From a virus (Duplodnaviria; Caudoviricetes), in the IMG/VR virus record IMGVR_UViG_3300033153_011833, positions 1-63,320 of that record: a stretch of 63,320 nt of DNA. One strand, 5' to 3'. This document shows, in pieces, positions 1 to 63,320 of this stretch. Below the pieces are notes generated by a model that saw only the letters and a program-made list of their open reading frames with translations, searched no databases and was not told where the DNA came from. The number at the start of each line of letters is the position of its first letter. Within the stretch, counting starts at the first letter, position 1. A program made the position numbers and the translations under genes.

Positions 1-114
1 CGGGTCATCGTGATTGTATTCCAAACCAAAACTTATTTCGCCCCAATGCTTCATTATATCTGCGGGAATATATTTATTCGTCGTGTCATAATACCAATCG
101 TAATCACCTAAATC
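1..114. repeat. Exact end-to-end overlap with 63207-63320 (circular assembly; unit genome 63,206 bp)
   Basis: cgggtcatcgtgattg...cacctaaatc is identical at both ends, and one reading frame runs through the join. Confidence 0.95.
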
Positions 115-1470
115 GAAAAGAACCTTTTCAATTGCCGAACCATTTCGTCCCCAATACTTCGAGTATAAATAATCCCATTCAGATTGAGCAGGATTATACA
201 TTGGCCGGTAACCATTTAGGTCCCATGAACTGCTGTACCACTTTTCACCATAAGTTTTTCCTTCATCAGGTGTACCTTCCAATGATGCATCTACAACGTC
301 ACGGTGTTCTTCAAGCCAATTTGTTTTATACGTCGCATCGACTTTTTTCACCCACCCCATTCTTCGGGCGTACAATTCAATGAATGGCCAAAAACAGGAA
401 GTTCCAAATTTTGTTTCTACATCGGTTGAATAAGCATTACTGTCCGGCGGCAACCAGCCAATTTTATATGTCGAACCTCCCCAGTAAACAGATTGATAAT
501 TCGTATCATTCGCAACGGCTTCACCTGCGTCTAGATACACCAAAGAACCCTGAACGGCTAACATCTTATCCCAATCCGTTAGGTGTTCTTTGGCTATCTC
601 AACTTTGTGTCCTGCGATTTTATATTCACGTCGGCCTGTTTCGTCATAAAGGAATGGCGGAGTTTGTTCTTTTGGGTCTGTATGTATCGGTAAAAATTTC
701 CACGACGGTATGGCTGTTTGATATTCTACTTCATCCACGATTCTACTGTTACAAATCCAACGATGAGCATTCACGTCATAATGACAAAAAAATTCTGTCT
801 TGTAGCTTGGGGGATTGAATGTGTACCAATCGCCCCCAAAATCACATTCAACTGTCCCGCCTAGAGTATAACTGCCCCCGTAGCCGTAATTGGATAGTAA
901 TGTTAATTGATTCTCTCCGTGAAAATCATAAAGCTCTAATAAAATATAGCCAGCCTCTGTAGTCGTATCCGCACTCTTAATTCTCCAGTACCCCTTTGCT
1001 TCGGCAGGTGCGTTTTCGCCCGTAAGCGATAATGGACATCCAGCAAGCAGATTCCCAGCGACAGATTCTGTTCCTGTAACTGCGGCATCGGCAACCCAGA
1101 CATGACTTATTCCATCACCTTTGTGATTATTAGTCATTCCAACAATGTTATATGGTCCCCAAGATTCATCAAACCAAACCGAAAAATCACCTGCACCGGC
1201 ATATGGATTACTATTATCTAAACCCGTTGTACCGTAATCAGCAAAACAAACACCGGATGTTCTAAACGGTCCGTCCGCCCAATATCCCGCTTCACTTTCT
1301 TCTCCATATGTTCCGCTTGGTTCGGCGGCATTGTCAGCGGTCGGATTTCTGTTTATCAAACCAATCCATAATCGTTTACGCAGGTCTTCCGCGAATCGAT
1401 GACAGACCTCCTTAGCCGTCTCCAGCGGATAACGATATTCTTCCCACGCCGCTACACGTTCGTTACTCAT
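1..1470 (-). CDS. 5' part of a ~1073-aa tail/baseplate or receptor-binding protein; continues at 63206..61455
   Basis: Read codon by codon from the ATG at 1470 (ATGA overlap with the 1467 stop; MSNERVAAWEEYRYPLETAKEV...), with no stop down to base 1; in frame with ORF 61455..63260; missing from the ORF track. Confidence 0.85.
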   Translation of the reverse strand, partial: MSNERVAAWEEYRYPLETAKEVCHRFAEDLRKRLWIGLINRNPTADNAAEPSGTYGEESEAGYWADGPFRTSGVCFADYGTTGLDNSNPYAGAGDFSVWFDESWGPYNIVGMTNNHKGDGISHVWVADAAVTGTESVAGNLLAGCPLSLTGENAPAEAKGYWRIKSADTTTEAGYILLELYDFHGENQLTLLSNYGYGGSYTLGGTVECDFGGDWYTFNPPSYKTEFFCHYDVNAHRWICNSRIVDEVEYQTAIPSWKFLPIHTDPKEQTPPFLYDETGRREYKIAGHKVEIAKEHLTDWDKMLAVQGSLVYLDAGEAVANDTNYQSVYWGGSTYKIGWLPPDSNAYSTDVETKFGTSCFWPFIELYARRMGWVKKVDATYKTNWLEEHRDVVDASLEGTPDEGKTYGEKWYSSSWDLNGYRPMYNPAQSEWDYLYSKYWGRNGSAIEKVLFDLGDYDWYYDTTNKYIPADIMKHWGEISFGLEYNHDDP

Positions 1471-2009
1471 TTCCAAACCGCCATCGTTCTTTGGTAGGTT
1501 TCATCAATATCAATTGACCTATCAGCAGGTTTACCGATAAACACAAACGGCATATCAATAAACCATTTTAATTCTCCCGCTGTATCATCATAATGCTGTG
1601 AAATTGGTACTATTGCCCCTACACCAAACCATGGAGAGTAGTTCCGAATATCAGTTCCATCAGTTCCATGTCCTTCGTAACCTAGTGCTCTGCCGATAAT
1701 AATATCTGTCCCGTCTTTCGTTCCAGATTCGTCAATCTTTTGGACCGTGTATTCATCAATCTCATCGTGAGTTAGGGTCGCTGTCACTTCCGCAAAAAAC
1801 ACAGAACTACCTTTATTTTCATATCGAGGTATTCTAGCAGCAACCGCATCCATGTTTAACTGGATTGTAATTCCTTGCTCGGTCCTATTAGCCTTAATAA
1901 AAGAGTCCCCAATTAGTCGATTGGTATTGTTTACAACCTGTACAATTTCATTCATCTTAAAAACAAGTTCTCGATTTCCTGAAGTAAAATGTCTTAATGG
2001 CAATATCAT
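1467..2009 (-). CDS. Putative tail-tip protein
   Basis: 180-aa ORF in the tail operon downstream of the tape measure; position only. Confidence 0.5.
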   Translation of the reverse strand: MILPLRHFTSGNRELVFKMNEIVQVVNNTNRLIGDSFIKANRTEQGITIQLNMDAVAARIPRYENKGSSVFFAEVTATLTHDEIDEYTVQKIDESGTKDGTDIIIGRALGYEGHGTDGTDIRNYSPWFGVGAIVPISQHYDDTAGELKWFIDMPFVFIGKPADRSIDIDETYQRTMAVWK

Positions 2010-2032
2010 ATGTCTTTTATCCTATATCCAAT

Positions 2033-2821
2033 TTAAGAAGGAAATGAAAACAGTAAATTGAAATCTGCTTCAGCATATACGGCATACGTTTTTTGAGCGT
2101 TAGGATAGTTTTCTATATCTGCAGGAGGAAGACCATCAGCATTATCCTTAAAAATAACATCCACATCCCACGTTTCTTCTTTATATTGGAATGTATAAAC
2201 ATTGTCCCAATACCCACCACTCAAATCACTAACTCCGGTAATGCCAGTACAAAGCCAGGTATATGGTTCTCCTCCCCGCCAACGAACACTATTAACTTTG
2301 TTTTCATAAATAGCAGCGGGGACGGCAGGGTCAACTGATTCCCTTACTCTAAAAGACACAGTTCTTTCAGATTTCTGTATGGTAACCAATCCACTTTGTG
2401 TGACAGTTTTACCTGCCAAATTGGAATCAAAATGGTCATCTGGATATGTGTATTCTACAGACATAATAGACCCGTCCACCGCTTTGTTTGTTTCTACTTG
2501 ATTTAGAGTACTGCCCGAATCTATTTGCATATTTTGACGGGGATTTTCCCTATAGATGCATCGGATTTGAAATTTATCATTGTCAGAAGCCTGGCCACCC
2601 ATTGGACTACATTCTATGCTTCTAAGCCAAGCACCAGGAGCAAAATCACCTACGGACTCCCCGATGCGATGTCCTGTAAACATAATGGCATCATACATCC
2701 TTTGAGCAGCAGTGCCATTGGTAAATCCTTCGACATAATGAGTAATCACAAACTCCCAGCCTTCTGCAGTTAGTTTGGAACTCATACCGCCCTGAACAAT
2801 ATCTTGTAAGTATTTTGGCAT
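2033..2821 (-). CDS. Putative distal tail/hub protein
   Basis: 262 aa, immediately downstream of the tape measure gene; position-based. Confidence 0.5.
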   Translation of the reverse strand: MPKYLQDIVQGGMSSKLTAEGWEFVITHYVEGFTNGTAAQRMYDAIMFTGHRIGESVGDFAPGAWLRSIECSPMGGQASDNDKFQIRCIYRENPRQNMQIDSGSTLNQVETNKAVDGSIMSVEYTYPDDHFDSNLAGKTVTQSGLVTIQKSERTVSFRVRESVDPAVPAAIYENKVNSVRWRGGEPYTWLCTGITGVSDLSGGYWDNVYTFQYKEETWDVDVIFKDNADGLPPADIENYPNAQKTYAVYAEADFNLLFSFPS

Positions 2822-4869
2822 TAGAATATCCCCGTTTCTTTTCGCAATATCCCAGATAATAATTGATTACTTATATGCCCTTGTTCTATCAATGAATTTA
2901 ATTGGGTGTCAAAATTTCCCACTTCCCGTAAACCACCCCCCAATCCCATTCCTTCACCTTCTTCCATAATACTATTTATTCCAACAGGTTGAGGAATCCC
3001 TCCCTGCCAACGACCTCTCAAAGCAGTATAGTTAATAAGTTCTGTTCCTACTTGGAATAAACCAGCCTTTGTTAATCTACCAATTTCCTTTATATCCTCT
3101 ATTACTTTATCTAAATTCGATACCATATTATCGGCTGCATCAGCCCCTTCCGTAAGCATATTAACAACAGGCTCACTTGTCTCACGTGCCAAATCTTTAA
3201 TTTTTAAGGCTTTAAGAGCTCGTGCAACAACCTTTTTCATATGAGGACTGCTTTCCGATATTTCTTCTAAAGCGTCGGTATAATATCCTTTGATGTTTTC
3301 TCCCATGCCACTAAAAACGTCCTCCATAACCTTCTTTTTTTGGATATCTCTAACAATAGCCGATACCCCAGCCGTAATTTCGTCGGTCTTATAAAACCGT
3401 CTGTAAGTACCTAAAATTTCGGTTCCTGTAGATGTTTTTGATGTCCAAAAGTTTTTTCTTTGTATCCTGCCTATTGTTTTCTCATATTGTCTTTCAGCCT
3501 GGTCCCAAATATCCCTTGAAGCACCTCCCGTAATACCCAATTGAATACCCAGCCAAATGCCTTTACCTGAGCGTATGGCTACTTCAACCATACTTCTTCC
3601 AGCAGCTTCAATCAATGCAACCATGCTGTTCATTAAAGTCTTTATGCCAGATGGAAAATCTCGTTGTAATTCTTGTAAAAGTCCAAAAACAACCTCACCA
3701 ACAAATACAAGTCTATCAGCAAAATAAACAGCCCAATTTCTAATAACCTTTTCATTACTAGAAAACCATTTACCAATTTTTACAAGGCTTGGGGCTAAAC
3801 GTTCACCAATTGCTATACCAATACTCTTTATATTCCCCCAAAGAATTTTCATTTGGGACGAAAAAGATTTTAGATTTTTTTCAGCCAACTCTTTTGCGGT
3901 CCCGTTCATTTGTGATAATTTCTTTTCAAATTCTTCTACGGTATCCCCCATGCCCAACAAAGGAAAAATCGCTTGTTGGGAACGAGCTTGAAATCCTAAC
4001 ATATCTAAAGTAGCTGCCCTTGTCATCACCCCCATACCACTTAATGCCTTTGTAAGGTCTCGACCTATATCAGAAAAGGACCTCATTTTATCATTAGCAT
4101 CTACTAAAGAAATACCAAGTTTATCCCATTCATCACGATGAGATAGCATGGCTTTAACTGATAATCGAATCATTCTTGAAAACAGTTCACCCCCAACAGC
4201 ACCCTTTTTGCCTTGTTTTGCATAGGCCGCTAAAGCAGATACACCCCCTTCTATAGATATTCCATATTGTCTCATAATGGGACCAGATATTTGTAAGGCC
4301 TCTGCAAATTCTTGAGTAGTTGCATTTGCTAAGGTATTAGCCCCAACCAATATATCTGTAACCTTAGTCATATTTTTTAGATGTTCCGCTACATTAGAGG
4401 ATTCCAAACCTAAAGCACTTTGAGCGTCCGCAACCAATTCTGTGGCAGTAGCCAAATCAAAACTGCCTGCTTCTGCAAATGTATTAACAATCCTCAAAGC
4501 TTTTATAGAAGTAGCAGCATCCAAACCAGCAGAAGCCAGATAAAAATAACCTTTTGCCAAATCTGTAGCCGAAGTCGTACTTTTCCGAGACATCTCCAAA
4601 GCGGTTTCTGTCATCTGTTTTCGCATATCTTCATTCATATCAGTAAAAAGAGCCAATGATTTTGTCATGGCATCATCAAAGGAAGAATATGCCTTTACAG
4701 AGGTTGCAGCCATTGCAGTTACCGCAATAGACCCTCTCAAAGCCATTCTTTTCATATAACGAGTAATCGAACCCATTCGACGTTGAACAGCCGTCATGCC
4801 TCTCATATAATGAGCGACATCTGCTCTTAAGTGAACGATTAATGTTCCTATATCCATTTTTGCCGACAT
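2821..4869 (-). CDS. Tail tape measure protein (TP901-like core)
   Basis: IGTLIVHLRAD N-terminus, FDDAM...LAKGYFYLASAGLDA motifs, Ala-rich helical; follows the chaperone pair. Confidence 0.9.
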   Translation of the reverse strand: MSAKMDIGTLIVHLRADVAHYMRGMTAVQRRMGSITRYMKRMALRGSIAVTAMAATSVKAYSSFDDAMTKSLALFTDMNEDMRKQMTETALEMSRKSTTSATDLAKGYFYLASAGLDAATSIKALRIVNTFAEAGSFDLATATELVADAQSALGLESSNVAEHLKNMTKVTDILVGANTLANATTQEFAEALQISGPIMRQYGISIEGGVSALAAYAKQGKKGAVGGELFSRMIRLSVKAMLSHRDEWDKLGISLVDANDKMRSFSDIGRDLTKALSGMGVMTRAATLDMLGFQARSQQAIFPLLGMGDTVEEFEKKLSQMNGTAKELAEKNLKSFSSQMKILWGNIKSIGIAIGERLAPSLVKIGKWFSSNEKVIRNWAVYFADRLVFVGEVVFGLLQELQRDFPSGIKTLMNSMVALIEAAGRSMVEVAIRSGKGIWLGIQLGITGGASRDIWDQAERQYEKTIGRIQRKNFWTSKTSTGTEILGTYRRFYKTDEITAGVSAIVRDIQKKKVMEDVFSGMGENIKGYYTDALEEISESSPHMKKVVARALKALKIKDLARETSEPVVNMLTEGADAADNMVSNLDKVIEDIKEIGRLTKAGLFQVGTELINYTALRGRWQGGIPQPVGINSIMEEGEGMGLGGGLREVGNFDTQLNSLIEQGHISNQLLSGILRKETGIF

Positions 4870-4870
4870 A

Positions 4871-5200
4871 TTACTTCATCCTAAAAACAGATTTCCAAAA
4901 AGATTTATCTCGTTTGGTTTGTTCTTCTTTATTTAATTTCTTTTTGGAGCAGGTTTTATCTTCAAACTTTAACAAAAAATCTTTCAAACGAACCTTAGCA
5001 GGATGCTTTACTCCATTTCGTCGAATCTCTGCTGCTATTTGAGCATAATAAAAATGTTCGACTTTCGTTTTATGCATATCAAGTTCAAGATACTTCTTCC
5101 ACATTAAAAATTCAGTAGAAGTCGTTTCTTGCATCAACCTTTGTAGGGGAATACCTAATTTAACCGCTAATTCTAACCAAATTAAGGTTTCCCCTGTCAT
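4871..5200 (-). CDS. Tail assembly chaperone, gpT-like (-1 frameshift extension)
   Basis: Lies in the -1 frame of the upstream ORF, just past slippery A AAA AAC; WLELAVKLG...STEFLMW pattern. Confidence 0.75.
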   Translation of the reverse strand: MTGETLIWLELAVKLGIPLQRLMQETTSTEFLMWKKYLELDMHKTKVEHFYYAQIAAEIRRNGVKHPAKVRLKDFLLKFEDKTCSKKKLNKEEQTKRDKSFWKSVFRMK

Positions 5201-5553
5201 CCGTTTTTTACTTCTTCCTCACTTATCCTATCCAATCCGCTTAATTTTTGAGATTCTTCAAAAAGTTTTGAAACAACCGTCGCAGGGTACGATTGAACAA
5301 TATCTATTGGAACAAGATTATTCTTTTCATCATATAAAGATTTTGATACCAAACTGGCCTGCAATCCATTAAAATCTTTGATATCAATATCTTCCGAACT
5401 ATCATTTATATTTACCCTCTTGCTCATACCTGTTAAAAAATCGTCTCTTTGTTGTCCAGTCAATTCCTTTAATTTGTAAACAACTTCTTCCCCAGATTCC
5501 AACGTCATTCGTATAGGAATCTCTTTCAACTTAATAGTAAAACTCAATTCCAT
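5197..5553 (-). CDS. Tail assembly chaperone, gpG-like
   Basis: Between tail tube and tape measure; ends EEVKNG with the slippery heptamer at 5209-5203. Confidence 0.8.
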   Translation of the reverse strand: MELSFTIKLKEIPIRMTLESGEEVVYKLKELTGQQRDDFLTGMSKRVNINDSSEDIDIKDFNGLQASLVSKSLYDEKNNLVPIDIVQSYPATVVSKLFEESQKLSGLDRISEEEVKNG

Positions 5554-5606
5554 AATCTTATCCTTTCCAAAATAAAGTTTACTTTATTATACTATCATCA
5601 TCGTTT

Positions 5607-6044
5607 TTATGCCGAGAAAGTCGGGCCACTAGTATCCTCATCGCCAGAACCATTCAGCATCGAAGGTTGAATTGTGCAATCAGCAAGACCCATCTCGCCT
5701 TCAGTTAGTCCTTGAGGAGTAAATTCATCTAACCAGCCATAAAATACCAAGGTTGAATCATCAGGAAAAGTTACAGTAATTTGTTGATTTACATTTATCA
5801 TAGCCACAATATCATCATAAACTGCCGGGTCATATCTGGCTACAAACGAAGCAGGCGAAAGAGTCTTCAACGATTTGGGAGAAAAGGTTCGCCAAGTCGT
5901 ATTATCCATAGTGGTGATATCTATCGCCCCTCCACCAGATACACCCGGAGGGGTTACCTCCGTTTCATGCATTAACAGCATTGCTCCACTACCTGCCGAA
6001 GCAAAAGAAATTTGCGTCGAGAACCCATCTTTTATGTCACTCAT
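5607..6044 (-). CDS. Major tail tube protein
   Basis: IDITTMD...KSLKTL...ITVTFPD...FYG pattern; position before the chaperones. Confidence 0.8.
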   Translation of the reverse strand: MSDIKDGFSTQISFASAGSGAMLLMHETEVTPPGVSGGGAIDITTMDNTTWRTFSPKSLKTLSPASFVARYDPAVYDDIVAMINVNQQITVTFPDDSTLVFYGWLDEFTPQGLTEGEMGLADCTIQPSMLNGSGDEDTSGPTFSA

Positions 6045-6067
6045 TATTCTACCCTTTCAAAAAATAA

Positions 6068-6610
6068 TTAAACTACCTTCTGCAAAGCTAAAAGAAAATT
6101 AGCAACAAACAATCGCCTTCCTTGTGTACCCCGCTCTACTCCCAAAGAAACAGGCGGTCCACTTCTCATTACATTACATATTTTATATTCAACATCGCTT
6201 ACCGTAATAATCTCATTTCTAACAGTATCCAAAGCTTTTACAATCTCTTCAACTTTAGCCCATCCTTCATTATATTCACCACTTCTTATTCTTAATTGTA
6301 CTCCATGATATTCCACAACCTCCCCTTCCATCAAACGACCTTCTTTTATTCCAGAAGTATCATATAAAGTCCCACAATTAGTTTGAATGTTTTTACCGTC
6401 TGGCATATACGAAACATATAAGGGCCAAATAGCACCTAATGAACTATCAGGGTCATTCATATCCCCGACACCTTCTTGGATAATATACGATGCCAAAATA
6501 TAAGCAGGAGTAACTTCTAAAACTCCTCCGGCTGTCAGCACCCGAGAAAAATCAAAAACCCCTCCCGTTATTCCTGAAATTATTCCACCACCATGTAAGC
6601 TATAACTCAT
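6068..6610 (-). CDS. Tail terminator / minor capsid-family protein
   Basis: YDTSG...GVQLRIRS..Y..GW...RRLFVANF; immediately upstream of the tail tube. Confidence 0.7.
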   Translation of the reverse strand: MSYSLHGGGIISGITGGVFDFSRVLTAGGVLEVTPAYILASYIIQEGVGDMNDPDSSLGAIWPLYVSYMPDGKNIQTNCGTLYDTSGIKEGRLMEGEVVEYHGVQLRIRSGEYNEGWAKVEEIVKALDTVRNEIITVSDVEYKICNVMRSGPPVSLGVERGTQGRRLFVANFLLALQKVV

Positions 6611-6621
6611 ATCTTCACTTC

Positions 6622-8520
6622 TTAAATTTTTACAGTTATATCTCGATAGTTTGAACCGGCATCTGGAGAATGGGTTAATGATTGTTCCAAGATAACAGTC
6701 GTTCCATCATCAGGGTCAAGTAATTCTTGTTTTGTTGTATCAGTTTCCTTTAATCTCCAATTGCCAGCTATCCATGCTGTGATTATTTTTACAACCTTAT
6801 CAAATTGCCATGTGCCCCCTTCTGTTATTCCAGTCATCTCTTTCATAGCATCTGTAATTTGACCAATATCATATCTGGCATCTTCTTCAAGTGTTCCCAA
6901 AAATCCATCAGTAGTTTCATCCTCGATGGTGAAATTGCCTGTTACTTTGATTGTTCCGCCAATACATGTTTCATCAATAACAAGTTTCCCCATACCCACA
7001 ATAGTAATTATATCCACCCCGTTCTGTCCTAAATTTTTTATTCTAATTCCCCCAAACCAACCTCTCAAAGCGACATGGGAATTTCCGACAGCGGCAAAAT
7101 CAATAATAGGCGGGGTTACGCCATTGGTATTATTATAACACTCCTCTAAAATATAATCGGTAGCCGCACCGAGCGTGAACGTCCCGAAAAGACCGCATCC
7201 TACCAAATGTGCTGTGCCTAAAGTTACATTCCCCACACGACAATTCCTCAAATGCACCTCAGCCGTTTCCGCAGGAGAAATACCCGATACCGTTGCTCCT
7301 TCAATATGGGCATCCGATGAATCTTCACCGGAAAAATCCAATGTCCAATCATGTCCCAAAAGAGTATAATTTGTTATCGCATTTGTAAGTTCAATGGACG
7401 AACCATTAAATATCGAGAATCTTCTCAATCCAAGAGAACTTGATATTGAAAGTGCATCCGCCCATGTATTCACAGGATTGTCAGCAGTTCCGTTAATGAA
7501 GGCCGTTGTACCAGCCTTTCCGTTTATGGTATCAACCCAAATAGAGCCATCCGAATATCCAACACTTCTATGCACAACCGCATACGAAAGGAAAAGTTGG
7601 TCCACATATAAGTTAGCATTCGATAAGTCCGTACCATAAAAACGAATCCGCACAGAACCCGAATCGTTACCGGTACCCACATGGCTTGTGAATAAATTAA
7701 ATACATGTTCACTATCTACAGATTGATTTATGCCTGAAAGAATCCCAACCTGGTCCCATCCGGGTGTCTCCCAATTATATGCCTGCACAGCTAGCGAATC
7801 ATTATTCCCGGTCAGCCTGCCAGTAAGTGTTACAGAAACAGGAACGGCATCAGAGGCAATTGTAAATCCATACTCTATATCCATATCAGAAGAATCATCT
7901 GCTATCTGATGATAAGTTTCATCAAGGGCCACCGTATTTGCCAACGTACCGGAGACAACCGTACCTTTGGTAGGTGGTGTCTGGAAACTGTCTGCTGAAA
8001 CATTTATCGCAGAACCTGTTGATACTATATTATTCACCCTGTATGCTATCATTTCTAATGAATCTGTAGCAGAACTAAAATCCGCCCCTCCATTATTATC
8101 CGCAAACTTTTTCAAATTATCCGCGATAGTCGCACCGCCACTATCTATATCAGCCGGAGTTCCTATTACTGCAAGTGTTTGATTTTCTTCAGAAAATACA
8201 GTACCATTCCAGTATCCCTTTACTGCTCCAACAACTAAATCGGCATATTCGGCTTCATCACCAGCTCGTTTACGAATCTGATAAATATAAAACCCATCAT
8301 CAACTTCAACGGGAAAACTGCCGCTCCATAAATAACCGGTGGGGGTTGCTGCGGATATATCACAATCATCTAATGATTCGCCATCTTCTGGGTGAGCAAT
8401 CCATGCTCCATTTATGATATCTCTAATTTGTCCAGCAGGGTTTCGTAGGCAACCATATAACACATCATTATCGTTATCGTGCTGATGTTGAACGACATTT
8501 GTAACGAAAGTATCGGCCAT
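6622..8520 (-). CDS. Virion structural/fibre protein with beta-helix-like region
   Basis: 632 aa, acidic and Gly/Thr-rich, with a NGTADNPVNTWADA motif; inserted among the neck genes. Confidence 0.55.
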   Translation of the reverse strand: MADTFVTNVVQHQHDNDNDVLYGCLRNPAGQIRDIINGAWIAHPEDGESLDDCDISAATPTGYLWSGSFPVEVDDGFYIYQIRKRAGDEAEYADLVVGAVKGYWNGTVFSEENQTLAVIGTPADIDSGGATIADNLKKFADNNGGADFSSATDSLEMIAYRVNNIVSTGSAINVSADSFQTPPTKGTVVSGTLANTVALDETYHQIADDSSDMDIEYGFTIASDAVPVSVTLTGRLTGNNDSLAVQAYNWETPGWDQVGILSGINQSVDSEHVFNLFTSHVGTGNDSGSVRIRFYGTDLSNANLYVDQLFLSYAVVHRSVGYSDGSIWVDTINGKAGTTAFINGTADNPVNTWADALSISSSLGLRRFSIFNGSSIELTNAITNYTLLGHDWTLDFSGEDSSDAHIEGATVSGISPAETAEVHLRNCRVGNVTLGTAHLVGCGLFGTFTLGAATDYILEECYNNTNGVTPPIIDFAAVGNSHVALRGWFGGIRIKNLGQNGVDIITIVGMGKLVIDETCIGGTIKVTGNFTIEDETTDGFLGTLEEDARYDIGQITDAMKEMTGITEGGTWQFDKVVKIITAWIAGNWRLKETDTTKQELLDPDDGTTVILEQSLTHSPDAGSNYRDITVKI

Positions 8521-8532
8521 CTTATTCCCCTC

Positions 8533-9804
8533 TTATTCCCAATTTCCGCTTATAATATCTAAGGGAGTACGGGCAACTAATGTTCCAGCATCTATATAGT
8601 TACGAGCCGTATCGACAACACCCTTAAAATAATTATATGTTATATCTGAATCACCTTGACCATCACATTGATGAAAAATAAACATTGCTATACCACGGTC
8701 CTCTACTGCATTATCTATTACATCTTCATGGGTAGATACTCCTGGGCCAGCATTAAATGGTAAATGTTGCAAATCATAAAATGTAAGCGGAAATCCTGTT
8801 CCATTTGTATGTCCTGTAAGACAATCAAGCCACCCCCCTAATAACAATTGTCTATCATCTTGATTATAGCCACTGCCAGGAGTAGAAACAATTCGCATTC
8901 CGCTGGCGAATCCTAAATCACCAAAATACTTTTGAGAAACTATAAGAGCATCTTTCTTTTGTTGTAATGTTTTGTTCACCCAATATATGCCATCATGTGC
9001 TGGGTAACTTGCTATTAGATGTCCTGCTGATTTTAACTGATATAAATCGGCAAAGGTCATTTTGCCTTCTTGTTCCTGTGTTCCCTTACTTGTAAAAAAC
9101 GTTCCTACCATTCCATTTGCATTCAGATACATTGCCGCTCTTTTTTGCGTATCATACGTGCCATCAAACCCAAACACTACAATACCAGGTGTCGTAGGTT
9201 GTTCATAAAACATAAGACGACCAAAAGTAACAGCAGGTGTATTATCTTGAGAATCCCTATCTATTACGAGTGTAAAATAATCAATATCAGTCAAATCTAC
9301 TGAACCCTTGCCTGATTCTAGAGGAATACTAAAACTATTCCATCCGGCAATAATACCTCCATTACCTGCTCCACCACAACCAACCGCAAATTTATATGTA
9401 GCCGTTACAGAGTTAGAATCTTTTAACGTGATATACATATTCTCAATATGGATATATGAAGAAATACCTGTACCCTCATGAATATATACATCTATTACAA
9501 GGTGACAACCTGATACGTCTTTCCCTCCAACTCCCCCATAATACTTAAACATGCTACAATCAGTACCGCCACCAACAGTGCAAGTAAAAAGTGTGCCAGC
9601 TACGGTAGTGCCGTCCGTAGCCATATAATAATCGGTATCTGATTCTAATGTTGGGGAGGCTGCATTAGAATTCCAATGCGGATGTCCTGTAAATACAGTA
9701 TCCGAGAAATCTTCTATATGTCTTACCACACCGATACGACTTAATCGGGGAGATGGAATACATCCTCTAGTAGCTAATGAATCTGTTACTGGTACTGATA
9801 ACAT
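8533..9804 (-). CDS. Polysaccharide deacetylase (NodB/CE4)-like protein with N-terminal beta-sandwich region
   Basis: VVFGFDG, GMVGTFF, L..L...GHLIAS and FIFHQ motifs; catalytic motifs degenerate. Confidence 0.6.
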   Translation of the reverse strand: MLSVPVTDSLATRGCIPSPRLSRIGVVRHIEDFSDTVFTGHPHWNSNAASPTLESDTDYYMATDGTTVAGTLFTCTVGGGTDCSMFKYYGGVGGKDVSGCHLVIDVYIHEGTGISSYIHIENMYITLKDSNSVTATYKFAVGCGGAGNGGIIAGWNSFSIPLESGKGSVDLTDIDYFTLVIDRDSQDNTPAVTFGRLMFYEQPTTPGIVVFGFDGTYDTQKRAAMYLNANGMVGTFFTSKGTQEQEGKMTFADLYQLKSAGHLIASYPAHDGIYWVNKTLQQKKDALIVSQKYFGDLGFASGMRIVSTPGSGYNQDDRQLLLGGWLDCLTGHTNGTGFPLTFYDLQHLPFNAGPGVSTHEDVIDNAVEDRGIAMFIFHQCDGQGDSDITYNYFKGVVDTARNYIDAGTLVARTPLDIISGNWE

Positions 9805-9819
9805 AATACACCCACTTAT

Positions 9820-10173
9820 TTATCCTTTTTTAACAATCTTGACAATTTCGTTCTTTTTCTCTCTCACAACGGACTCTAAATACTTCGCCCTTTTCCCTGA
9901 TTTGTGTCGAGCATTCAAATCCTCATGAACATAAACTGCATAATCAGCCACATACCCTACTATTACATCAGTATTAAATCCATATCCTTTATGCCGAGTA
10001 AAAGCTCCACCTTTAAGGTTACCCGTATCAATCGGAACAATTTCTTGACTTTCTCGCTGAATAAACAAACCACCCTTTTTTAATCCTCGCTCAACCTGGG
10101 AGGCGATGCGATTTTTAGACAATTTCAAATTACGAAGTACCTTCGGCATTCCAGTTATAGCCACCATTTTCAT
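9820..10173 (-). CDS. HK97 gp10-like tail completion/neck protein
   Basis: SQEIVPIDTGNLK, YAVYVHE and AKYLE motifs; start placed at the ATGA overlap (10173). Confidence 0.8.
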   Translation of the reverse strand: MKMVAITGMPKVLRNLKLSKNRIASQVERGLKKGGLFIQRESQEIVPIDTGNLKGGAFTRHKGYGFNTDVIVGYVADYAVYVHEDLNARHKSGKRAKYLESVVREKKNEIVKIVKKG

Positions 10174-10514
10174 AAATAAGCTCTCCGCAAGAATTCGGTC
10201 GCCCGTAAATTCGGAGTTTTGGCAAACATTCGTACTTCCCACGCACCTTCATTTTCTTTTATATTAACAGCATCTGTTATATCGGACAATTCCCCTAACA
10301 TTAAAACACTTCCTTCTTCTATGTCCTCACCAACATAAACAACAGCTTTAGATACTTGCCGAACTCCTTCACTATCCAAAAATTCTTCTGTTACATCATC
10401 CCACCTAACCTTTATTTGCACAGGACTACTAAAAGTTTTTTTTCCAAACTGGTCAATAGAATCCAAAGCCCAATATACAGCATTCTGCCGTCGCATTCTT
10501 GTTATAAGACTCAT
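10170..10514 (-). CDS. Head closure (stopper) protein
   Basis: AVYW..DQFGK..FSSP..IKVRW; neck module position. Confidence 0.7.
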   Translation of the reverse strand: MSLITRMRRQNAVYWALDSIDQFGKKTFSSPVQIKVRWDDVTEEFLDSEGVRQVSKAVVYVGEDIEEGSVLMLGELSDITDAVNIKENEGAWEVRMFAKTPNLRATEFLRRAYL

Positions 10515-10515
10515 A

Positions 10516-10722
10516 TCAAGTCCCCATTAAAATCTTTGCCAGTCCTAATGCTAAACCACCACCAGCAAAACCACTTCCCACACACATGCCAGTCAAAAAC
10601 ATTTTACTCGCTAAAATAGTTTTTCCATGAGGACAGCTTGCTATATGCTCGACCAAAACTTCCTTAACAATTTCCCTTGCTATTTCTTTGCAACTTGCAA
10701 TATCCCCATCAGAAAGTGCCAT
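10516..10722 (-). CDS. Small membrane protein (holin candidate)
   Basis: C-terminal hydrophobic Gly-rich helix; GAGAGGA RBS before 10722. Confidence 0.4.
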   Translation of the reverse strand: MALSDGDIASCKEIAREIVKEVLVEHIASCPHGKTILASKMFLTGMCVGSGFAGGGLALGLAKILMGT

Positions 10723-10747
10723 ATTATTTCCTCTCATTTAACATATT

Positions 10748-11149
10748 TTACAACTCATCTTCTTCTTTCCCTAACCAAGAAAGACTTGGAACGCGCATCC
10801 CTTTCTTTATTCTTCTATTCAATCTCGCCAATCCTCCCTGATAATCCAAAAGCATTGCGTGTTGTCCATAATGGGAGGTAGCTAGTCCCAAATCAACTTT
10901 AGACTGCTTCTTTTCGGATACGGGTCCAGCCTTTTCGCTTTCCGCTCGCATATCTCGAACAGTATAAAAATGAGCAGCTAACCAAGTTTCTATTTCAACA
11001 AGATATGTATCTGTATATTCAGTGGTCAAGTTTGTACAGCACTGGGTAACCAAGGCATTGGCTACAGAAATGAAAGGGTCCAAAAGTGCACCGGAAGCCA
11101 AATCCACTTCTATAATCCCTTCTACCAAATCTGAATTGGTTCGAGCCAT
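10748..11149 (-). CDS. Head-tail adaptor (DUF4054-like)
   Basis: IETWLAAHF, SEKAGPVS and TSHYGQ...LD motifs. Confidence 0.75.
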   Translation of the reverse strand: MARTNSDLVEGIIEVDLASGALLDPFISVANALVTQCCTNLTTEYTDTYLVEIETWLAAHFYTVRDMRAESEKAGPVSEKKQSKVDLGLATSHYGQHAMLLDYQGGLARLNRRIKKGMRVPSLSWLGKEEDEL

Positions 11150-11157
11150 AATATCCT

Positions 11158-11757
11158 CTACAAACTAAAGGTAACATAACCCAATTTATTCATCTTCCAC
11201 CATAACTTTATTGGTGACCAAATAATCCAATTCTTAAAAATACCCGCTGACCAACAAAATCCCTGAACCACGACGGAGCAAATATTCTTTTCGCCATGCT
11301 TCGGTTTTTTAATTGAACGAAACGGATTAAAAAAATTCAAAATCGTTCCTATATTATACCCTTTATTTTCTTTTACCTGTCTATGGGCCCAAGCAAGAGC
11401 ATTCCAATATGATGCGTCTTGTACTTTTATCTCCATAACATCCCAACGGTCTAGGTGCGTCAAAACATCGCGAGCTAATCTTATAACAGTTCCAGACATA
11501 CCTTGTCTCATTGTGCTTGTAAACATCCAACCCAACGCATTTCCATTTTCATCGAACCACGGTTCATCATCATTTTCTTTCCACCAAACTTCAACATGAC
11601 TGTACCGACGTTTGATGATTTGCCTTGCCATTTTGAATTGGAAAATGCATAACAACCCAACAGCATTCACCAATGTGGTATAAACTGAAATACCGTCATC
11701 AATAAATTTACCGTCACCTAATTTTGCCTTATAGAAACCTATACGAAAAATTTTCAT
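11158..11757 (-). CDS. Permuted papain-like (YiiX/YaeF-type NlpC/P60) enzyme, possible lysin
   Basis: YSHVE (His) precedes KGY and ICS (Cys); SP near the C-terminus. Confidence 0.6.
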   Translation of the reverse strand: MKIFRIGFYKAKLGDGKFIDDGISVYTTLVNAVGLLCIFQFKMARQIIKRRYSHVEVWWKENDDEPWFDENGNALGWMFTSTMRQGMSGTVIRLARDVLTHLDRWDVMEIKVQDASYWNALAWAHRQVKENKGYNIGTILNFFNPFRSIKKPKHGEKNICSVVVQGFCWSAGIFKNWIIWSPIKLWWKMNKLGYVTFSL

Positions 11758-12035
11758 TCTTCAGAATTTCCTATTTTTGCTTTAAGCTCTCCAAATTCTA
11801 CACCCAATTCAAATGGAGATTTTTGTTTTTCAAAACCAAACTTCCAACCGGACGGGGTTTTGAATGTAAGGTTCTCAATTTCTTGATGAAATAATCTATT
11901 GTATCCCACCTCAAAAAAGATTCCACTATTCGGGTCTGTTGCCTTTACATGGCTACATACACATCCACAAAAAAGAACAAGACTGGACAAAATCAAAACA
12001 AAACCTACAAACACCATATTATTTAATCTTATCAT
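11754..12035 (-). CDS. Small lipoprotein
   Basis: Hydrophobic signal ending in the lipobox-like LVLFCGC. Confidence 0.55.
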   Translation of the reverse strand: MIRLNNMVFVGFVLILSSLVLFCGCVCSHVKATDPNSGIFFEVGYNRLFHQEIENLTFKTPSGWKFGFEKQKSPFELGVEFGELKAKIGNSEE

Positions 12036-12654
12036 TTTTTCTATCCTCCCAAAATTCTTTTACCCCTATTTTTGGAAACAAATCCAAAGAACTGTCATCT
12101 GTGATGTTTATTATCTCAACGCCTGGAAATTTTGGTTGTAAATCATCAGCCATCTTTTTGAACCCTATCAAAAATTTAGGGTAAATATTTTTATTTGGTT
12201 TATCTAATTTATTTGGATGCCAATTAGCTTTAGAATCTTTGGAAAGATGCATATCAAAACCAAGCAAAAAAATCCGTTTAACACCAAGAAGAAGAGCTAA
12301 ATTGATAGCTACCGCTCCTGTATTTCCATTCCATCCTAAAGCATTATGATGTAATCCCCTTGCCTGTCGTTGCATAACCCAAAGCCACGGAATAGAGGAA
12401 TTCTGTAGTTGGGTAGAATTCGTAAAAACGATTCCCTTATAACGAGCTAATTCCCGTTCAAAAGCCTTAAACCAATTGATATCCCCAAAAACGCAAATCT
12501 TGCAAATCTCTCTACCAAGCTTAAAAGCATCGTTACATCCTATTGTATTTTCGTTTCTAAGAACATCCCAATTAAAGGACTCCAACGAATTCCCACCGCC
12601 TATGATAAATGCATCTTGGCCTTCCCATACCTTTTCCGGAATCCATTTAGGCAT
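12019..12654 (-). CDS. Maf/GT29-like Rossmann-fold transferase (paralog of 59396..60043)
   Basis: FIIGGGNSL, TIGCN and NTGAVAINLALLLGVKRIFLLGFD motifs. Confidence 0.7.
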   Translation of the reverse strand: MPKWIPEKVWEGQDAFIIGGGNSLESFNWDVLRNENTIGCNDAFKLGREICKICVFGDINWFKAFERELARYKGIVFTNSTQLQNSSIPWLWVMQRQARGLHHNALGWNGNTGAVAINLALLLGVKRIFLLGFDMHLSKDSKANWHPNKLDKPNKNIYPKFLIGFKKMADDLQPKFPGVEIINITDDSSLDLFPKIGVKEFWEDRKNDKIK

Positions 12655-12657
12655 TGT

Positions 12658-13125
12658 CTATTCCTCATATACATCCTCTTCTTCGTCTATGTCTTCTTCC
12701 TCTTCTATATCTTCGTTACTCAAATACTGCTCAAGAAATGCCCCTACATCCTTCTCACGAAGTTTCTTCTCATTAAGAACCTCACCGTCTGTATTGTCCA
12801 CCACTGTATGCCATTTTGCCCTTTCAAAAATTGTTACATCCACATCTTTAGCAGTTGGAAAATTAGAGGTAACATCTTTTCCATAAGGAGAAGGAGGTAA
12901 AGGTTTTGTAACAGCCTTTACCGTCCTACTTTCATTTGTTGAGGTCGGTATGGCGGGCTTGGTACCGCTTATAGGCCCCCCAGTCGCCCCTTCTGCCTTA
13001 AAATCTCTCTCAAACTTTGCCTTACCAAAACGAGCAACAAGGTCTATAGAAGTATCTACCAAATCTCCTTTTTTATAAACCACACCACCTTTGTAATGTG
13101 TACCTCTTTTTACTTTGAATAACAT
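12658..13125 (-). CDS. Hypothetical head-associated protein with acidic tail
   Basis: 155 aa right after the capsid gene, with a TTTTGGAAAGGA RBS. Confidence 0.5.
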   Translation of the reverse strand: MLFKVKRGTHYKGGVVYKKGDLVDTSIDLVARFGKAKFERDFKAEGATGGPISGTKPAIPTSTNESRTVKAVTKPLPPSPYGKDVTSNFPTAKDVDVTIFERAKWHTVVDNTDGEVLNEKKLREKDVGAFLEQYLSNEDIEEEEDIDEEEDVYEE

Positions 13126-13170
13126 TTCATATCCTTTCCAAAATTAAATCCAATTAAAGCACCATTTTAA

Positions 13171-14247
13171 TTAGGAGCAAGAAGCATAACAAATACCGCT
13201 CTGGTCATCCATATCACAACGAAGCTGAGGAACAAGAATAGCCATTACTTTGAAATTCTTTTGAAGCCCACCATTGGAATCCCACTCCACAGTCGTTATA
13301 TCCATACCTATAACCTCACGAACAACATCCGATGTCATTTGAACCAAAACAATATCGTAATCGCTCAAATAGTCCAAAGTTCTAACATCAATAATGGAAC
13401 TAACTTCTTTTACTCGATTACGAAGTGTCTTATCTGAAGCAGCCTTAAAATCATCGTCTAGGTATTGGTCCCAAGAAGGAGCACAATATAACATATAGGG
13501 TCCATAATGGTGAGCATTATACAAAGCCACTATCATCGAAAGAATTTCACCCAAGAAAGTTTCCCCTGTCCAACCACTATTAGTTGGGCAAGTCAATGTT
13601 TCTGACGTTATAGCACACGGCAAATCAGTATAACCATATATGACACTGGCACTACCGCCGTACTTGAACTGATCGGCTTCTGTACTGACGCCCAACAACA
13701 ATTTCTCTGCTTCTTCTGCCACTCTTCGTGCTGCAAGCTCTGCCATAGTGGTGTCTAAAGGTGACCCGCCATTACGACTTGCCATTAGTTGACGAGCACT
13801 GAATTGGAAATCTTTGTGGATAATAGGCAGGGGCAAATTACCAAGCTCAAACACCGGCCTATCATTTGCATTCCTTCGCAGTCCGTCCATACTTACACTG
13901 GCCGGACCAATATCACTTACTGTTTCCGTTTCTAATACTGTCTTGCCCATTCCGTTTGGGATATTAAAGGTAAGACCAGCCGCTCGCAAATCACCAACAG
14001 CTTTCAAACGAGGCTTGGCAACTTTGACTATTGCATCATCCAATATCTTCCAATCGTCCTTACGCAATGTAGCAGTCGTATTTTGCACAGGAACCGCTTT
14101 TAGTGAACCGCCTCGATTCACGGTGATATACGACCTATTATCCTCACCAATGTAAGGGCGTAAAGCACGAGCATCAAAATTACATTGAAGTAGCTTTGAC
14201 GCTACATCCCCTGATGCTCTTCCATTCAAAATAAAATCCATTTTCAT
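13171..14247 (-). CDS. Major capsid protein (HK97 fold, encapsulin/linocin-like)
   Basis: LRKDDWKILDDAIV, LPLPIIHKDF..SAR.L.ASRNG..PLD and FKVMAILVP motifs; follows scaffold and decoration genes. Confidence 0.88.
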   Translation of the reverse strand: MKMDFILNGRASGDVASKLLQCNFDARALRPYIGEDNRSYITVNRGGSLKAVPVQNTTATLRKDDWKILDDAIVKVAKPRLKAVGDLRAAGLTFNIPNGMGKTVLETETVSDIGPASVSMDGLRRNANDRPVFELGNLPLPIIHKDFQFSARQLMASRNGGSPLDTTMAELAARRVAEEAEKLLLGVSTEADQFKYGGSASVIYGYTDLPCAITSETLTCPTNSGWTGETFLGEILSMIVALYNAHHYGPYMLYCAPSWDQYLDDDFKAASDKTLRNRVKEVSSIIDVRTLDYLSDYDIVLVQMTSDVVREVIGMDITTVEWDSNGGLQKNFKVMAILVPQLRCDMDDQSGICYASCS

Positions 14248-14297
14248 ATCCTTTCATTAAACCTATTTCAACTAATTTACACCCACTTCCCGTAATC

Positions 14298-14753
14298 TTA
14301 AACAATACGGATATCAACTAAAGCATTACCCGCACCACTCGCCAAATCTTTCGCCTCTTCAGCAACTCCAATAACATGCAATACTTCACTGGGGCTGTCT
14401 ATGTCATCCACAGACCTAATACAACCATTTCCAGCACTGCATACCTTTTCGCCAACAGTAAGAACTTCGTCCTCCGCAAGAAGCATTCGAACCACAGTAC
14501 CTCTTTGGGGAATAATAACGCTAACAATACTCTCATCAGCATACACAGTATCTACCGTATTTCCTTGCAAAGCATCTTCCTCGGCGATTAGCACTTCATC
14601 CCCCAAAGCACCTCCTTTATCATCATGCCTCCCCACTTCCCCATTGGCGTCCATCTTAAGGAGCATTCCTGGGTAAATGCCCGCTTCGTTCGCTACCATT
14701 TCTTCATGTGCGAAATCACCTTTCCTATGAATCCTATTTGGATATGTTGCCAT
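14298..14753 (-). CDS. Head decoration/cement protein
   Basis: 151 aa between scaffold and capsid genes; GIYPGMLL, IGVAEEA. Confidence 0.7.
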   Translation of the reverse strand: MATYPNRIHRKGDFAHEEMVANEAGIYPGMLLKMDANGEVGRHDDKGGALGDEVLIAEEDALQGNTVDTVYADESIVSVIIPQRGTVVRMLLAEDEVLTVGEKVCSAGNGCIRSVDDIDSPSEVLHVIGVAEEAKDLASGAGNALVDIRIV

Positions 14754-14815
14754 TTTTTATTCCTTTCATTAAACCTTATTTTAATCAAATTCAATTATAA
14801 ATTAACCCTTTTTCA

Positions 14816-16474
14816 TTAGCCCGTAAAATTCAATGTAGGAAGGTCCAACGGCTTCTCCGTCACATCGCCACAAATCGGGTCCCCTTGTCCCCCATAGTTG
14901 AGGGTTTCTATCCCATTCTCCCGCTCATCTGTGTTTACAGCAAGCGAAGCAATCGATTTTAACTCGTCTAACTTCTTGGAAGCCAGCTGTTCCTTAGTAA
15001 AAGTATTCTTCTCATTTGATACAATAACATCAATCAATCTATTTTTGGTTGCATTATGAGAAGCTAATCCGCTTCGGAATACGTCTTTTAGTTCGTCTGG
15101 AACTTTTTTACTGATATAATCCTCTGCCGACATGTTCTCCACAACCTCTTCCTTCTCTTCTTTTTCCTCCTTTGAGGGGACCACTGTCTCTTCTGTGCCT
15201 TTCTCGACAATCTCTTGAACTGCCGTTTTGCCCCCTTCGCCATCCTTATCATCTTCTTCATTTTCCACTGGAATGAATTTATCAAGGACATCCTCATCAA
15301 ATTCCATCAAGGCTTCCTTATCATCCTCAGTCCATTTTGTACTCTTATTCGCAATAAGAGCATCTACAACCTTTTCTTTTTCCATTTGCTTTAACCTTTC
15401 TAACTTAACCGGAATATAATTGGTATCCTTTACAACAACAACAGGAATTCCCTTAAGTACAAGAGAACCATTTACATCATCATAATTTTGTCGATATAAT
15501 TTACCCCCTCTTTCATAAACAAAATAGTCATCAAACACTTCTTCAATATAAACATAATCATCATCCTCAAACTTCTCATTCACAATAGATTGAAGTCTCC
15601 GTCGGGTATCATCAAAACTTATTTCATTGGAAACAACGGAGTTAAGATAACGGAGAAATTTCCCCGTAAATCTTTTATTATTGTTCAAAATATATTTTCG
15701 TGCTTTCTCGGTTACCTCATTCACCTCTAAAGTAAGACCACTTTTAACCTCGTTCAAACGCAAAAAACCAGCCCCATCTTCAATACTACAAGCCCCTACC
15801 AAGTCGGGCAAAAGAGCAAGGTGATCTGGTCTATAATTTCTTGCAATGGCAATATAATGTTCGCCATTCCATTCTCCCTCTACACCTTCATTATCAGTAA
15901 ACAGCCCTGTTGATAACTCCATCATTTCATTGTTTTCAACCGCATCAGCAATTCTCTTATCCACCTTATTTATTCTGTCAATATCAAGCCAAGCTTCTGC
16001 TTTTAATTTACCATCCTCAAAAGTGGTATTCATTATGATTCCCACTTTTCTATTGGTCAAAATATCAGGGTCACAAGCACTAATTCCCTTTCCATTTGCC
16101 TGTGGATGATAAACAACAATAGGTTTGGTATTCCATACGGCTGGAGTTTTTGAAAGCTCTTCGGCAGGATAATAAAGGGGGCCATTACTTCCTTCATGAA
16201 CACCCTCTACTATCATAATCATAGGGGCTACCAAATAATCTTTCCCTTCCATAGTGTCATTTCTAGTTACTCCTGTAAAATTAGTGGTAATCTTTTGCAA
16301 TACCATTTTATTTCTCCCTATATTCGCACCGTTGTGTTCTTGGTACCCAGATGCTTTAATAGCAACCCCTTGTTTTTCTGCCTTCGCTTTTGCCCCTCTG
16401 CCTGTGTAGCATTTACCACTTTTACCCCATCTCCATCCTAATTTACCATCTTTTACACATCTTTGAACCGGCAT
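14816..16474 (-). CDS. Prohead protease/scaffold (DUF2213-like) with acidic C-terminal scaffold; likely second in-frame start at 16306
   Basis: EGVHEGS, WN..PIVVYHP, ELSTG and PDHLALLPD..GACS motifs; GGGAGA RBS before 16306. Confidence 0.8.
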   Translation of the reverse strand: MPVQRCVKDGKLGWRWGKSGKCYTGRGAKAKAEKQGVAIKASGYQEHNGANIGRNKMVLQKITTNFTGVTRNDTMEGKDYLVAPMIMIVEGVHEGSNGPLYYPAEELSKTPAVWNTKPIVVYHPQANGKGISACDPDILTNRKVGIIMNTTFEDGKLKAEAWLDIDRINKVDKRIADAVENNEMMELSTGLFTDNEGVEGEWNGEHYIAIARNYRPDHLALLPDLVGACSIEDGAGFLRLNEVKSGLTLEVNEVTEKARKYILNNNKRFTGKFLRYLNSVVSNEISFDDTRRRLQSIVNEKFEDDDYVYIEEVFDDYFVYERGGKLYRQNYDDVNGSLVLKGIPVVVVKDTNYIPVKLERLKQMEKEKVVDALIANKSTKWTEDDKEALMEFDEDVLDKFIPVENEEDDKDGEGGKTAVQEIVEKGTEETVVPSKEEKEEKEEVVENMSAEDYISKKVPDELKDVFRSGLASHNATKNRLIDVIVSNEKNTFTKEQLASKKLDELKSIASLAVNTDERENGIETLNYGGQGDPICGDVTEKPLDLPTLNFTG

Positions 16475-16857
16475 TTCTTTTTTCCTTTTCACAGATAATA
16501 TACGTGATAATTTTCAAAAACCAAAAAATTTTTTCAGATACGAATTAAAAGGAAGTAAAAAGAGTGTAAAAATGAATTTATATTGAAGTGAAGATAAAGT
16601 ATGAGGAAATAAAGGGTTACCTATTTTGAATATATGTAAAACAAGAGAAAAAAGAAATGAAAAAAAATTTGAATATAAATAAAAGGCCGGTGTTTTTGAA
16701 CGTCCGACCACCACCGGCTGGGTCGGTTTTTGGAGCACACCATGTGTAATGTCAAATAAATAAAACCGGCGAATAAGAACGCTGCAGGCGTTTTTCAGAG
16801 ACTACTCCAGCTTCCGATAGCTCATACATATTACTCTCAAAAGTATTCACCATGGTC

Positions 16858-17040
16858 TTACCGCCGGTTTTTATAAGTCTTTTTATTTTTCAAGTTTATA
16901 ACACCATCACAATGTAATCGCCAATGTAATGCACACACCCCACGTTGACGCCTGCTTTTGCTTGCAGAATAAACAAGGGAAGACACGGCTTCGCAATTTC
17001 TTACTTCACAGCATTCATCCGGCTTTCCCATTTTATTCAT
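16858..17040 (-). CDS. Small Cys/His-rich hypothetical protein
   Basis: CCEVRNC...VCALH; ACAGGA RBS. Confidence 0.45.
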   Translation of the reverse strand: MNKMGKPDECCEVRNCEAVSSLVYSASKSRRQRGVCALHWRLHCDGVINLKNKKTYKNRR

Positions 17041-17165
17041 TCCTGTATAATTCTTTATCAGTTCCTTTGGTCCCCAAATTTATTTTTCAATAAACATGAC
17101 CCCGACCTATCACTGAGGTCATGTAGGAGGAGAGTGATGAAAAATAAATTATGCAACAAACTTAT

Positions 17166-17660
17166 TTATTCCTGCATACTGTTGCTATCAACAACAGGCA
17201 GGCTTGCTATATACTTATCCCAAACCTTTTCATTTTCAGTAACGGAAATATCTATTTCATACATATCGCATAATATTTTTATCCGTTTTATTCTATCCTC
17301 CAACAGTTTGATTTTTAACCGATAATTCCGTATGGTTGATAAAGTCTTATCTTCTGCTCTTTCCCTACGTGTCCTACCTTCAGATACGGGCATAACATAA
17401 GGACGTCCAAAAACATCATATTTCATTTGTAATTGAGTAGATGCCCGTCGTCCTGTTATGTTCCCTTTTTTTGAAACTTCTTCTTCCCCCGAACCGGGTT
17501 CTACAATTCTGCTTGTAGCTATCTGTCTTCTTGCTAATTCATTTTCTAGCTTCAATCGAGCCAAAGCCTCCTGATACATATTTTTAGAAGGAAGACCGGC
17601 CCACAAAACAGAGGCAACCAAAATAACGGCAACAATACTCATCCCAAAAATCTTTTTCAT
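17166..17660 (-). CDS. Exported or membrane-anchored hypothetical protein
   Basis: Signal peptide MKKIFGMSIVAVILVASVLWA; GAAAGGA RBS; upstream repeated promoter-like motif. Confidence 0.6.
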   Translation of the reverse strand: MKKIFGMSIVAVILVASVLWAGLPSKNMYQEALARLKLENELARRQIATSRIVEPGSGEEEVSKKGNITGRRASTQLQMKYDVFGRPYVMPVSEGRTRRERAEDKTLSTIRNYRLKIKLLEDRIKRIKILCDMYEIDISVTENEKVWDKYIASLPVVDSNSMQE

Positions 17661-17811
17661 TTTTACTTCCTTTCATTTATAATGTGGCAGAGGAATTTAG
17701 GAGTATATTTCCATTTATCCCTCTGCCACCAGCACCATGTCATTTCAAAACCCCTACATTATATTATTGTCGTTTTAGGCAGAAATCTGCTCATAAAATA
17801 TTATTTTTCTT

Positions 17812-18750
17812 CTACAATTTAGATTTGGGCTTAGACCTAGGTTTCCTACTCACAGCTTTGGCCTTTTTACTCCATAATTGTCCTTTCTTCTTTTCTCCCA
17901 CATTTGCGGGTATCCATGTACATCTACAATTTGGATGAAGGGGAATCATTCCCCGTGCTTCCTCTATGGTCATAACAGAACCTTCCAAATCGGAACACTG
18001 TTCACAAACTCTTTCATCACCTGCTGTACTCCATTCTGCCATCACCCCTACTTCCTTTACCCCCAAAACCTCATAGGAATCTAACTGCCCTTCTGCATGA
18101 GCCCTTATTATCTCCGTCCTTGCTATTACATTAGCTCTTGTTTTATTTATTTTGGTAACTGTTTTTCTCAACTCATAGGCAATCTTTTTCGGCCCTCTTC
18201 CGTGTGCTAGTCCATCAGCCAAAACCCTACTCATTTGCTGACCCATAGCAGCCGTTACGCCTTTCAATTCATCAAAAGCCCTTTCATATAACAACTCTAT
18301 TTTGTGCAAGGCTTCCGGCTGACCAAATGCAGTCCTGATAAATTCCGCCTGTCCCCCCTCAAAAAGAGAAGGGTGATTAGCCAATTCTGCCGCTCTCAAA
18401 TCCGTATAAGCCCTTAACATTCCTTTTTTATAAGCAGATTCAATGTAGGGAGCAGTCCACGGTTTCCCGGCTACACCCCCTACAGGGGACAAAATACCTG
18501 CATCAACTTGTTGTTGCAACCATGCTCGAAATGCTTTTACCTTTTTGGCATCTGTCCTAAATCGCCACGCCTGTCTAGCTTGCAATATGGCAGGACCTTC
18601 CAAACCAAACACATCATCATCTACGACAAGAACCTGAATAGCTTTGCTCAGCTTCTTAAATCGTCTGGTCATATCTGCCATAAACTTCTTACGAAGCATG
18701 GTTGTACGAGTTGGGTCTCTTCTCAATATATTAGTCATCATATTCACCAT
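17812..18750 (-). CDS. Head morphogenesis protein (SPP1 gp7/Mu gpF family)
   Basis: RANVIARTE, WSTAGDERVC..C and PLHPNCRC motifs. Confidence 0.92.
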   Translation of the reverse strand: MVNMMTNILRRDPTRTTMLRKKFMADMTRRFKKLSKAIQVLVVDDDVFGLEGPAILQARQAWRFRTDAKKVKAFRAWLQQQVDAGILSPVGGVAGKPWTAPYIESAYKKGMLRAYTDLRAAELANHPSLFEGGQAEFIRTAFGQPEALHKIELLYERAFDELKGVTAAMGQQMSRVLADGLAHGRGPKKIAYELRKTVTKINKTRANVIARTEIIRAHAEGQLDSYEVLGVKEVGVMAEWSTAGDERVCEQCSDLEGSVMTIEEARGMIPLHPNCRCTWIPANVGEKKKGQLWSKKAKAVSRKPRSKPKSKL

Positions 18751-19052
18751 TTATCTATAGGACAATGAGCAGTTATCCACATCTTTTTAATTTTCATACA
18801 ACAACCACATTTGGTACATCTCGGTCCTAATAAATGACTAAAACAACTCCGACACGATACCTTTTCAGGAAGTTTACGAACATCACTGTAAAATTCACAT
18901 TTTTCACATATAGATATCACTTTTTCCTGCTCTTCTGCCGTTCTCGTCTTAAAGCCCATCCTTGCCCATCTCGCCGTTTCAGACGCAAGGCTTATCAACA
19001 TCATTGCCCGTCTTTTTAATGATTTAGGAACAACCTGTTTATTCTTCTTCAT
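18744..19052 (-). CDS. Cys-rich zinc-binding protein
   Basis: ICEKC, RCTKCGC..K and CPIDKW motifs. Confidence 0.6.
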   Translation of the reverse strand: MKKNKQVVPKSLKRRAMMLISLASETARWARMGFKTRTAEEQEKVISICEKCEFYSDVRKLPEKVSCRSCFSHLLGPRCTKCGCCMKIKKMWITAHCPIDKW

Positions 19053-20454
19053 TCTCTTCCACCTCTATTTCACCTTCCTCATCTTCATTGGTATAAGATA
19101 AAGCAGCGGCTTGAACAGACTCTGCTTCCTTCTGTGAAAAACCAAGAACCATAGTAAGAAATTCCAACGGAGGTATTAACGTATCTACCCCTGCCCCGAC
19201 ATATTTAGACATTGCTTCTGTTAACGTTCTTGCCACAACCGCTTTATCTTCATCCGTAGGAGCATTCAAATCCGGCCAAATTATATTATAATCCCTTTCG
19301 GGCAACACCCCAAATACAATCATTCTATCAACAAAAGGTCTAATGATATATGGGCTAACATAATTCTCCTGTCTTTGGGACAACCGTTTATTCCACGTCT
19401 TCACATCCTGGGTACTTGCTAGTTTTGCTTCTTCCGTACCCAAAAAGATACGATAAGGGATACCAAGACTAATAGCTATATTCCTCATGTTAATTTCTAC
19501 ATGGTCTTTAGGACTAGATACTTGGGGGGTCAACGATTTAACCGTTAAACCTTCCATAGCCAAATATCGTTGCATTCCTGCCAAGTATAATTCCATTTGG
19601 TCTTTGATGGTTTCTTTATCTTCTGTGGTCAATCTTTCTACATCTGGTTGGGTTTCAAAACTCAAACCAGGAAACCCACCTTTCCAAAACATCTCACCAC
19701 TACCACCTAGTATTTTTCTAATATCAAGCAAACGATTATAAACAGGCTCCATTCTCGGGCATCCGTAAATCTCACTTACTTCTCTGCTATCCGCCACGTG
19801 AAGAATTCTTGTCCAATGAACCGTTTTAACCGTTTTTGTGCTAGATGTATCCGAACCTTCAAAGTTAATAGTGTAAGATGTAGGGTAACCATATCGCGGA
19901 CTGGATATATTTGTTTCTTTCGTTTTGATTTTAACAGCCGTCTGGTCGAAAGGTTTTAGATAAATAAGTTTATACTCATTTTTACCTACCTTTTCACCTG
20001 TGATTTCATTTATGCCATCTACAGGTTCACTCAATTCCTTCCCGTCATCTATCCCTAACAACAATACCCCAAACTCTCCAATACCACTTATAATATCTAT
20101 CCTTTGTAAATAATGAAAAACATTTCGTTCTTTTTGAAGAGCATTCCATTCCTTTTCAAAATCCGTTTCAACAGCTCTTTCTGTTTCTACTATGGCAGGA
20201 AGTAATGCCCAGGTTTCCTCCGGCAATATCCTCACTACCCTCTTAGCCACTCCATTCCTTGTATATAACTTTTTATAATCCGTGACAGAAATAGTATCGG
20301 GATACCCACATTCAAAATTGATGTCCTTGCCTGGATTGAGCAATTTTGTCAACAGTTCACTTCGCAGCAAATGAGCATTAGTTACCACAGAATTTATAAT
20401 TTCTTTTTGAGTATGCTGATTCTCACTTATTGAGGGTTTTGTTCTTTTAGCCAT
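19039..20454 (-). CDS. Portal protein (DUF1073-type)
   Basis: Y.RNGVAKRVV, VHWTRILH, IPYRIFLG and WPDL motifs; next to the terminase. Confidence 0.9.
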   Translation of the reverse strand: MAKRTKPSISENQHTQKEIINSVVTNAHLLRSELLTKLLNPGKDINFECGYPDTISVTDYKKLYTRNGVAKRVVRILPEETWALLPAIVETERAVETDFEKEWNALQKERNVFHYLQRIDIISGIGEFGVLLLGIDDGKELSEPVDGINEITGEKVGKNEYKLIYLKPFDQTAVKIKTKETNISSPRYGYPTSYTINFEGSDTSSTKTVKTVHWTRILHVADSREVSEIYGCPRMEPVYNRLLDIRKILGGSGEMFWKGGFPGLSFETQPDVERLTTEDKETIKDQMELYLAGMQRYLAMEGLTVKSLTPQVSSPKDHVEINMRNIAISLGIPYRIFLGTEEAKLASTQDVKTWNKRLSQRQENYVSPYIIRPFVDRMIVFGVLPERDYNIIWPDLNAPTDEDKAVVARTLTEAMSKYVGAGVDTLIPPLEFLTMVLGFSQKEAESVQAAALSYTNEDEEGEIEVEENEEE

Positions 20455-20469
20455 TTTCATTCCTTTCAT

Positions 20470-20685
20470 TTATTTCATAAAAGCCGCCGAAGCCGGTATT
20501 GTTTTGTATTCCTCTTCTTTCATATTACGAATAGAAACATGAGCAAGCGAGCCTAAAGGAGCTTCCTTGAACAAATTTCTAAGCAATTTCAACAAGGCCT
20601 TTTCATATTCTTTATCCAACCTCAAAACATATTTCTCCCCTTTGAATGTTTCTATCAAAACAATCTTTATTTGTTTTTTATCCAT
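20470..20685 (-). CDS. Hypothetical protein
   Basis: 71 aa with GAGGA RBS, between TerL and portal. Confidence 0.55.
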   Translation of the reverse strand: MDKKQIKIVLIETFKGEKYVLRLDKEYEKALLKLLRNLFKEAPLGSLAHVSIRNMKEEEYKTIPASAAFMK

Positions 20686-20688
20686 TCC

Positions 20689-22158
20689 TCAATCCTTCCT
20701 AAATAAACTACCAGCCCTTTTCTTTCTTGCAGTTAACATATTAAATGCACCGCTTGATGCATCTACTTGGTCTTTATATTTAGAGTACGGAAAGAAACTC
20801 AACTCACTCAAATAATTCGCATTCCAATCCCCCCTTCGCAATATCACATTTCCATTATTAACCTGAACGGAATACGGGTCAGCTCTTAACTCCTTAGACG
20901 AATTAGAACCACTTGGTTTATCTACACGAACTCTCCACCCAGCTAAATTCCTAACTGTATTTTCGGCACTTTCTTTTCCTCCGCTCCCTGGCTCCTGTTC
21001 AATTCCTATTATAACATCTTTACTGTCTGATATCGCGGTTTGTTTTATCAATTCTTCACGAGCAGAAGAATCCAATCGAACCCGTATAACATCCAAAACC
21101 CAAAATCTTTTATAACAATCCAATCCCATCAAAAGACCTACAGTAAATGCACCTGTACCCCCTTCCGTTCCCGCTTTATCCCAAAACCGAACTCTTTGAA
21201 CCCATGTCATCTTAACAGGAAAATCTTCTTCTATCTTGATTTTAACAGTCTTAAACATACCTCCTCCGAGCGGGACAGGCCATTGTAAAAACTGTCCTGC
21301 ATACCCATACTCCCCTAAAACCGCTCTGTTTTCGTTTAATACTGTTTTGGGCAATCGCACAGGGTCCATCAATCCATTTTTGTAATAGGTAGCTAATATC
21401 TTTGGTTTAACCCTTTTTGTTAGTTCCGCAGGAAGACAAATATGCTTTAATTTCAAAGGACCCCCGTCCATTTTTTGAGTGTTTTTGATTTGTTCTATCA
21501 TATTAGCGGTACAATCGTTCTGGTGGAGTCGCTGCATTATCAGTATGATAGGCACTACTGTTTTATTTATTTTTCGTGTGGGTAATGTTTCCGCCATCCA
21601 TCTATTAGCCGTAGCAAGTTCTGCTTCTGATATGGCTTTGTTTGGGTCAAGCGGGTCATCAATAATTAAAAAGTGTCCATGCAATCCCGTTACACTTCCC
21701 CCCACTCCTACTGCGTACCGACTTCCCCCTTTAGTATTCATGAAATAAGATTTGGTGTCTTGGTCATCCCTTAATTTGATTTCCGGAAAAACCTTTTGGT
21801 ACTTTTCGCTCTTAATTATATCCCGTCCTCTCCTCGATAAATCCATAGACAAGTTATGAGCATAACTTCCTCCTATTATTCTAGCAGTCGGCATTCGTGT
21901 CCATATCCAAGGGTGAAACATAATGGAGCAAATAGTTGACTTTGTACTACCGGGACTTATGTTTATGATTAAATCGTATTCTTTGGGTTTATTTGCAAAT
22001 ACCAGTTCAGCAATATACTGAAGTTCGTCGCATAAATACTTAATATGCCAATTTGGTATAAACTTTTCTGGAATAATTACTTCCCAAAATTCCTTCACAA
22101 ATTCATAAAAATCCTCCCTCACAATGCTCCCCAAAACATCATACTCATCAAACACCAT
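20689..22158 (-). CDS. terL: Terminase large subunit
   Basis: NISPGSTKS Walker A variant, IIDDP Walker B, MQRLH, RFWDKA and DQVDA nuclease motifs. Confidence 0.95.
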   Translation of the reverse strand: MVFDEYDVLGSIVREDFYEFVKEFWEVIIPEKFIPNWHIKYLCDELQYIAELVFANKPKEYDLIINISPGSTKSTICSIMFHPWIWTRMPTARIIGGSYAHNLSMDLSRRGRDIIKSEKYQKVFPEIKLRDDQDTKSYFMNTKGGSRYAVGVGGSVTGLHGHFLIIDDPLDPNKAISEAELATANRWMAETLPTRKINKTVVPIILIMQRLHQNDCTANMIEQIKNTQKMDGGPLKLKHICLPAELTKRVKPKILATYYKNGLMDPVRLPKTVLNENRAVLGEYGYAGQFLQWPVPLGGGMFKTVKIKIEEDFPVKMTWVQRVRFWDKAGTEGGTGAFTVGLLMGLDCYKRFWVLDVIRVRLDSSAREELIKQTAISDSKDVIIGIEQEPGSGGKESAENTVRNLAGWRVRVDKPSGSNSSKELRADPYSVQVNNGNVILRRGDWNANYLSELSFFPYSKYKDQVDASSGAFNMLTARKKRAGSLFRKD

Positions 22159-22163
22159 ATCTT

Positions 22164-22889
22164 CTAATTTGATTTGTTCTTTCGTATCGATTTTAGTATC
22201 TCCTTCCTTGTCTCCAGAGGAAGTTTCAGCATATCAACACTCATAACATTTTGTATCAATTCACCTGACATATTCATATCAATTTCTACTTTTTCATTAT
22301 ACCCCCTATCTCTATTATAAGTTTTGTTCACAAAAATTATAGCCGATGAATCTCCCCCTGCTACAAGTCTGGATAAAGCATCCTCAAAAAAGTTCTTTCG
22401 ATACCACGGTATTTGTTTAACCAATTTGGCAAACTCCGGGTCCTGCTTTTTCCAATTTTCAAGAGTTGTTCGACTAATGTTTACTTTCCGTAAAGCTTCA
22501 GAAATAGAAAAATTGCCAGATATCCATGCATGAAGAAATAGCTGCTGTCGGACCCGTTTGCCCTTTTTATCCAAAATTGCTTCTATTTTTTCCAAGCCCC
22601 CTTTTTGTTCATCCAACTTACAAATTCTATTCCAAACCAACCTCAACTCTCTTGGCAATCGCTTGTAAACATAATCCCCAAAACTAGCTGTTTTATTATT
22701 CCGTCCTCTATATTCTTTCCGACCTTTTTTTATAGCATCGGCAAAATCTTTTTTCTTCTTCTCCCACGAATGAAACGTAGCAAGAGAAATACCAAGAGCT
22801 TGGGCCATTTGTGATTCTTTCAATCCACTTTTGGCTAACGTATAAGCAGTAACATACATACTATCTTTCCATACGGTTCTTCTTGACAT
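22164..22889 (-). CDS. terS: Terminase small subunit (two HTH units)
   Basis: QMAQALGISLATFHSW HTH, second HTH (NISRTTLENW), AIIF..K..RGY; directly upstream of terL. Confidence 0.75.
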   Translation of the reverse strand: MSRRTVWKDSMYVTAYTLAKSGLKESQMAQALGISLATFHSWEKKKKDFADAIKKGRKEYRGRNNKTASFGDYVYKRLPRELRLVWNRICKLDEQKGGLEKIEAILDKKGKRVRQQLFLHAWISGNFSISEALRKVNISRTTLENWKKQDPEFAKLVKQIPWYRKNFFEDALSRLVAGGDSSAIIFVNKTYNRDRGYNEKVEIDMNMSGELIQNVMSVDMLKLPLETRKEILKSIRKNKSN

Positions 22890-23139
22890 CTTTTCTCCTT
22901 TTTACAACTATCCAAAACCTCTCAAATAATCACCATTATGACAACCCTTCAAGTTCCATAAATATACATATAACATAATCTCCAATCCCAAACAAGTATT
23001 ACCCAATACCAATCAAAAATCCTTATCCAAAATCAACCAAAAATACATATATTCCACCCATTTTTTCCTCCCAAAAATGCCCATTTTTAGCCCAAAATTC
23101 ACGATTTCAAAAAAAATTGGAAAAAATTAAAGAAAATAC

Positions 23140-23168
23140 TTGGCATTGTACGATGAATAGTATATACT
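23140..23168 (+). promoter_or_regulatory. Sigma70-type early promoter
   Basis: TTGGCA-17 bp-TATACT with upstream A-tracts, at the head of the rightward arm. Confidence 0.75.
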
Positions 23169-23224
23169 TTATTTAGGTAGAACTCAAAAAATTCATAAAG
23201 TAAAAAGAATTAAGGAGCCCAAAA

Positions 23225-23392
23225 ATGACAACAAAAGAAATCAAACAGGCAAAAAAAATCATCGAAACCAAAAGACCAGCAGAAGGATATAGTACAATAC
23301 TATACAGTGATGGCAATATAGGACTCGAATGCCGTTACACTGACATCACCAAAATCTTTTGGACCCTCGCAGATGTACTCCAATGGGTATAA
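23225..23392 (+). CDS. 55-aa first early gene (not in ORF track)
   Basis: AAGGAG RBS; MTTKEIKQAKKIIETKRP...VLQWV*. Confidence 0.65.
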   Translation: MTTKEIKQAKKIIETKRPAEGYSTILYSDGNIGLECRYTDITKIFWTLADVLQWV

Positions 23393-23423
23393 TATTTTAA
23401 CTTTTATTAAGGAGCAACGTAAA

Positions 23424-23765
23424 ATGGAAAACTACACAAAAGAAACAATACTGAAGATGACTAAACAGGAATTACATGAGGCAAGAAGAGAATTATTAAA
23501 AGGTGAAATCAATGATAATTGCTCGAACTGCTCATACTGCTCACGCTGCTCATACTGCTCATACTGCTCATACTGTTCGGACTGCTCATACTGCTCACAC
23601 TGCTCAGATTGTTCATACTGCTCAAACTGCTCGGACTGCTTAGAATGCTCAGACTGCTCAGACTGCTCGCACTCAGTTGGGCTTAAAAAGGGGCGATATT
23701 TGATTTGCAACGTGCAGTTAACAGAAGAAGAATACCAAACTAAAATTAAAGAATTGAATTTATAA
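23424..23765 (+). CDS. Cys-x-x repeat protein, copy 1 (17 units)
   Basis: AAGGAG RBS; 9-bp tgctcNNNN repeats at 23520-23672; paralog at 47775. Confidence 0.75.
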   Translation: MENYTKETILKMTKQELHEARRELLKGEINDNCSNCSYCSRCSYCSYCSYCSDCSYCSHCSDCSYCSNCSDCLECSDCSDCSHSVGLKKGRYLICNVQLTEEEYQTKIKELNL

Positions 23766-23799
23766 AGATTAAGTAAAACTTTTTGGAAAGGACAGAACC

Positions 23800-24660
23800 A
23801 TGTCAAAAAAAACAAAAAAATTAAGCGAAAAAGCAATGCTTACTCATCTGTCTTTCTCTGTCTGGACAGGAAGAACAAAAGACAGCTTTGTATCAGACGA
23901 AGTCACCAATGAAAAAAATGCTGAAAAGGATAGCGGTGCTTGGTGGACCTATCTTATCCCAAGAACATCCATGCGAAAAATCAACACCGCTTACACTCGT
24001 TGCAAAACTGCTCATAATAAATTCACTTTACCCTGGAAAGACGGGGGGACTCGCATTCTTCCCTCAGCAATGTTCTTAACATACACCAAAGCAATGCGAA
24101 AAGAAAAAGAATCGTTTAATGAAGCAGTAAATGATTTCCTAAGAGAATACCCAGAGATACGACAAAATGCTCGCAAACGATTAGGAAAACTACTGGACCA
24201 TAAGTCGCTTCCCACACTCAATGAAGTTAAGGGCAAATTCGGAATACGTCAAGAAATATACCCCTTGCCTGACGTTGCTGATTTTAGGGTAGAACTATCC
24301 GAAGAAGACAAAAAAGATGTCTGTAACCAAATGAAAACAAATATCAACCATATCATTGAAGAAGCCATGTCTAGTTTGTGGAATCAATTTGCAAAACTGA
24401 TTGAAAAAATACAAACCACATTGGGTAAACCCGAAAAGATTTTCAGGGATAGCTTAATAAACAACCTAAAAGATTTCTGCATCTTAATCCCAAAACTCAA
24501 CCTAACCAATGACGAACAACTCGAATCCATAAGAAAGCAAGTTCTCAAAACACTTGCAAACCTTAAAGCCGAGGACTTGCGTAAAAATAAAGCCGATAGG
24601 ACAAAAGCTGCAAAAACAGCTAAAGCCATTCTTAAAAAACTGGAAGGTTACAAAATCTGA
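23800..24660 (+). CDS. DUF3150-like protein
   Basis: WTGRTKD, TLPW.D.G.RILP, IFRDSLI.N and LNLTND motifs; upstream of the AAA/VWA pair. Confidence 0.6.
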   Translation: MSKKTKKLSEKAMLTHLSFSVWTGRTKDSFVSDEVTNEKNAEKDSGAWWTYLIPRTSMRKINTAYTRCKTAHNKFTLPWKDGGTRILPSAMFLTYTKAMRKEKESFNEAVNDFLREYPEIRQNARKRLGKLLDHKSLPTLNEVKGKFGIRQEIYPLPDVADFRVELSEEDKKDVCNQMKTNINHIIEEAMSSLWNQFAKLIEKIQTTLGKPEKIFRDSLINNLKDFCILIPKLNLTNDEQLESIRKQVLKTLANLKAEDLRKNKADRTKAAKTAKAILKKLEGYKI

Positions 24661-24743
24661 CAGTAAACATGGGAGGGCCCTACAAGGACCCGACCATGTT
24701 CATTGTCAAAATAAAATGAAACTTTATTTTTAAGGAGAGCACC

Positions 24744-25730
24744 ATGTCACCAAAAGAATTGAAAAAAGCATTATTAAAAACAACAGCAGCTGGTTTACCT
24801 GTCTTAATCAAAGGTGCACCTGGAATTGGAAAGAGCGATATTGTATCCCAAGTGGCCGAGGAGTTGGATATGGATTTAATCATAAGCCACCCAGTCGTAT
24901 CAGACCCAACGGACTTCAAGGGTTTGCCTGGAATAGTAAATGGCAAAGCCGAATTCCTACCTTTTGGAGATTTGCGAAAACTGATTGATGCTAAAAAAGC
25001 AACCATTGCTTTTTTAGATGACTTAGGACAAGCACCTGCGGTAGTCCAAGCAGCCTGTATGCAATTGATTCTGGCACGTCGAGTTAATGGCCACAAAATC
25101 AGCGATAAAATTGTATTTGTCGCAGCCACTAACAGAAGACAAGATAGAGCGGGGGTTACAGGTATTTTGGAACCGGTCAAAAGTAGATTTGCCACAATAC
25201 TAGAATTAACAACAAATGCCGACGATTGGATTGAATGGGCCTTCCAAAACGACGTACCGACGGAAGTTATAGGATTCATTCATTTTCGCCCCGCTCTGCT
25301 TAATACTGAAGAGACCACAGCCGATATTGTAAACCATCCCTGCCCAAGAACAATGGCAGCCGTAGGTGAATTGATTAAAGCAGGTCTAACTGATATCGAA
25401 ACGATAGCAGGAGCGGTAGGTGAAGGATGTGCAGCAGAACTCACAGGCTTCCTAAAAATTTATAAAGACCTACCAAGCATCGAAGCCATATTATTAGACC
25501 CAGAAGATGTTGTTGTCCCCACCGACCCAGCATCAGTATATGCAATAGTAGCAGCATTGACCGAAAAAGCCACAGAAAATAATGCTGACCGCATATTCAA
25601 GTATGCAAACAGGTTACCAATTGATTTTAATATATTGTTGGTACGGGACATGCTTCGCAAAGAACCTAAAATCCAAAATACAAGAAGTTTCATAAATTGG
25701 GCATCCAAACATCAAGATGCCTTACTGTAA
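24744..25730 (+). CDS. MoxR-type AAA+ ATPase
   Basis: GAPGIGKS, FLDDL, AATNR, SRF and PCPRT motifs. Confidence 0.9.
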   Translation: MSPKELKKALLKTTAAGLPVLIKGAPGIGKSDIVSQVAEELDMDLIISHPVVSDPTDFKGLPGIVNGKAEFLPFGDLRKLIDAKKATIAFLDDLGQAPAVVQAACMQLILARRVNGHKISDKIVFVAATNRRQDRAGVTGILEPVKSRFATILELTTNADDWIEWAFQNDVPTEVIGFIHFRPALLNTEETTADIVNHPCPRTMAAVGELIKAGLTDIETIAGAVGEGCAAELTGFLKIYKDLPSIEAILLDPEDVVVPTDPASVYAIVAALTEKATENNADRIFKYANRLPIDFNILLVRDMLRKEPKIQNTRSFINWASKHQDALL

Positions 25731-25741
25731 AGGAGATTGCA

Positions 25742-26851
25742 ATGAATGCTGTAGATAAAATTTTAAGAGCCCGTTCGATACTCATTTTAGACCATCCTTT
25801 CTTCGGCAGCTTGGCACTTCGTTTGGATTTGGTCGAAGACAACTCGTTTGAAACGATGGCAACCGACGGACAAACACTGCAATATAACTCTAAATATGTT
25901 GACAAATTATCCATTAAGGAAATGTTGGGTGTGTTAGCCCACGAGGTTATGCATTCGGCATTGGGTCATATTTGGAGACAAGGTAATCGAGACCATCAAA
26001 AATGGAATATAGCAGCAGATTATGCCATCAACCATAGCTTGATTACCACAGGTTTTACCTTGCCTGATGGAGTATTAGTAAATAATGAATATGCAGATTT
26101 ATCTGCTGAAGAAATTTACAGTTTGCTGGAAGACCAAAATCAAGGCCAAAGCCAAAATCAAAATTCCTCAAATAAATCCGACCCTGGTAAATGCGGAGCA
26201 GTCCTACCCGCAGAAAATAAACAACAAGAAAAAGAAATAAAAGCGAAATGGCAAGCAGCAGTAAACCAAGCTGTCCAAATAAGCAAAGGCAGTTTGCCCG
26301 ACAACGTTAAAAGACAAATTCAAAAATTTCTAAATCCTGAAGTGCCCTGGCATATTTTGCTTAGGGATTTTGTAGAACATAATGCCAGGAATGATTATAA
26401 TTGGGCAAAGCCATCAAGAAGATATCTATATCGAGATTTGGTGCTGCCAAGTTTAATCAGTGAATCTCTCCCTAAAATAATCATTGCAATAGACACGTCG
26501 GGCAGTATTAACAATAAAGCATTGACAAAGTTTGCTACCGAAGCTTCCAATGTTTTAGAAAGCTACGACACCACTATCGAAGTGATATATTGTGATGCCA
26601 AAATCCAAAAGAAAGAAGTGTTTACGAGAACAGATATGCCACTGAAAATGAATCCCAAAGGCGGGGGAGGTACAGATTTCCGACCTGTATTTGACCATAT
26701 TGAAAAATATGAAGAGCCACCGTCGTGTTTGATTTATTTCACTGATATGTACGGTCAATTTCCAAATCAAACCCCCCCATATCCTACTATGTGGTTAGCT
26801 ACAGAAAAAAATAGAAAAGCACCGTTCGGCATAACCGTCAATTTCAAGTAA
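25742..26851 (+). CDS. Metallopeptidase (HExxH) + VWA protein (DUF2201-like)
   Basis: LAHEVMH, IDTSGS MIDAS, GGGGTDFRP and YFTD motifs. Confidence 0.88.
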   Translation: MNAVDKILRARSILILDHPFFGSLALRLDLVEDNSFETMATDGQTLQYNSKYVDKLSIKEMLGVLAHEVMHSALGHIWRQGNRDHQKWNIAADYAINHSLITTGFTLPDGVLVNNEYADLSAEEIYSLLEDQNQGQSQNQNSSNKSDPGKCGAVLPAENKQQEKEIKAKWQAAVNQAVQISKGSLPDNVKRQIQKFLNPEVPWHILLRDFVEHNARNDYNWAKPSRRYLYRDLVLPSLISESLPKIIIAIDTSGSINNKALTKFATEASNVLESYDTTIEVIYCDAKIQKKEVFTRTDMPLKMNPKGGGGTDFRPVFDHIEKYEEPPSCLIYFTDMYGQFPNQTPPYPTMWLATEKNRKAPFGITVNFK

Positions 26852-26875
26852 TTCTAAAAACAAAAGGAGAACAAC

Positions 26876-27637
26876 ATGTCATCGAAAAAAACAAAAAGAA
26901 GAAAGTTAATTTGGTATTCAGATGAAGAAAGAGCATCTAAACAACATTTATGGGACACTAATCCATTAGTAATTATGGCACGAGAGATTCAAAAACAGAG
27001 TTGGTTCAAAGGCGATATCCAATTAGGCATTGGGAATCAAATAAGGCACCCCAACACCCAAAAAAGCAACCCTATCGACCAAGCAAAAATCGTCTTTGAA
27101 AAAAACGGAGTCCTCAACACACAATTACAATTAACTGAAATATACAAAAATGTTAAAATACAAGTTCTTGTCACATGGTTATTCAAGGAATACCGATGCG
27201 GCATACATCTCTACAAACCCTCAACTCAAACGTATTATCCTCGAGGCCTTTACTGTACCGGGAAAAAAACAAAATCAAAATACGTTGATGGGGTACTTAA
27301 AAGGATTAAAGATGCATTTGATGAAGGATACCAAAAATCAGAAGCCATTTCCATCCAAGAGCAACAGCAAGCAGCCAAAAAAGCGGAAAGAGTAAAATTT
27401 CACGAGGACCTTTCTGATGCCCTCGGCGTTGAGCTAAAAACTATGCCTTTCAGAAAAAATAAATTTGAATATGGACAAAATAGGGCTTATGGATTAAGTT
27501 TTTCTCTCCTCAACGAACAGGAAGACTTTTTCGGAATTACATCAATCAAAGGCAAATTTAGTAGGGAAGAAATAAAACAATTCATCAAAATCATCGGAGG
27601 TAACCCAAGAGCAATCAGAAACCGCTTAATTCAGTGA
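26876..27637 (+). CDS. Hypothetical protein
   Basis: 253 aa, AAGGAG RBS. Confidence 0.6.
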   Translation: MSSKKTKRRKLIWYSDEERASKQHLWDTNPLVIMAREIQKQSWFKGDIQLGIGNQIRHPNTQKSNPIDQAKIVFEKNGVLNTQLQLTEIYKNVKIQVLVTWLFKEYRCGIHLYKPSTQTYYPRGLYCTGKKTKSKYVDGVLKRIKDAFDEGYQKSEAISIQEQQQAAKKAERVKFHEDLSDALGVELKTMPFRKNKFEYGQNRAYGLSFSLLNEQEDFFGITSIKGKFSREEIKQFIKIIGGNPRAIRNRLIQ

Positions 27638-27680
27638 AGTAAAAAATCAATCACTACAATATCATAGAAAGGATTCAAAA

Positions 27681-27827
27681 ATGAAAAACAAACGACCTAT
27701 AAGAAAATCACCGTTGACCCAAAAAGATATAATGCTTCATTGTATCGAAATAGTCAAAACCGATAATTCCATCAAAACCAAAACATTCCAAATGATGAGA
27801 AACCGATTTGTAAGAACCTTCAATTGA
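27681..27827 (+). CDS. 48-aa hypothetical protein (not in ORF track)
   Basis: GAAAGGA RBS; MKNKRPIRK...RTFN*. Confidence 0.45.
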   Translation: MKNKRPIRKSPLTQKDIMLHCIEIVKTDNSIKTKTFQMMRNRFVRTFN

Positions 27828-27838
27828 AAGGAGAAAAA

Positions 27839-28069
27839 ATGACAAACTCATATAATTTTAGAAATCAAATTAAAATACTTATGGAAAGGAGAAAAATAAG
27901 TATAGCCAAACTAGCCCGAAAAACCGATATTCATCAAGAAACCATTTATCGATATTTGCGGGGACAGTCCGAAATATCCGCAGCTAACCTCGAAAAAATT
28001 CTAAATTTCCTAAATTCAAATGAAAGGGAGGAAAATCATGGAAAACGCAATAACCAAAACCTATTATGA
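27839..28069 (+). CDS. XRE/Cro-like HTH regulator
   Basis: ISIAKLARKTDIHQETIYRYLRG motif. Confidence 0.85.
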   Translation: MTNSYNFRNQIKILMERRKISIAKLARKTDIHQETIYRYLRGQSEISAANLEKILNFLNSNEREENHGKRNNQNLL

Positions 28070-28571
28070 TACGGAAAATTTAATAAACAAAATTGTCTGG
28101 AAATTTTACCAAAAGTACGGAGGAGATATCGAAGAATGGAAAGCCATAGCCAATTTATCATTTGTATCCACCTACAAAAAATACAATAAATCCAAAGCAT
28201 CCTTTCCTACATGGCTATACCATTGCATATGGTATAGCCTATTAGAAGAACTCCAAATTCAAAATAAACAAATTCCACAAAATATCTTAAGCATAGAAGA
28301 TAATCATACCATCAAGAAAATCATCATTGAAGACAAAAAAAACCATTCCTTTTCTGCTTTAGAATTTTTAGACGGGTTACATGAAGATGCAAAAACAATC
28401 ATTAAACTGATTTGGAATCCAACTGATAAACTAAAAAAAGCCAAAATAAAACCTGGACCGCACCCTTGCCATATGCGAAAAACCTTATTTGATTATTTAC
28501 AAACTATAGGATGGAGCAAATCACAAATAAAAAAAGCATTCGAAGAAATTACAAGAATAATAAATAATTGA
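28038..28571 (+). CDS. Sigma70 region-2-like phage sigma factor
   Basis: LINKIVWKF...KYNKSKASFPTWLYHCI resembles sigma region 2. Confidence 0.6.
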   Translation: MENAITKTYYDTENLINKIVWKFYQKYGGDIEEWKAIANLSFVSTYKKYNKSKASFPTWLYHCIWYSLLEELQIQNKQIPQNILSIEDNHTIKKIIIEDKKNHSFSALEFLDGLHEDAKTIIKLIWNPTDKLKKAKIKPGPHPCHMRKTLFDYLQTIGWSKSQIKKAFEEITRIINN

Positions 28572-28590
28572 AAATTTATAAGGTTTCACA

Positions 28591-29961
28591 ATGGCTAAAC
28601 TCAAAAAACTACAATACCAAATAGAAGCCGTACGACTAATGGAACGATACAAAGGACGGGTTCTGCTAGCAGATGAAATGGGATTGGGAAAATCAATAGA
28701 ATCGTTGCTATGGGCAAAACGACACCCAAAACTTCGTCCCATAATAGTTATTTGCCCAGCAACTCTCAAATGGGTATGGAAATCTTTTGCAAACCAAATT
28801 TTGAATACGAGATGTGATGTATTAAACGGCACCTCCCCACCAAAATCAAATTGGGCATACAACCATTCTTTTCTAATCATCAATTATGATATTTTGCCGT
28901 ACTGGAAAGAACACCTTAAAAAATTAAAACCAAAGGTACTATTTGTAGATGAGTGCCATTATATTAAGAATCACAAAGCAAAGCGAACCAAAGCTGTCAA
29001 ATCCCTAGCAAAAGATATTCCATACATCATAGCTATCAGCGGGACACCTTTAACTAATAGACCTGCTGAACTATGGAACACCTTACGACTTGTAAGACCA
29101 GACCTCTTCAACGATAAACTAACATTCACAATTCGATACTGTAATCGTAAATGGACTCCTTGGGGATGGGATATAAGCGGGGCTTCGCATTTAGAGGAGC
29201 TTCATAAAAATCTCAAAGCAACTATGATGATACGTCGATTAAAAAAGGATGTATTAAAAGAATTACCAGATAAAATTAGAATCACTGTCCCATTTGAAAT
29301 TGAAAGAGCCGAATATGATGAAGCAGTGAATAATTTTTTAATGTGGTTATCAAAAAAATCAATTGCCAAAGCCAATCGAGCATCAAATGCTCAACAACTT
29401 GTCAAAATGGGGTACTTAAAAAGATTGGCTGCTCATCTTAAAATGAAATCTGTAATATCCTGGGTTGATAACTTCCTAAAAGAATCCGACGGAAAATTAG
29501 TATTGTTTGCAATTCACAAAAGTATAATAAAAACTCTTCATAATAAATACAAAAACATCAGTGTAATTATTGATGGCAAAACACCCAACATACATAGAAA
29601 AAAAATTGTTCGTAGTTTTCAAACCAATCCACACATAAGGATTTTTATAGGCAATATCAAAGCAGCCGGTGTGGGGATAACATTAACAGCAGCAGATTCA
29701 TTAGCTTTTGTTGAATTAGATTTTGTGCCCGGAAATCATACTCAAGCCGAAGACCGAATTCACAGAATAGGACAAAAAAAAGCAACCAACATATATTATC
29801 TAATAGCAAAAGATTCAATTGAGGAATCGCTGTGCAAAATCCTGCAAAAGAAACAAAAAATAATCAACTCCACTTTGGATGGAGACAAAAAGAAAAGCCA
29901 ATTAACCACATTTAACGAGTTAAAAAAAGTATTCATAACATCAAAAAGAAATAAAAAATAA
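28591..29961 (+). CDS. SNF2/HARP-like helicase
   Basis: LADEMGLGKS, DECH, SGTP and QAEDRIHRIGQ motifs. Confidence 0.92.
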   Translation: MAKLKKLQYQIEAVRLMERYKGRVLLADEMGLGKSIESLLWAKRHPKLRPIIVICPATLKWVWKSFANQILNTRCDVLNGTSPPKSNWAYNHSFLIINYDILPYWKEHLKKLKPKVLFVDECHYIKNHKAKRTKAVKSLAKDIPYIIAISGTPLTNRPAELWNTLRLVRPDLFNDKLTFTIRYCNRKWTPWGWDISGASHLEELHKNLKATMMIRRLKKDVLKELPDKIRITVPFEIERAEYDEAVNNFLMWLSKKSIAKANRASNAQQLVKMGYLKRLAAHLKMKSVISWVDNFLKESDGKLVLFAIHKSIIKTLHNKYKNISVIIDGKTPNIHRKKIVRSFQTNPHIRIFIGNIKAAGVGITLTAADSLAFVELDFVPGNHTQAEDRIHRIGQKKATNIYYLIAKDSIEESLCKILQKKQKIINSTLDGDKKKSQLTTFNELKKVFITSKRNKK

Positions 29962-29962
29962 A

Positions 29963-30835
29963 ATGGACTTACTCAAAATCTTAACATCTTTTGATATACC
30001 ATATAAAACAGAAGGACATCACCACTGTCGTGAAGGATGGATAAATATTGATTGTCCTTTTTGTGGAAAAGATACTCACAAATGGCATATGGGATATTCA
30101 ATAGAAGGAAATTATTTCAATTGTTGGCGATGTGGTCATCATCGTCTAATTGATACCCTTATGGAAATAACTGGATTATCATATGCAAAGTGCAAATCCA
30201 TTCTCAAAAACACAGAACCCACCAAAAAGAAAAAGAAAAAACCAATTCACGGTCAATATAAACCACCATTAGGAATAGGCAAACTGCTAAAAGCCCATCG
30301 TAAGTATTTACACGATAGAAATTTTAACCCCCAAGAATTAGAATCCCTTTGGAAAATAAAAGGAATAGGAATAGCAAATAGATTATCATGGAGGATTTTC
30401 ATTCCCATCATATATCATAAACAGTTAGTCAGTTGGACTACTCGGACCATTTCAAAATCAAATAATACCACTAGATACATAAGTGCTTCCCCAAAAGAAG
30501 AATCTATACCCCATAAAAACATTCTATATGGAGAGGATTTTGTTAGAAAAACAATTATCATTACGGAAGGTCCTTTTGATGTTTGGAGAATAGGACCTGG
30601 GGCTGTTGCAACTTTGGGAACCAACTACTCCAACGAACAAATGTTTAGGATGACAAAATATCCCAAAAGAATTATATGCTTTGATAATGAACCCGTTGCT
30701 CAAAAACAGGCTGAAAGGCTTTGTGCAGACTTATCCGTCTTTCCAGGGGATACCTTCAATCTTCAATTAGAAGCAAAGGACGCAGCTTCAGCCAGTATAA
30801 AGGAAATTAAAAAAATAAAAAATCTTTTAGAATAA
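29963..30835 (+). CDS. DNA primase (Zn finger + TOPRIM)
   Basis: CPFC...CWRC, TEGPFDV and CFDNE motifs. Confidence 0.88.
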   Translation: MDLLKILTSFDIPYKTEGHHHCREGWINIDCPFCGKDTHKWHMGYSIEGNYFNCWRCGHHRLIDTLMEITGLSYAKCKSILKNTEPTKKKKKKPIHGQYKPPLGIGKLLKAHRKYLHDRNFNPQELESLWKIKGIGIANRLSWRIFIPIIYHKQLVSWTTRTISKSNNTTRYISASPKEESIPHKNILYGEDFVRKTIIITEGPFDVWRIGPGAVATLGTNYSNEQMFRMTKYPKRIICFDNEPVAQKQAERLCADLSVFPGDTFNLQLEAKDAASASIKEIKKIKNLLE

Positions 30836-30845
30836 TTTATTTTTC

Positions 30846-30874
30846 TTGCAATTAACAAAATCCATTATTACAAT
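30846..30874 (+). promoter_or_regulatory. Sigma70-type promoter upstream of the initiator gene
   Basis: TTGCAA-17 bp-TACAAT. Confidence 0.7.
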
Positions 30875-30996
30875 ACTGGAATGGTGTACAAACAAAACGA
30901 AACAACTCGACAAAATAGAACCTACTGGAGACACCTCCCGGACTCCCTAGTCCTTTTGTACACCTATCTCCAGTAGGTTTTTAAGGGATATCAAAA

Positions 30997-31698
30997 ATGA
31001 AAAATGAAAAGTCTTATTATGCCGTTATACCTGCTCCTGTCAGATATTGTCAAAACCTGTCTCCAAATGCAAAATTACTATATGGCGAAATAACAGCACT
31101 ATGTAATAAGGAAGGATATTGCTGGGCGTCCAATAATTATTTCGCCAAATTGTATGGTGTTCATACTATAACAATCAGTAGATGGATTAAGAATTTGGAG
31201 GATAATCATTTTATAATTTGTAAAATGAAAAATAAGAATAAAAGAAGAATTTATATTCATGAACCCTTAGCAAAAATGCTAAGGGGGTTTAGCAAAAATG
31301 CTAAGGGGGTTAAGCAAAAATGCTTAGGGTATAATAATAATATAACTAATAAAACAAATATATCTGTTAAAATGATTGATAAAAGATTTGCCATGAAATT
31401 ATTTAAGTTAGTACGGGCTAAAAGAAAAATAAATATCAATCATCAAAAATGGTCCTGTCATTTTGCAAAATTAAGGGTCAAATCTGGAATAAAAAAACAA
31501 AGAATTGCCAAGGTATTAAATTGGTATGAAAATCATATTGGAGAAAGATTTGTGCCTGTATCATATTCAGCCGGAAGTTTTTGCAGTAAATTTCTTAGAA
31601 TAGAAGATGCCATGAACCGATACATTGAAAATATCGAATCTGGCGAAGCTCCTCTTGTGTATAAAAAACGTATTGTAAAACATACGATTGTCGATTAA
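30997..31698 (+). CDS. Replication initiator (HTH_36-type N-terminus)
   Basis: YYAVIPAPVRY...AKLLYGEITALCNKEGYCWASNNYFA; internal iterons. Confidence 0.85.
   Translation: MKNEKSYYAVIPAPVRYCQNLSPNAKLLYGEITALCNKEGYCWASNNYFAKLYGVHTITISRWIKNLEDNHFIICKMKNKNKRRIYIHEPLAKMLRGFSKNAKGVKQKCLGYNNNITNKTNISVKMIDKRFAMKLFKLVRAKRKININHQKWSCHFAKLRVKSGIKKQRIAKVLNWYENHIGERFVPVSYSAGSFCSKFLRIEDAMNRYIENIESGEAPLVYKKRIVKHTIVD
31264..31360. repeat. Putative replication origin: three palindromic iterons at 22-bp period plus AT-rich tract
   Basis: TTAGCAAAAATGCTAA at 31267 and 31289, TAAGCAAAAATGCTTA at 31311, then an A/T-rich run. Confidence 0.75.
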
Positions 31699-31719
31699 AT
31701 CAAATATAGGAGTAATGCA

Positions 31720-33120
31720 ATGCGAATAGAGAAAAAAAACAGCAACAAAGAACGACTCATTTTAATAGGAATGATTGTTGACATAAATGTTCTTGGACGC
31801 ATCAATTCTAAATGGCATCAAAACATGTTCAAAAGCAAATGGGCTAATATTGTAGCTAAATGGTGTATCTCTTTTTATCGAAAATATGAAGAAGTGCCTA
31901 TGAATCAGATTGAAAGTTTGTTTGAATCTTGGGCTTCTGAAACTAAGGATAAGCAAATCATATTATTGGTGGAACGTTTTCTTGATTCATTATCAAAAGA
32001 ATATGAAGAGCTTCAAACAGAATCAAACAGTGATTACATTATAGATATTGCAAGTGAATACTTTAATCAAGTAAGAATAGAACGGCTTATCGAATCCCTA
32101 CAAGGAGACCTAGATAATAATGAAATAACCAAAGCCATCAATCGTACGATATCTTTCAATCAAATTGAAATGGGGGTAGGTGAAGGTATAGATGTTCTTC
32201 AAGACAAGATAGCAATAAAAGAAGCCTTAAGAAACAAAAGAAAATCCATTATAGAATTTCCAGGTGCTTTGAATAGGTTTTTGCAACACTCATTTGAACG
32301 AGATTCTTTTATAGCATTTATGGGTTCTGAAGGCCGGGGCAAGAGTTTTATTCTTCAGGAAATAGCATGGCAGGCAATGTTGCAACGAAAGAAGGTGGTT
32401 CTATTTGAGGCGGGAGATATGAGCCAAAACCAAATAATGAGGCGGTTTTTAGTGCGAGCAGCAAGGCATCCGATATTTCCTAAAACAATTGAATACCCAA
32501 AAGCCATTTTTGTAGATGGTAATGGTGAAAAAGAAATAGAGTTTGAAACAAGAAGATTCAAGGAAAAATTAGATTTTAAGATAGCTATGAAAGCTTGTGA
32601 AAGGATTATGAAAAGGAAAATCAAAAGCAAGCATTCGTATCTTAAATTATCAACCCATCCTAATTCAACCCTATCCGTAAATTCTATTCGTAGTATTTTA
32701 GAAAATTGGGAGCAGGAAAATTGGGTGCCTGATGTAATTATAATAGATTATGCCGATATTTTAGATATGTCCTACCCCGGAATGGAAGGACGTGACCGTA
32801 TAAACGAAACATGGAAGCAGTTACGAGCTTTATCACAAATTTATCATTGCCTTTTGATAACAGCCACCCAAGCCGATGCCGCCTCTTATGACTCCAATTT
32901 AATACGAAGGAAGAATTTTTCTGAAGATAAACGAAAATATGCTCATGTGACTGGTATGATAGGGATAAATCAAACGGAGGAAGAAAAAAAGCTAGGAGTT
33001 ACCAGATTAAATTGGCTCAAATTGCGAGATGGGGCATATTTTGAAACCACTTGTGTTTATTTGGTCGGTTGTTTAGACATAGCGAACCCAATGATAAAAA
33101 GTGCTTGGAAAGGGGATTGA
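31720..33120 (+). CDS. DnaB-like replicative helicase
   Basis: GSEGRGKS, IIIDYADIL, TATQ and FSEDKRK motifs. Confidence 0.88.
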   Translation: MRIEKKNSNKERLILIGMIVDINVLGRINSKWHQNMFKSKWANIVAKWCISFYRKYEEVPMNQIESLFESWASETKDKQIILLVERFLDSLSKEYEELQTESNSDYIIDIASEYFNQVRIERLIESLQGDLDNNEITKAINRTISFNQIEMGVGEGIDVLQDKIAIKEALRNKRKSIIEFPGALNRFLQHSFERDSFIAFMGSEGRGKSFILQEIAWQAMLQRKKVVLFEAGDMSQNQIMRRFLVRAARHPIFPKTIEYPKAIFVDGNGEKEIEFETRRFKEKLDFKIAMKACERIMKRKIKSKHSYLKLSTHPNSTLSVNSIRSILENWEQENWVPDVIIIDYADILDMSYPGMEGRDRINETWKQLRALSQIYHCLLITATQADAASYDSNLIRRKNFSEDKRKYAHVTGMIGINQTEEEKKLGVTRLNWLKLRDGAYFETTCVYLVGCLDIANPMIKSAWKGD

Positions 33121-33121
33121 T

Positions 33122-33286
33122 ATGGAAGATAGAACTGTACGAGCATTTGTAGAGGAATCGTTACTCAATAGGAGAACGTCCCGCCAAATCTTAATAGTGA
33201 CAAAGAATACTAGGTGGGCATCGCATATTAAGGAAGTAAAAAAGGTGCTTAAGAGTTTTTCTGGAAAAATTAAAAAAAGATTTTAG
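33122..33286 (+). CDS. Small hypothetical protein
   Basis: 54 aa directly after the helicase. Confidence 0.45.
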   Translation: MEDRTVRAFVEESLLNRRTSRQILIVTKNTRWASHIKEVKKVLKSFSGKIKKRF

Positions 33287-33316
33287 ATTTTTGATGGATA
33301 AGGCAATAATAGAATA
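33285..33316 (+). promoter_or_regulatory. Repeated phage promoter-like motif AGATTT-TTG-N10-CAATAATA
   Basis: Same spacing recurs at 34701(+), 44627(+) and ~17787(-), each just upstream of a gene start. Confidence 0.6.
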
Positions 33317-33351
33317 TAGGGGCAAAAAGGGATTTTGAAAAGGACGAAAAA

Positions 33352-33804
33352 ATGAAAGATGAAATCAAAAGAGAACTTAAAAAAATTAAAAAACAACACG
33401 GTGGATTGTTAAGAGCTCGTGATGTCGTTAACTATGCAAGGGATAGTAAAACAGCTTTACACAATTGTTTTGAATGGGACGACAAAATAGCTGGTGAAGC
33501 ATATCGCATTCACCAGGCGAGAAGGATAATAAATGTACATGTCGAAATGATGCCAAATGCAACAGAGCCTATGAAAGTTTTTGTTAGCCTAAAAAAAGAC
33601 AGGTGCAAACCTGGAGGGGGTTATCGAGAGATGAAACGTATTATAAAGGTAAAGCCCTGGAGAGAGGCTTTGTTTGAACAGGCGTTAGATGAGTTAATAT
33701 CAATAAAAAAACGATACAAACAAATAAGAGAAATTGTAATTGCTGTAGAACCTGCTATCGATGCAATTATTAAAGCCAAAAAACAAGAAAGGAAAGTTGG
33801 GTAA
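33352..33804 (+). CDS. Candidate accessory protein of the Cas7-like/GGY-NN locus
   Basis: VV..AR....LH..FEWDD..A...YR..QAR.II motif; its stop codon overlaps the first GGTAAGGCAGG delimiter. Confidence 0.6.
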   Translation: MKDEIKRELKKIKKQHGGLLRARDVVNYARDSKTALHNCFEWDDKIAGEAYRIHQARRIINVHVEMMPNATEPMKVFVSLKKDRCKPGGGYREMKRIIKVKPWREALFEQALDELISIKKRYKQIREIVIAVEPAIDAIIKAKKQERKVG

Positions 33805-33919
33805 GGCAGGTGTGGTACGGTAAGGTTGGGTGGGGTCTGGTCCGGTACGGTGTGGTCAGGTAAGGCAGGTATGGTGCGGTGAGGTCGGGTCTGGTGGGGT
33901 GGGGTGGGGTAAGGCAGGT
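33800..33919 (+). ncRNA. GGY-NN pentamer array, units 1 and 2 (candidate guide RNAs)
   Basis: Strict GGT+NN periodicity, with GGTAAGGCAGGT delimiters starting at 33800, 33859 and 33908. Confidence 0.75.
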
Positions 33920-33949
33920 AAATTCTAACATTTTGGAAAGAACAGGAAA

Positions 33950-34612
33950 ATGGCAAAGACAAAAAAGAAAAAAGCAGAAAAGGTTGATGGGGTTCATCTT
34001 ACAATAGCTCCCCCAAATATGGAAACGGGACGATTTCTTATTAGGGGGACATCGCCTTTGGTTATGAATAAATTCTCACACAAAGCAAAAGTGGAGATGA
34101 TGGAAACACAAAAGGCAGGAAGCACAGCAAAAAAAGGAAAGAAAAGGGCCCCAAAAGATTTTAAGACTATGTGTGAAGCAGCAAAACATATATCTACTCA
34201 AGGATGGTGCGGTATTCCTGCTCCGGCTTTCCGCAATGCAATGGTTTCCGCTTGTAAGATTGTGGGGTTTGCTATGACCCGTGCAAAATTATCTGTGTTT
34301 ATAGAAGCAGATGGTTTTGATAAAGATGATGGCACTCCCCTTGTAAAAATCACAAAAGGCAAATCCAAACGATTGGACCTTCCTGTACGAATAGCAATGG
34401 GGTCAACCGATATTCATTCTCGTCCAATGTGGGAACCTGGTTGGGAAGCTCTTGTTCGTATAAGATATGATGCTGACCAATTCACATTGGAGGATATTTC
34501 AAATCTCCTTGTTCGTGTGGGTATGCAAACAGGAATACTTGAAGGACGTCCTGACAGCAAATCCTCTTGTGGGATGGGTTGGGGTTTGTTCGATGTTTGC
34601 GGAACCAAATAA
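33950..34612 (+). CDS. Solitary Cas7/RAMP-like protein (Vipr-like)
   Basis: IRGTSPLVM beta1, GIPAPAFRNAM helix, SRPMWEPGW and G-rich loop GMQTGILEGRP...GMGWGLFDV; no other cas genes seen. Confidence 0.75.
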   Translation: MAKTKKKKAEKVDGVHLTIAPPNMETGRFLIRGTSPLVMNKFSHKAKVEMMETQKAGSTAKKGKKRAPKDFKTMCEAAKHISTQGWCGIPAPAFRNAMVSACKIVGFAMTRAKLSVFIEADGFDKDDGTPLVKITKGKSKRLDLPVRIAMGSTDIHSRPMWEPGWEALVRIRYDADQFTLEDISNLLVRVGMQTGILEGRPDSKSSCGMGWGLFDVCGTK

Positions 34613-34615
34613 TAT

Positions 34616-34676
34616 GGCAGGTGAGATTAGGTATGGTAAGGTCGGGTAGGGTCGGGTAAGGCAAGGCAAGGCAGGT
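34616..34676 (+). ncRNA. GGY-NN pentamer array, unit 3
   Basis: GGCA GGT GA GAT TA GGT AT GGT AA GGT CG GGT AG GGT CG GGT AA GGC AA GGC AA GGC A GGT, starting just after the stop codon. Confidence 0.72.
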
Positions 34677-34776
34677 AAAGCTATTTTCAAAAAAGATTTC
34701 AGATTTTTGGTAAAAATCACAATAATAAATAGGAGAATAATCCCCACAACAAAATTTTATATGGAAAGGGCAAAAC

Positions 34777-35388
34777 ATGAAATTAACCGTTAAAAAAGAA
34801 ACTGTTATAGAACTATTTGAAACAATAGGTTTCAAAACAGTTAGAACCAAAGATGACGAATGGCTTTTGAAAAAGGCAAAAGAACTTCCTGAAATTGTCA
34901 ATGCTGCCAATGTTAAAAACCCCAAAATGAAAAGACTTTTGAAATCATTAGCAAATGCTTCCGAAATTGCTTTCAAAGACGGAAAGAAAAAGGTTTCAAA
35001 AAAAGAAGATAAAACACCGAAACCAACGAAGGCAACGAGGACAAAAAAGAAAATCAAACAAACTGAAAAAAAGACAGAACCAAAAAAGAAGAAAACCAAG
35101 CAAACTAAAAGAAAAGCTGTGAGTAAAACCAACGGAGGGAAGAAGAAAAAGACAACAAAGAAAACAAAAGCCAAGAAGACAGAATCTACTGGAAAAGATA
35201 TCTTTGGCACTCGTCTAAGTAGTAAGATGTCAAAAGTTAATAAATGCTTGAATGAAAACCCAAAAAGCATGAAAGAGCTTATGAAGCAATCTGGGATAGA
35301 AACATCTTTTTACAATCATCTTAATGGACTCGTTAAAAAAGGTCTGGTCCAAAGGGATGATAACAAAAAGTATTTTTTGAAAAAGTAA
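34777..35388 (+). CDS. Lys-rich histone H1-like protein with C-terminal winged-helix-like region
   Basis: KKTKQTKRK-type tracts; PKSMKELMKQSG...FYNHLNGLVKKGLV. Confidence 0.55.
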   Translation: MKLTVKKETVIELFETIGFKTVRTKDDEWLLKKAKELPEIVNAANVKNPKMKRLLKSLANASEIAFKDGKKKVSKKEDKTPKPTKATRTKKKIKQTEKKTEPKKKKTKQTKRKAVSKTNGGKKKKTTKKTKAKKTESTGKDIFGTRLSSKMSKVNKCLNENPKSMKELMKQSGIETSFYNHLNGLVKKGLVQRDDNKKYFLKK

Positions 35389-35471
35389 TACACAAAAAGG
35401 AATTTTGGCAGTAGGAGTGTTTCTGACACAGACTGAAACGTGGGTTAAAGCCCCACCTGCCTTTTACTATT

Positions 35472-36581
35472 ATGAAAAACCATAAAATAGATATATTTGG
35501 AAATGTGGTAAGTAAAAATCCTTTACTAAGGGATGTTTTTATTATGCCCCCATTTTCTGTCATGGACGCTCGGGAAGGGAATTGGCAAAAACGGAAAAGA
35601 CAGTGGATTGAAATAGGAATTCAAAGTGAGTTGGGAAGAGGGGAAGACATTCTTTTTGATAATGGCCGTGTGCGTGATTTAGACTACTATAGGAAAAGAA
35701 ACAAAGCATGTCCAGGAGGTTCCCCACGACTGGCCTGTGATTATTCTAATAGGGAAAAAGGGGATGGTAGAGGAAGACCCCTTGTCCATTCAAAAAAACT
35801 TACAAAGAAAAAAGTGAATGGATTAACATTTAGCAGCACCGGTTTCATGGCAGATATTATAAATAAAAGGGGAGGTGGGACTTCTATCTTTGACCCTGTG
35901 CTATGTGAGCTTATGTATAAATGGTTTTGTCCTGCTAACGGAAAAATATTTGACCCATTTGCAGGAGGTAGCGTTAGGGGTATTGTTGCAAATTATTTGG
36001 GTTACCACTACACAGGAATTGATTTAAGTAAAAACCAAATCGAGTCTAATAGACAACAAGCTCGAAAGATTCTAAAAGGTAACGAGCCCAAATGAATTAT
36101 AGGGGATGGAAGGGATTGTTTGTCATTGGCAAAAGGAAAATATGATTTTGTTTTTAGTTGTCCCCCATACGGGGACTTGGAAGTATATAGTGATGATAAA
36201 AGAGATTTATCTACATTAGATTATCCTAATTTTCTAAAGGGGCACTCTAAAATAATAAAAAGAAGTGTTATGATGCTAAAACAAAATAGATTCGCTTGTT
36301 TTGTTGTGGCCAATATACGAAACAAAAAAACGGGTTTTTATAACACGCTTGTGTCTGATACAATCAAAATTTTTCAGAAGGCGGAGGCTTTTTTCTACAA
36401 TGATATTATTTTAGTTACAGCCATAGGAAGCCTGCCTGTTCGAGTCAGTAAACAATTCAAAAGTGGTCGTAAAACAGGGAAAACACATCAGAATGTTCTC
36501 ATTTTTTACAAAGGGGACACTAGAAAAATAAAAGAGAATTTCAGGGAAATTGAAAAAGTCAGATTGGAAAAGGGGGATTGA
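35472..36581 (+). pseudogene. N6A/N4C DNA methyltransferase interrupted by one in-frame TGA (36093-36095)
   Basis: DPFAGGSVRG before the stop and FSCPPY after it, in the same frame: NEPK*IIGDGRDCL. Confidence 0.75.
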
Positions 36582-36658
36582 TGAATTCACTCCTACCAAA
36601 TAAAGAATTACAAAAAAATTAAACAAGAAATCATTTTTTGATTAAGAAAGGAAAAGAA

Positions 36659-37672
36659 ATGAAGATAAATAGAGAAAAACTTTTAGGTCAACTGGAATCT
36701 ATTCTACCAGGTTTATCCACAAGAGAAATAATAGAACAATCATCCTGTTTTGTTTTTCAGAACAAAGTGGTGATGACTTATAATGATGAGGTGGCCTGCA
36801 CCCAAGAATCATGCCTCCCTGTTACAGGAGCCATACCAGCTACGCCCCTTATATCCATTCTTCGCAAATTGAAGGAAGAAGAATTGGAAATAACAATCGA
36901 TAAAAAAGAATTGTTGATTAAAGGTAATCGAAAAAAAGCAGGCATCAGAATGGACGCTGATATTTTACTTCCAATCAATTTGGTGGAAAAACCTAAAAAA
37001 TGGAAAGACCTGCCCGACGATTTTGCAAATGCTATAACTATTGTCAAACAGTGTGCAGGAAAAGATGAAACCAAGTTTTCACTGACCTGTGTACGACTCA
37101 CGCCCAAATGGATAGAAGCTTGTGATGGTTACCAAGCAGCCAGATATACAATAAAAATGGAAGTAGAAAAACCCACTCTTGTAAGAAAAGAATCTATAAA
37201 ATACATAGAAGAATTGGGCGTGTCAGAATTTAGTGAAACAAAGAATTGGATTCATTTTAGAAATTCTTCCGGACTTATTTTGAGTTGTCGTCGATGGGTT
37301 GAGGATTTTCCAAAATTATCAAAGCTATTACAAATCACAGGAACCCCCACCAAGTTTCCAAAAGGATTAACAGAAGCAGTAGAAAAAGCCGAGATTTTCT
37401 CAGCAGAAAATGTAGAAGATAACCAAATAGAAATAAACATCAAACCCAACAAGCTTCAAATTATTGGTAGAGGCGTTTCTGGATATTATCAAGAAATAAA
37501 GGACATAAAATACAAAGGAAAGCCTTTGTCATTTAGAGTTGCTGCCTGCCTATTTGCCAACTTAATCCGTCACCACAACACCTGTGAAGTAACCAAAGAT
37601 AGATTAAAAATAGCCGTTGGGAAATACACCTACGTTACTGTTCTTCAAGCAATTATCCCAGGAGAAAAATAA
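36659..37672 (+). CDS. DNA sliding clamp (beta-clamp-like)
   Basis: MKINREKLL start, EACDGYQAAR (ATDG.RL-like), FP linker; about 337 aa; clamp loader nearby. Confidence 0.75.
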   Translation: MKINREKLLGQLESILPGLSTREIIEQSSCFVFQNKVVMTYNDEVACTQESCLPVTGAIPATPLISILRKLKEEELEITIDKKELLIKGNRKKAGIRMDADILLPINLVEKPKKWKDLPDDFANAITIVKQCAGKDETKFSLTCVRLTPKWIEACDGYQAARYTIKMEVEKPTLVRKESIKYIEELGVSEFSETKNWIHFRNSSGLILSCRRWVEDFPKLSKLLQITGTPTKFPKGLTEAVEKAEIFSAENVEDNQIEINIKPNKLQIIGRGVSGYYQEIKDIKYKGKPLSFRVAACLFANLIRHHNTCEVTKDRLKIAVGKYTYVTVLQAIIPGEK

Positions 37673-38871
37673 TGAAAAAGGGGTTCTTCTCATCATCCAG
37701 TTTTCAAACCAAGGAAAAGATTCTCACAACCACTCGATGCGGTTTATGTGGACGTTATAAAAATTGTAAATCCCCTAAAATGCCCCCTACAGGCAAAGGC
37801 AGAAAAAAGATATTATTTATAGCTGAAGCTCCGGGTGCAGAAGAAGATAGGAAAAATATGCAGTTGGTTGGTCCATCCGGTCAATTTCTAAGGAAACACC
37901 TAAAAAAAATGGAGGTTGATTTGGATAAGGATTGTTGGAAAACAAATGCCGTTATATGCTTTAAGAAAAATAACGAAACTCCTAATAAAAAGGTAATAGA
38001 AGCTTGTCGGCCAAATCTAATGAGAACGATAAAACAGTATCAACCAAATGTAATTGTGCTCCTTGGTAAAATAGCAATAAGTTCTTTGATATCTGCTTTG
38101 TGGAAAACAGATGAAGGAGTTGTAAACAAATGGGCGGGATACTCTATACCTTGTCAAAGTTTGAATGCTTGGATTATTTGTACCTACCATCCTGCTTATT
38201 TACTAAGAAAAAATGATAAGGTCCTAAATAGATTTTTTGAAAATCATTTAAGGACTGCCCTACATAAATCTAAATCCAAACCTTGGAAAAAAATTCCTAA
38301 TTATAACAATCAAATTGATATTATAATGAACCCATTGCAAGCTGTAAAAGAAATTGAGAAAATAAAAGATGGTCCAATTGCTTTTGATTATGAAACTAAT
38401 TGTTTGAAACCTGAAGGAAAAGGCACCAAATTGGTTTCTTGTTCGATATGCTGGAAAGGGAAAAAGACAATAGCTTTTCCAATGGAAAAAGGAGTTGTTA
38501 CAGCGGTAAGCCGGTTGCTAAAATCGCCTATTCCTAAAATAGCAAGTAATATGAAGTTTGAAGATAGATGGACAAGAACGAAACTGGGACACCCTGTTAG
38601 AAATTGGTTGTGGGACACAATGATAGCCGCTCATGTTATAGACAACTCTCCTGGTGTAACAAGTATTAAATTTCAATCTTTTGTTTTTCTAGGAGTAGAA
38701 TCTTATAATGACGTTGTCAAACCTTTTTTTGAATCAGGCAAAGACAGATTCAATCGAATACACGAAATAGATTTGAATGATTTGTTATTATACAACGGAT
38801 TGGATAGTCTATTGGAATATAAGGTGGCAATGAAACAAATGCATGTTATGAAAGGATTAAAAAATGAGTAA
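37672..38871 (+). CDS. Uracil-DNA glycosylase family 4-like domain + 3'-5' exonuclease (N-terminal half of split PolA)
   Basis: CGLC, IAEAPG.EED and TYHPAYLLR motifs; then FDYETN, NMKFE, DTMIAAH and YNGLDS exonuclease motifs. Confidence 0.88.
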   Translation: MKKGFFSSSSFQTKEKILTTTRCGLCGRYKNCKSPKMPPTGKGRKKILFIAEAPGAEEDRKNMQLVGPSGQFLRKHLKKMEVDLDKDCWKTNAVICFKKNNETPNKKVIEACRPNLMRTIKQYQPNVIVLLGKIAISSLISALWKTDEGVVNKWAGYSIPCQSLNAWIICTYHPAYLLRKNDKVLNRFFENHLRTALHKSKSKPWKKIPNYNNQIDIIMNPLQAVKEIEKIKDGPIAFDYETNCLKPEGKGTKLVSCSICWKGKKTIAFPMEKGVVTAVSRLLKSPIPKIASNMKFEDRWTRTKLGHPVRNWLWDTMIAAHVIDNSPGVTSIKFQSFVFLGVESYNDVVKPFFESGKDRFNRIHEIDLNDLLLYNGLDSLLEYKVAMKQMHVMKGLKNE

Positions 38872-39412
38872 AGAAAGAGTAATAAAAGAGGTGAAAAAAA
38901 ATATCACTGTTATAGATAAAAAAATTGCAAGGGCCTTGTTTTTAACTAAAGCAAAAAAGGACGGGCGGTATGATTTATCTAGTGTTTATTTCAATAATGA
39001 AACCAAAGAGATTGTAGCTACAGATGCTAAAAGTATGCTTATTGTGGCAATTAAATCTACAGGACTTCTTGTTGAGTATGATAAATTGGAGACGGGTTTA
39101 TACAATATTTTTGGGGACGTCCTTGTTAGAAAAGATAATCAAGATAGTTCTTTTCCAAAATATCAAGATGTAATACCAAAATCATCAAAGGAAATATGTT
39201 CTGATAATATCCTTGATGGTCTTATTGATTGTATGATTAAAAATAAAACATACATAAACATATGGGAGTACGTATCGGTTTTGAAAATTCTTGATAGAAT
39301 GCCTTTCAATAAATGGGTTTTTATTAACGAATCCCCCAAATGTCCTGTGCTGATAGAATCTGAAAATGCTTTTTATAAAATTAAATATATCCTAATGCCT
39401 TTAAATAAATGA
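38864..39412 (+). CDS. Short beta-clamp-fold-like protein
   Basis: RYDLSSVYF...VATDAKSM, FPKYQDVIP and C-terminal YILMPL resemble the DnaN middle and C-terminal motifs. Confidence 0.5.
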   Translation: MSKERVIKEVKKNITVIDKKIARALFLTKAKKDGRYDLSSVYFNNETKEIVATDAKSMLIVAIKSTGLLVEYDKLETGLYNIFGDVLVRKDNQDSSFPKYQDVIPKSSKEICSDNILDGLIDCMIKNKTYINIWEYVSVLKILDRMPFNKWVFINESPKCPVLIESENAFYKIKYILMPLNK

Positions 39413-39449
39413 TAATAAAACAAATGAAACTTTTTGAAAGGAAAACAAG

Positions 39450-39869
39450 ATGAATTCTACAGAGTATATGAAAAACGTAAAACGAAGTGAATCCTCTAAT
39501 TTTCAAAATATAAACAGATGCATACTTCATGGTGCGATAGGAGTGTGTACGGAGGCAGGCGAATTGATGGACGTAATTAAAAAAACCTTATTTTATAACC
39601 GACTGTTGGACATAAAAAACCTAAAAGAAGAAATTGGAGATATATTTTGGTACTTAGGATTGATATGTAATGAGATTGGTATAACATTTGAAGAATTGAT
39701 GGATATGAACATTAGAAAGCTCAAAGTACGGTATCCAAATCAATTCAAAGAAAAAGACGAACAAACAAGAAACTATCAAAAAGAAAGGGAAGCAGCAGAA
39801 AAAGGAATGGAAGAAAATTATGACGATTCAAACCTGGAAGATAAGTTTAATGGAATAAATAATGGCTGA
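39450..39869 (+). CDS. MazG-like nucleotide pyrophosphohydrolase
   Basis: GVCTEAGE..D..KK, EEIGDIFWY and NIRKLKVRYP motifs. Confidence 0.88.
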   Translation: MNSTEYMKNVKRSESSNFQNINRCILHGAIGVCTEAGELMDVIKKTLFYNRLLDIKNLKEEIGDIFWYLGLICNEIGITFEELMDMNIRKLKVRYPNQFKEKDEQTRNYQKEREAAEKGMEENYDDSNLEDKFNGINNG

Positions 39870-40029
39870 TTTAGAAAAAGAAAAGTTTGAAGAATATAAG
39901 AAAATGGCTGAGGAACACGCAAATTTTTTATGTGAAAAAATTTTCAAGCCTGCTTTTATTATGGCATTTGTTCATGGAGCAAAACATATGTATGATGAAT
40001 TAAAGGATAAAGATGAAACCAATAACTAA
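39862..40029 (+). CDS. 55-aa hypothetical protein (not in ORF track)
   Basis: MADLEKEKFEEY...DETNN*, overlapping both neighbours. Confidence 0.55.
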   Translation: MADLEKEKFEEYKKMAEEHANFLCEKIFKPAFIMAFVHGAKHMYDELKDKDETNN

Positions 40030-41392
40030 CAAAGGTTATCAATTATTACATAATGGAACAATAGCTCTGTCCCAAGTAGAAGCTAACGGCATCAGGGTAG
40101 ATACTAATTATCTTAATCGAGCAATCAATCATACCAAACAACAAATTGAAAAAATAACAATCAAAATGAAACAAGACAGGATGTTCAAATTATGGCAAAA
40201 AAAGTATGGAACCAAAACTAATATGGGCTCAAGAAACCAATTGGGCACTATACTTTTTTCGATAATGAAATATCCATGCGAAGCTCATACAGATTCTGGA
40301 AGACCTAAAACAGATGAAACTGCTTTGGGTAAAGTTAATTTGCCGTTTGTTAGAAATTTCCTTAAATTGGAACGGCTCAAAAAAACGAATTCTACGTATT
40401 TACAAGGAATTCTTCGTGAAACGACAAATGGTTTTTTACACCCTTTTTTCAATCTTAATTTTGCCCGTACCTATCGGAGTAGCAGTGACCATCCTAATTT
40501 TCAAAACATGCCCATACGGAATCCCCAAACGGCAAAATTAGTTAGAAGAGCTTTTATTTCCAGACCTGGCCATCAAATTGTGGAAACTGATTACAATGGG
40601 GCAGAGATTCGTTGTGCAGTTTGTTATCATAAAGACCCAAGAATGATTTCTTATATTAAGGATGGAAAAAAAGATTTACATAGAGATATGGCGGGGCAGT
40701 GTTTTTATTTGCCTAAGAATCAAATAACAAAAGATGTTCGATTTTGTGGAAAAAATATGTTTGTATTTCCCCAATTTTATGGAGATTACTATCTTCGTTG
40801 TGCCGAGAATTTATGGAAAGCTATCGGTCAAATGAAACTCAAAAGAAAAGATGGAATTGATTTATATCAGCATCTGAAAAACAAAGGAATTTATAAATTA
40901 GGGAAATGTAACCCAAAAGAATCCCCAGTTGCAGGAACATTTGAACACCATTTACAAAAAGTAGAAGATATGTTTTGGAATGATTGGTTTAAGGTATATC
41001 AGCAATGGAAAGAAAAATGGTACACTGATTATGTCAATCGAGGTTATTTTGATACCTTAACAGGGTTTAGAATTGAAGGGTTTTATAATCGAAAAGAAGT
41101 AATCAATTATCCTGTGCAGGGTTCAGCTTTTCATTGGCTACTGTGGTCCTTGATTCGGATTCAAAAATTACTAAAAAAGTATAAAATGAAAACCTTAATA
41201 ATCGGGCAGATTCACGATAGTATTGTGGCTGATGTATTCAAAAAGGAATTGAAAACCTATTTAGAAATAGTGAATCAAGTAATGACCATTGATATAAGAA
41301 AACATTGGAAATGGATAATTGTTCCGCTATCAATAGAGAACGAAGCATCGCCCGTAAATGGAAACTGGTATGAGAAAAAATTAGTAAATTAA
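40013..41392 (+). CDS. Family A DNA polymerase, polymerase domain
   Basis: TYRSSS..PNFQN, motif A DYNGAEIR, motif B R..GK...F...YG, NYPVQG, motif C QIHDS. Confidence 0.92.
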   Translation: MKPITNKGYQLLHNGTIALSQVEANGIRVDTNYLNRAINHTKQQIEKITIKMKQDRMFKLWQKKYGTKTNMGSRNQLGTILFSIMKYPCEAHTDSGRPKTDETALGKVNLPFVRNFLKLERLKKTNSTYLQGILRETTNGFLHPFFNLNFARTYRSSSDHPNFQNMPIRNPQTAKLVRRAFISRPGHQIVETDYNGAEIRCAVCYHKDPRMISYIKDGKKDLHRDMAGQCFYLPKNQITKDVRFCGKNMFVFPQFYGDYYLRCAENLWKAIGQMKLKRKDGIDLYQHLKNKGIYKLGKCNPKESPVAGTFEHHLQKVEDMFWNDWFKVYQQWKEKWYTDYVNRGYFDTLTGFRIEGFYNRKEVINYPVQGSAFHWLLWSLIRIQKLLKKYKMKTLIIGQIHDSIVADVFKKELKTYLEIVNQVMTIDIRKHWKWIIVPLSIENEASPVNGNWYEKKLVN

Positions 41393-41404
41393 AGGAATTT
41401 TCTT

Positions 41405-42331
41405 ATGGAGATGTACAAAAAATATCGTCCTAAAACATTCAAAGAAATCATAGGGCAAACTAATTCCGTTAAAATCTTGCGGTCTAAACTTAAAAGTAAG
41501 ACATTGCCTCATGCCATTCTTTTTAGTGGTCCTTCTGGATGTGGCAAAACCACTCTTGCAAGAATAGTAAGAAAGGCTCTTCAATGCGGAATGCATGATT
41601 TCACCGAATTGGATTGTGCTGATTTTCGTGGTATAGATATGGTGCGAAATATTCGTACCCATTTATACCAAGCTCCTATTAGTGGTAAGTGTAGAATATG
41701 GTTAATAGATGAATGCCATAAAATGACAGGAGATGCCCAGAATGCTTTTCTCAAAATGCTGGAAGATACCCCAAACCATGTTTATTTTATGTTGGCTACA
41801 ACGGACCCCCAAAAATTAAAAACCACCATAAGAACCCGCTGTACTGAAATCGTTGTAAAACCTTTGAATTCCAAACATATGAACCAACTTCTTAATTCTG
41901 TTTGTTCGCAGGAAAATTTAAGAATCCCTTCTGAAGTACTAGAAAAAATAATAGACAACAGTAATGGTTCTGCTCGAAAAGCTCTTGTTCTTCTTGACCA
42001 AATAATAGAATTAAAAGATGCAGACGACATGTTAAACGCAATTAAAACAACTTCTGTGGAGGAACAAGCTATTTCTATTGCACGGGCTTTACACAATCCA
42101 AATACCCGTTGGAATGAATTGGCAAGGGTATTAAAAAGAATTCAAAATGAAGACCCAGAACCAATCCGTTGGATGATTTTAGGTTATGCCAAAGCTGTTT
42201 TGTTATCGGGAGGAAATCGTTCGGATAGAGCTTACTTAATTATAGAAGCTTTTCGAGACCATTTTTATGATTCAAAATGGGCAGGATTAGTTGCATCTTG
42301 TTATGAGGTAATAATAGGAGCAAAGGAGTAA
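41405..42331 (+). CDS. Clamp loader ATPase (DnaX gamma/tau-like)
   Basis: YRPKTF, GPSGCGKTT, IDECH, NAFLKMLE and TRC motifs. Confidence 0.9.
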   Translation: MEMYKKYRPKTFKEIIGQTNSVKILRSKLKSKTLPHAILFSGPSGCGKTTLARIVRKALQCGMHDFTELDCADFRGIDMVRNIRTHLYQAPISGKCRIWLIDECHKMTGDAQNAFLKMLEDTPNHVYFMLATTDPQKLKTTIRTRCTEIVVKPLNSKHMNQLLNSVCSQENLRIPSEVLEKIIDNSNGSARKALVLLDQIIELKDADDMLNAIKTTSVEEQAISIARALHNPNTRWNELARVLKRIQNEDPEPIRWMILGYAKAVLLSGGNRSDRAYLIIEAFRDHFYDSKWAGLVASCYEVIIGAKE

Positions 42332-43665
42332 TGAAATACAAAAACTTCTTAGAATCAAAAGGGATTAAAAATAAAGAAGAAGGATTCAAACCAATATGGG
42401 TGCCTGATTTTTTATATGATTTCCAAAGAGAGCTTGTTGATTGGTCGTTACGAAAAGGTAAAGCGGCATTATTTGAAGATTGCGGATTAGGAAAAACACC
42501 ACAACAACTTGTATGGTCCCAAAATATAATTATGAAAACTAATGGTAATGTTTTAATTGTAACTCCCTTAGCAGTATCTTATCAAACAATCAAAGAGGCA
42601 GAAAAATTTGGGATAGAAGTAAACCGAATTCAAGATGGTGTTATTTCTAAAGGAATCAATATAACTAATTATGAAAGATTGAAAAATTTTAATCCCAATG
42701 ATTTTGATGGGATAGTATGTGATGAATCTTCCATTTTGAAAAATTTTAATGGCAAAATACGAAAACATGTCACTGATTTTATGAACAAAATTAAATACAG
42801 GCTATTATGTACGGCTACTCCTGCTCCTAATGATTTTATAGAATTAGGAACATCATCAGAAGCTTTGGGAAATATGACAAGAAATCAAATGTCAGGAATG
42901 TTTTTTACTCATAATAGTAAAAATTCTTTACGATGGGTATTAAAAGGACATGCAAAAAAAAGATTTTGGCAATGGGTCTCTACATGGGCAAGAGCTATAA
43001 GAAAACCATCTGATTTAGGATATAAAGACAACAAATTTATTTTACCCCACTTAAACTTTTATAAACATATAGTAAAATCCAATCACAAAGAAAACACTTT
43101 AATACCATTACCTGCTGTGGGATTAAATGAGCAACGAATAGAAAAAAGAAGAACCTTATCTATAAGATGTGAAAAGGTAGCATCGATAATTCCTAAAAAT
43201 AAACCTTGTTTAATTTGGTGTCATTTGAATGATGAAGGAAATTTGTTAGAAAAAATAATCCCAGAATCGGTCCAAGTAAGTGGGAAAGATAATGATGACG
43301 ACAAGGAAAGTAAACTAATTGACTTTACAAATGGGGGCATAAGAATTTTAATTACCAAACCAAAAATAGGCGGCTTTGGTATGAATTGGCAACATTGCTC
43401 GGAAATGATGTTTTTTCCTTCCCATTCACATGAGCAATTTTATCAAGCATCAAGAAGATGCTGGCGATTTGGACAAAAAAATGAAGTCAATTGTCATTTA
43501 ATTGCAAGCGACAGAGAATCAATAATTTTACATAATATGCTGAAAAAAGAACAGCAATCAATTGAAATGTATAATGGCATTATTCGAGAAATGTCAGAAT
43601 TTCAGTTAGGGAAAAAAGAATTTGAAATAAAAACAGAAAAAATAAGGATTCCAAAATGGCTGTAA
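42331..43665 (+). CDS. SNF2-like helicase paired with a methyltransferase
   Basis: CGLGKT, DESSILK, TATPAPND and RRCWRFGQ motifs. Confidence 0.85.
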   Translation: MKYKNFLESKGIKNKEEGFKPIWVPDFLYDFQRELVDWSLRKGKAALFEDCGLGKTPQQLVWSQNIIMKTNGNVLIVTPLAVSYQTIKEAEKFGIEVNRIQDGVISKGINITNYERLKNFNPNDFDGIVCDESSILKNFNGKIRKHVTDFMNKIKYRLLCTATPAPNDFIELGTSSEALGNMTRNQMSGMFFTHNSKNSLRWVLKGHAKKRFWQWVSTWARAIRKPSDLGYKDNKFILPHLNFYKHIVKSNHKENTLIPLPAVGLNEQRIEKRRTLSIRCEKVASIIPKNKPCLIWCHLNDEGNLLEKIIPESVQVSGKDNDDDKESKLIDFTNGGIRILITKPKIGGFGMNWQHCSEMMFFPSHSHEQFYQASRRCWRFGQKNEVNCHLIASDRESIILHNMLKKEQQSIEMYNGIIREMSEFQLGKKEFEIKTEKIRIPKWL

Positions 43666-44609
43666 AATTTCAAAAAATAACTGATAGGTATGCTCTTTAT
43701 AACGGCGATTGTTGTGAAGTATTAAAATCCATTCCTGATAATAAAATAGGATTTTCGATTTTTTCACCCCCATTTTGTAATTTATATTCCTATTCTGATT
43801 CTAAAAAAGATATGGGAAACTCAAAAACATATAAAGAATTTTTTGAGCATTTTAGATTTTTAGTAAAAGAATTAAATCGAGTAATAATGCCAGGAAGAAT
43901 AATAGCGGTGCATTGTATGGATTTGCCAATACAAAAAAATGTTTCTGGATTCATCGGATTACGAGATTTTCCTGGAATGATAATAAAATTATTTCAAAAA
44001 GAAAAGTTTATTTATCATTCTAGACATTGTATATGGAAAGACCCATTACTTGCTGCGGTAAGAACGCACTCAATTGGTTTGGCACACAAACAAATAATAA
44101 AAGATTCGAGCATGTGTACAACTGGCATTCCTGATTATATTTTATCTTTTAGAAAAAGAGGTGAAAACCCAAAACCAATAAGAAATAAAAATGGACTAAC
44201 AACCTATTATGGCTCTCGAAGCATACCAAAAGAATTGGATAAATTTATTGGGCATAAGGAACAAAAAACAAATAAACGCTCCCATTGGATATGGCAACAA
44301 TATGCATCACCCGTTTGGTTTGATATAAGGCAAACAAGAGTATTGCCATATAGAAAGGGAAAAGGGGTAGATGATGAAAAGCATATATGTCCTTTACAAC
44401 TAGATACAATTGAAAGATGCATGACTTTGTGGTCAACAAAAAACGATATTGTATTAAGTCCCTTTATGGGAATAGGCTCAGAAATATATGTAGCTGTAAA
44501 AAATGAAAGAAAAGGAATAGGTATCGAATTAAAAACATCTTATTATAAACAAGCTGTTAGGACCATATCAAATTTGAAAACACAAAAAAATCGTTCATTG
44601 CTCCTATAA
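43656..44609 (+). CDS. DNA methyltransferase (N4C/N6A, beta type)
   Basis: FSPPF, HICPLQ, SPFMGIGSE and GIELK motifs. Confidence 0.88.
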   Translation: MAVKFQKITDRYALYNGDCCEVLKSIPDNKIGFSIFSPPFCNLYSYSDSKKDMGNSKTYKEFFEHFRFLVKELNRVIMPGRIIAVHCMDLPIQKNVSGFIGLRDFPGMIIKLFQKEKFIYHSRHCIWKDPLLAAVRTHSIGLAHKQIIKDSSMCTTGIPDYILSFRKRGENPKPIRNKNGLTTYYGSRSIPKELDKFIGHKEQKTNKRSHWIWQQYASPVWFDIRQTRVLPYRKGKGVDDEKHICPLQLDTIERCMTLWSTKNDIVLSPFMGIGSEIYVAVKNERKGIGIELKTSYYKQAVRTISNLKTQKNRSLLL

Positions 44610-44677
44610 ATTTTAATTTTTATTGCATATTATTGCCGAAAATAACAATAATATAATATACAGAAAGGAAAACAACC

Positions 44678-45172
44678 ATGCCAAAAAAAGATAAAGATTT
44701 AGAATTTGATTTTTTTGATATTGACATAAATAGATTAGACGAAGAATGGATAGGTCAGCCAAAAATCTTTTTCAAGTACGCTTCTGAACTAGCAGATGCC
44801 AAAAGAAGATTGGAAGAAGCCAAAGCAGAGTTGGATGTGGTAAAAGCAATTTGTGATAATAATGTTAGAAACAACCCACCAAAAGATACCAAACTAACAG
44901 AGACGTTGATAACAAATATTATTATACAAATCCCTAAATACAAGAAGGCCCAAAAAATATTAAGGATAAAAAAACATAGGGTTGACATTTTACAAGCAGC
45001 TGTAAATGCTTTGGACCATCGGAAGAGTGCCCTTGAGCGATTAGTTAGTTTACATGGTCAAAATTACTTTGCTGTTCCCAAATCTGATATACATTCAAAA
45101 GAAATGGTAGATGATATTGAAAAAGGGAATGCAAGATTAGCTGGCAAAAGAAGGAAGAGAAAGAAAAAATAA
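44678..45172 (+). CDS. UvsY-like recombination mediator
   Basis: Coiled coil with ID..RLDEE and KLTE motifs; upstream of gp32-like SSB and RecA. Confidence 0.55.
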   Translation: MPKKDKDLEFDFFDIDINRLDEEWIGQPKIFFKYASELADAKRRLEEAKAELDVVKAICDNNVRNNPPKDTKLTETLITNIIIQIPKYKKAQKILRIKKHRVDILQAAVNALDHRKSALERLVSLHGQNYFAVPKSDIHSKEMVDDIEKGNARLAGKRRKRKKK

Positions 45173-45173
45173 A

Positions 45174-45344
45174 ATGAAAACAAATCTGATAATTATTTTG
45201 ATATGTATCTGTGGATTTCCTTTTCTTATTTATGCTTGCGGAATTTTTATTTATATATGCGTCAAATTTGGAACGGTTGCTTATTACAAAGCAAAAGAAT
45301 TTATTGAAAAAGAAAAGAAGAATAGTTTTTATGAAGGAGACTGA
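45174..45344 (+). CDS. 56-aa membrane protein (not in ORF track)
   Basis: MKTNLIIILICICGFPFLIYACGIFIYICVKFG...; fills the gap exactly. Confidence 0.55.
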   Translation: MKTNLIIILICICGFPFLIYACGIFIYICVKFGTVAYYKAKEFIEKEKKNSFYEGD

Positions 45345-45345
45345 A

Positions 45346-46524
45346 ATGTCAAAAAGAAACAAGAGGAAGGAAAGAAAGAAGCGAAAGACAATTAACACCG
45401 CTCGGAGAAGGGCGGAGCAACATGGAACTGGGTTTGAAAGAACCACGTTGGCTTTGCCAGAAGGGGCCAGTCTTTTTAAGTTGAAGAATGATAAGACTGT
45501 GCGGCTTGATATCATTCCGTATGTCGTGGGAAAGGGCAACCCTTGGGCAGATGAAGGGGAACTCCATTATGAAAGAACTTATTTTGTTCACCGGGGAATA
45601 GGAGCGGAACAAAATTCGTATTCTTGTCTCCGAAAAACATTAAAAAAGAAATGTCCTGTTTGTGAATATCGAGCAAAATTGATGAATAGTCCAGACCCAG
45701 ATGAAGACCTTATTAGAAGCTTAGCTCCGAAAGAACGACAACTTTTTAATGTTATAGATACCAGTGATAGGGAAAAGGGCATTCAAATATGGGATATTGC
45801 TTGGTGGTTGTTTGGGAAAGCATTAGATGCCAAAATTCGCAATGCTGATGAAGATGATGATTATGATACTTTTGATTCGATAGATAACGGATATACATTA
45901 AAGTTAGGTATCGAAGAGAATCATTTTGAAGGACGTGCTTTCTATAGCATAACAGACATTGATTTCAAACATAGGAAAGAAAATTATGATGAAAGTATTC
46001 TAGATGAAGCCTATGTTTTGGATGACATTATCAAAATCACTCCTTATGATGAATTGAAGAAGATACTACTTCAAAATGAAGATGACGAGGACAATGATGA
46101 TGCAGCCATTAAACCAAAATCCAAAAAGTCAATGAACAAAAAGAAGCATAAGAAAGATGAAGAAGAATTTGACGAGGATTTTGAAGACGAAGAACTATTT
46201 GACGAAGACGAAAACGACGATGAACAAGAAGAGGAATTTGACGAAGACTTCGAGGACGAGGACGACGAGGACGGTGAAGAATTCGATGAGGATGAAGACG
46301 ATATAGAATTTGACGAAGATTTTGAAGATGAAGACGATGAAGAGCAAGACGATTTCGACGAAGACTTTGAAGACGACGAGGGGCAAGAAGAAGATTTCGA
46401 TGAGGATTTTGAAGACGAACAAGAAGAAGACAAACCGAAAAAGAAAAAGAAAGCTAGCAGAAAGAAAAAGAAAACTAGTAAAAAGAAAAAGAAAACCAGT
46501 AAAAAGAAAAAGTCAAGAAAGTAA
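45346..46524 (+). CDS. T4 gp32-like ssDNA-binding protein with long acidic and polybasic tail
   Basis: H...C......CPVC zinc site, NVID, GIQIWD; AAGGAG RBS before 45346. Confidence 0.7.
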   Translation: MSKRNKRKERKKRKTINTARRRAEQHGTGFERTTLALPEGASLFKLKNDKTVRLDIIPYVVGKGNPWADEGELHYERTYFVHRGIGAEQNSYSCLRKTLKKKCPVCEYRAKLMNSPDPDEDLIRSLAPKERQLFNVIDTSDREKGIQIWDIAWWLFGKALDAKIRNADEDDDYDTFDSIDNGYTLKLGIEENHFEGRAFYSITDIDFKHRKENYDESILDEAYVLDDIIKITPYDELKKILLQNEDDEDNDDAAIKPKSKKSMNKKKHKKDEEEFDEDFEDEELFDEDENDDEQEEEFDEDFEDEDDEDGEEFDEDEDDIEFDEDFEDEDDEEQDDFDEDFEDDEGQEEDFDEDFEDEQEEDKPKKKKKASRKKKKTSKKKKKTSKKKKSRK

Positions 46525-46617
46525 GTTGTTAAGAGGTGAGAAGTTTTAACATGAACATAGGAATGATTGTAACGGAGTATAATCATTCCTTTTATTTTAC
46601 TAATTTGAAAAATCAAA

Positions 46618-47694
46618 ATGAAAACAAACGATATTAAAAAAGCATTGATGAAAAAGAAAAGAGTAAAAAAATTGTCCTTCCTCAGCACTGGAAGCACCCT
46701 TTTGAATCTTGCTTGTACTGGTAATCCTTATTATGGTTTTGCTAAAGGTCATTTTTATTTTATAGTAGGTGATTCAATTAGTGGCAAAACTTTTTTAGCT
46801 CTTACTTGTTTAGCAGAAGCCAGCATCAATCCTGAATTTGATGACTATAGATTTATTTATGATGATGGCGAGGGTGGAGCCCTAATGAACATCGAACGAT
46901 TCTTTGGTTCAAAGGTTTGTGCGAGAATAGAAGCTCCTAGTTATTCCGGGACTAATCGAAAGGAGCCTGTTTATTCTACAACTATTGAAGAATTCTATTA
47001 CCATGTCGATGATGCATTACAAAAAGAAAAACCATTTATCTATATTTTAGATAGTATGGATAGTTTAAGTTCCGAAGCAGAAAAGAAAAAATTTGACGAA
47101 ACCAAAGCAGCATATAGAAAAGGGAAAAGAGAATCCGGTTCTTTTGGAGACGGCAAAGCAAAAAAGAATTCGGCTAATCTACGCCAGCTTTTAACCCCCC
47201 TACTAAAAAAACGGTCTATTCTTATTGTTATAAATCAAACTAGAGATAATCTCGGTTTTGGATTTATGAAGAAAACACGTTCAGGGGGGAGGGCTTTACG
47301 ATTTTATGCTACAATAGAATTATGGTCCTCCTCAAAAAGAAAGATATCAAAAATTGTCAAAGGCAAAACAAGACAATTAGGGGTGGAGTGTTGTATTCAA
47401 ATTAAAAAAAATAGAATCACAGGAAAAGAAAGAACATTAACCATTCCAATCTATCATTCATTTGGAATTGATGATATTGGTTCTTGTGTGGATTATTTGA
47501 TAGATGAAGGACATTGGAAAACACAGGGAAAAAAAATAAAAGCTTCTGAATTCAAATTCAAAGGTACAAGAACAAATCTTATCAGGTATATAGAAATCGA
47601 AGGAATAGAAAAAGAATTACGAAGCATTGTAGCTAATGTTTGGAATGAAATTGAAGAAGCTTGTACAATAAGCAGAAAAAAAAGGTACAAATAA
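46618..47694 (+). CDS. RecA/UvsX-like recombinase
   Basis: LSTGS..LN, GDSISGKT, ILDS, INQTR and SGGRALRFYA motifs. Confidence 0.9.
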   Translation: MKTNDIKKALMKKKRVKKLSFLSTGSTLLNLACTGNPYYGFAKGHFYFIVGDSISGKTFLALTCLAEASINPEFDDYRFIYDDGEGGALMNIERFFGSKVCARIEAPSYSGTNRKEPVYSTTIEEFYYHVDDALQKEKPFIYILDSMDSLSSEAEKKKFDETKAAYRKGKRESGSFGDGKAKKNSANLRQLLTPLLKKRSILIVINQTRDNLGFGFMKKTRSGGRALRFYATIELWSSSKRKISKIVKGKTRQLGVECCIQIKKNRITGKERTLTIPIYHSFGIDDIGSCVDYLIDEGHWKTQGKKIKASEFKFKGTRTNLIRYIEIEGIEKELRSIVANVWNEIEEACTISRKKRYK

Positions 47695-47774
47695 AAAGAA
47701 TTCTAAAAAATGATTTAGTTAAAGACATAAATGAAAGATGGCATGGATAAATCAAAAAGAAGAAAGATAGACAA

Positions 47775-48278
47775 ATGAAAAAATACACGAAAGAAGCAAT
47801 ACTAAAGATGACTAATCGGGAATTACATAAAGTAAGAGGAATGTTATTAAAAGGTAGAGCCAATGCTGACTGCTCACACTGCTCATACTGCTCATACTGC
47901 TTGAATTGTTCACACTGTTCAGAATGCTTGGGCTGCTCGGATTGCTCAGATTGCTTGGACTGCTCGGATTGCTTGGGCTGCTCATATTGCTCAGATTGCT
48001 TGGACTGCTCGAATTGCTCAGATTGCTCACACTGCTCAGATTGTTCAAACTGCTCATACTGCTCACACTGCTCAGATTGTTCATACTGCTCATACTGCTC
48101 ACACTGCTCAGATTGTTCATACTGCTCATACTGTTCGGACTGTTTGGACTGTTTGGATTGCTCAAACTCAGTTGGGCTTAAAAAGAGGCAATATATGATT
48201 TGCAACGTGCAGTTAACAAAAGAAGAATATGAAACTAAAATTAAAGAATTGAGTTTAGAAGCGATAAACAATGAATAA
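47775..48278 (+). CDS. Cys-x-x repeat protein, copy 2 (33 units)
   Basis: 9-bp repeats at 47871-48167; N- and C-terminal caps match copy 1. Confidence 0.75.
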   Translation: MKKYTKEAILKMTNRELHKVRGMLLKGRANADCSHCSYCSYCLNCSHCSECLGCSDCSDCLDCSDCLGCSYCSDCLDCSNCSDCSHCSDCSNCSYCSHCSDCSYCSYCSHCSDCSYCSYCSDCLDCLDCSNSVGLKKRQYMICNVQLTKEEYETKIKELSLEAINNE

Positions 48279-48408
48279 GAAAATAACAACTGAAGACATC
48301 TTAAGTAAAAAGCCTAATAAAGAGCGACTTACGAGGCGGTTTATTGGACGGCTGACAGGGCAGCTGCTCGCCGTAAACAAATCCGCAAGCTAATGGAGAT
48401 AGTGAATA

Positions 48409-49284
48409 ATGGGAAATTGTAGGCTTATTTTAGATTGCAATTACCTTTGTCATAGAGCAAAGTATTCTACCGGTGGATTGAGCCATGAAAACACGCCTAC
48501 CGGAGTTATATATGGATTCCTAAAAACCATCTCTCATTTCCAAGAGTTTTTTAACACCCCCCATGTAATATTTTGTTGGGATTCTAAATACTCCAAACGC
48601 AAAAAGATATTTCCAAAATACAAAGTCAATCGAAAAAACAAATACAAAGACATGGACGAAGAAGCCGTTAGATTTGAAAAAGAATTTAGATGGCAAATGA
48701 CAATGCTTCGTAAAAAATATCTGCCGGAAATAGGGTATAAAAATGTTTTTGTCCAAAAAGGATATGAAGCAGACGACCTTATAGCTTCTATTTGTATGAA
48801 TCTTCCTATGTTGGATAAGGCAATTATAATATCTTCGGACCAGGATTTATATCAGCTTATCAATTCCCAAACTTCTTTTTACAATCCTGCCAAAATGAAG
48901 ATATTGACTATGCAAAGGTTCAAAAAGAAATACGGGATAGAGCCTTATTTATGGCGGGAAGTTAAAATCATAGCCGGTTGTTCTACTGATGGAATTCCTG
49001 GGGTGGAAGGAGTTGGTGAAAAAACTGCTATTAAATATTTAAGAAAAGAATTGAAAGAGACAACTAAGGCTTATCAAAAAATAACTTCAAAAATAGGGTC
49101 TAACTTGTACAAAAGAAATGATAGGTTAATAGGACTACCTTTTAAGGGAACAAAAATATTCAAACTTCGAGAAGATAAAATTTCACAAGAAGGATGGAAT
49201 AGGGTTATGAAGCTGTTGGGAATGAAAAGTTTGCGGGGTAAGGCCCCTATATTCAAAAGACAGAAAAAAACAAAAAGGCGATAA
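48409..49284 (+). CDS. 5'-3' exonuclease / flap endonuclease
   Basis: LDCNYL, YKVNR, YEADD, SSDQD and DGIPGVEGVGEKTA motifs. Confidence 0.92.
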   Translation: MGNCRLILDCNYLCHRAKYSTGGLSHENTPTGVIYGFLKTISHFQEFFNTPHVIFCWDSKYSKRKKIFPKYKVNRKNKYKDMDEEAVRFEKEFRWQMTMLRKKYLPEIGYKNVFVQKGYEADDLIASICMNLPMLDKAIIISSDQDLYQLINSQTSFYNPAKMKILTMQRFKKKYGIEPYLWREVKIIAGCSTDGIPGVEGVGEKTAIKYLRKELKETTKAYQKITSKIGSNLYKRNDRLIGLPFKGTKIFKLREDKISQEGWNRVMKLLGMKSLRGKAPIFKRQKKTKRR

Positions 49285-49287
49285 ATA

Positions 49288-49755
49288 ATGAAAATAAAAG
49301 AGATTATTGAATTGATTGAAGAAGAAATGGTCCATGCTAATGCTTGTCCGGCATTTTATAAACAAAACCAAACCTTTTGCAATTGTTATAAAGCTAACGT
49401 TATTAAAACACTTAAACAACTCCAAACCGAGCTTGTCTCTATGACTAAGCGGGTGGAGAAAGCAGAGACCGGGAATGCGCGGCTGCGGGTTCTTTTGCAG
49501 GAAGCCGTAAATATATTGATGATGTTAGAATTAGAGGGGCAAGACTTGAAAGATTTACAGAGTTTTAAGCAAGCCCTGAAAGGCGGGGGAAGTATGTCTA
49601 AAGACGAAGCTATTGTTGAGGTAGGAAAACTCCAAGCCAAGAACGAACGGTTGAGGAAGTTACTCAGTGACACATTGCCGCATATTGAATGTGTTAATAA
49701 TTCTCAATCGAGCCTAATAACCGAAATAGGCGAAGCCCTGAAAGGCGGTGAATGA
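49288..49755 (+). CDS. Coiled-coil hypothetical protein (apparent fusion of two cassettes)
   Basis: Internal ALKGG-GSM junction and terminal ALKGGE. Confidence 0.5.
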   Translation: MKIKEIIELIEEEMVHANACPAFYKQNQTFCNCYKANVIKTLKQLQTELVSMTKRVEKAETGNARLRVLLQEAVNILMMLELEGQDLKDLQSFKQALKGGGSMSKDEAIVEVGKLQAKNERLRKLLSDTLPHIECVNNSQSSLITEIGEALKGGE

Positions 49756-50044
49756 TATGAAAGAAATGACATGCTGTAATTGTGGGGAAAAATATACACC
49801 CTTGACGGTACTTGGAAAGCATAACTGCAATCCGACTTATGCTCAACTCCAAGCAGAGATTACCACCATGACAGAGCGGGCGAAGAAAGCGGAGACAGAG
49901 CTTGACCGGTATAAGGAAGTCATTGACGAAATATATGACAAAACAACAGAGGGATACATTATAGAAATGATTGACGTTCTGCGTGGAAATGCTTTTTGGG
50001 ACGAACACGATGGGGCTGAATATCCAAAAAAAGGTGGCGAATAA
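49748..50044 (+). CDS. Hypothetical protein with CxxC and coiled coil
   Basis: Shares the QLQ.E...MT.R..KAET block with the upstream ORF. Confidence 0.5.
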   Translation: MNDMKEMTCCNCGEKYTPLTVLGKHNCNPTYAQLQAEITTMTERAKKAETELDRYKEVIDEIYDKTTEGYIIEMIDVLRGNAFWDEHDGAEYPKKGGE

Positions 50045-50217
50045 TGGAGAAAGACGATTTTGACACTAATGTACTAGTTGCACATATTGATGCGTTTGGT
50101 AAGGGACTAAATGATTGGGAAGTTAAATTCATTGCTGATTTAATAGACAACCCGCAAGAAAGTTATTCGGAAAAACAGATAGAGATAATACACAGAATTT
50201 ATGATGAAAAATGTTGA
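50044..50217 (+). CDS. 57-aa hypothetical protein (not in ORF track)
   Basis: MEKDDF...LNDWEVKFI...SEKQIEIIHRIYDEKC*. Confidence 0.55.
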   Translation: MEKDDFDTNVLVAHIDAFGKGLNDWEVKFIADLIDNPQESYSEKQIEIIHRIYDEKC

Positions 50218-50229
50218 AAAGGAAAAACA

Positions 50230-50619
50230 ATGTCCCCCACTCAAAGAACTTTACGCGAATTAAGGAACAATGGACGAATTTGTGCTATTGTTGAAAAATG
50301 GAATCCTCATGTCGGTCCGCACGGCATTCGTCAAGATTTATTTGGTATCATTGATGTTCTAGCTTTAGACCCAGAACGAGGTGTAGTGGGAATACAATGC
50401 TGCGGAGGAGATTTTGCCAGCCATGTAAAAAAGATAACCGAAGAAAGATTTCAAGAAACTTTGGATTGGCTGCAAACACCCGGAACATCATTAGAAATTT
50501 GGGGTTGGCGAAAATTAAAGAAAAAAAGGGGAGGGAAAGCTATGGTGTGGAGGCCGAGAATCCAAGAGATAACATTAAAAGATTTAGGAATAAAAAATGA
50601 TATCTCCAAACGAAATTAA
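50230..50619 (+). CDS. PD-(D/E)XK-fold nuclease, Holliday-junction resolvase candidate
   Basis: VEKWN, DLFGIIDVLAL..GIQ motifs. Confidence 0.55.
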   Translation: MSPTQRTLRELRNNGRICAIVEKWNPHVGPHGIRQDLFGIIDVLALDPERGVVGIQCCGGDFASHVKKITEERFQETLDWLQTPGTSLEIWGWRKLKKKRGGKAMVWRPRIQEITLKDLGIKNDISKRN

Positions 50620-50875
50620 AAAATCTCAAGCAAAGCATATTATAAAATTAGTAGAAGAAATGACAAGGGCGGAAGTTATGGCTCGTCTTGGCCCTTGTGG
50701 ATTTCCTGATTATGCTGATTATTATATGATTTCTCTCAAAAAGAAAGATGAATTGTTAGAATATATTTTTGGAACTTCTTCTTTGGTAGCATTAGGCCAT
50801 AGATGGAAAATGCTTAAAAGAAATGGAAAGGGGAAATGTGGGAAATTTAAGAAGAATAAAAAAGCATCTAATTAG
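50597..50875 (+). CDS. Hypothetical protein
   Basis: 92 aa, AGGA RBS, overlaps the upstream gene. Confidence 0.5.
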   Translation: MISPNEIKKSQAKHIIKLVEEMTRAEVMARLGPCGFPDYADYYMISLKKKDELLEYIFGTSSLVALGHRWKMLKRNGKGKCGKFKKNKKASN

Positions 50876-51022
50876 GAAAACAATGGACAGTAAAACTCTA
50901 AAACATCGTTTGGGCAAAATGCCTTTGTCCAAAATAAAATTAACCGTTATGGGGACCCCCAAAAAGAAAAGGAGAAAAAAGATGGCGAAGAAAAATAACA
51001 GGAAGGCAGGGGTGCAGATATA

Positions 51023-51274
51023 ATGAGAAATGTCATTATTTGCTTGTCCGCGATATTGGTAGCAATGACTATCGTAACCGTCGTGGCCACACAGAAACAA
51101 ATAGAAATTGTTTATATACAGTATTGGCCAAGTATAAAGGAAATGCAAGAATGGAGTGGAGCTCCCGTAGATGGCATTTGGGGAGATTTAACAGAGGACG
51201 CCTATGTCCCAAAACAAAAAGAATGGTATTGTAACTATATGTACCAACAATCAATGAAAGGTTTTGTAAAATGA
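51023..51274 (+). CDS. Membrane-anchored protein with peptidoglycan-binding-like motif
   Basis: N-terminal hydrophobic helix; Q..SGAPVDGIWGDLT. Confidence 0.5.
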   Translation: MRNVIICLSAILVAMTIVTVVATQKQIEIVYIQYWPSIKEMQEWSGAPVDGIWGDLTEDAYVPKQKEWYCNYMYQQSMKGFVK

Positions 51275-51446
51275 TATATTTATGGATTTGGGTAAATTGT
51301 GGTTTGGTTTGTTTTATTTTCGGGGAATTAAGCGATTGGTTTCTATTCAAACAGAAACCACAAAAAATCACATTGATAATTTCATTATTTTTAGGGCCAA
51401 TTTCTTTTTATTTTCTTATCAAATCTATTTATCGTGGATTGAAGAA

Positions 51447-52472
51447 ATGATTGAAAAAATCCAAATAAGAAATTTTGGCACTCATAAAAAATTAAATGTT
51501 GAATTTAGTCCCCTAGTTAATTCTATAATTGGGCGTAATGCATCTGGAAAGAGTACGATTATTAGAGCTATTAAATGGGCAGGGCAAAATAGACCTGTTG
51601 GTAATTCAATGATTAGATGGGAAGAGGATAGAGCATCTGTGCGTCTTGTTGTTGACGGTCATAAAATAACTCGTATCAAAAATAAAAATACCAATATCTA
51701 TAAACTTGATAGTAAATCTTCATACAAAGCCTTTAGAAATGACGTGCCAAAAGACATAAAGGAAATAGTAAATTTTTCAGATATCAATTTCCAAGGACAA
51801 CATGAGGCCCCTTTTTGGTTTTGTAAGACAGCAGGAGAAGTTTCTCGCCAACTCAACGCTATCATCAATTTAGAAATAATAGACCGCTCCTTGTCCAATA
51901 TAGATTCTGCTATGCGAGAATCCCAAGTCGTTGCCAAAGTTATAGCAAAAAGATTAGAAGATGCTGAATTACGACAAAATTCATATGCCTATGTTAATAA
52001 AATGGATTCAGATTTGCAAATAGTCGAATCAGCACAAAATCTATACCAAAAAAAAGCCGTAGAATCGGCGAGATTGCGAGATTTTATAAAATTAGTGCAA
52101 ACATATAGGTCCGAACGAAAAAACAGCTCAAAATTAGTTTCTCGCGGTAATTTGGTACTATCTAAAGGGCGAGTATATCAAAAATTAGGGGAACAAACAA
52201 AAAAACTAGCAAAAACGATTAAATTAGGAGAATCCTTTCTAATAAGTATAAATAAAAACCCTCTTTCGTTTAATCGTTTAGAAGTCCTCAAAAAGAAACA
52301 AGAATCGATTTCTAATCAGTGCGACCTGTTTGAGAGTTTGATAAGTAAAGTGGAAACATGTAGGAAAATAAAATGTCAAACAGAAAAAGATTTGAAAAAA
52401 TGCAAACAGGAATTAGACAAAGTCGCAGGCGAACGATGTCCTTTATGCGGAAAGAAAATGAAAAAGTTATAG
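51447..52472 (+). CDS. SbcC/Rad50 N-terminal half
   Basis: IQIRNF, GRNASGKS Walker A, Q-loop FQGQ, coiled coil ending in zinc hook CPLCG. Confidence 0.85.
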   Translation: MIEKIQIRNFGTHKKLNVEFSPLVNSIIGRNASGKSTIIRAIKWAGQNRPVGNSMIRWEEDRASVRLVVDGHKITRIKNKNTNIYKLDSKSSYKAFRNDVPKDIKEIVNFSDINFQGQHEAPFWFCKTAGEVSRQLNAIINLEIIDRSLSNIDSAMRESQVVAKVIAKRLEDAELRQNSYAYVNKMDSDLQIVESAQNLYQKKAVESARLRDFIKLVQTYRSERKNSSKLVSRGNLVLSKGRVYQKLGEQTKKLAKTIKLGESFLISINKNPLSFNRLEVLKKKQESISNQCDLFESLISKVETCRKIKCQTEKDLKKCKQELDKVAGERCPLCGKKMKKL

Positions 52473-53377
52473 CTATTTTTTGTGCCGATATTCATTTATC
52501 TTTTAAGGCTCCCGTTTGGCGGTCGGCTGAACCAGATTGGTTTCTAGCAATGGCAAGACCATTACTAGAATTGTCCACTCTCCAGCAGAAATATGAATGC
52601 CCTGTTATTTGTGCTGGAGATATACTTGATAGATGGAATAGTCCGCCCGAATTGATAAACTTTGCTATTGAACATTTACCTAATGATATGTATGCCGTTC
52701 CGGGACAACATGATTTACCTCTCCATAAATATGAAGATATCAAAAGAAGTGCTTATTGGACTCTAGTGGAAGCTGGAAAAATAAAGCATATTCCTCCGGG
52801 GAATCTATTAAATATAGCAGGTTCAGAATTGACATTGTATGGGTATCCATACGGTAAAAAAATAAATGCTATTACCACTCAAAGCGAATTTTTCCAAATA
52901 GCAGTTGTCCATGAATATCGTTGTATTAAAGGTAAAAGTTTTTCTCAAGCTCCTAGCGAATCTTACCTTTATAAAAATGAAAAAAATCTAATAGGATATG
53001 ATATAATTGTTTATGGAGATAACCACAAAGGATTCTTAACTAAAGTAAACAACAATTCTACAATTTTCAATTGTGGTACTTTGATGAGAAGAAAATCTGA
53101 TGAAATAAATTACAAACCACAAATTGGTTTATTATTTGAATCTAGAAAAGTAGAACCTTATTATTTGAATATCTCCGAAGATAAACATTTGGACATTCAA
53201 AACTCATTAGAGAAAAAAGATTCCTTAGATATAAAAACATTCATTAAGGAACTTGAAAAATTAGACGCTTCCGATTTGGATTTCCGCGAAACTGTAATAA
53301 GATACTTACTAAAAAAGAAGATAAATAAACCTGTTTGTGAAGTAATCTATAAGGCAATGGGGATACAAAATGAGTGA
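52445..53377 (+). CDS. SbcD/Mre11-like metallophosphoesterase nuclease
   Basis: ADIH, AGD, GQHD and GDNH motifs. Confidence 0.88.
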   Translation: MRKENEKVIAIFCADIHLSFKAPVWRSAEPDWFLAMARPLLELSTLQQKYECPVICAGDILDRWNSPPELINFAIEHLPNDMYAVPGQHDLPLHKYEDIKRSAYWTLVEAGKIKHIPPGNLLNIAGSELTLYGYPYGKKINAITTQSEFFQIAVVHEYRCIKGKSFSQAPSESYLYKNEKNLIGYDIIVYGDNHKGFLTKVNNNSTIFNCGTLMRRKSDEINYKPQIGLLFESRKVEPYYLNISEDKHLDIQNSLEKKDSLDIKTFIKELEKLDASDLDFRETVIRYLLKKKINKPVCEVIYKAMGIQNE

Positions 53378-53615
53378 CAAACTGCTAAAAAAGTATATGG
53401 GATTGAAAAAGAAAGTAGAACGAGCTCAACAAGAAGCGGATAAAGCAGAAGGGGCTTTGGAGCAAGTTATGAAACAACTCAAGAAAGAATTCGGTTGCTC
53501 CACTCTGGAAGAAGCCAAAAAAAAATTAAAGGTTTTGGAAAAACAAAAACAAAAAGCTGAAAAAGATTTTGAAATTGCCGTAGAAGAATTTGAGGAAGAA
53601 TGGGATGGGAATTGA
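53370..53615 (+). CDS. Small coiled-coil protein
   Basis: 81 aa, all-helical heptad pattern. Confidence 0.65.
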   Translation: MSDKLLKKYMGLKKKVERAQQEADKAEGALEQVMKQLKKEFGCSTLEEAKKKLKVLEKQKQKAEKDFEIAVEEFEEEWDGN

Positions 53616-53750
53616 TTATAGAAAAGTCCCCTCGGTTTGTTCCATTTGCAAAAAAAGATTAGTGGTTTATAAAAAAGTAAAACATTGCAAGGAATGTCAC
53701 TCAAACTACAATAAAAAGAATTATAGAAAACATCATAAAAGGAGTTTGAG

Positions 53751-53960
53751 ATGTTAGTATTAGGTAGAAAAGAAGGAGAATCTATACTAATTGATTTTGA
53801 AAAAGAATCTGTTCCTTCCATAGTAGAAATAATCATACTTGACCTTCAAAAAAGAAAAGGTCGAGTTTGCATTGGAATCAAAGCAGATACTTCCATACCC
53901 ATTTATAGAAAAGAAATCTGCGGGGCCCTTAAAAAAGAAAAGAATAATGAACCTGCTTAA
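53751..53960 (+). CDS. csrA: Carbon storage regulator CsrA/RsmA homolog
   Basis: MLVLGRKEGESILI...GRVCIGIKA...IPIYRKEI matches the CsrA pattern; AAGGAG RBS. Confidence 0.85.
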   Translation: MLVLGRKEGESILIDFEKESVPSIVEIIILDLQKRKGRVCIGIKADTSIPIYRKEICGALKKEKNNEPA

Positions 53961-54516
53961 GACCCGAAAAAAAGTAAATAAATTGCTCGGAGAATTTGCC
54001 TCCGCCAAAAGACAGTGCCGAGAAGAGAAAAGAAATCTTAAACGGGCAAAGCAAGAATTAGAACACATTAAGGAAGCCCAATGTATTCTCCAACAAGTAT
54101 CGCAAATGGTCCAACAACAAGCCCACAAAAAAATAGAAGGAGTAGTGAACAAGTGCTTGGAAGCGGTGTTCGGTAGTGAGTACGGTTTCAAAATCCGTTT
54201 TGAGCGAAAAAGGGGTAGAACAGAAGCTGTTTTATTATTGTTGAAACATGGCCATGAAATAGAAGACCCGATGAATGCTGATAGCGGCGGTGTGATTGAC
54301 GTGGCTGCTTTGGCTTTACGATTGTCAAGCATAGTCCTTACAAAACCACAATTAAGAAAAGTTCTTTTTATGGACGAACCCTTTAGAAATTTAGATTTAC
54401 AAAACAGAGAAAATATAAGAATACTTCTAGAAACATTATCAAAAGAATTCAAAATTCAATTTATTATCGTAACGCATGAGATTGCTTTTCAAATAGGAAA
54501 GGTAATTGAATTATGA
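53947..54516 (+). CDS. SbcC/Rad50 C-terminal half
   Basis: DSGG signature, FMDEPF Walker B/D-loop, IVTH. Confidence 0.85.
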   Translation: MNLLKTRKKVNKLLGEFASAKRQCREEKRNLKRAKQELEHIKEAQCILQQVSQMVQQQAHKKIEGVVNKCLEAVFGSEYGFKIRFERKRGRTEAVLLLLKHGHEIEDPMNADSGGVIDVAALALRLSSIVLTKPQLRKVLFMDEPFRNLDLQNRENIRILLETLSKEFKIQFIIVTHEIAFQIGKVIEL

Positions 54517-54788
54517 ATGAAAATAAAATAGAAGAAAAACGGCAAGAATGGTGTAAACGTATTCCTCAAATGTATCAAAAAAATTATCAAAAGGCTATGA
54601 AAGGCAGAAGTTTGAAATCCGCTGTTAAAGCTAAATGTTTGGAGTGTGCTAATTGGCAAAAAGAAGGGATAAAAAAATGTCTTATTCCAACTTGTCCATT
54701 ATTCCCGTATAGGCCTTACCAAAAAGACCCGTGGAAGGCTCACAAAGGAATCAAGACCAAGACAAGTTATGCAAAGAAACTACAATAA
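54513..54788 (+). CDS. Small zinc-binding protein
   Basis: AVKAKCLEC...C....CPLFPYR motif. Confidence 0.6.
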   Translation: MNENKIEEKRQEWCKRIPQMYQKNYQKAMKGRSLKSAVKAKCLECANWQKEGIKKCLIPTCPLFPYRPYQKDPWKAHKGIKTKTSYAKKLQ

Positions 54789-54894
54789 AAGTGTGGCGTG
54801 TACGCCATAGTTTTTAATAAGGCATATCATATTAGTCATTTTGTACTTACAAAGGAGTTATAATAAAAAGTACGGCGTGTACGTCGTACTTTTT
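54787..54894. terminator. Two related palindromic hairpins with A/T tails
   Basis: AAAAGTGTGGCGTGTACGCCATAGTTTTT and AAAAAGTACGGCGTGTACGTCGTACTTTTT. Confidence 0.55.
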
Positions 54895-54933
54895 AACAAA
54901 AGAATAAAATCTCAATAGAAAGGCAATTGAATT

Positions 54934-55152
54934 ATGAATGCAAAAAATATTCACAAATTAGAACAAGCTGCACAGGACCTAAAAGTGCATCTAGCACCTA
55001 CCCTTAGAACTTTTTTTGAAGGGTGTCTAGAAAATGGTTTTACAAGAGAGGAATCTTTTACACTTACTAGAGATTTATTCGATATCGCCGTTACAACTGC
55101 ATTACCATATATAAATATAGATTCCAATCTTGATGATATGTCGAATGACTAA
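54934..55152 (+). CDS. Hypothetical protein, last gene of the rightward arm
   Basis: 72 aa, GAAAGG RBS. Confidence 0.55.
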   Translation: MNAKNIHKLEQAAQDLKVHLAPTLRTFFEGCLENGFTREESFTLTRDLFDIAVTTALPYINIDSNLDDMSND

Positions 55153-55170
55153 AATTAAGGGAACCGTTCC

Positions 55171-55821
55171 TCAGTGTTTGGAATCGCTGGGAGCGATTTT
55201 GGAAAGGACCTGAGGTAACGGTTCCTGTAATGTGCTCTTCAAAATCTTTCCTTTATTTTTCCTTACTTTTCTACTTGCCTGATAATGAACTATAACAAGA
55301 TTTTTATTAACTCCATATCTTGCACCGTGAATTTTACAATAATTTTCCGGTAAATGATAAAAGTTATCGCCTAATACCTGTTCCAAAGATTTTTGGTCCC
55401 ACTGTGCAGGTTTCCTTTTGCATTGTGTCTCCCACCTTTCTATTAAACTATAGGTTTCTTCATTGTTCCTTAAAAAAATAGTTCCACTAAGAACTTCAAA
55501 TCCTTTGTATCTCTTATTAAAATGACTTTGGTCAAAAAGATGAACCGCTATATTGTCTTTTATTTCTTTGAATAATTTTGGATACCCAAAAAATACAGCG
55601 TCACAATCAACGTACACTATATTTATCTTAGGAAACTTATTCATCATTCTTTTGATAAACGTGGGTTTATAATTAACATTCTTATACCAATCTCCCAAAC
55701 TTTCAATGCTTTCAACATAATAAAATAAGTTATACTGATTCAAAGAATCTACAAGAGTTTTGGCATGTTCTTCATAAAAAGTATTCTTCGTAAAATAAGA
55801 TACAACAATAAAAGAATTCAT
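55171..55821 (-). CDS. Nucleotide-diphospho-sugar (GT-A) transferase
   Basis: KP.FI, YVDCDA (DxD), SGTIFL, WDQ and HYQASR motifs. Confidence 0.75.
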   Translation of the reverse strand: MNSFIVVSYFTKNTFYEEHAKTLVDSLNQYNLFYYVESIESLGDWYKNVNYKPTFIKRMMNKFPKINIVYVDCDAVFFGYPKLFKEIKDNIAVHLFDQSHFNKRYKGFEVLSGTIFLRNNEETYSLIERWETQCKRKPAQWDQKSLEQVLGDNFYHLPENYCKIHGARYGVNKNLVIVHYQASRKVRKNKGKILKSTLQEPLPQVLSKIAPSDSKH

Positions 55822-55845
55822 TCGTGGTCCCCTTTGATATCTATT

Positions 55846-56466
55846 TTATCTTGCATAACAGATTGGCAAATTATTTTGTATCCCTAATAAATTTTTGAAT
55901 AGATTAGTAATACCTATTTGTTGCCCCAAAGGCAAATTCAAATAAGATGAGCTTCTGGGTCTCCAAGGAAACTTATTTCTTCTTTTTGTAACCCCAAAAA
56001 AATCTAATACCTTTTGATACGTTTCAGGTTTCTCTAATCCTTCATATTTTAGCATCATAATTTCGCGGTCAACTGGGGCTTTCAACCATATCATAAAATG
56101 TTCTTCCAGTTTAAGTGGGTCATACATGTCTTTTAAGACCTGCGTTATAGATAGCTTTGGATGTTTTCTAATGTAGTCACAATCCCCACTTATATTTCTA
56201 CAATGATTGAATAAGAAATTATCATAACGACCTCTATTAAGATATGAAATCAACAAATTTCTTGGGTCGGAATATAAAAACAAAGTTTTTCTTTTACAGT
56301 TTGGAGGATTTTTTACGTGCCTATTTTTAGTGACACTCCTATCCCTCATACCTGTTGCTTGTAAACATTTTTTCATTTGGTCAGAACCACTACACCCCGG
56401 AGAATAGATAGTAAAAGAATTTATAAATTTCTCCACCATAAATTTCGTCCATAATTGACTTATCAA
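55846..56466 (-). CDS. Sulfotransferase-like P-loop protein
   Basis: SPGCSGS, LYSDPRNLLISY and LKYEGL resemble PAPS-binding motifs (degenerate). Confidence 0.5.
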   Translation of the reverse strand: MISQLWTKFMVEKFINSFTIYSPGCSGSDQMKKCLQATGMRDRSVTKNRHVKNPPNCKRKTLFLYSDPRNLLISYLNRGRYDNFLFNHCRNISGDCDYIRKHPKLSITQVLKDMYDPLKLEEHFMIWLKAPVDREIMMLKYEGLEKPETYQKVLDFFGVTKRRNKFPWRPRSSSYLNLPLGQQIGITNLFKNLLGIQNNLPICYAR

Positions 56467-56475
56467 ATTTTTTAC

Positions 56476-57183
56476 TTATAAAAATTTCCAATCTTCTTTT
56501 AGTATAGGGGATAATAAAGGAGAACCGTGATTCCATAATTTAACATATCTTCTTCCTACACATAAATCTAATTGATTAACAAAATTTAATATACAACTAT
56601 CTACACAATAAATTTCTTTTGCCCCTTTCAAAATAGAGTACCAATCAAAAATAGTAAAACCTTTTATCGGCTTAACCTCTATCCCCTCTATTCCAAGTTC
56701 TCGATGTCCTCGACTTCCTGTTTGATGCACTATTTTATAAGAAGTATTTTTTTCAATTCCTAAATACTTTTTGAGTTCTTCTTCCTTTGTTTTGTTTCTA
56801 TTAAAAATCAATTTGTACTTTTCATTTATATCAATCCCTGCTTTATTATATTTCCATTCATCAAAATGAACGTTTCCTCTAAAAAAATCTTCTGTTTCTT
56901 TATGGTGAGCGAAACCTATTCCTAAATCGAGTATATTCTCTTGATTGGGACAAACTGTAGATAAGATATTATAAGCTTCTTGTATGTTCTGGTGCAGGTC
57001 CTTTTTTAGCAGCACAGGAATTACATAATCCACGTAATCTAACAATCCAGCATATTGATTGTTGATGTACCATTTAATTTTATATCCTCTATCCACATAT
57101 TTTTTAGCTATGGGCAAGCAAATGATAACATCACCGATTCTTCCAGGTTGTATCAAATGTAAAATTTTATCTTGGGTTTGCAC
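56476..57183 (-). CDS. GT9/heptosyltransferase-like GT-B enzyme
   Basis: GRIGDVIICLP and CVDSCILN motifs. Confidence 0.65.
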   Translation of the reverse strand: MQTQDKILHLIQPGRIGDVIICLPIAKKYVDRGYKIKWYINNQYAGLLDYVDYVIPVLLKKDLHQNIQEAYNILSTVCPNQENILDLGIGFAHHKETEDFFRGNVHFDEWKYNKAGIDINEKYKLIFNRNKTKEEELKKYLGIEKNTSYKIVHQTGSRGHRELGIEGIEVKPIKGFTIFDWYSILKGAKEIYCVDSCILNFVNQLDLCVGRRYVKLWNHGSPLLSPILKEDWKFL

Positions 57184-57994
57184 TATACATCTCCTTTACA
57201 ATATTAGGATGAACCCCTTCAAACTTCTTGGTTTTGGAATTTTTCTTTAATATCCAAACAGGGTATTTCTTTTCTAATAATCTTCTATTAGAAGGGTTCC
57301 ATTTTATAAATAAATTTTCATACCATTCATCTGGATGGATAGAATTGAAAAATTTATCCTTATGTATTTTGAGTTTAGCTCTGACCTGTGAATCATAAAG
57401 ATACCCATAATGATAAAGAAGAATATTTTTGGGAGTCCATACTTTGCCAATCTTCCATAAATTAGGTTTAAGTTTTAGATTCGCTTTGGGAGGTCGATGA
57501 GAACGAAGTCGAATTCCAGGAAAGCACTTAAATATTCTTCTAACCAACCATACCTTTTTCAGCAGGGTTGGATGAAACATATAATAATCCAATCCCTTGA
57601 AAAAATGAACAGCCTTAAACCATACTTGGTCTATACTAGGATTTTCTGTGAGAATCTTAAAAACTCTTCTAATATCATTTTGTTTATAAAATTCATCTAC
57701 ATCCACAAACCAAACATAAGAGCCGGTTACCTGTTTAAGTCCTTCATTTTGCATTTGCACCTTGGAATGCCATTTGCCTTGAATGAGTTTTATTTTGTTT
57801 TCAGGGTCTGGGTATTTTTTTATTGCTCTAATTGTACCGTCTTTTGAACTGCCATCATGATTGGCAAAATCTTCAAAAGATGGAATAGACCCTTCCACAA
57901 TAATTATTTCTTTGGCAAAAGGATAGATGCTTTTTAGATTATAATCTATAAACGGTTTGCCATTTAATACTATAATAAGATAGCTCATTTCCAT
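57167..57994 (-). CDS. Glycosyltransferase family 2
   Basis: IIIVEG, SKDGT, VDVDE and HYGY motifs. Confidence 0.8.
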   Translation of the reverse strand: MEMSYLIIVLNGKPFIDYNLKSIYPFAKEIIIVEGSIPSFEDFANHDGSSKDGTIRAIKKYPDPENKIKLIQGKWHSKVQMQNEGLKQVTGSYVWFVDVDEFYKQNDIRRVFKILTENPSIDQVWFKAVHFFKGLDYYMFHPTLLKKVWLVRRIFKCFPGIRLRSHRPPKANLKLKPNLWKIGKVWTPKNILLYHYGYLYDSQVRAKLKIHKDKFFNSIHPDEWYENLFIKWNPSNRRLLEKKYPVWILKKNSKTKKFEGVHPNIVKEMYSANPR

Positions 57995-58704
57995 AGGATA
58001 TTTTGAGTAGGTTTGAAGTAAAGAACTCCAAACCCAAACCTTTCCTTACTTTCACAAACAATTTCAAAACGATTATCTTTTCTAGCCATTTCAAAATCAT
58101 CATAATGTTTGATATGATAAATATCATCAAGGGCTATATGACAAGGTTGTTCCAGCAAACTTATTAAATACTGAAATTCTATATTTCCAACATGGCCAGC
58201 ACTATCCAGCAGAACAAAATCAGGATTCCCCTCTTTAATCAACTTACCCAAACAATCTTCTTCAACATCTGGGAAATTAGTTTCTTTATAATACAAATCA
58301 ACTCTTCGACCTCTTTCGTGGTCAACAAAAATATGTCTTCTATCCTTTACTGTTTTTTGTTTAATTGATTCTTTAGTTGGTAAATAAGAACGAGGAATGC
58401 TCAATCCATTGACTAGTATAATATTGCCCCATAACTTTTTTACATTTTTTTTCGCTTGTCGATAGTATTCGGGATTGACTTCTATAGAATAAAAAACAGA
58501 ATTTGTAATATTGTTAGTTTCCAAAGCCATACTAATTATACGTGTAGAACCTTTTCCTACATAAGTTCCAGTTTCAATTATTCTTTTGGGTTGTATTTTC
58601 TCAAATAAAGAAATTAGGATTTCTTGCGTTTCGTTGAATTTAGAATTTGCTGAATGGGATTTAATTGTTTTCCCATCTGATACATAGTTATGGGCTATTT
58701 TCAT
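57985..58704 (-). CDS. Class I SAM-dependent methyltransferase
   Basis: IIETGTYVGKGS, SIE, LDSAGH and LDD motifs. Confidence 0.75.
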   Translation of the reverse strand: MKIAHNYVSDGKTIKSHSANSKFNETQEILISLFEKIQPKRIIETGTYVGKGSTRIISMALETNNITNSVFYSIEVNPEYYRQAKKNVKKLWGNIILVNGLSIPRSYLPTKESIKQKTVKDRRHIFVDHERGRRVDLYYKETNFPDVEEDCLGKLIKEGNPDFVLLDSAGHVGNIEFQYLISLLEQPCHIALDDIYHIKHYDDFEMARKDNRFEIVCESKERFGFGVLYFKPTQNILWK

Positions 58705-59399
58705 AATATATCCTTTACATTTTTAACCATTCTAATTTTTCTCTTTCTCTTGGCGTATAATGGAATGTCTCCTTTAGCCATCTTCAAATTACGGGCATAT
58801 AATATATCTCGATTCTTACCTGCTCCTTTCCATTCATGTTCTACAATTCTCCTTGGAATATGAACAACCTTCTTGATTTTATATACCACATCTCTAAATT
58901 CATTATCACAACCAAAACTTTTATAGATAGGATTATAAATATAACCAAACCAATCATACAACTTCTTCCCCATTATAGAAAGATAGATACATCGAGAATA
59001 GCCTTTTTCATCTGCGTTAGGCCCACCTACGTCATAATGTAATGCCCCGTCTAAATCGGGAAAATGTTCTTTCATATCTTCTGATATAATTAAGTCAAAG
59101 CCTGATGTTTGCGGAATCATATCATCTGAAACAAGAAAAAGGATATCAAACTCTTCGCCTTCCATATCAGCATTTACAGCCTCTATTTTTGTTTTGTGGT
59201 TTCCATATTTATAAACCAAATTAGGAAAACCATCCATAAACAATCTCATTTTGCTATTGTTCATTGTTTTGTCATCTTCATTTAAGGTAATTAAAAAATG
59301 ACATTGGTTTTCCTCACTTAACATAGCATAATATCTCTGTAAGGTTTCCATAAACCAATCAGGTCTGTCTCTTGACGGATATTTGAAAAGTATTTTCAT
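58701..59399 (-). CDS. Glycosyltransferase (GT2-like)
   Basis: PSRDRP, KIEAVN, SDDMIP and CDNE motifs. Confidence 0.75.
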   Translation of the reverse strand: MKILFKYPSRDRPDWFMETLQRYYAMLSEENQCHFLITLNEDDKTMNNSKMRLFMDGFPNLVYKYGNHKTKIEAVNADMEGEEFDILFLVSDDMIPQTSGFDLIISEDMKEHFPDLDGALHYDVGGPNADEKGYSRCIYLSIMGKKLYDWFGYIYNPIYKSFGCDNEFRDVVYKIKKVVHIPRRIVEHEWKGAGKNRDILYARNLKMAKGDIPLYAKRKRKIRMVKNVKDIL

Positions 59400-60043
59400 A
59401 TTTCTTCAAATGGAATATAAGGAATATGTTGATTTAACCGACTATTTTTAGAACAAGAAAAGATTTCTATATCTGTTTCTTTTTTAAGAATTCCAAAAGC
59501 TAATTTGAAATTCTCATAGTAACGATTCAAATTTTTATTACTAATTTTTCTGCCTTTATACCTTTTATGATAATGATATTCTTTGGGATTCAAATTCAAA
59601 TCAAATCCTAATAAATATATTTTTTGGTATCCTAAAAGTACTGCTAATTGAAAAGCACAAAATCCACTATTAAAACCAGTTCTAAAATCATTAAAAGAAA
59701 AACCTATTCCATCAGCTTTTGTATAATTTATCAGTACATGAGCACAAAGAGGATTGTAAGCAAAATTAGAATTAACCCGTTGTAATCTGCCATCCCGAAA
59801 TTTTATGGCAGTGCTAATGACTACGACCCAAGTGGTGTTTATATTTCTAAAAACACCTTGCTGCACCTTACGAAAAATACGTGAATCAGCAGTAAGACAA
59901 TAGGTAGGATTAGGAACATCTAAAGCCGCCATGTTTACAGCAATAGTAGTTTTATCTTTTAGTTGAGAAAAAGGAAAGCCTTTTAGACCAGAACCCCCGC
60001 CTATGATAAATATATCATTATGTTTTCTTCTCCTGTTGTTCAC
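59396..60043 (-). CDS. Maf/GT29-like Rossmann-fold transferase (paralog of 12019..12654)
   Basis: IFIIGGGSGL, IAVN and NSGFCAFQLAVLLGYQKIYLLGFD motifs. Confidence 0.7.
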   Translation of the reverse strand: MNNRRRKHNDIFIIGGGSGLKGFPFSQLKDKTTIAVNMAALDVPNPTYCLTADSRIFRKVQQGVFRNINTTWVVVISTAIKFRDGRLQRVNSNFAYNPLCAHVLINYTKADGIGFSFNDFRTGFNSGFCAFQLAVLLGYQKIYLLGFDLNLNPKEYHYHKRYKGRKISNKNLNRYYENFKLAFGILKKETDIEIFSCSKNSRLNQHIPYIPFEEI

Positions 60044-60177
60044 AATTTATATCCTTTCCAAAACTTTGCAAAAGTTCCCTTATTTTTAATTGCAAAAGCT
60101 CTATCTCCTCCTTAAGTTCTTGGTTCTCTTCTTTTAATTTTTCGTTTTCTTTTTGAACCACACACTTCATAAGCCTT

Positions 60178-61437
60178 CTACACCGTTGATAATTTATAAT
60201 CTACCTCATCTCCGCCTGTAATGCTTTCAACAGGATTCGTAAACGTAATGTGAGCTTTGTTATATTTAATAGTGCCCCCAGAACTTAGTTTAGGATTAGT
60301 AACCGTCCGGGATGTTTTTGATTTGGTAAAATCTACTATCGAATTACCACTGACATTCAAATTTGTAATTGTACCCGATGAATTAGAAGTTACCACTCCA
60401 CCCGAAACATTCAAAGTAGATATAGCTCCGTCCCCCTCAATTCGTAGAGTTCCTGCTGATATTTCATTTAACGTAGAACCGCATCGCTGCACTATATCCC
60501 CACCGTTACTAGATACTGCAGATACTGTAACCCCTTCTCCTATAAATACATCAGAATCTGAAGCAACATTAGATACATAACCAACCAAAACATTATTTAT
60601 GGTGCTTGTTTCTCCAGCTTCAAAAGCCAATCCAACTTTACCTTTTTTAACTTCGAGATTTGAAGCTTCTGCACTGCCACCACTATTTGTAAGAAGTCTT
60701 ACGGCAGGTTTTCCTGTATCCGACCCAGACCCAGAATTATGAATTACAATATCACAAGCATCCGTTCCCGTATCAATTTTGATACGCCCAGAACCTTGTG
60801 CCGTCCCAGGTCCATTTTGATATCCAATCTCAAGTTTGGCAGTTCTGATTTGTAAATAATCCCCAGCTTTTCCAGCAATTCCATTAGAACCTATCTTTCC
60901 TGTCATCGTTTGTGAAATTTTGAAAGCTGCCAAAACATGAGCCGCACCGGATTGGTCTAAACCGTATAATATATCACCAGAAAAATCTTCAATATAAACG
61001 GTTTCATCCGCTACTTCTCCCGGAACCTCCCCTGCACTCCAATTTGCTGCTGTATCATAATGTTTTGGGCCAGAAGATGGAGTAACCTCAGCTAAAGTTA
61101 TGTCTTGGGTGTCATTGGAAGAACCATTCGTCGTTGATTTTGATAAAATAAAATCTTCTCCTGCCACATCTGCCGTCAATGTTACATGAGTTGTATCATC
61201 CGTTGCTGTCACAGCAGATATAAGGGATTGGGTTGAGGAATTCCACACATCAGTTAATCCAGCGGTCACATTTGCAACAGTAGCAGCAGTCGCAGTATAA
61301 CTAATAGATTGCGATTCTCCACTCGGAGCCGTAATCGTTAACGTAAAAATATCACCAATTTCGACATTGCTTGGGGTAGCCGTTCGTACGCAAGCAACTG
61401 CGGGAGCGGTTCCCATCCATCTATTATCTCTTGCCAT
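60178..61437 (-). CDS. Virion structural protein (beta-strand rich)
   Basis: 419 aa, Thr/Gly/Ser-rich, NWS.G.VP motif; follows the tail protein. Confidence 0.55.
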   Translation of the reverse strand: MARDNRWMGTAPAVACVRTATPSNVEIGDIFTLTITAPSGESQSISYTATAATVANVTAGLTDVWNSSTQSLISAVTATDDTTHVTLTADVAGEDFILSKSTTNGSSNDTQDITLAEVTPSSGPKHYDTAANWSAGEVPGEVADETVYIEDFSGDILYGLDQSGAAHVLAAFKISQTMTGKIGSNGIAGKAGDYLQIRTAKLEIGYQNGPGTAQGSGRIKIDTGTDACDIVIHNSGSGSDTGKPAVRLLTNSGGSAEASNLEVKKGKVGLAFEAGETSTINNVLVGYVSNVASDSDVFIGEGVTVSAVSSNGGDIVQRCGSTLNEISAGTLRIEGDGAISTLNVSGGVVTSNSSGTITNLNVSGNSIVDFTKSKTSRTVTNPKLSSGGTIKYNKAHITFTNPVESITGGDEVDYKLSTV

Positions 61438-61454
61438 TTTATTTCCCCTTTTAA

Positions 61455-63206
61455 TTAACTCACAAGAATTTCTTCGCTATTCAACTGAGTGATTTCTCCA
61501 GCTTTTGTGCGGGCATATGCTACATACGTTTTGCCAAATCCCGGACCAATACCGGTATGAGTTGCCGAATTTGAATCTTGCCAGCCTGTATCCCACGAAT
61601 CATCAGTTGTTTTGAATCTGTATTCCACTTCACGGTCATTTTCAGGACCGAAAGCCTCACGAGCAGTCATCTCTACGTTGTTGCCAACTGCATGAGGTTC
61701 TATTTCCCATAAACCATATGGAGGAACAATACAGCCAGTATCAGCTACAACTTCATTCCAATCACTTGGCGAGGTAAAATTATCTGTTTGCCCTACCCCC
61801 GCTGCCGATGCATTATCTCTAACCGTAACGCGATAATTCCAATCAACCAAATCCTTGTCGAGTGCATCTTCCAAATCATCGGCATCGCCAGCATCGCCGC
61901 CGACACCCATGTCGAGCACAAAATCATATTCACGGGATTCCTGATAACCGCTATCAAAATCTTCGCCACCATCTTGACCTTCAAAAAGATACCATTCACC
62001 ATTCCCCTCCAAATCTTCCATCAAGAAAGATTCCATTTTGATATGCCACTCGGCAACATAATCTGGATTGTTATAAGTAACATCAGGACCATATCCAGCT
62101 TTTCTGTTTGTGTCATAAACAATAGGCTTTCTGAACAGGCTCGTCGGTTCATACACTGGAGGCGAATCATCTTCAGATGGGTCCAATAACTTTTTCTTCA
62201 CATACGTATCATCACGTTGAAAAATTTCATTCGCAAAGCCGTTCCAATCCCAGTGCATTATCGCATTGAAAGTACTCGAAACTATTGTTAGAGTTGCAAG
62301 AGTATCTGCATGCCATTGGCCACTACTGGCAGGGGATTCAATCAACGCCATCAAATGATTTGCAATTTTGATTCGCCAATATTTTACACTTCCAGTCGCT
62401 ACATAATTAGCATCGCATCCAAGCCATACATAAATATTCAAGTCTTCATCTTGTGTAATTGTTCCAAACGGACCATTTATTATTGTTGCTACTTGATATG
62501 AATAAGCGTTTGAATTTGGCGATATACGAAGACGAAAATAAAAGTTACCATAAGCATCGCAATCCGGGAAATCCGTAAATTTTATTCCAACTTGAGTTTC
62601 AGTTCCTTGATGATACCATTCACCTGGAGACCCATCTACCACCCAATTAGTATTTGATAAATTCTGATGTGAATCCCCACTAGTACTCCAAGCAGTATCG
62701 TTCATAAAAGGTTCGAATTGAGCAAGTATCCTATTTACAACTCCCGCATAAGCTTCGTCTCTTGACGAACCGTAAATATAAGCATATTCCGAACCAAAAC
62801 CACTAACAAGACTAACAGTTGGAATATCTAAGGCCAGATACGGTTCCATCGCATCCATCACGTCCCGCATCAATTTCAATATGAGAAATGCCCTTTCCCA
62901 ATAATCTACAGAATCATGCGTATGAATTGGCCCGTGCCTGTCTTTTAGATTTGTATCATAATCGCCAAACTCTTCTTCCGCCGGTTCCGAATAAGAATAA
63001 ATACTTGCAAAATGCCAGTGGTCAGAACAACCACCCGCTCCGCCGTGTTGTTTATCACGGAATTCGACACCGGTGGGGGTACCGCTTTCTTTATCACGCA
63101 TTTTTGATAAGCTAACATAGCCCATCGTGTACTTTGGAATCACTCTCCAGGTTCCATGGGGCCGAGGCAATTCCCAGTCGGCGGCAGCATCGCTACCAGT
63201 TGCAGG
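61455..63206 (-). CDS. 3' part of the ~1073-aa tail protein that begins at 1470
   Basis: Frame continuous across the terminal overlap; C-terminal FN3-like units (DSGYQ/DTGWQ..Y.V..R). Confidence 0.8.
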   Translation of the reverse strand, partial: PATGSDAAADWELPRPHGTWRVIPKYTMGYVSLSKMRDKESGTPTGVEFRDKQHGGAGGCSDHWHFASIYSYSEPAEEEFGDYDTNLKDRHGPIHTHDSVDYWERAFLILKLMRDVMDAMEPYLALDIPTVSLVSGFGSEYAYIYGSSRDEAYAGVVNRILAQFEPFMNDTAWSTSGDSHQNLSNTNWVVDGSPGEWYHQGTETQVGIKFTDFPDCDAYGNFYFRLRISPNSNAYSYQVATIINGPFGTITQDEDLNIYVWLGCDANYVATGSVKYWRIKIANHLMALIESPASSGQWHADTLATLTIVSSTFNAIMHWDWNGFANEIFQRDDTYVKKKLLDPSEDDSPPVYEPTSLFRKPIVYDTNRKAGYGPDVTYNNPDYVAEWHIKMESFLMEDLEGNGEWYLFEGQDGGEDFDSGYQESREYDFVLDMGVGGDAGDADDLEDALDKDLVDWNYRVTVRDNASAAGVGQTDNFTSPSDWNEVVADTGCIVPPYGLWEIEPHAVGNNVEMTAREAFGPENDREVEYRFKTTDDSWDTGWQDSNSATHTGIGPGFGKTYVAYARTKAGEITQLNSEEILVS

Positions 63207-63320
63207 CGGGTCATCGTGATTGTATTCCAAACCAAAACTTATTTCGCCCCAATGCTTCATTATATCTGCGGGAATATATTTATTCGTCGTGTCATAATAC
63301 CAATCGTAATCACCTAAATC
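63207..63320. repeat. Duplicate of 1-114
   Basis: Exact identity. Confidence 0.95.

What the first reader, a model, noticed from the sequence alone, without database searches (positions are those of the whole stretch)
33352..34676. Candidate compact RNA-guided system: lone Cas7/RAMP-like gene flanked by GGY-NN pentamer arrays (VIPR-like)
Seen: a 220-aa ORF (33950-34612) with RAMP/Cas7 hallmarks (IRGTSPLVM first strand, GIPAPAFRNAM, RP.W..W, C-terminal glycine loop G..GILEGRP...GMGWGLF) and no other cas genes. Non-coding DNA on both sides follows a strict grammar: a fixed GGT/GGC triplet, then a variable dinucleotide, with a one-base-short GGC-A-GGT step delimiting units. A 150-aa gene whose stop overlaps the first delimiter and a promoter-like motif sit upstream, so the locus looks like one operon. 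Known: Cas7-family proteins polymerise on guide RNA with fixed periodicity. Recalled and unverified: recently reported phage VIPR systems have this layout, with NN pairs reading dsDNA non-contiguously. Inference: the three units are guides, each GGY anchors one protomer, and the system silences genes of competing phages or the host without a nuclease.
Basis: partly seen in the sequence, partly recalled or inferred. Interest (0 to 1): 0.96.

Follow-up and report, generated by a model that had tools for sequence, protein, structure and literature searches.

The report
Phage VIPR locus with staggered guides
This phage carries a small CRISPR-like system of a kind first described in 2026 (VIPR): a Cas7-like protein, a partner protein and three short guide RNAs built from five-letter repeats. 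It is a real new example of a known kind, and its target is still unknown.

Summary
In a complete 63,320-bp phage genome, the only YNNGG pentamer arrays (11, 9 and 9-10 units) flank a 220-aa gene on its own strand. Shuffles give about 0.02 such arrays. Each array is bounded by GGCAGG, a one-base-short step.

The protein folds as a RAMP/Cas7 (pLDDT 87). 48 of the 50 best structural matches are CRISPR RAMPs, top Z 11.3. It is homologous to the experimentally studied Vipr of phage SUSP1 (hhalign 97.3%, E 2e-11).

In 80 viral relatives, 291 arrays lie on the gene's strand and 2 on the other, with the same CAGG step. The 150-aa neighbour is conserved in 76 of 80 loci and is winged-helix-like. I read it as the accessory gene (vap).

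VIPR was published in 2026 preprints, which also mention tail-less 'staggered' arrays. This scan has already noted VIPR on other DNA: 538 notes in at least 406 genomes.

No target was found. Exact one-base-skip searches gave nothing above chance. No RNA data exist. Relatives with GAC-NN repeats have changed exactly the two residues R158 and W211.

The parts
33278..33310 (+). Promoter-like site upstream of the locus. It holds an 18-nt motif AGATTTYAGATTTTTGRT, with TTTAGA, a 17-nt spacer and AATAAT.
   Evidence: A second exact copy of the motif lies just after the locus. The consensus scan is at chance level overall, so this is an inference.
33352..33804 (+). vap-like accessory gene, 150 aa. 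It has an N-terminal winged-helix-like domain (residues 1-100) and a long C-terminal helix (101-149).
   Evidence: phrog_15946, E 6.8e-19. A homologue is found in 76 of 80 related loci, always on the vipr strand. AF2 pLDDT 95.8. The best VIA Z is 6.5 and most rows are winged-helix domains. No detectable homology to SUSP1 vap1.
33805..33810 (+). GGCAGG boundary (4-nt CAGG step) before guide 1. It overlaps the end of vap.
   Evidence: GGCAGG precedes 136 of 291 arrays in relatives.
33811..33865 (+). vrRNA guide unit 1: 11 YNNGG units.
33866..33869 (+). CAGG step between guides 1 and 2. The pentamer register shifts by one base.
   Evidence: CAGG is the spacer in 76 of 146 neighbouring array pairs in relatives and in 66 of 126 in the metagenome set.
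33870..33914 (+). vrRNA guide unit 2: 9 YNNGG units.
33915..33918 (+). CAGG step closing guide 2. TAAA and the vipr ribosome-binding region follow it.
33950..34612 (+). vipr: 220-aa RAMP/Cas7-fold protein with a thumb hairpin (about residues 139-161, R158) and a G-loop (about residues 195-212, E198-G199-R200, W211).
34616..34621 (+). GGCAGG boundary before guide 3, starting 4 nt after the vipr stop codon.
34622..34671 (+). vrRNA guide unit 3: one degenerate unit (TGAGA) plus 9 YNNGG units. The last two units have Y = C.
34672..34675 (+). CAGG step closing guide 3.
34694..34726 (+). Second copy of the promoter-like motif. It marks the start of the next transcription unit (the gene at 34777) and so the 3' limit of the locus.
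   Evidence: The downstream 203-aa gene is not conserved beside vipr: 0 of 80 loci.

Best explanation
This is a VIPR (Viral Interference Programmable Repeat) locus of a tailed phage. The order is promoter, vap-like gene, two vrRNA guides, vipr, then a third guide.

Shown here:
- The protein is a RAMP-fold homologue of the characterised SUSP1 Vipr.
- The arrays follow the published GGY/NN grammar on the gene's strand.
- The gene, the arrays and the 150-aa partner travel together across hundreds of viral loci.

Inferred from the published SUSP1 work:
- The region is transcribed as one RNA.
- Vipr protomers polymerise one per pentamer, holding each GGY and presenting the NN pairs.
- The filament binds double-stranded DNA whose sequence reads NN-x-NN-x (one skipped base per unit, usually the codon wobble base).
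- Binding blocks transcription of a gene of a competing phage, satellite or other mobile element.
- The winged-helix-like partner assists on DNA.

The array is of the tail-less 'staggered' kind. A one-base-short unit, GG-CA-GG, ends one guide and starts the next. I infer that this register break punctuates separate filaments and defines the guide ends without a ribozyme or a structured tail.
For: Fold: AF2 pLDDT 87, pTM 0.81. Foldseek against the PDB gives 51 matches at E <= 0.001, and all 35 printed rows are CRISPR RAMP subunits. In VIA-align, 48 of the 50 rows are CRISPR RAMPs. The top matches are Cmr4/Csm3 at Z 11.3 and 11.1, with 152 and 148 residues aligned.

Homology: profile-profile hhalign of A1 against 10 SUSP1-clade Viprs gives probability 97.3%, E 2e-11 over 155 columns. 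Invariant R158 falls on SUSP1 R138, and E198-G199-R200 fall on D177-W178-R179. The cryo-EM paper names those SUSP1 residues as GGY contacts.

Arrays: there are 3 in the window against 0.02 expected.

Co-occurrence: 291 arrays on the vipr strand in 64 of 80 IMG/VR loci, against 2 on the other strand. In metagenome loci, 243 arrays in 60 of 80, against 0.

The same CAGG step appears in 76 of 146 and 66 of 126 neighbouring pairs. Bounded guides mostly have 8-12 units: 89 of 132.

Partner gene: present in 76 of 80 loci on the same strand. It is also in Cyanophage Cy-LDV1 and Mycobacterium phage Donkeykong, with arrays alongside.

Protein/repeat covariation: the loci with GAC-NN repeats (L061 = L062, and L068) are the only ones with both R158 and W211 replaced. 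These are the only 2 alignment columns that meet the test.

Context: a complete phage genome with terminase, portal and tape-measure genes, and no cas genes.
Against: No target was found.
- Exact one-base-skip patterns of guide 1 (11 and 10 units) and guide 3 gave 0 hits in IMG/VR.
- Guide 1 gave 0 hits in the genome and metagenome collections.
- Guide 2 gave 3 hits, in unrelated 61-69% GC contigs. That is about what chance allows for 18 specified bases.

Nothing here shows that the arrays are transcribed or bound. No RNA run holds the locus.

Identity to SUSP1 Vipr is only about 18%.
- SUSP1 H17 has no aligned partner.
- SUSP1 W178 aligns with G199.
- The equivalence of W211 and W178 is therefore my inference.

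There is no structured 3' tail; the fold z-scores are -0.28 and -1.85. According to the paper's text, staggered arrays have not been confirmed by RNA sequencing.

Guide 3 starts with a degenerate unit and ends in low-complexity AA units.

The one-base-skip rule gave no excess over the other skip lengths or over shuffled guides on the sequences I hold.
Confidence: 0.85

Rival explanations
1. It is a VIPR-like RNP that recognises RNA, or uses a different pairing rule, rather than binding dsDNA by the one-base-skip code. This clade is distant from SUSP1, and its closest solved folds are RNA-targeting type III Cas7 proteins.
For: The top structural matches are Cmr4, Csm3 and Cas7-11. Identity to SUSP1 Vipr is only about 18% and the G-loop differs. 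The one-base-skip rule showed no excess of matches over skips of 0, 2 or 3 or over shuffled guides, on the window or on 80 loci. No exact natural target was found.
Against: The paper states that all seven VIPR types use the same GGY/NN architecture, and it found targets for types III and V with the one-base-skip rule. My searches were exact-match only, or covered under 1 Mb of sequence, so they have little power. The thumb arginine and the G-loop E/D-x-R are conserved.
Confidence: 0.07
2. The locus is a decaying or idle copy. The protein is intact, but the three short guides no longer match anything and the system has no current function in this phage.
For: No target was found in any collection. 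Guide 3 has a degenerate first unit and repetitive AA units. There are only three guides, whereas some relatives have up to about 19 arrays in one locus.
Against: The window protein keeps all 39 invariant residues of the 40-sequence alignment, of which it is itself a member. 29 of the 30 units keep a perfect GG and a pyrimidine, in a 36.5% GC genome. All five GGCAGG boundaries are intact. The partner gene keeps its family's invariant residues.
Confidence: 0.05
3. The G-rich pentamer tracts act as DNA, for example as binding sites for the winged-helix partner or as G-quadruplex or replication signals. The RAMP-like protein would then be unrelated to them.
For: The arrays are G-rich and lie in the replication-gene region, between the DnaB-like helicase and the clamp and polymerase genes. 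The partner looks like a DNA-binding winged helix.
Against: The strand bias is 291 to 2 and 243 to 0 relative to vipr. That fits an RNA made with the gene, not a symmetric DNA site. Repeat position G2 covaries with two residues of the RAMP protein, not of the partner. The published SUSP1 vrRNAs co-purify with Vipr.
Confidence: 0.03

Closest known systems
VIPR type II system of Escherichia phage SUSP1 (Vipr + vap1 + vrRNAs). Sources: bioRxiv 10.64898/2026.04.26.720920, .720927 and 10.64898/2026.10.15.759431.
   Same: Phage-borne. A single small RAMP protein that is homologous (hhalign 97.3%). A partner gene of about 150 aa. YNNGG arrays on the gene's strand on both sides of vipr. No cas genes. 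The thumb arginine is conserved.
   Different: About 18% identity. There is no ~40-nt conserved 3' tail or pseudoknot. Guides follow one another directly, separated only by CAGG. The partner is not detectably homologous to vap1, and here it lies upstream of vipr. The G-loop reads EGRPD...CGMGWG instead of GDWRPR. The target is unknown.
VIPR 'staggered vrRNA arrays', from the legend of fig. S18 in 10.64898/2026.04.26.720920 as printed in the main text. The figure and data files were not seen.
   Same: The legend says that neighbouring vrRNAs derive from positions overlapping by 1 nt, and that the end of one marks the start of the next. That is what GGCA[G]GYNN gives here and in relatives.
   Different: The paper's text says only the ribozyme arrays and the single-vrRNA systems were confirmed by sRNA-seq. 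I could not see which VIPR type carries staggered arrays, so the type of this locus is not assigned.
CRISPR-Cas class 1 backbone subunits (Cas7 family: Csm3, Cmr4, Cas7-11 domains).
   Same: RRM/RAMP core, thumb hairpin and glycine-rich loop. Z 9-11 over 135-157 residues.
   Different: No sequence-level membership: Pfam RAMPs PF03787 is not matched. There is no CRISPR array, Cas1, Cas6 or large subunit. The period is 5 nt, not 6 nt. The guide is built from repeats rather than from a spacer.
Non-canonical VIPR arrays (for example GAC/NN), reported in bioRxiv 10.64898/2026.10.21.760802. Only passages were read.
   Same: Relatives of this protein (L061/L062, L068) carry GAC-NN arrays beside a Vipr-like gene.
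   Different: The window itself is canonical (GGY). The link to substitutions at R158 and W211 was not in the passages or sections I read.

Membership tests
VIPR system | Protein with a RAMP fold (RRM core, thumb, glycine-rich loop). | tested here: met
   AF2 pLDDT 87. Foldseek gives 51 matches at E <= 0.001, and all printed rows are CRISPR RAMPs. In VIA, 48 of 50 rows are CRISPR RAMPs, top Z 11.3.
VIPR system | Homology to a Vipr protein that has been characterised experimentally. | tested here: met
   hhalign of A1 against the SUSP1-clade profile: 97.3%, E 2e-11, 155 columns. Against the single SUSP1 sequence: 54%, E 1.3e-4. tblastn alone did not reach SUSP1.
VIPR system | Tandem YNNGG (GGY/NN) units, at least 4, next to vipr and on its strand. 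| tested here: met
   Arrays of 11, 9 and 9(+1) units, all on the + strand, with none elsewhere in 63 kb. Shuffles give 0.02.
VIPR system | GGY conserved while NN is hypervariable across related systems. | tested here: met
   NN entropy is 3.83 of 4 bits over 2,071 units in 80 loci. GG and Y were fixed by the search pattern, so their constancy is by construction. No guide is shared with the window. No near-identical locus was available for a position-by-position comparison.
VIPR system | Minimal locus without a CRISPR array or other cas genes. | tested here: met
   PF03787 and PF01867 are absent from the whole genome. No PADLOC or NCBIfam hit for either protein. No CRISPR-like repeat.
VIPR system | Accessory gene (vap) with a predicted DNA-interacting fold. 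| tested here: met
   The 150-aa gene is conserved in 76 of 80 loci on the same strand. It has a winged-helix-like N-terminal domain, but Z is only 5-6.5, so this is suggestive. Homology to vap1 was not detected. Which of vap1-6 it is cannot be told without the supplements.
VIPR system | Viral or proviral genome. | tested here: met
   A complete virus record with direct terminal repeats. Terminase, portal and tape-measure genes are present.
VIPR system | vrRNAs are expressed and co-purify with Vipr. | not testable with these tools
   No RNA run is listed for the locus. This needs sRNA-seq and a pull-down.
VIPR system | Guides match natural dsDNA targets by the one-base-skip rule. | tested here: inconclusive
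   Exact scans gave 0 hits for guides 1 and 3, and 3 chance-level hits for guide 2. No self-match in the window stood above the other skip rules. Mismatch-tolerant scans of large collections were not possible.
VIPR type II (SUSP1-like architecture) | Each vrRNA ends in a conserved structured 3' tail (a pseudoknot in the SUSP1 clade). | tested here: not met
   Guides abut with only CAGG between them. The array regions fold no better than shuffles, z -0.28 and -1.85. No Rfam family, hammerhead included, matches at E <= 1 apart from one chance-level viral hairpin.
CRISPR-Cas (Cas7/RAMP Pfam family) | Sequence match to RAMP models, together with a CRISPR array and cas partners. | tested here: not met
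   No Pfam hit for the protein at E <= 0.1. PF03787 is not found in the genome, while 5 of 14 control genomes ring. No Cas1. No CRISPR array.

The most novel reading that the evidence does not exclude
In this large Vipr clade, multi-guide arrays need neither a tail, nor a ribozyme, nor a Cas6-like nuclease. The one-base-short unit GG-CA-GG is itself read by Vipr. In GAC-NN relatives it changes with the repeats, to GA-CA-GA. By breaking the 5-nt register it ends one filament and starts the next, so the protein punctuates its own guides.

The pocket for the second G is formed by R158 (thumb) and W211 (G-loop). Two substitutions (R to Q or L, W to F or L) re-specify the scaffold from GGY to GAY in nature. 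That would give mutually orthogonal VIPR systems, which rival phages could not hijack with solo guides.
Probability: 0.35. Interest if true: 0.5.

Novelty: new member of a known kind. Interest (0 to 1): 0.3.

Why it matters
It adds a complete, AT-rich phage genome to the VIPR family. The locus is compact and cleanly delimited, about 1.4 kb with three guides, a size that can be synthesised and tested.

It belongs to the 'staggered' array architecture. According to the text I read, that architecture has not yet been confirmed by RNA sequencing.

The comparative data gathered here give three things:
- A conserved punctuation signal (GGCAGG).
- A typical guide length of 8-12 units.
- Two candidate residues for reading the second G.

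All three are directly testable. They bear on how such arrays are processed and on whether orthogonal VIPR scaffolds can be made.

The finding itself is not a new kind of system. The class, its code and its structures are in print, and this scan has met it hundreds of times.

Tried and rejected
Target searches
- One-base-skip patterns of guide 1, at 11 units and 10 units, and of guide 3, gave 0 exact matches in IMG/VR.
- Guide 1 (10 units) gave 0 matches in genome contigs and in metagenome contigs.
- Guide 2 gave 3 matches. They lie in unrelated contigs of 61-69% GC with no DNA similarity to each other. The shared peptide IAERLGGGN follows from the pattern itself. I treat them as chance.
- Two guides of Mycobacterium phage Donkeykong gave 0 matches.
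- On the window itself, the best one-base-skip matches (16 of 22, 12 of 18, 16 of 20) were no better than those for skips of 0, 2 or 3.
- I ran 106 unique guides of at least 8 units against 80 loci plus the window. With the one-base skip, 9 reached at least 85% identity. Shuffled guides also gave 9, and the 3-base skip gave 8. So there is no sign of anti-VIPR targeting in the sequences I hold.

Sequence-only links
- Neither phmmer nor a profile search against the PDB found a RAMP.
- Neither Pfam, NCBIfam nor PADLOC matched either protein.

Partner gene
- Neither BLASTP nor hhalign found homology to SUSP1 vap1.
- The PDB profile search found nothing.

Expression
- No RNA holder is listed. The single DNA run listed holds a small share of the words, and I did not lay reads on it.

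Closer relatives
- The metagenome scan found none above 63% identity (one partial protein reaches 71%). A unit-by-unit comparison of orthologous arrays was therefore not possible.

Rejected idea
- I rejected the downstream 203-aa lysine-rich winged-helix gene (34777-35388) as the accessory gene. It is found in 0 of 80 related loci.

VIPR type
- The type (I-VII) could not be assigned.
Full report
WHAT IS THERE

The window is a complete virus record of 63,320 bp with direct terminal repeats. Its GC content is 36.5%. It has a large terminase, a portal, a capsid-region protein and a tape-measure protein on the minus strand, and replication genes on the plus strand.

The locus lies between a DnaB-like helicase gene (31720-33120) and DNA-methylase, clamp and polymerase genes. 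It reads as follows:
- a promoter-like site (33282-33310);
- a 150-aa gene (33352-33804);
- GGCAGG (33805-33810);
- 11 YNNGG units (33811-33865);
- CAGG;
- 9 units (33870-33914);
- CAGG;
- a 220-aa gene (33950-34612);
- GGCAGG (34616-34621);
- one degenerate unit plus 9 good units (34622-34671);
- CAGG.

A regex scan of both strands of the whole genome finds only these three arrays. Fifty shuffles give 0.02 arrays of at least 4 units. The period of five excludes coding, and the only ORFs across the arrays are spurious minus-strand frames.

THE PROTEIN

The 220-aa protein has no Pfam, NCBIfam or PADLOC match. It matches a PHROG family of unknown function (phrog_4652, E 1.7e-11). It belongs to a very large family:
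- 1,609 of 1,848 candidates at E <= 0.001 in the word-indexed search;
- 3,099 cluster representatives at E <= 0.001 in the full HMM search, of which 1,874 reach 1e-10.

AlphaFold2 with a 40-sequence alignment gives pLDDT 87 and pTM 0.81. Foldseek against the PDB gives 51 matches at E <= 0.001, and all 35 printed rows are CRISPR RAMP subunits. A Foldseek-independent search of 48,161 chains gives 27 chains at Z >= 8. The top matches are Cmr4 (Z 11.3, 152 residues, rmsd 3.7) and Csm3 (Z 11.1). 48 of the 50 printed rows are CRISPR RAMPs. The other two are an RNase P Pop5-like subunit and one unrelated receptor. The RAMP fold is thus well supported, while sequence-level membership in the Pfam RAMP family is not.

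COMPARISON WITH PRINT

A full-text search found three bioRxiv preprints of 2026 on VIPR systems, and later a fourth that mentions them.

- Discovery paper (10.64898/2026.04.26.720920). I read the outline, the Results, Methods sections 18, 20, 26 and 27, and passages including the supplementary figure legends printed in the main text.
- Structure paper (.720927). I read the outline, sections 5 and 6, and passages.
- Competition paper (10.64898/2026.10.15.759431). I read the outline with abstract, section 17, and one term search.
- Language-model paper (10.64898/2026.10.21.760802). I read passages only.
- No supplementary tables or data files were seen.

These papers define VIPR as a lone RAMP homologue (Vipr), usually with one accessory gene (vap), flanked by vrRNAs of 9-16 YNNGG units. 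They state that the NN pairs read dsDNA with one skipped base per unit. They describe seven types. They also describe array variants, including 'staggered arrays' in which neighbouring vrRNAs overlap by 1 nt.

LINK TO A CHARACTERISED Vipr

I fetched the SUSP1 genome by an accession recalled from memory, and the record's title confirmed it. I located its VIPR locus by its arrays.

- tblastn with the window protein does not reach SUSP1.
- hhalign of my alignment against the single SUSP1 Vipr gives 54% probability, E 1.3e-4 over 56 columns.
- Against a small profile of 10 SUSP1-clade Viprs taken from IMG/VR, it gives 97.3%, E 2e-11 over 155 columns. That covers residues 25-202 of the window protein.

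The alignment puts invariant R158 on SUSP1 R138, and E198-G199-R200 on D177-W178-R179. The structure paper says these SUSP1 residues contact the GGY motif. SUSP1 H17 has no aligned partner.

COMPARATIVE EVIDENCE

Of 384 pattern-matched IMG/VR stretches, 329 encode a relative, and the best 80 were kept.

In those 80 loci:
- 291 arrays of at least 4 units lie on the vipr strand, in 64 loci;
- 2 arrays lie on the other strand, in 2 loci.

Of the 16 loci without strict arrays, several carry variant or degenerate pentamer arrays.

In 80 metagenome loci the counts are 243 arrays in 60 loci against 0. At least two contigs occur in both sets, so the two sets are not fully independent.

The 4-nt step CAGG is the spacer in 76 of 146 and in 66 of 126 neighbouring array pairs. 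GGCAGG precedes 136 of 291 arrays. Guides bounded by GGCAGG...CAGG mostly have 8-12 units: 89 of 132 unique guides.

NN is close to maximally diverse, at 3.83 of 4 bits over 2,071 units. GG and Y were fixed by the search pattern, so their constancy in this count is by construction.

In most relatives Y is C (92%). In the window Y is T in 27 of 29 units, but all five boundaries keep GGCAGG. The share of T falls with GC content (r = -0.49 over 106 loci). The closest AT-rich relative, L155, has the same layout, with GGTTTGGCAGG boundaries.

THE PARTNER GENE

The 150-aa protein (phrog_15946) has a homologue in 76 of 80 loci, always on the vipr strand. It lies downstream of vipr in 72 of them and upstream in 4, as it does in the window.

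Its model (pLDDT 95.8) has an N-terminal domain of about 100 residues. The best matches for that domain are winged-helix nucleic-acid-binding domains at Z 5-6.5, which is suggestive only. A 50-residue helix follows it. BFVD gives three uncharacterised phage proteins. Homology to SUSP1 vap1 is not detectable.

The same gene pair, with arrays and CAGG steps, is present in two named phages. In Cyanophage Cy-LDV1 the Vipr homologue is 56.7% identical to the window's. In Mycobacterium phage Donkeykong it is 32% identical.

COVARIATION

Three loci representing two lineages (L061 = L062, and L068) carry arrays of YNNGA units. In L068 the boundary is GACAGA...CAGA.

I looked for alignment columns that are at least 90% conserved in the other 78 sequences and changed in all three of these loci. 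Exactly two columns meet that test: R158 (to Q, Q, L) and W211 (to F, F, L).

Over the 161 loci that cover both positions:
- the 153 R/W loci have G at unit position 5 in 84% of 3,700 loosely called units, and A in 4%;
- the Q/F and L/L loci have A in 86% and 100%.

L033 (R158S) has only degenerate arrays.

This links the protein to the repeats independently of the literature. It points to R158, and by inference W211, as the pocket for the second G.

GAC/NN arrays as such are already in print. The engineered change GGY>GAY is listed among the SUSP1 constructs tested, and the main text says that perturbing the GGY motifs abolished silencing.

WHAT REMAINS OPEN

No target was found (see Tried and rejected). 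Only exact matches could be sought in the big collections, so this says little. There are no expression data. The arrays show no structured tail and no Rfam family.

Two exact copies of an 18-nt promoter-like motif bracket the locus, at 33278-33295 and 34694-34711. No terminator-like site lies between them on the plus strand. This fits a single transcription unit, but the motif pattern was derived from these two copies, and the general promoter scan is at chance.

VERDICT

This is a genuine VIPR locus of the tail-less, staggered-array kind, in a complete phage genome of unknown host. It is a new member of a known kind. This scan has already recorded VIPR loci on other DNA many times: 538 notes in at least 406 genomes. 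Look-alikes of this protein were found in 26 windows of 22 genomes.

Noticed in passing
L061 1379-1556 (= L062 2300-2477); L068 3656-3749: These relatives carry GAC-NN (YNNGA) arrays. In L068 the boundary step is CAGA instead of CAGG. Their Vipr proteins have R158 changed to Q or L and W211 changed to F or L. These are the only two otherwise-conserved columns that differ.
   Followed up: yes
L033 4060-4500: This relative has R158 changed to S. It has only degenerate pentamer tracts in which the second G is often T or A. The GGCAGG steps are still visible.
   Followed up: partly
L111 1938-2324 (Mycobacterium phage Donkeykong gp48): The annotated 'hypothetical protein' CDS gp48 (1938-2324 in L111) covers the arrays at 1959-2299, which include four of 10-11 YNNGG units, directly upstream of the Vipr homologue gp49. 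It is probably not a protein gene. gp50 is the vap homologue.
   Followed up: partly
L110 3128-3274 and 3935-4062 (Cyanophage Cy-LDV1): A named cyanophage has the same system. The Vipr homologue is g34 (56.7% identity) and the vap homologue is g33. GGCAGG-delimited arrays lie after both genes. The locus sits between a cI-like repressor gene and an excisionase gene.
   Followed up: partly
window 33278-33295 and 34694-34711: Two exact copies of an 18-nt promoter-like motif bracket the VIPR locus. Copies with 3 mismatches lie at 3865, 21091 and 43847.
   Followed up: partly
window 34777-35388: A 203-aa lysine-rich protein with a C-terminal TrmB-like winged helix (Pfam E 1.9e-6) lies directly after the locus. 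It is not conserved beside vipr in any of 80 relatives.
   Followed up: partly
window 23520-23668 and 47868-48151: Two long 9-bp tandem repeat tracts (about 16 and 31 copies, unit GACTGCTCA or its rotation) lie about 24 kb apart.
   Followed up: no
L083 3986-4011, L084 7185-7210, L085 3888-3913: Guide 2's one-base-skip pattern matches exactly in three unrelated high-GC viral contigs. In L083 it falls in frame in a small ORF that looks (my reading) like a ribbon-helix-helix protein. I judge all three to be chance.
   Followed up: partly
44 loci with GGCAGG...CAGG-bounded guides: The last unit before CAGG is more constant within a locus than other units: the mean share of the commonest NN is 0.51, against 0.34-0.40. 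It starts with A in 81 of 132 guides. This hints at an extended boundary signal, Y-A-N-GG-CAGG. In the window it is always TAAGG or CAAGG.
   Followed up: partly
L048 3816-5216 (189-kb viral contig): This relative keeps R158 and W211, but its long pentamer tracts are degenerate at unit position 5 (G in 14, T in 24 and A in 17 of 59 units). It may be a different register or a decayed array.
   Followed up: no
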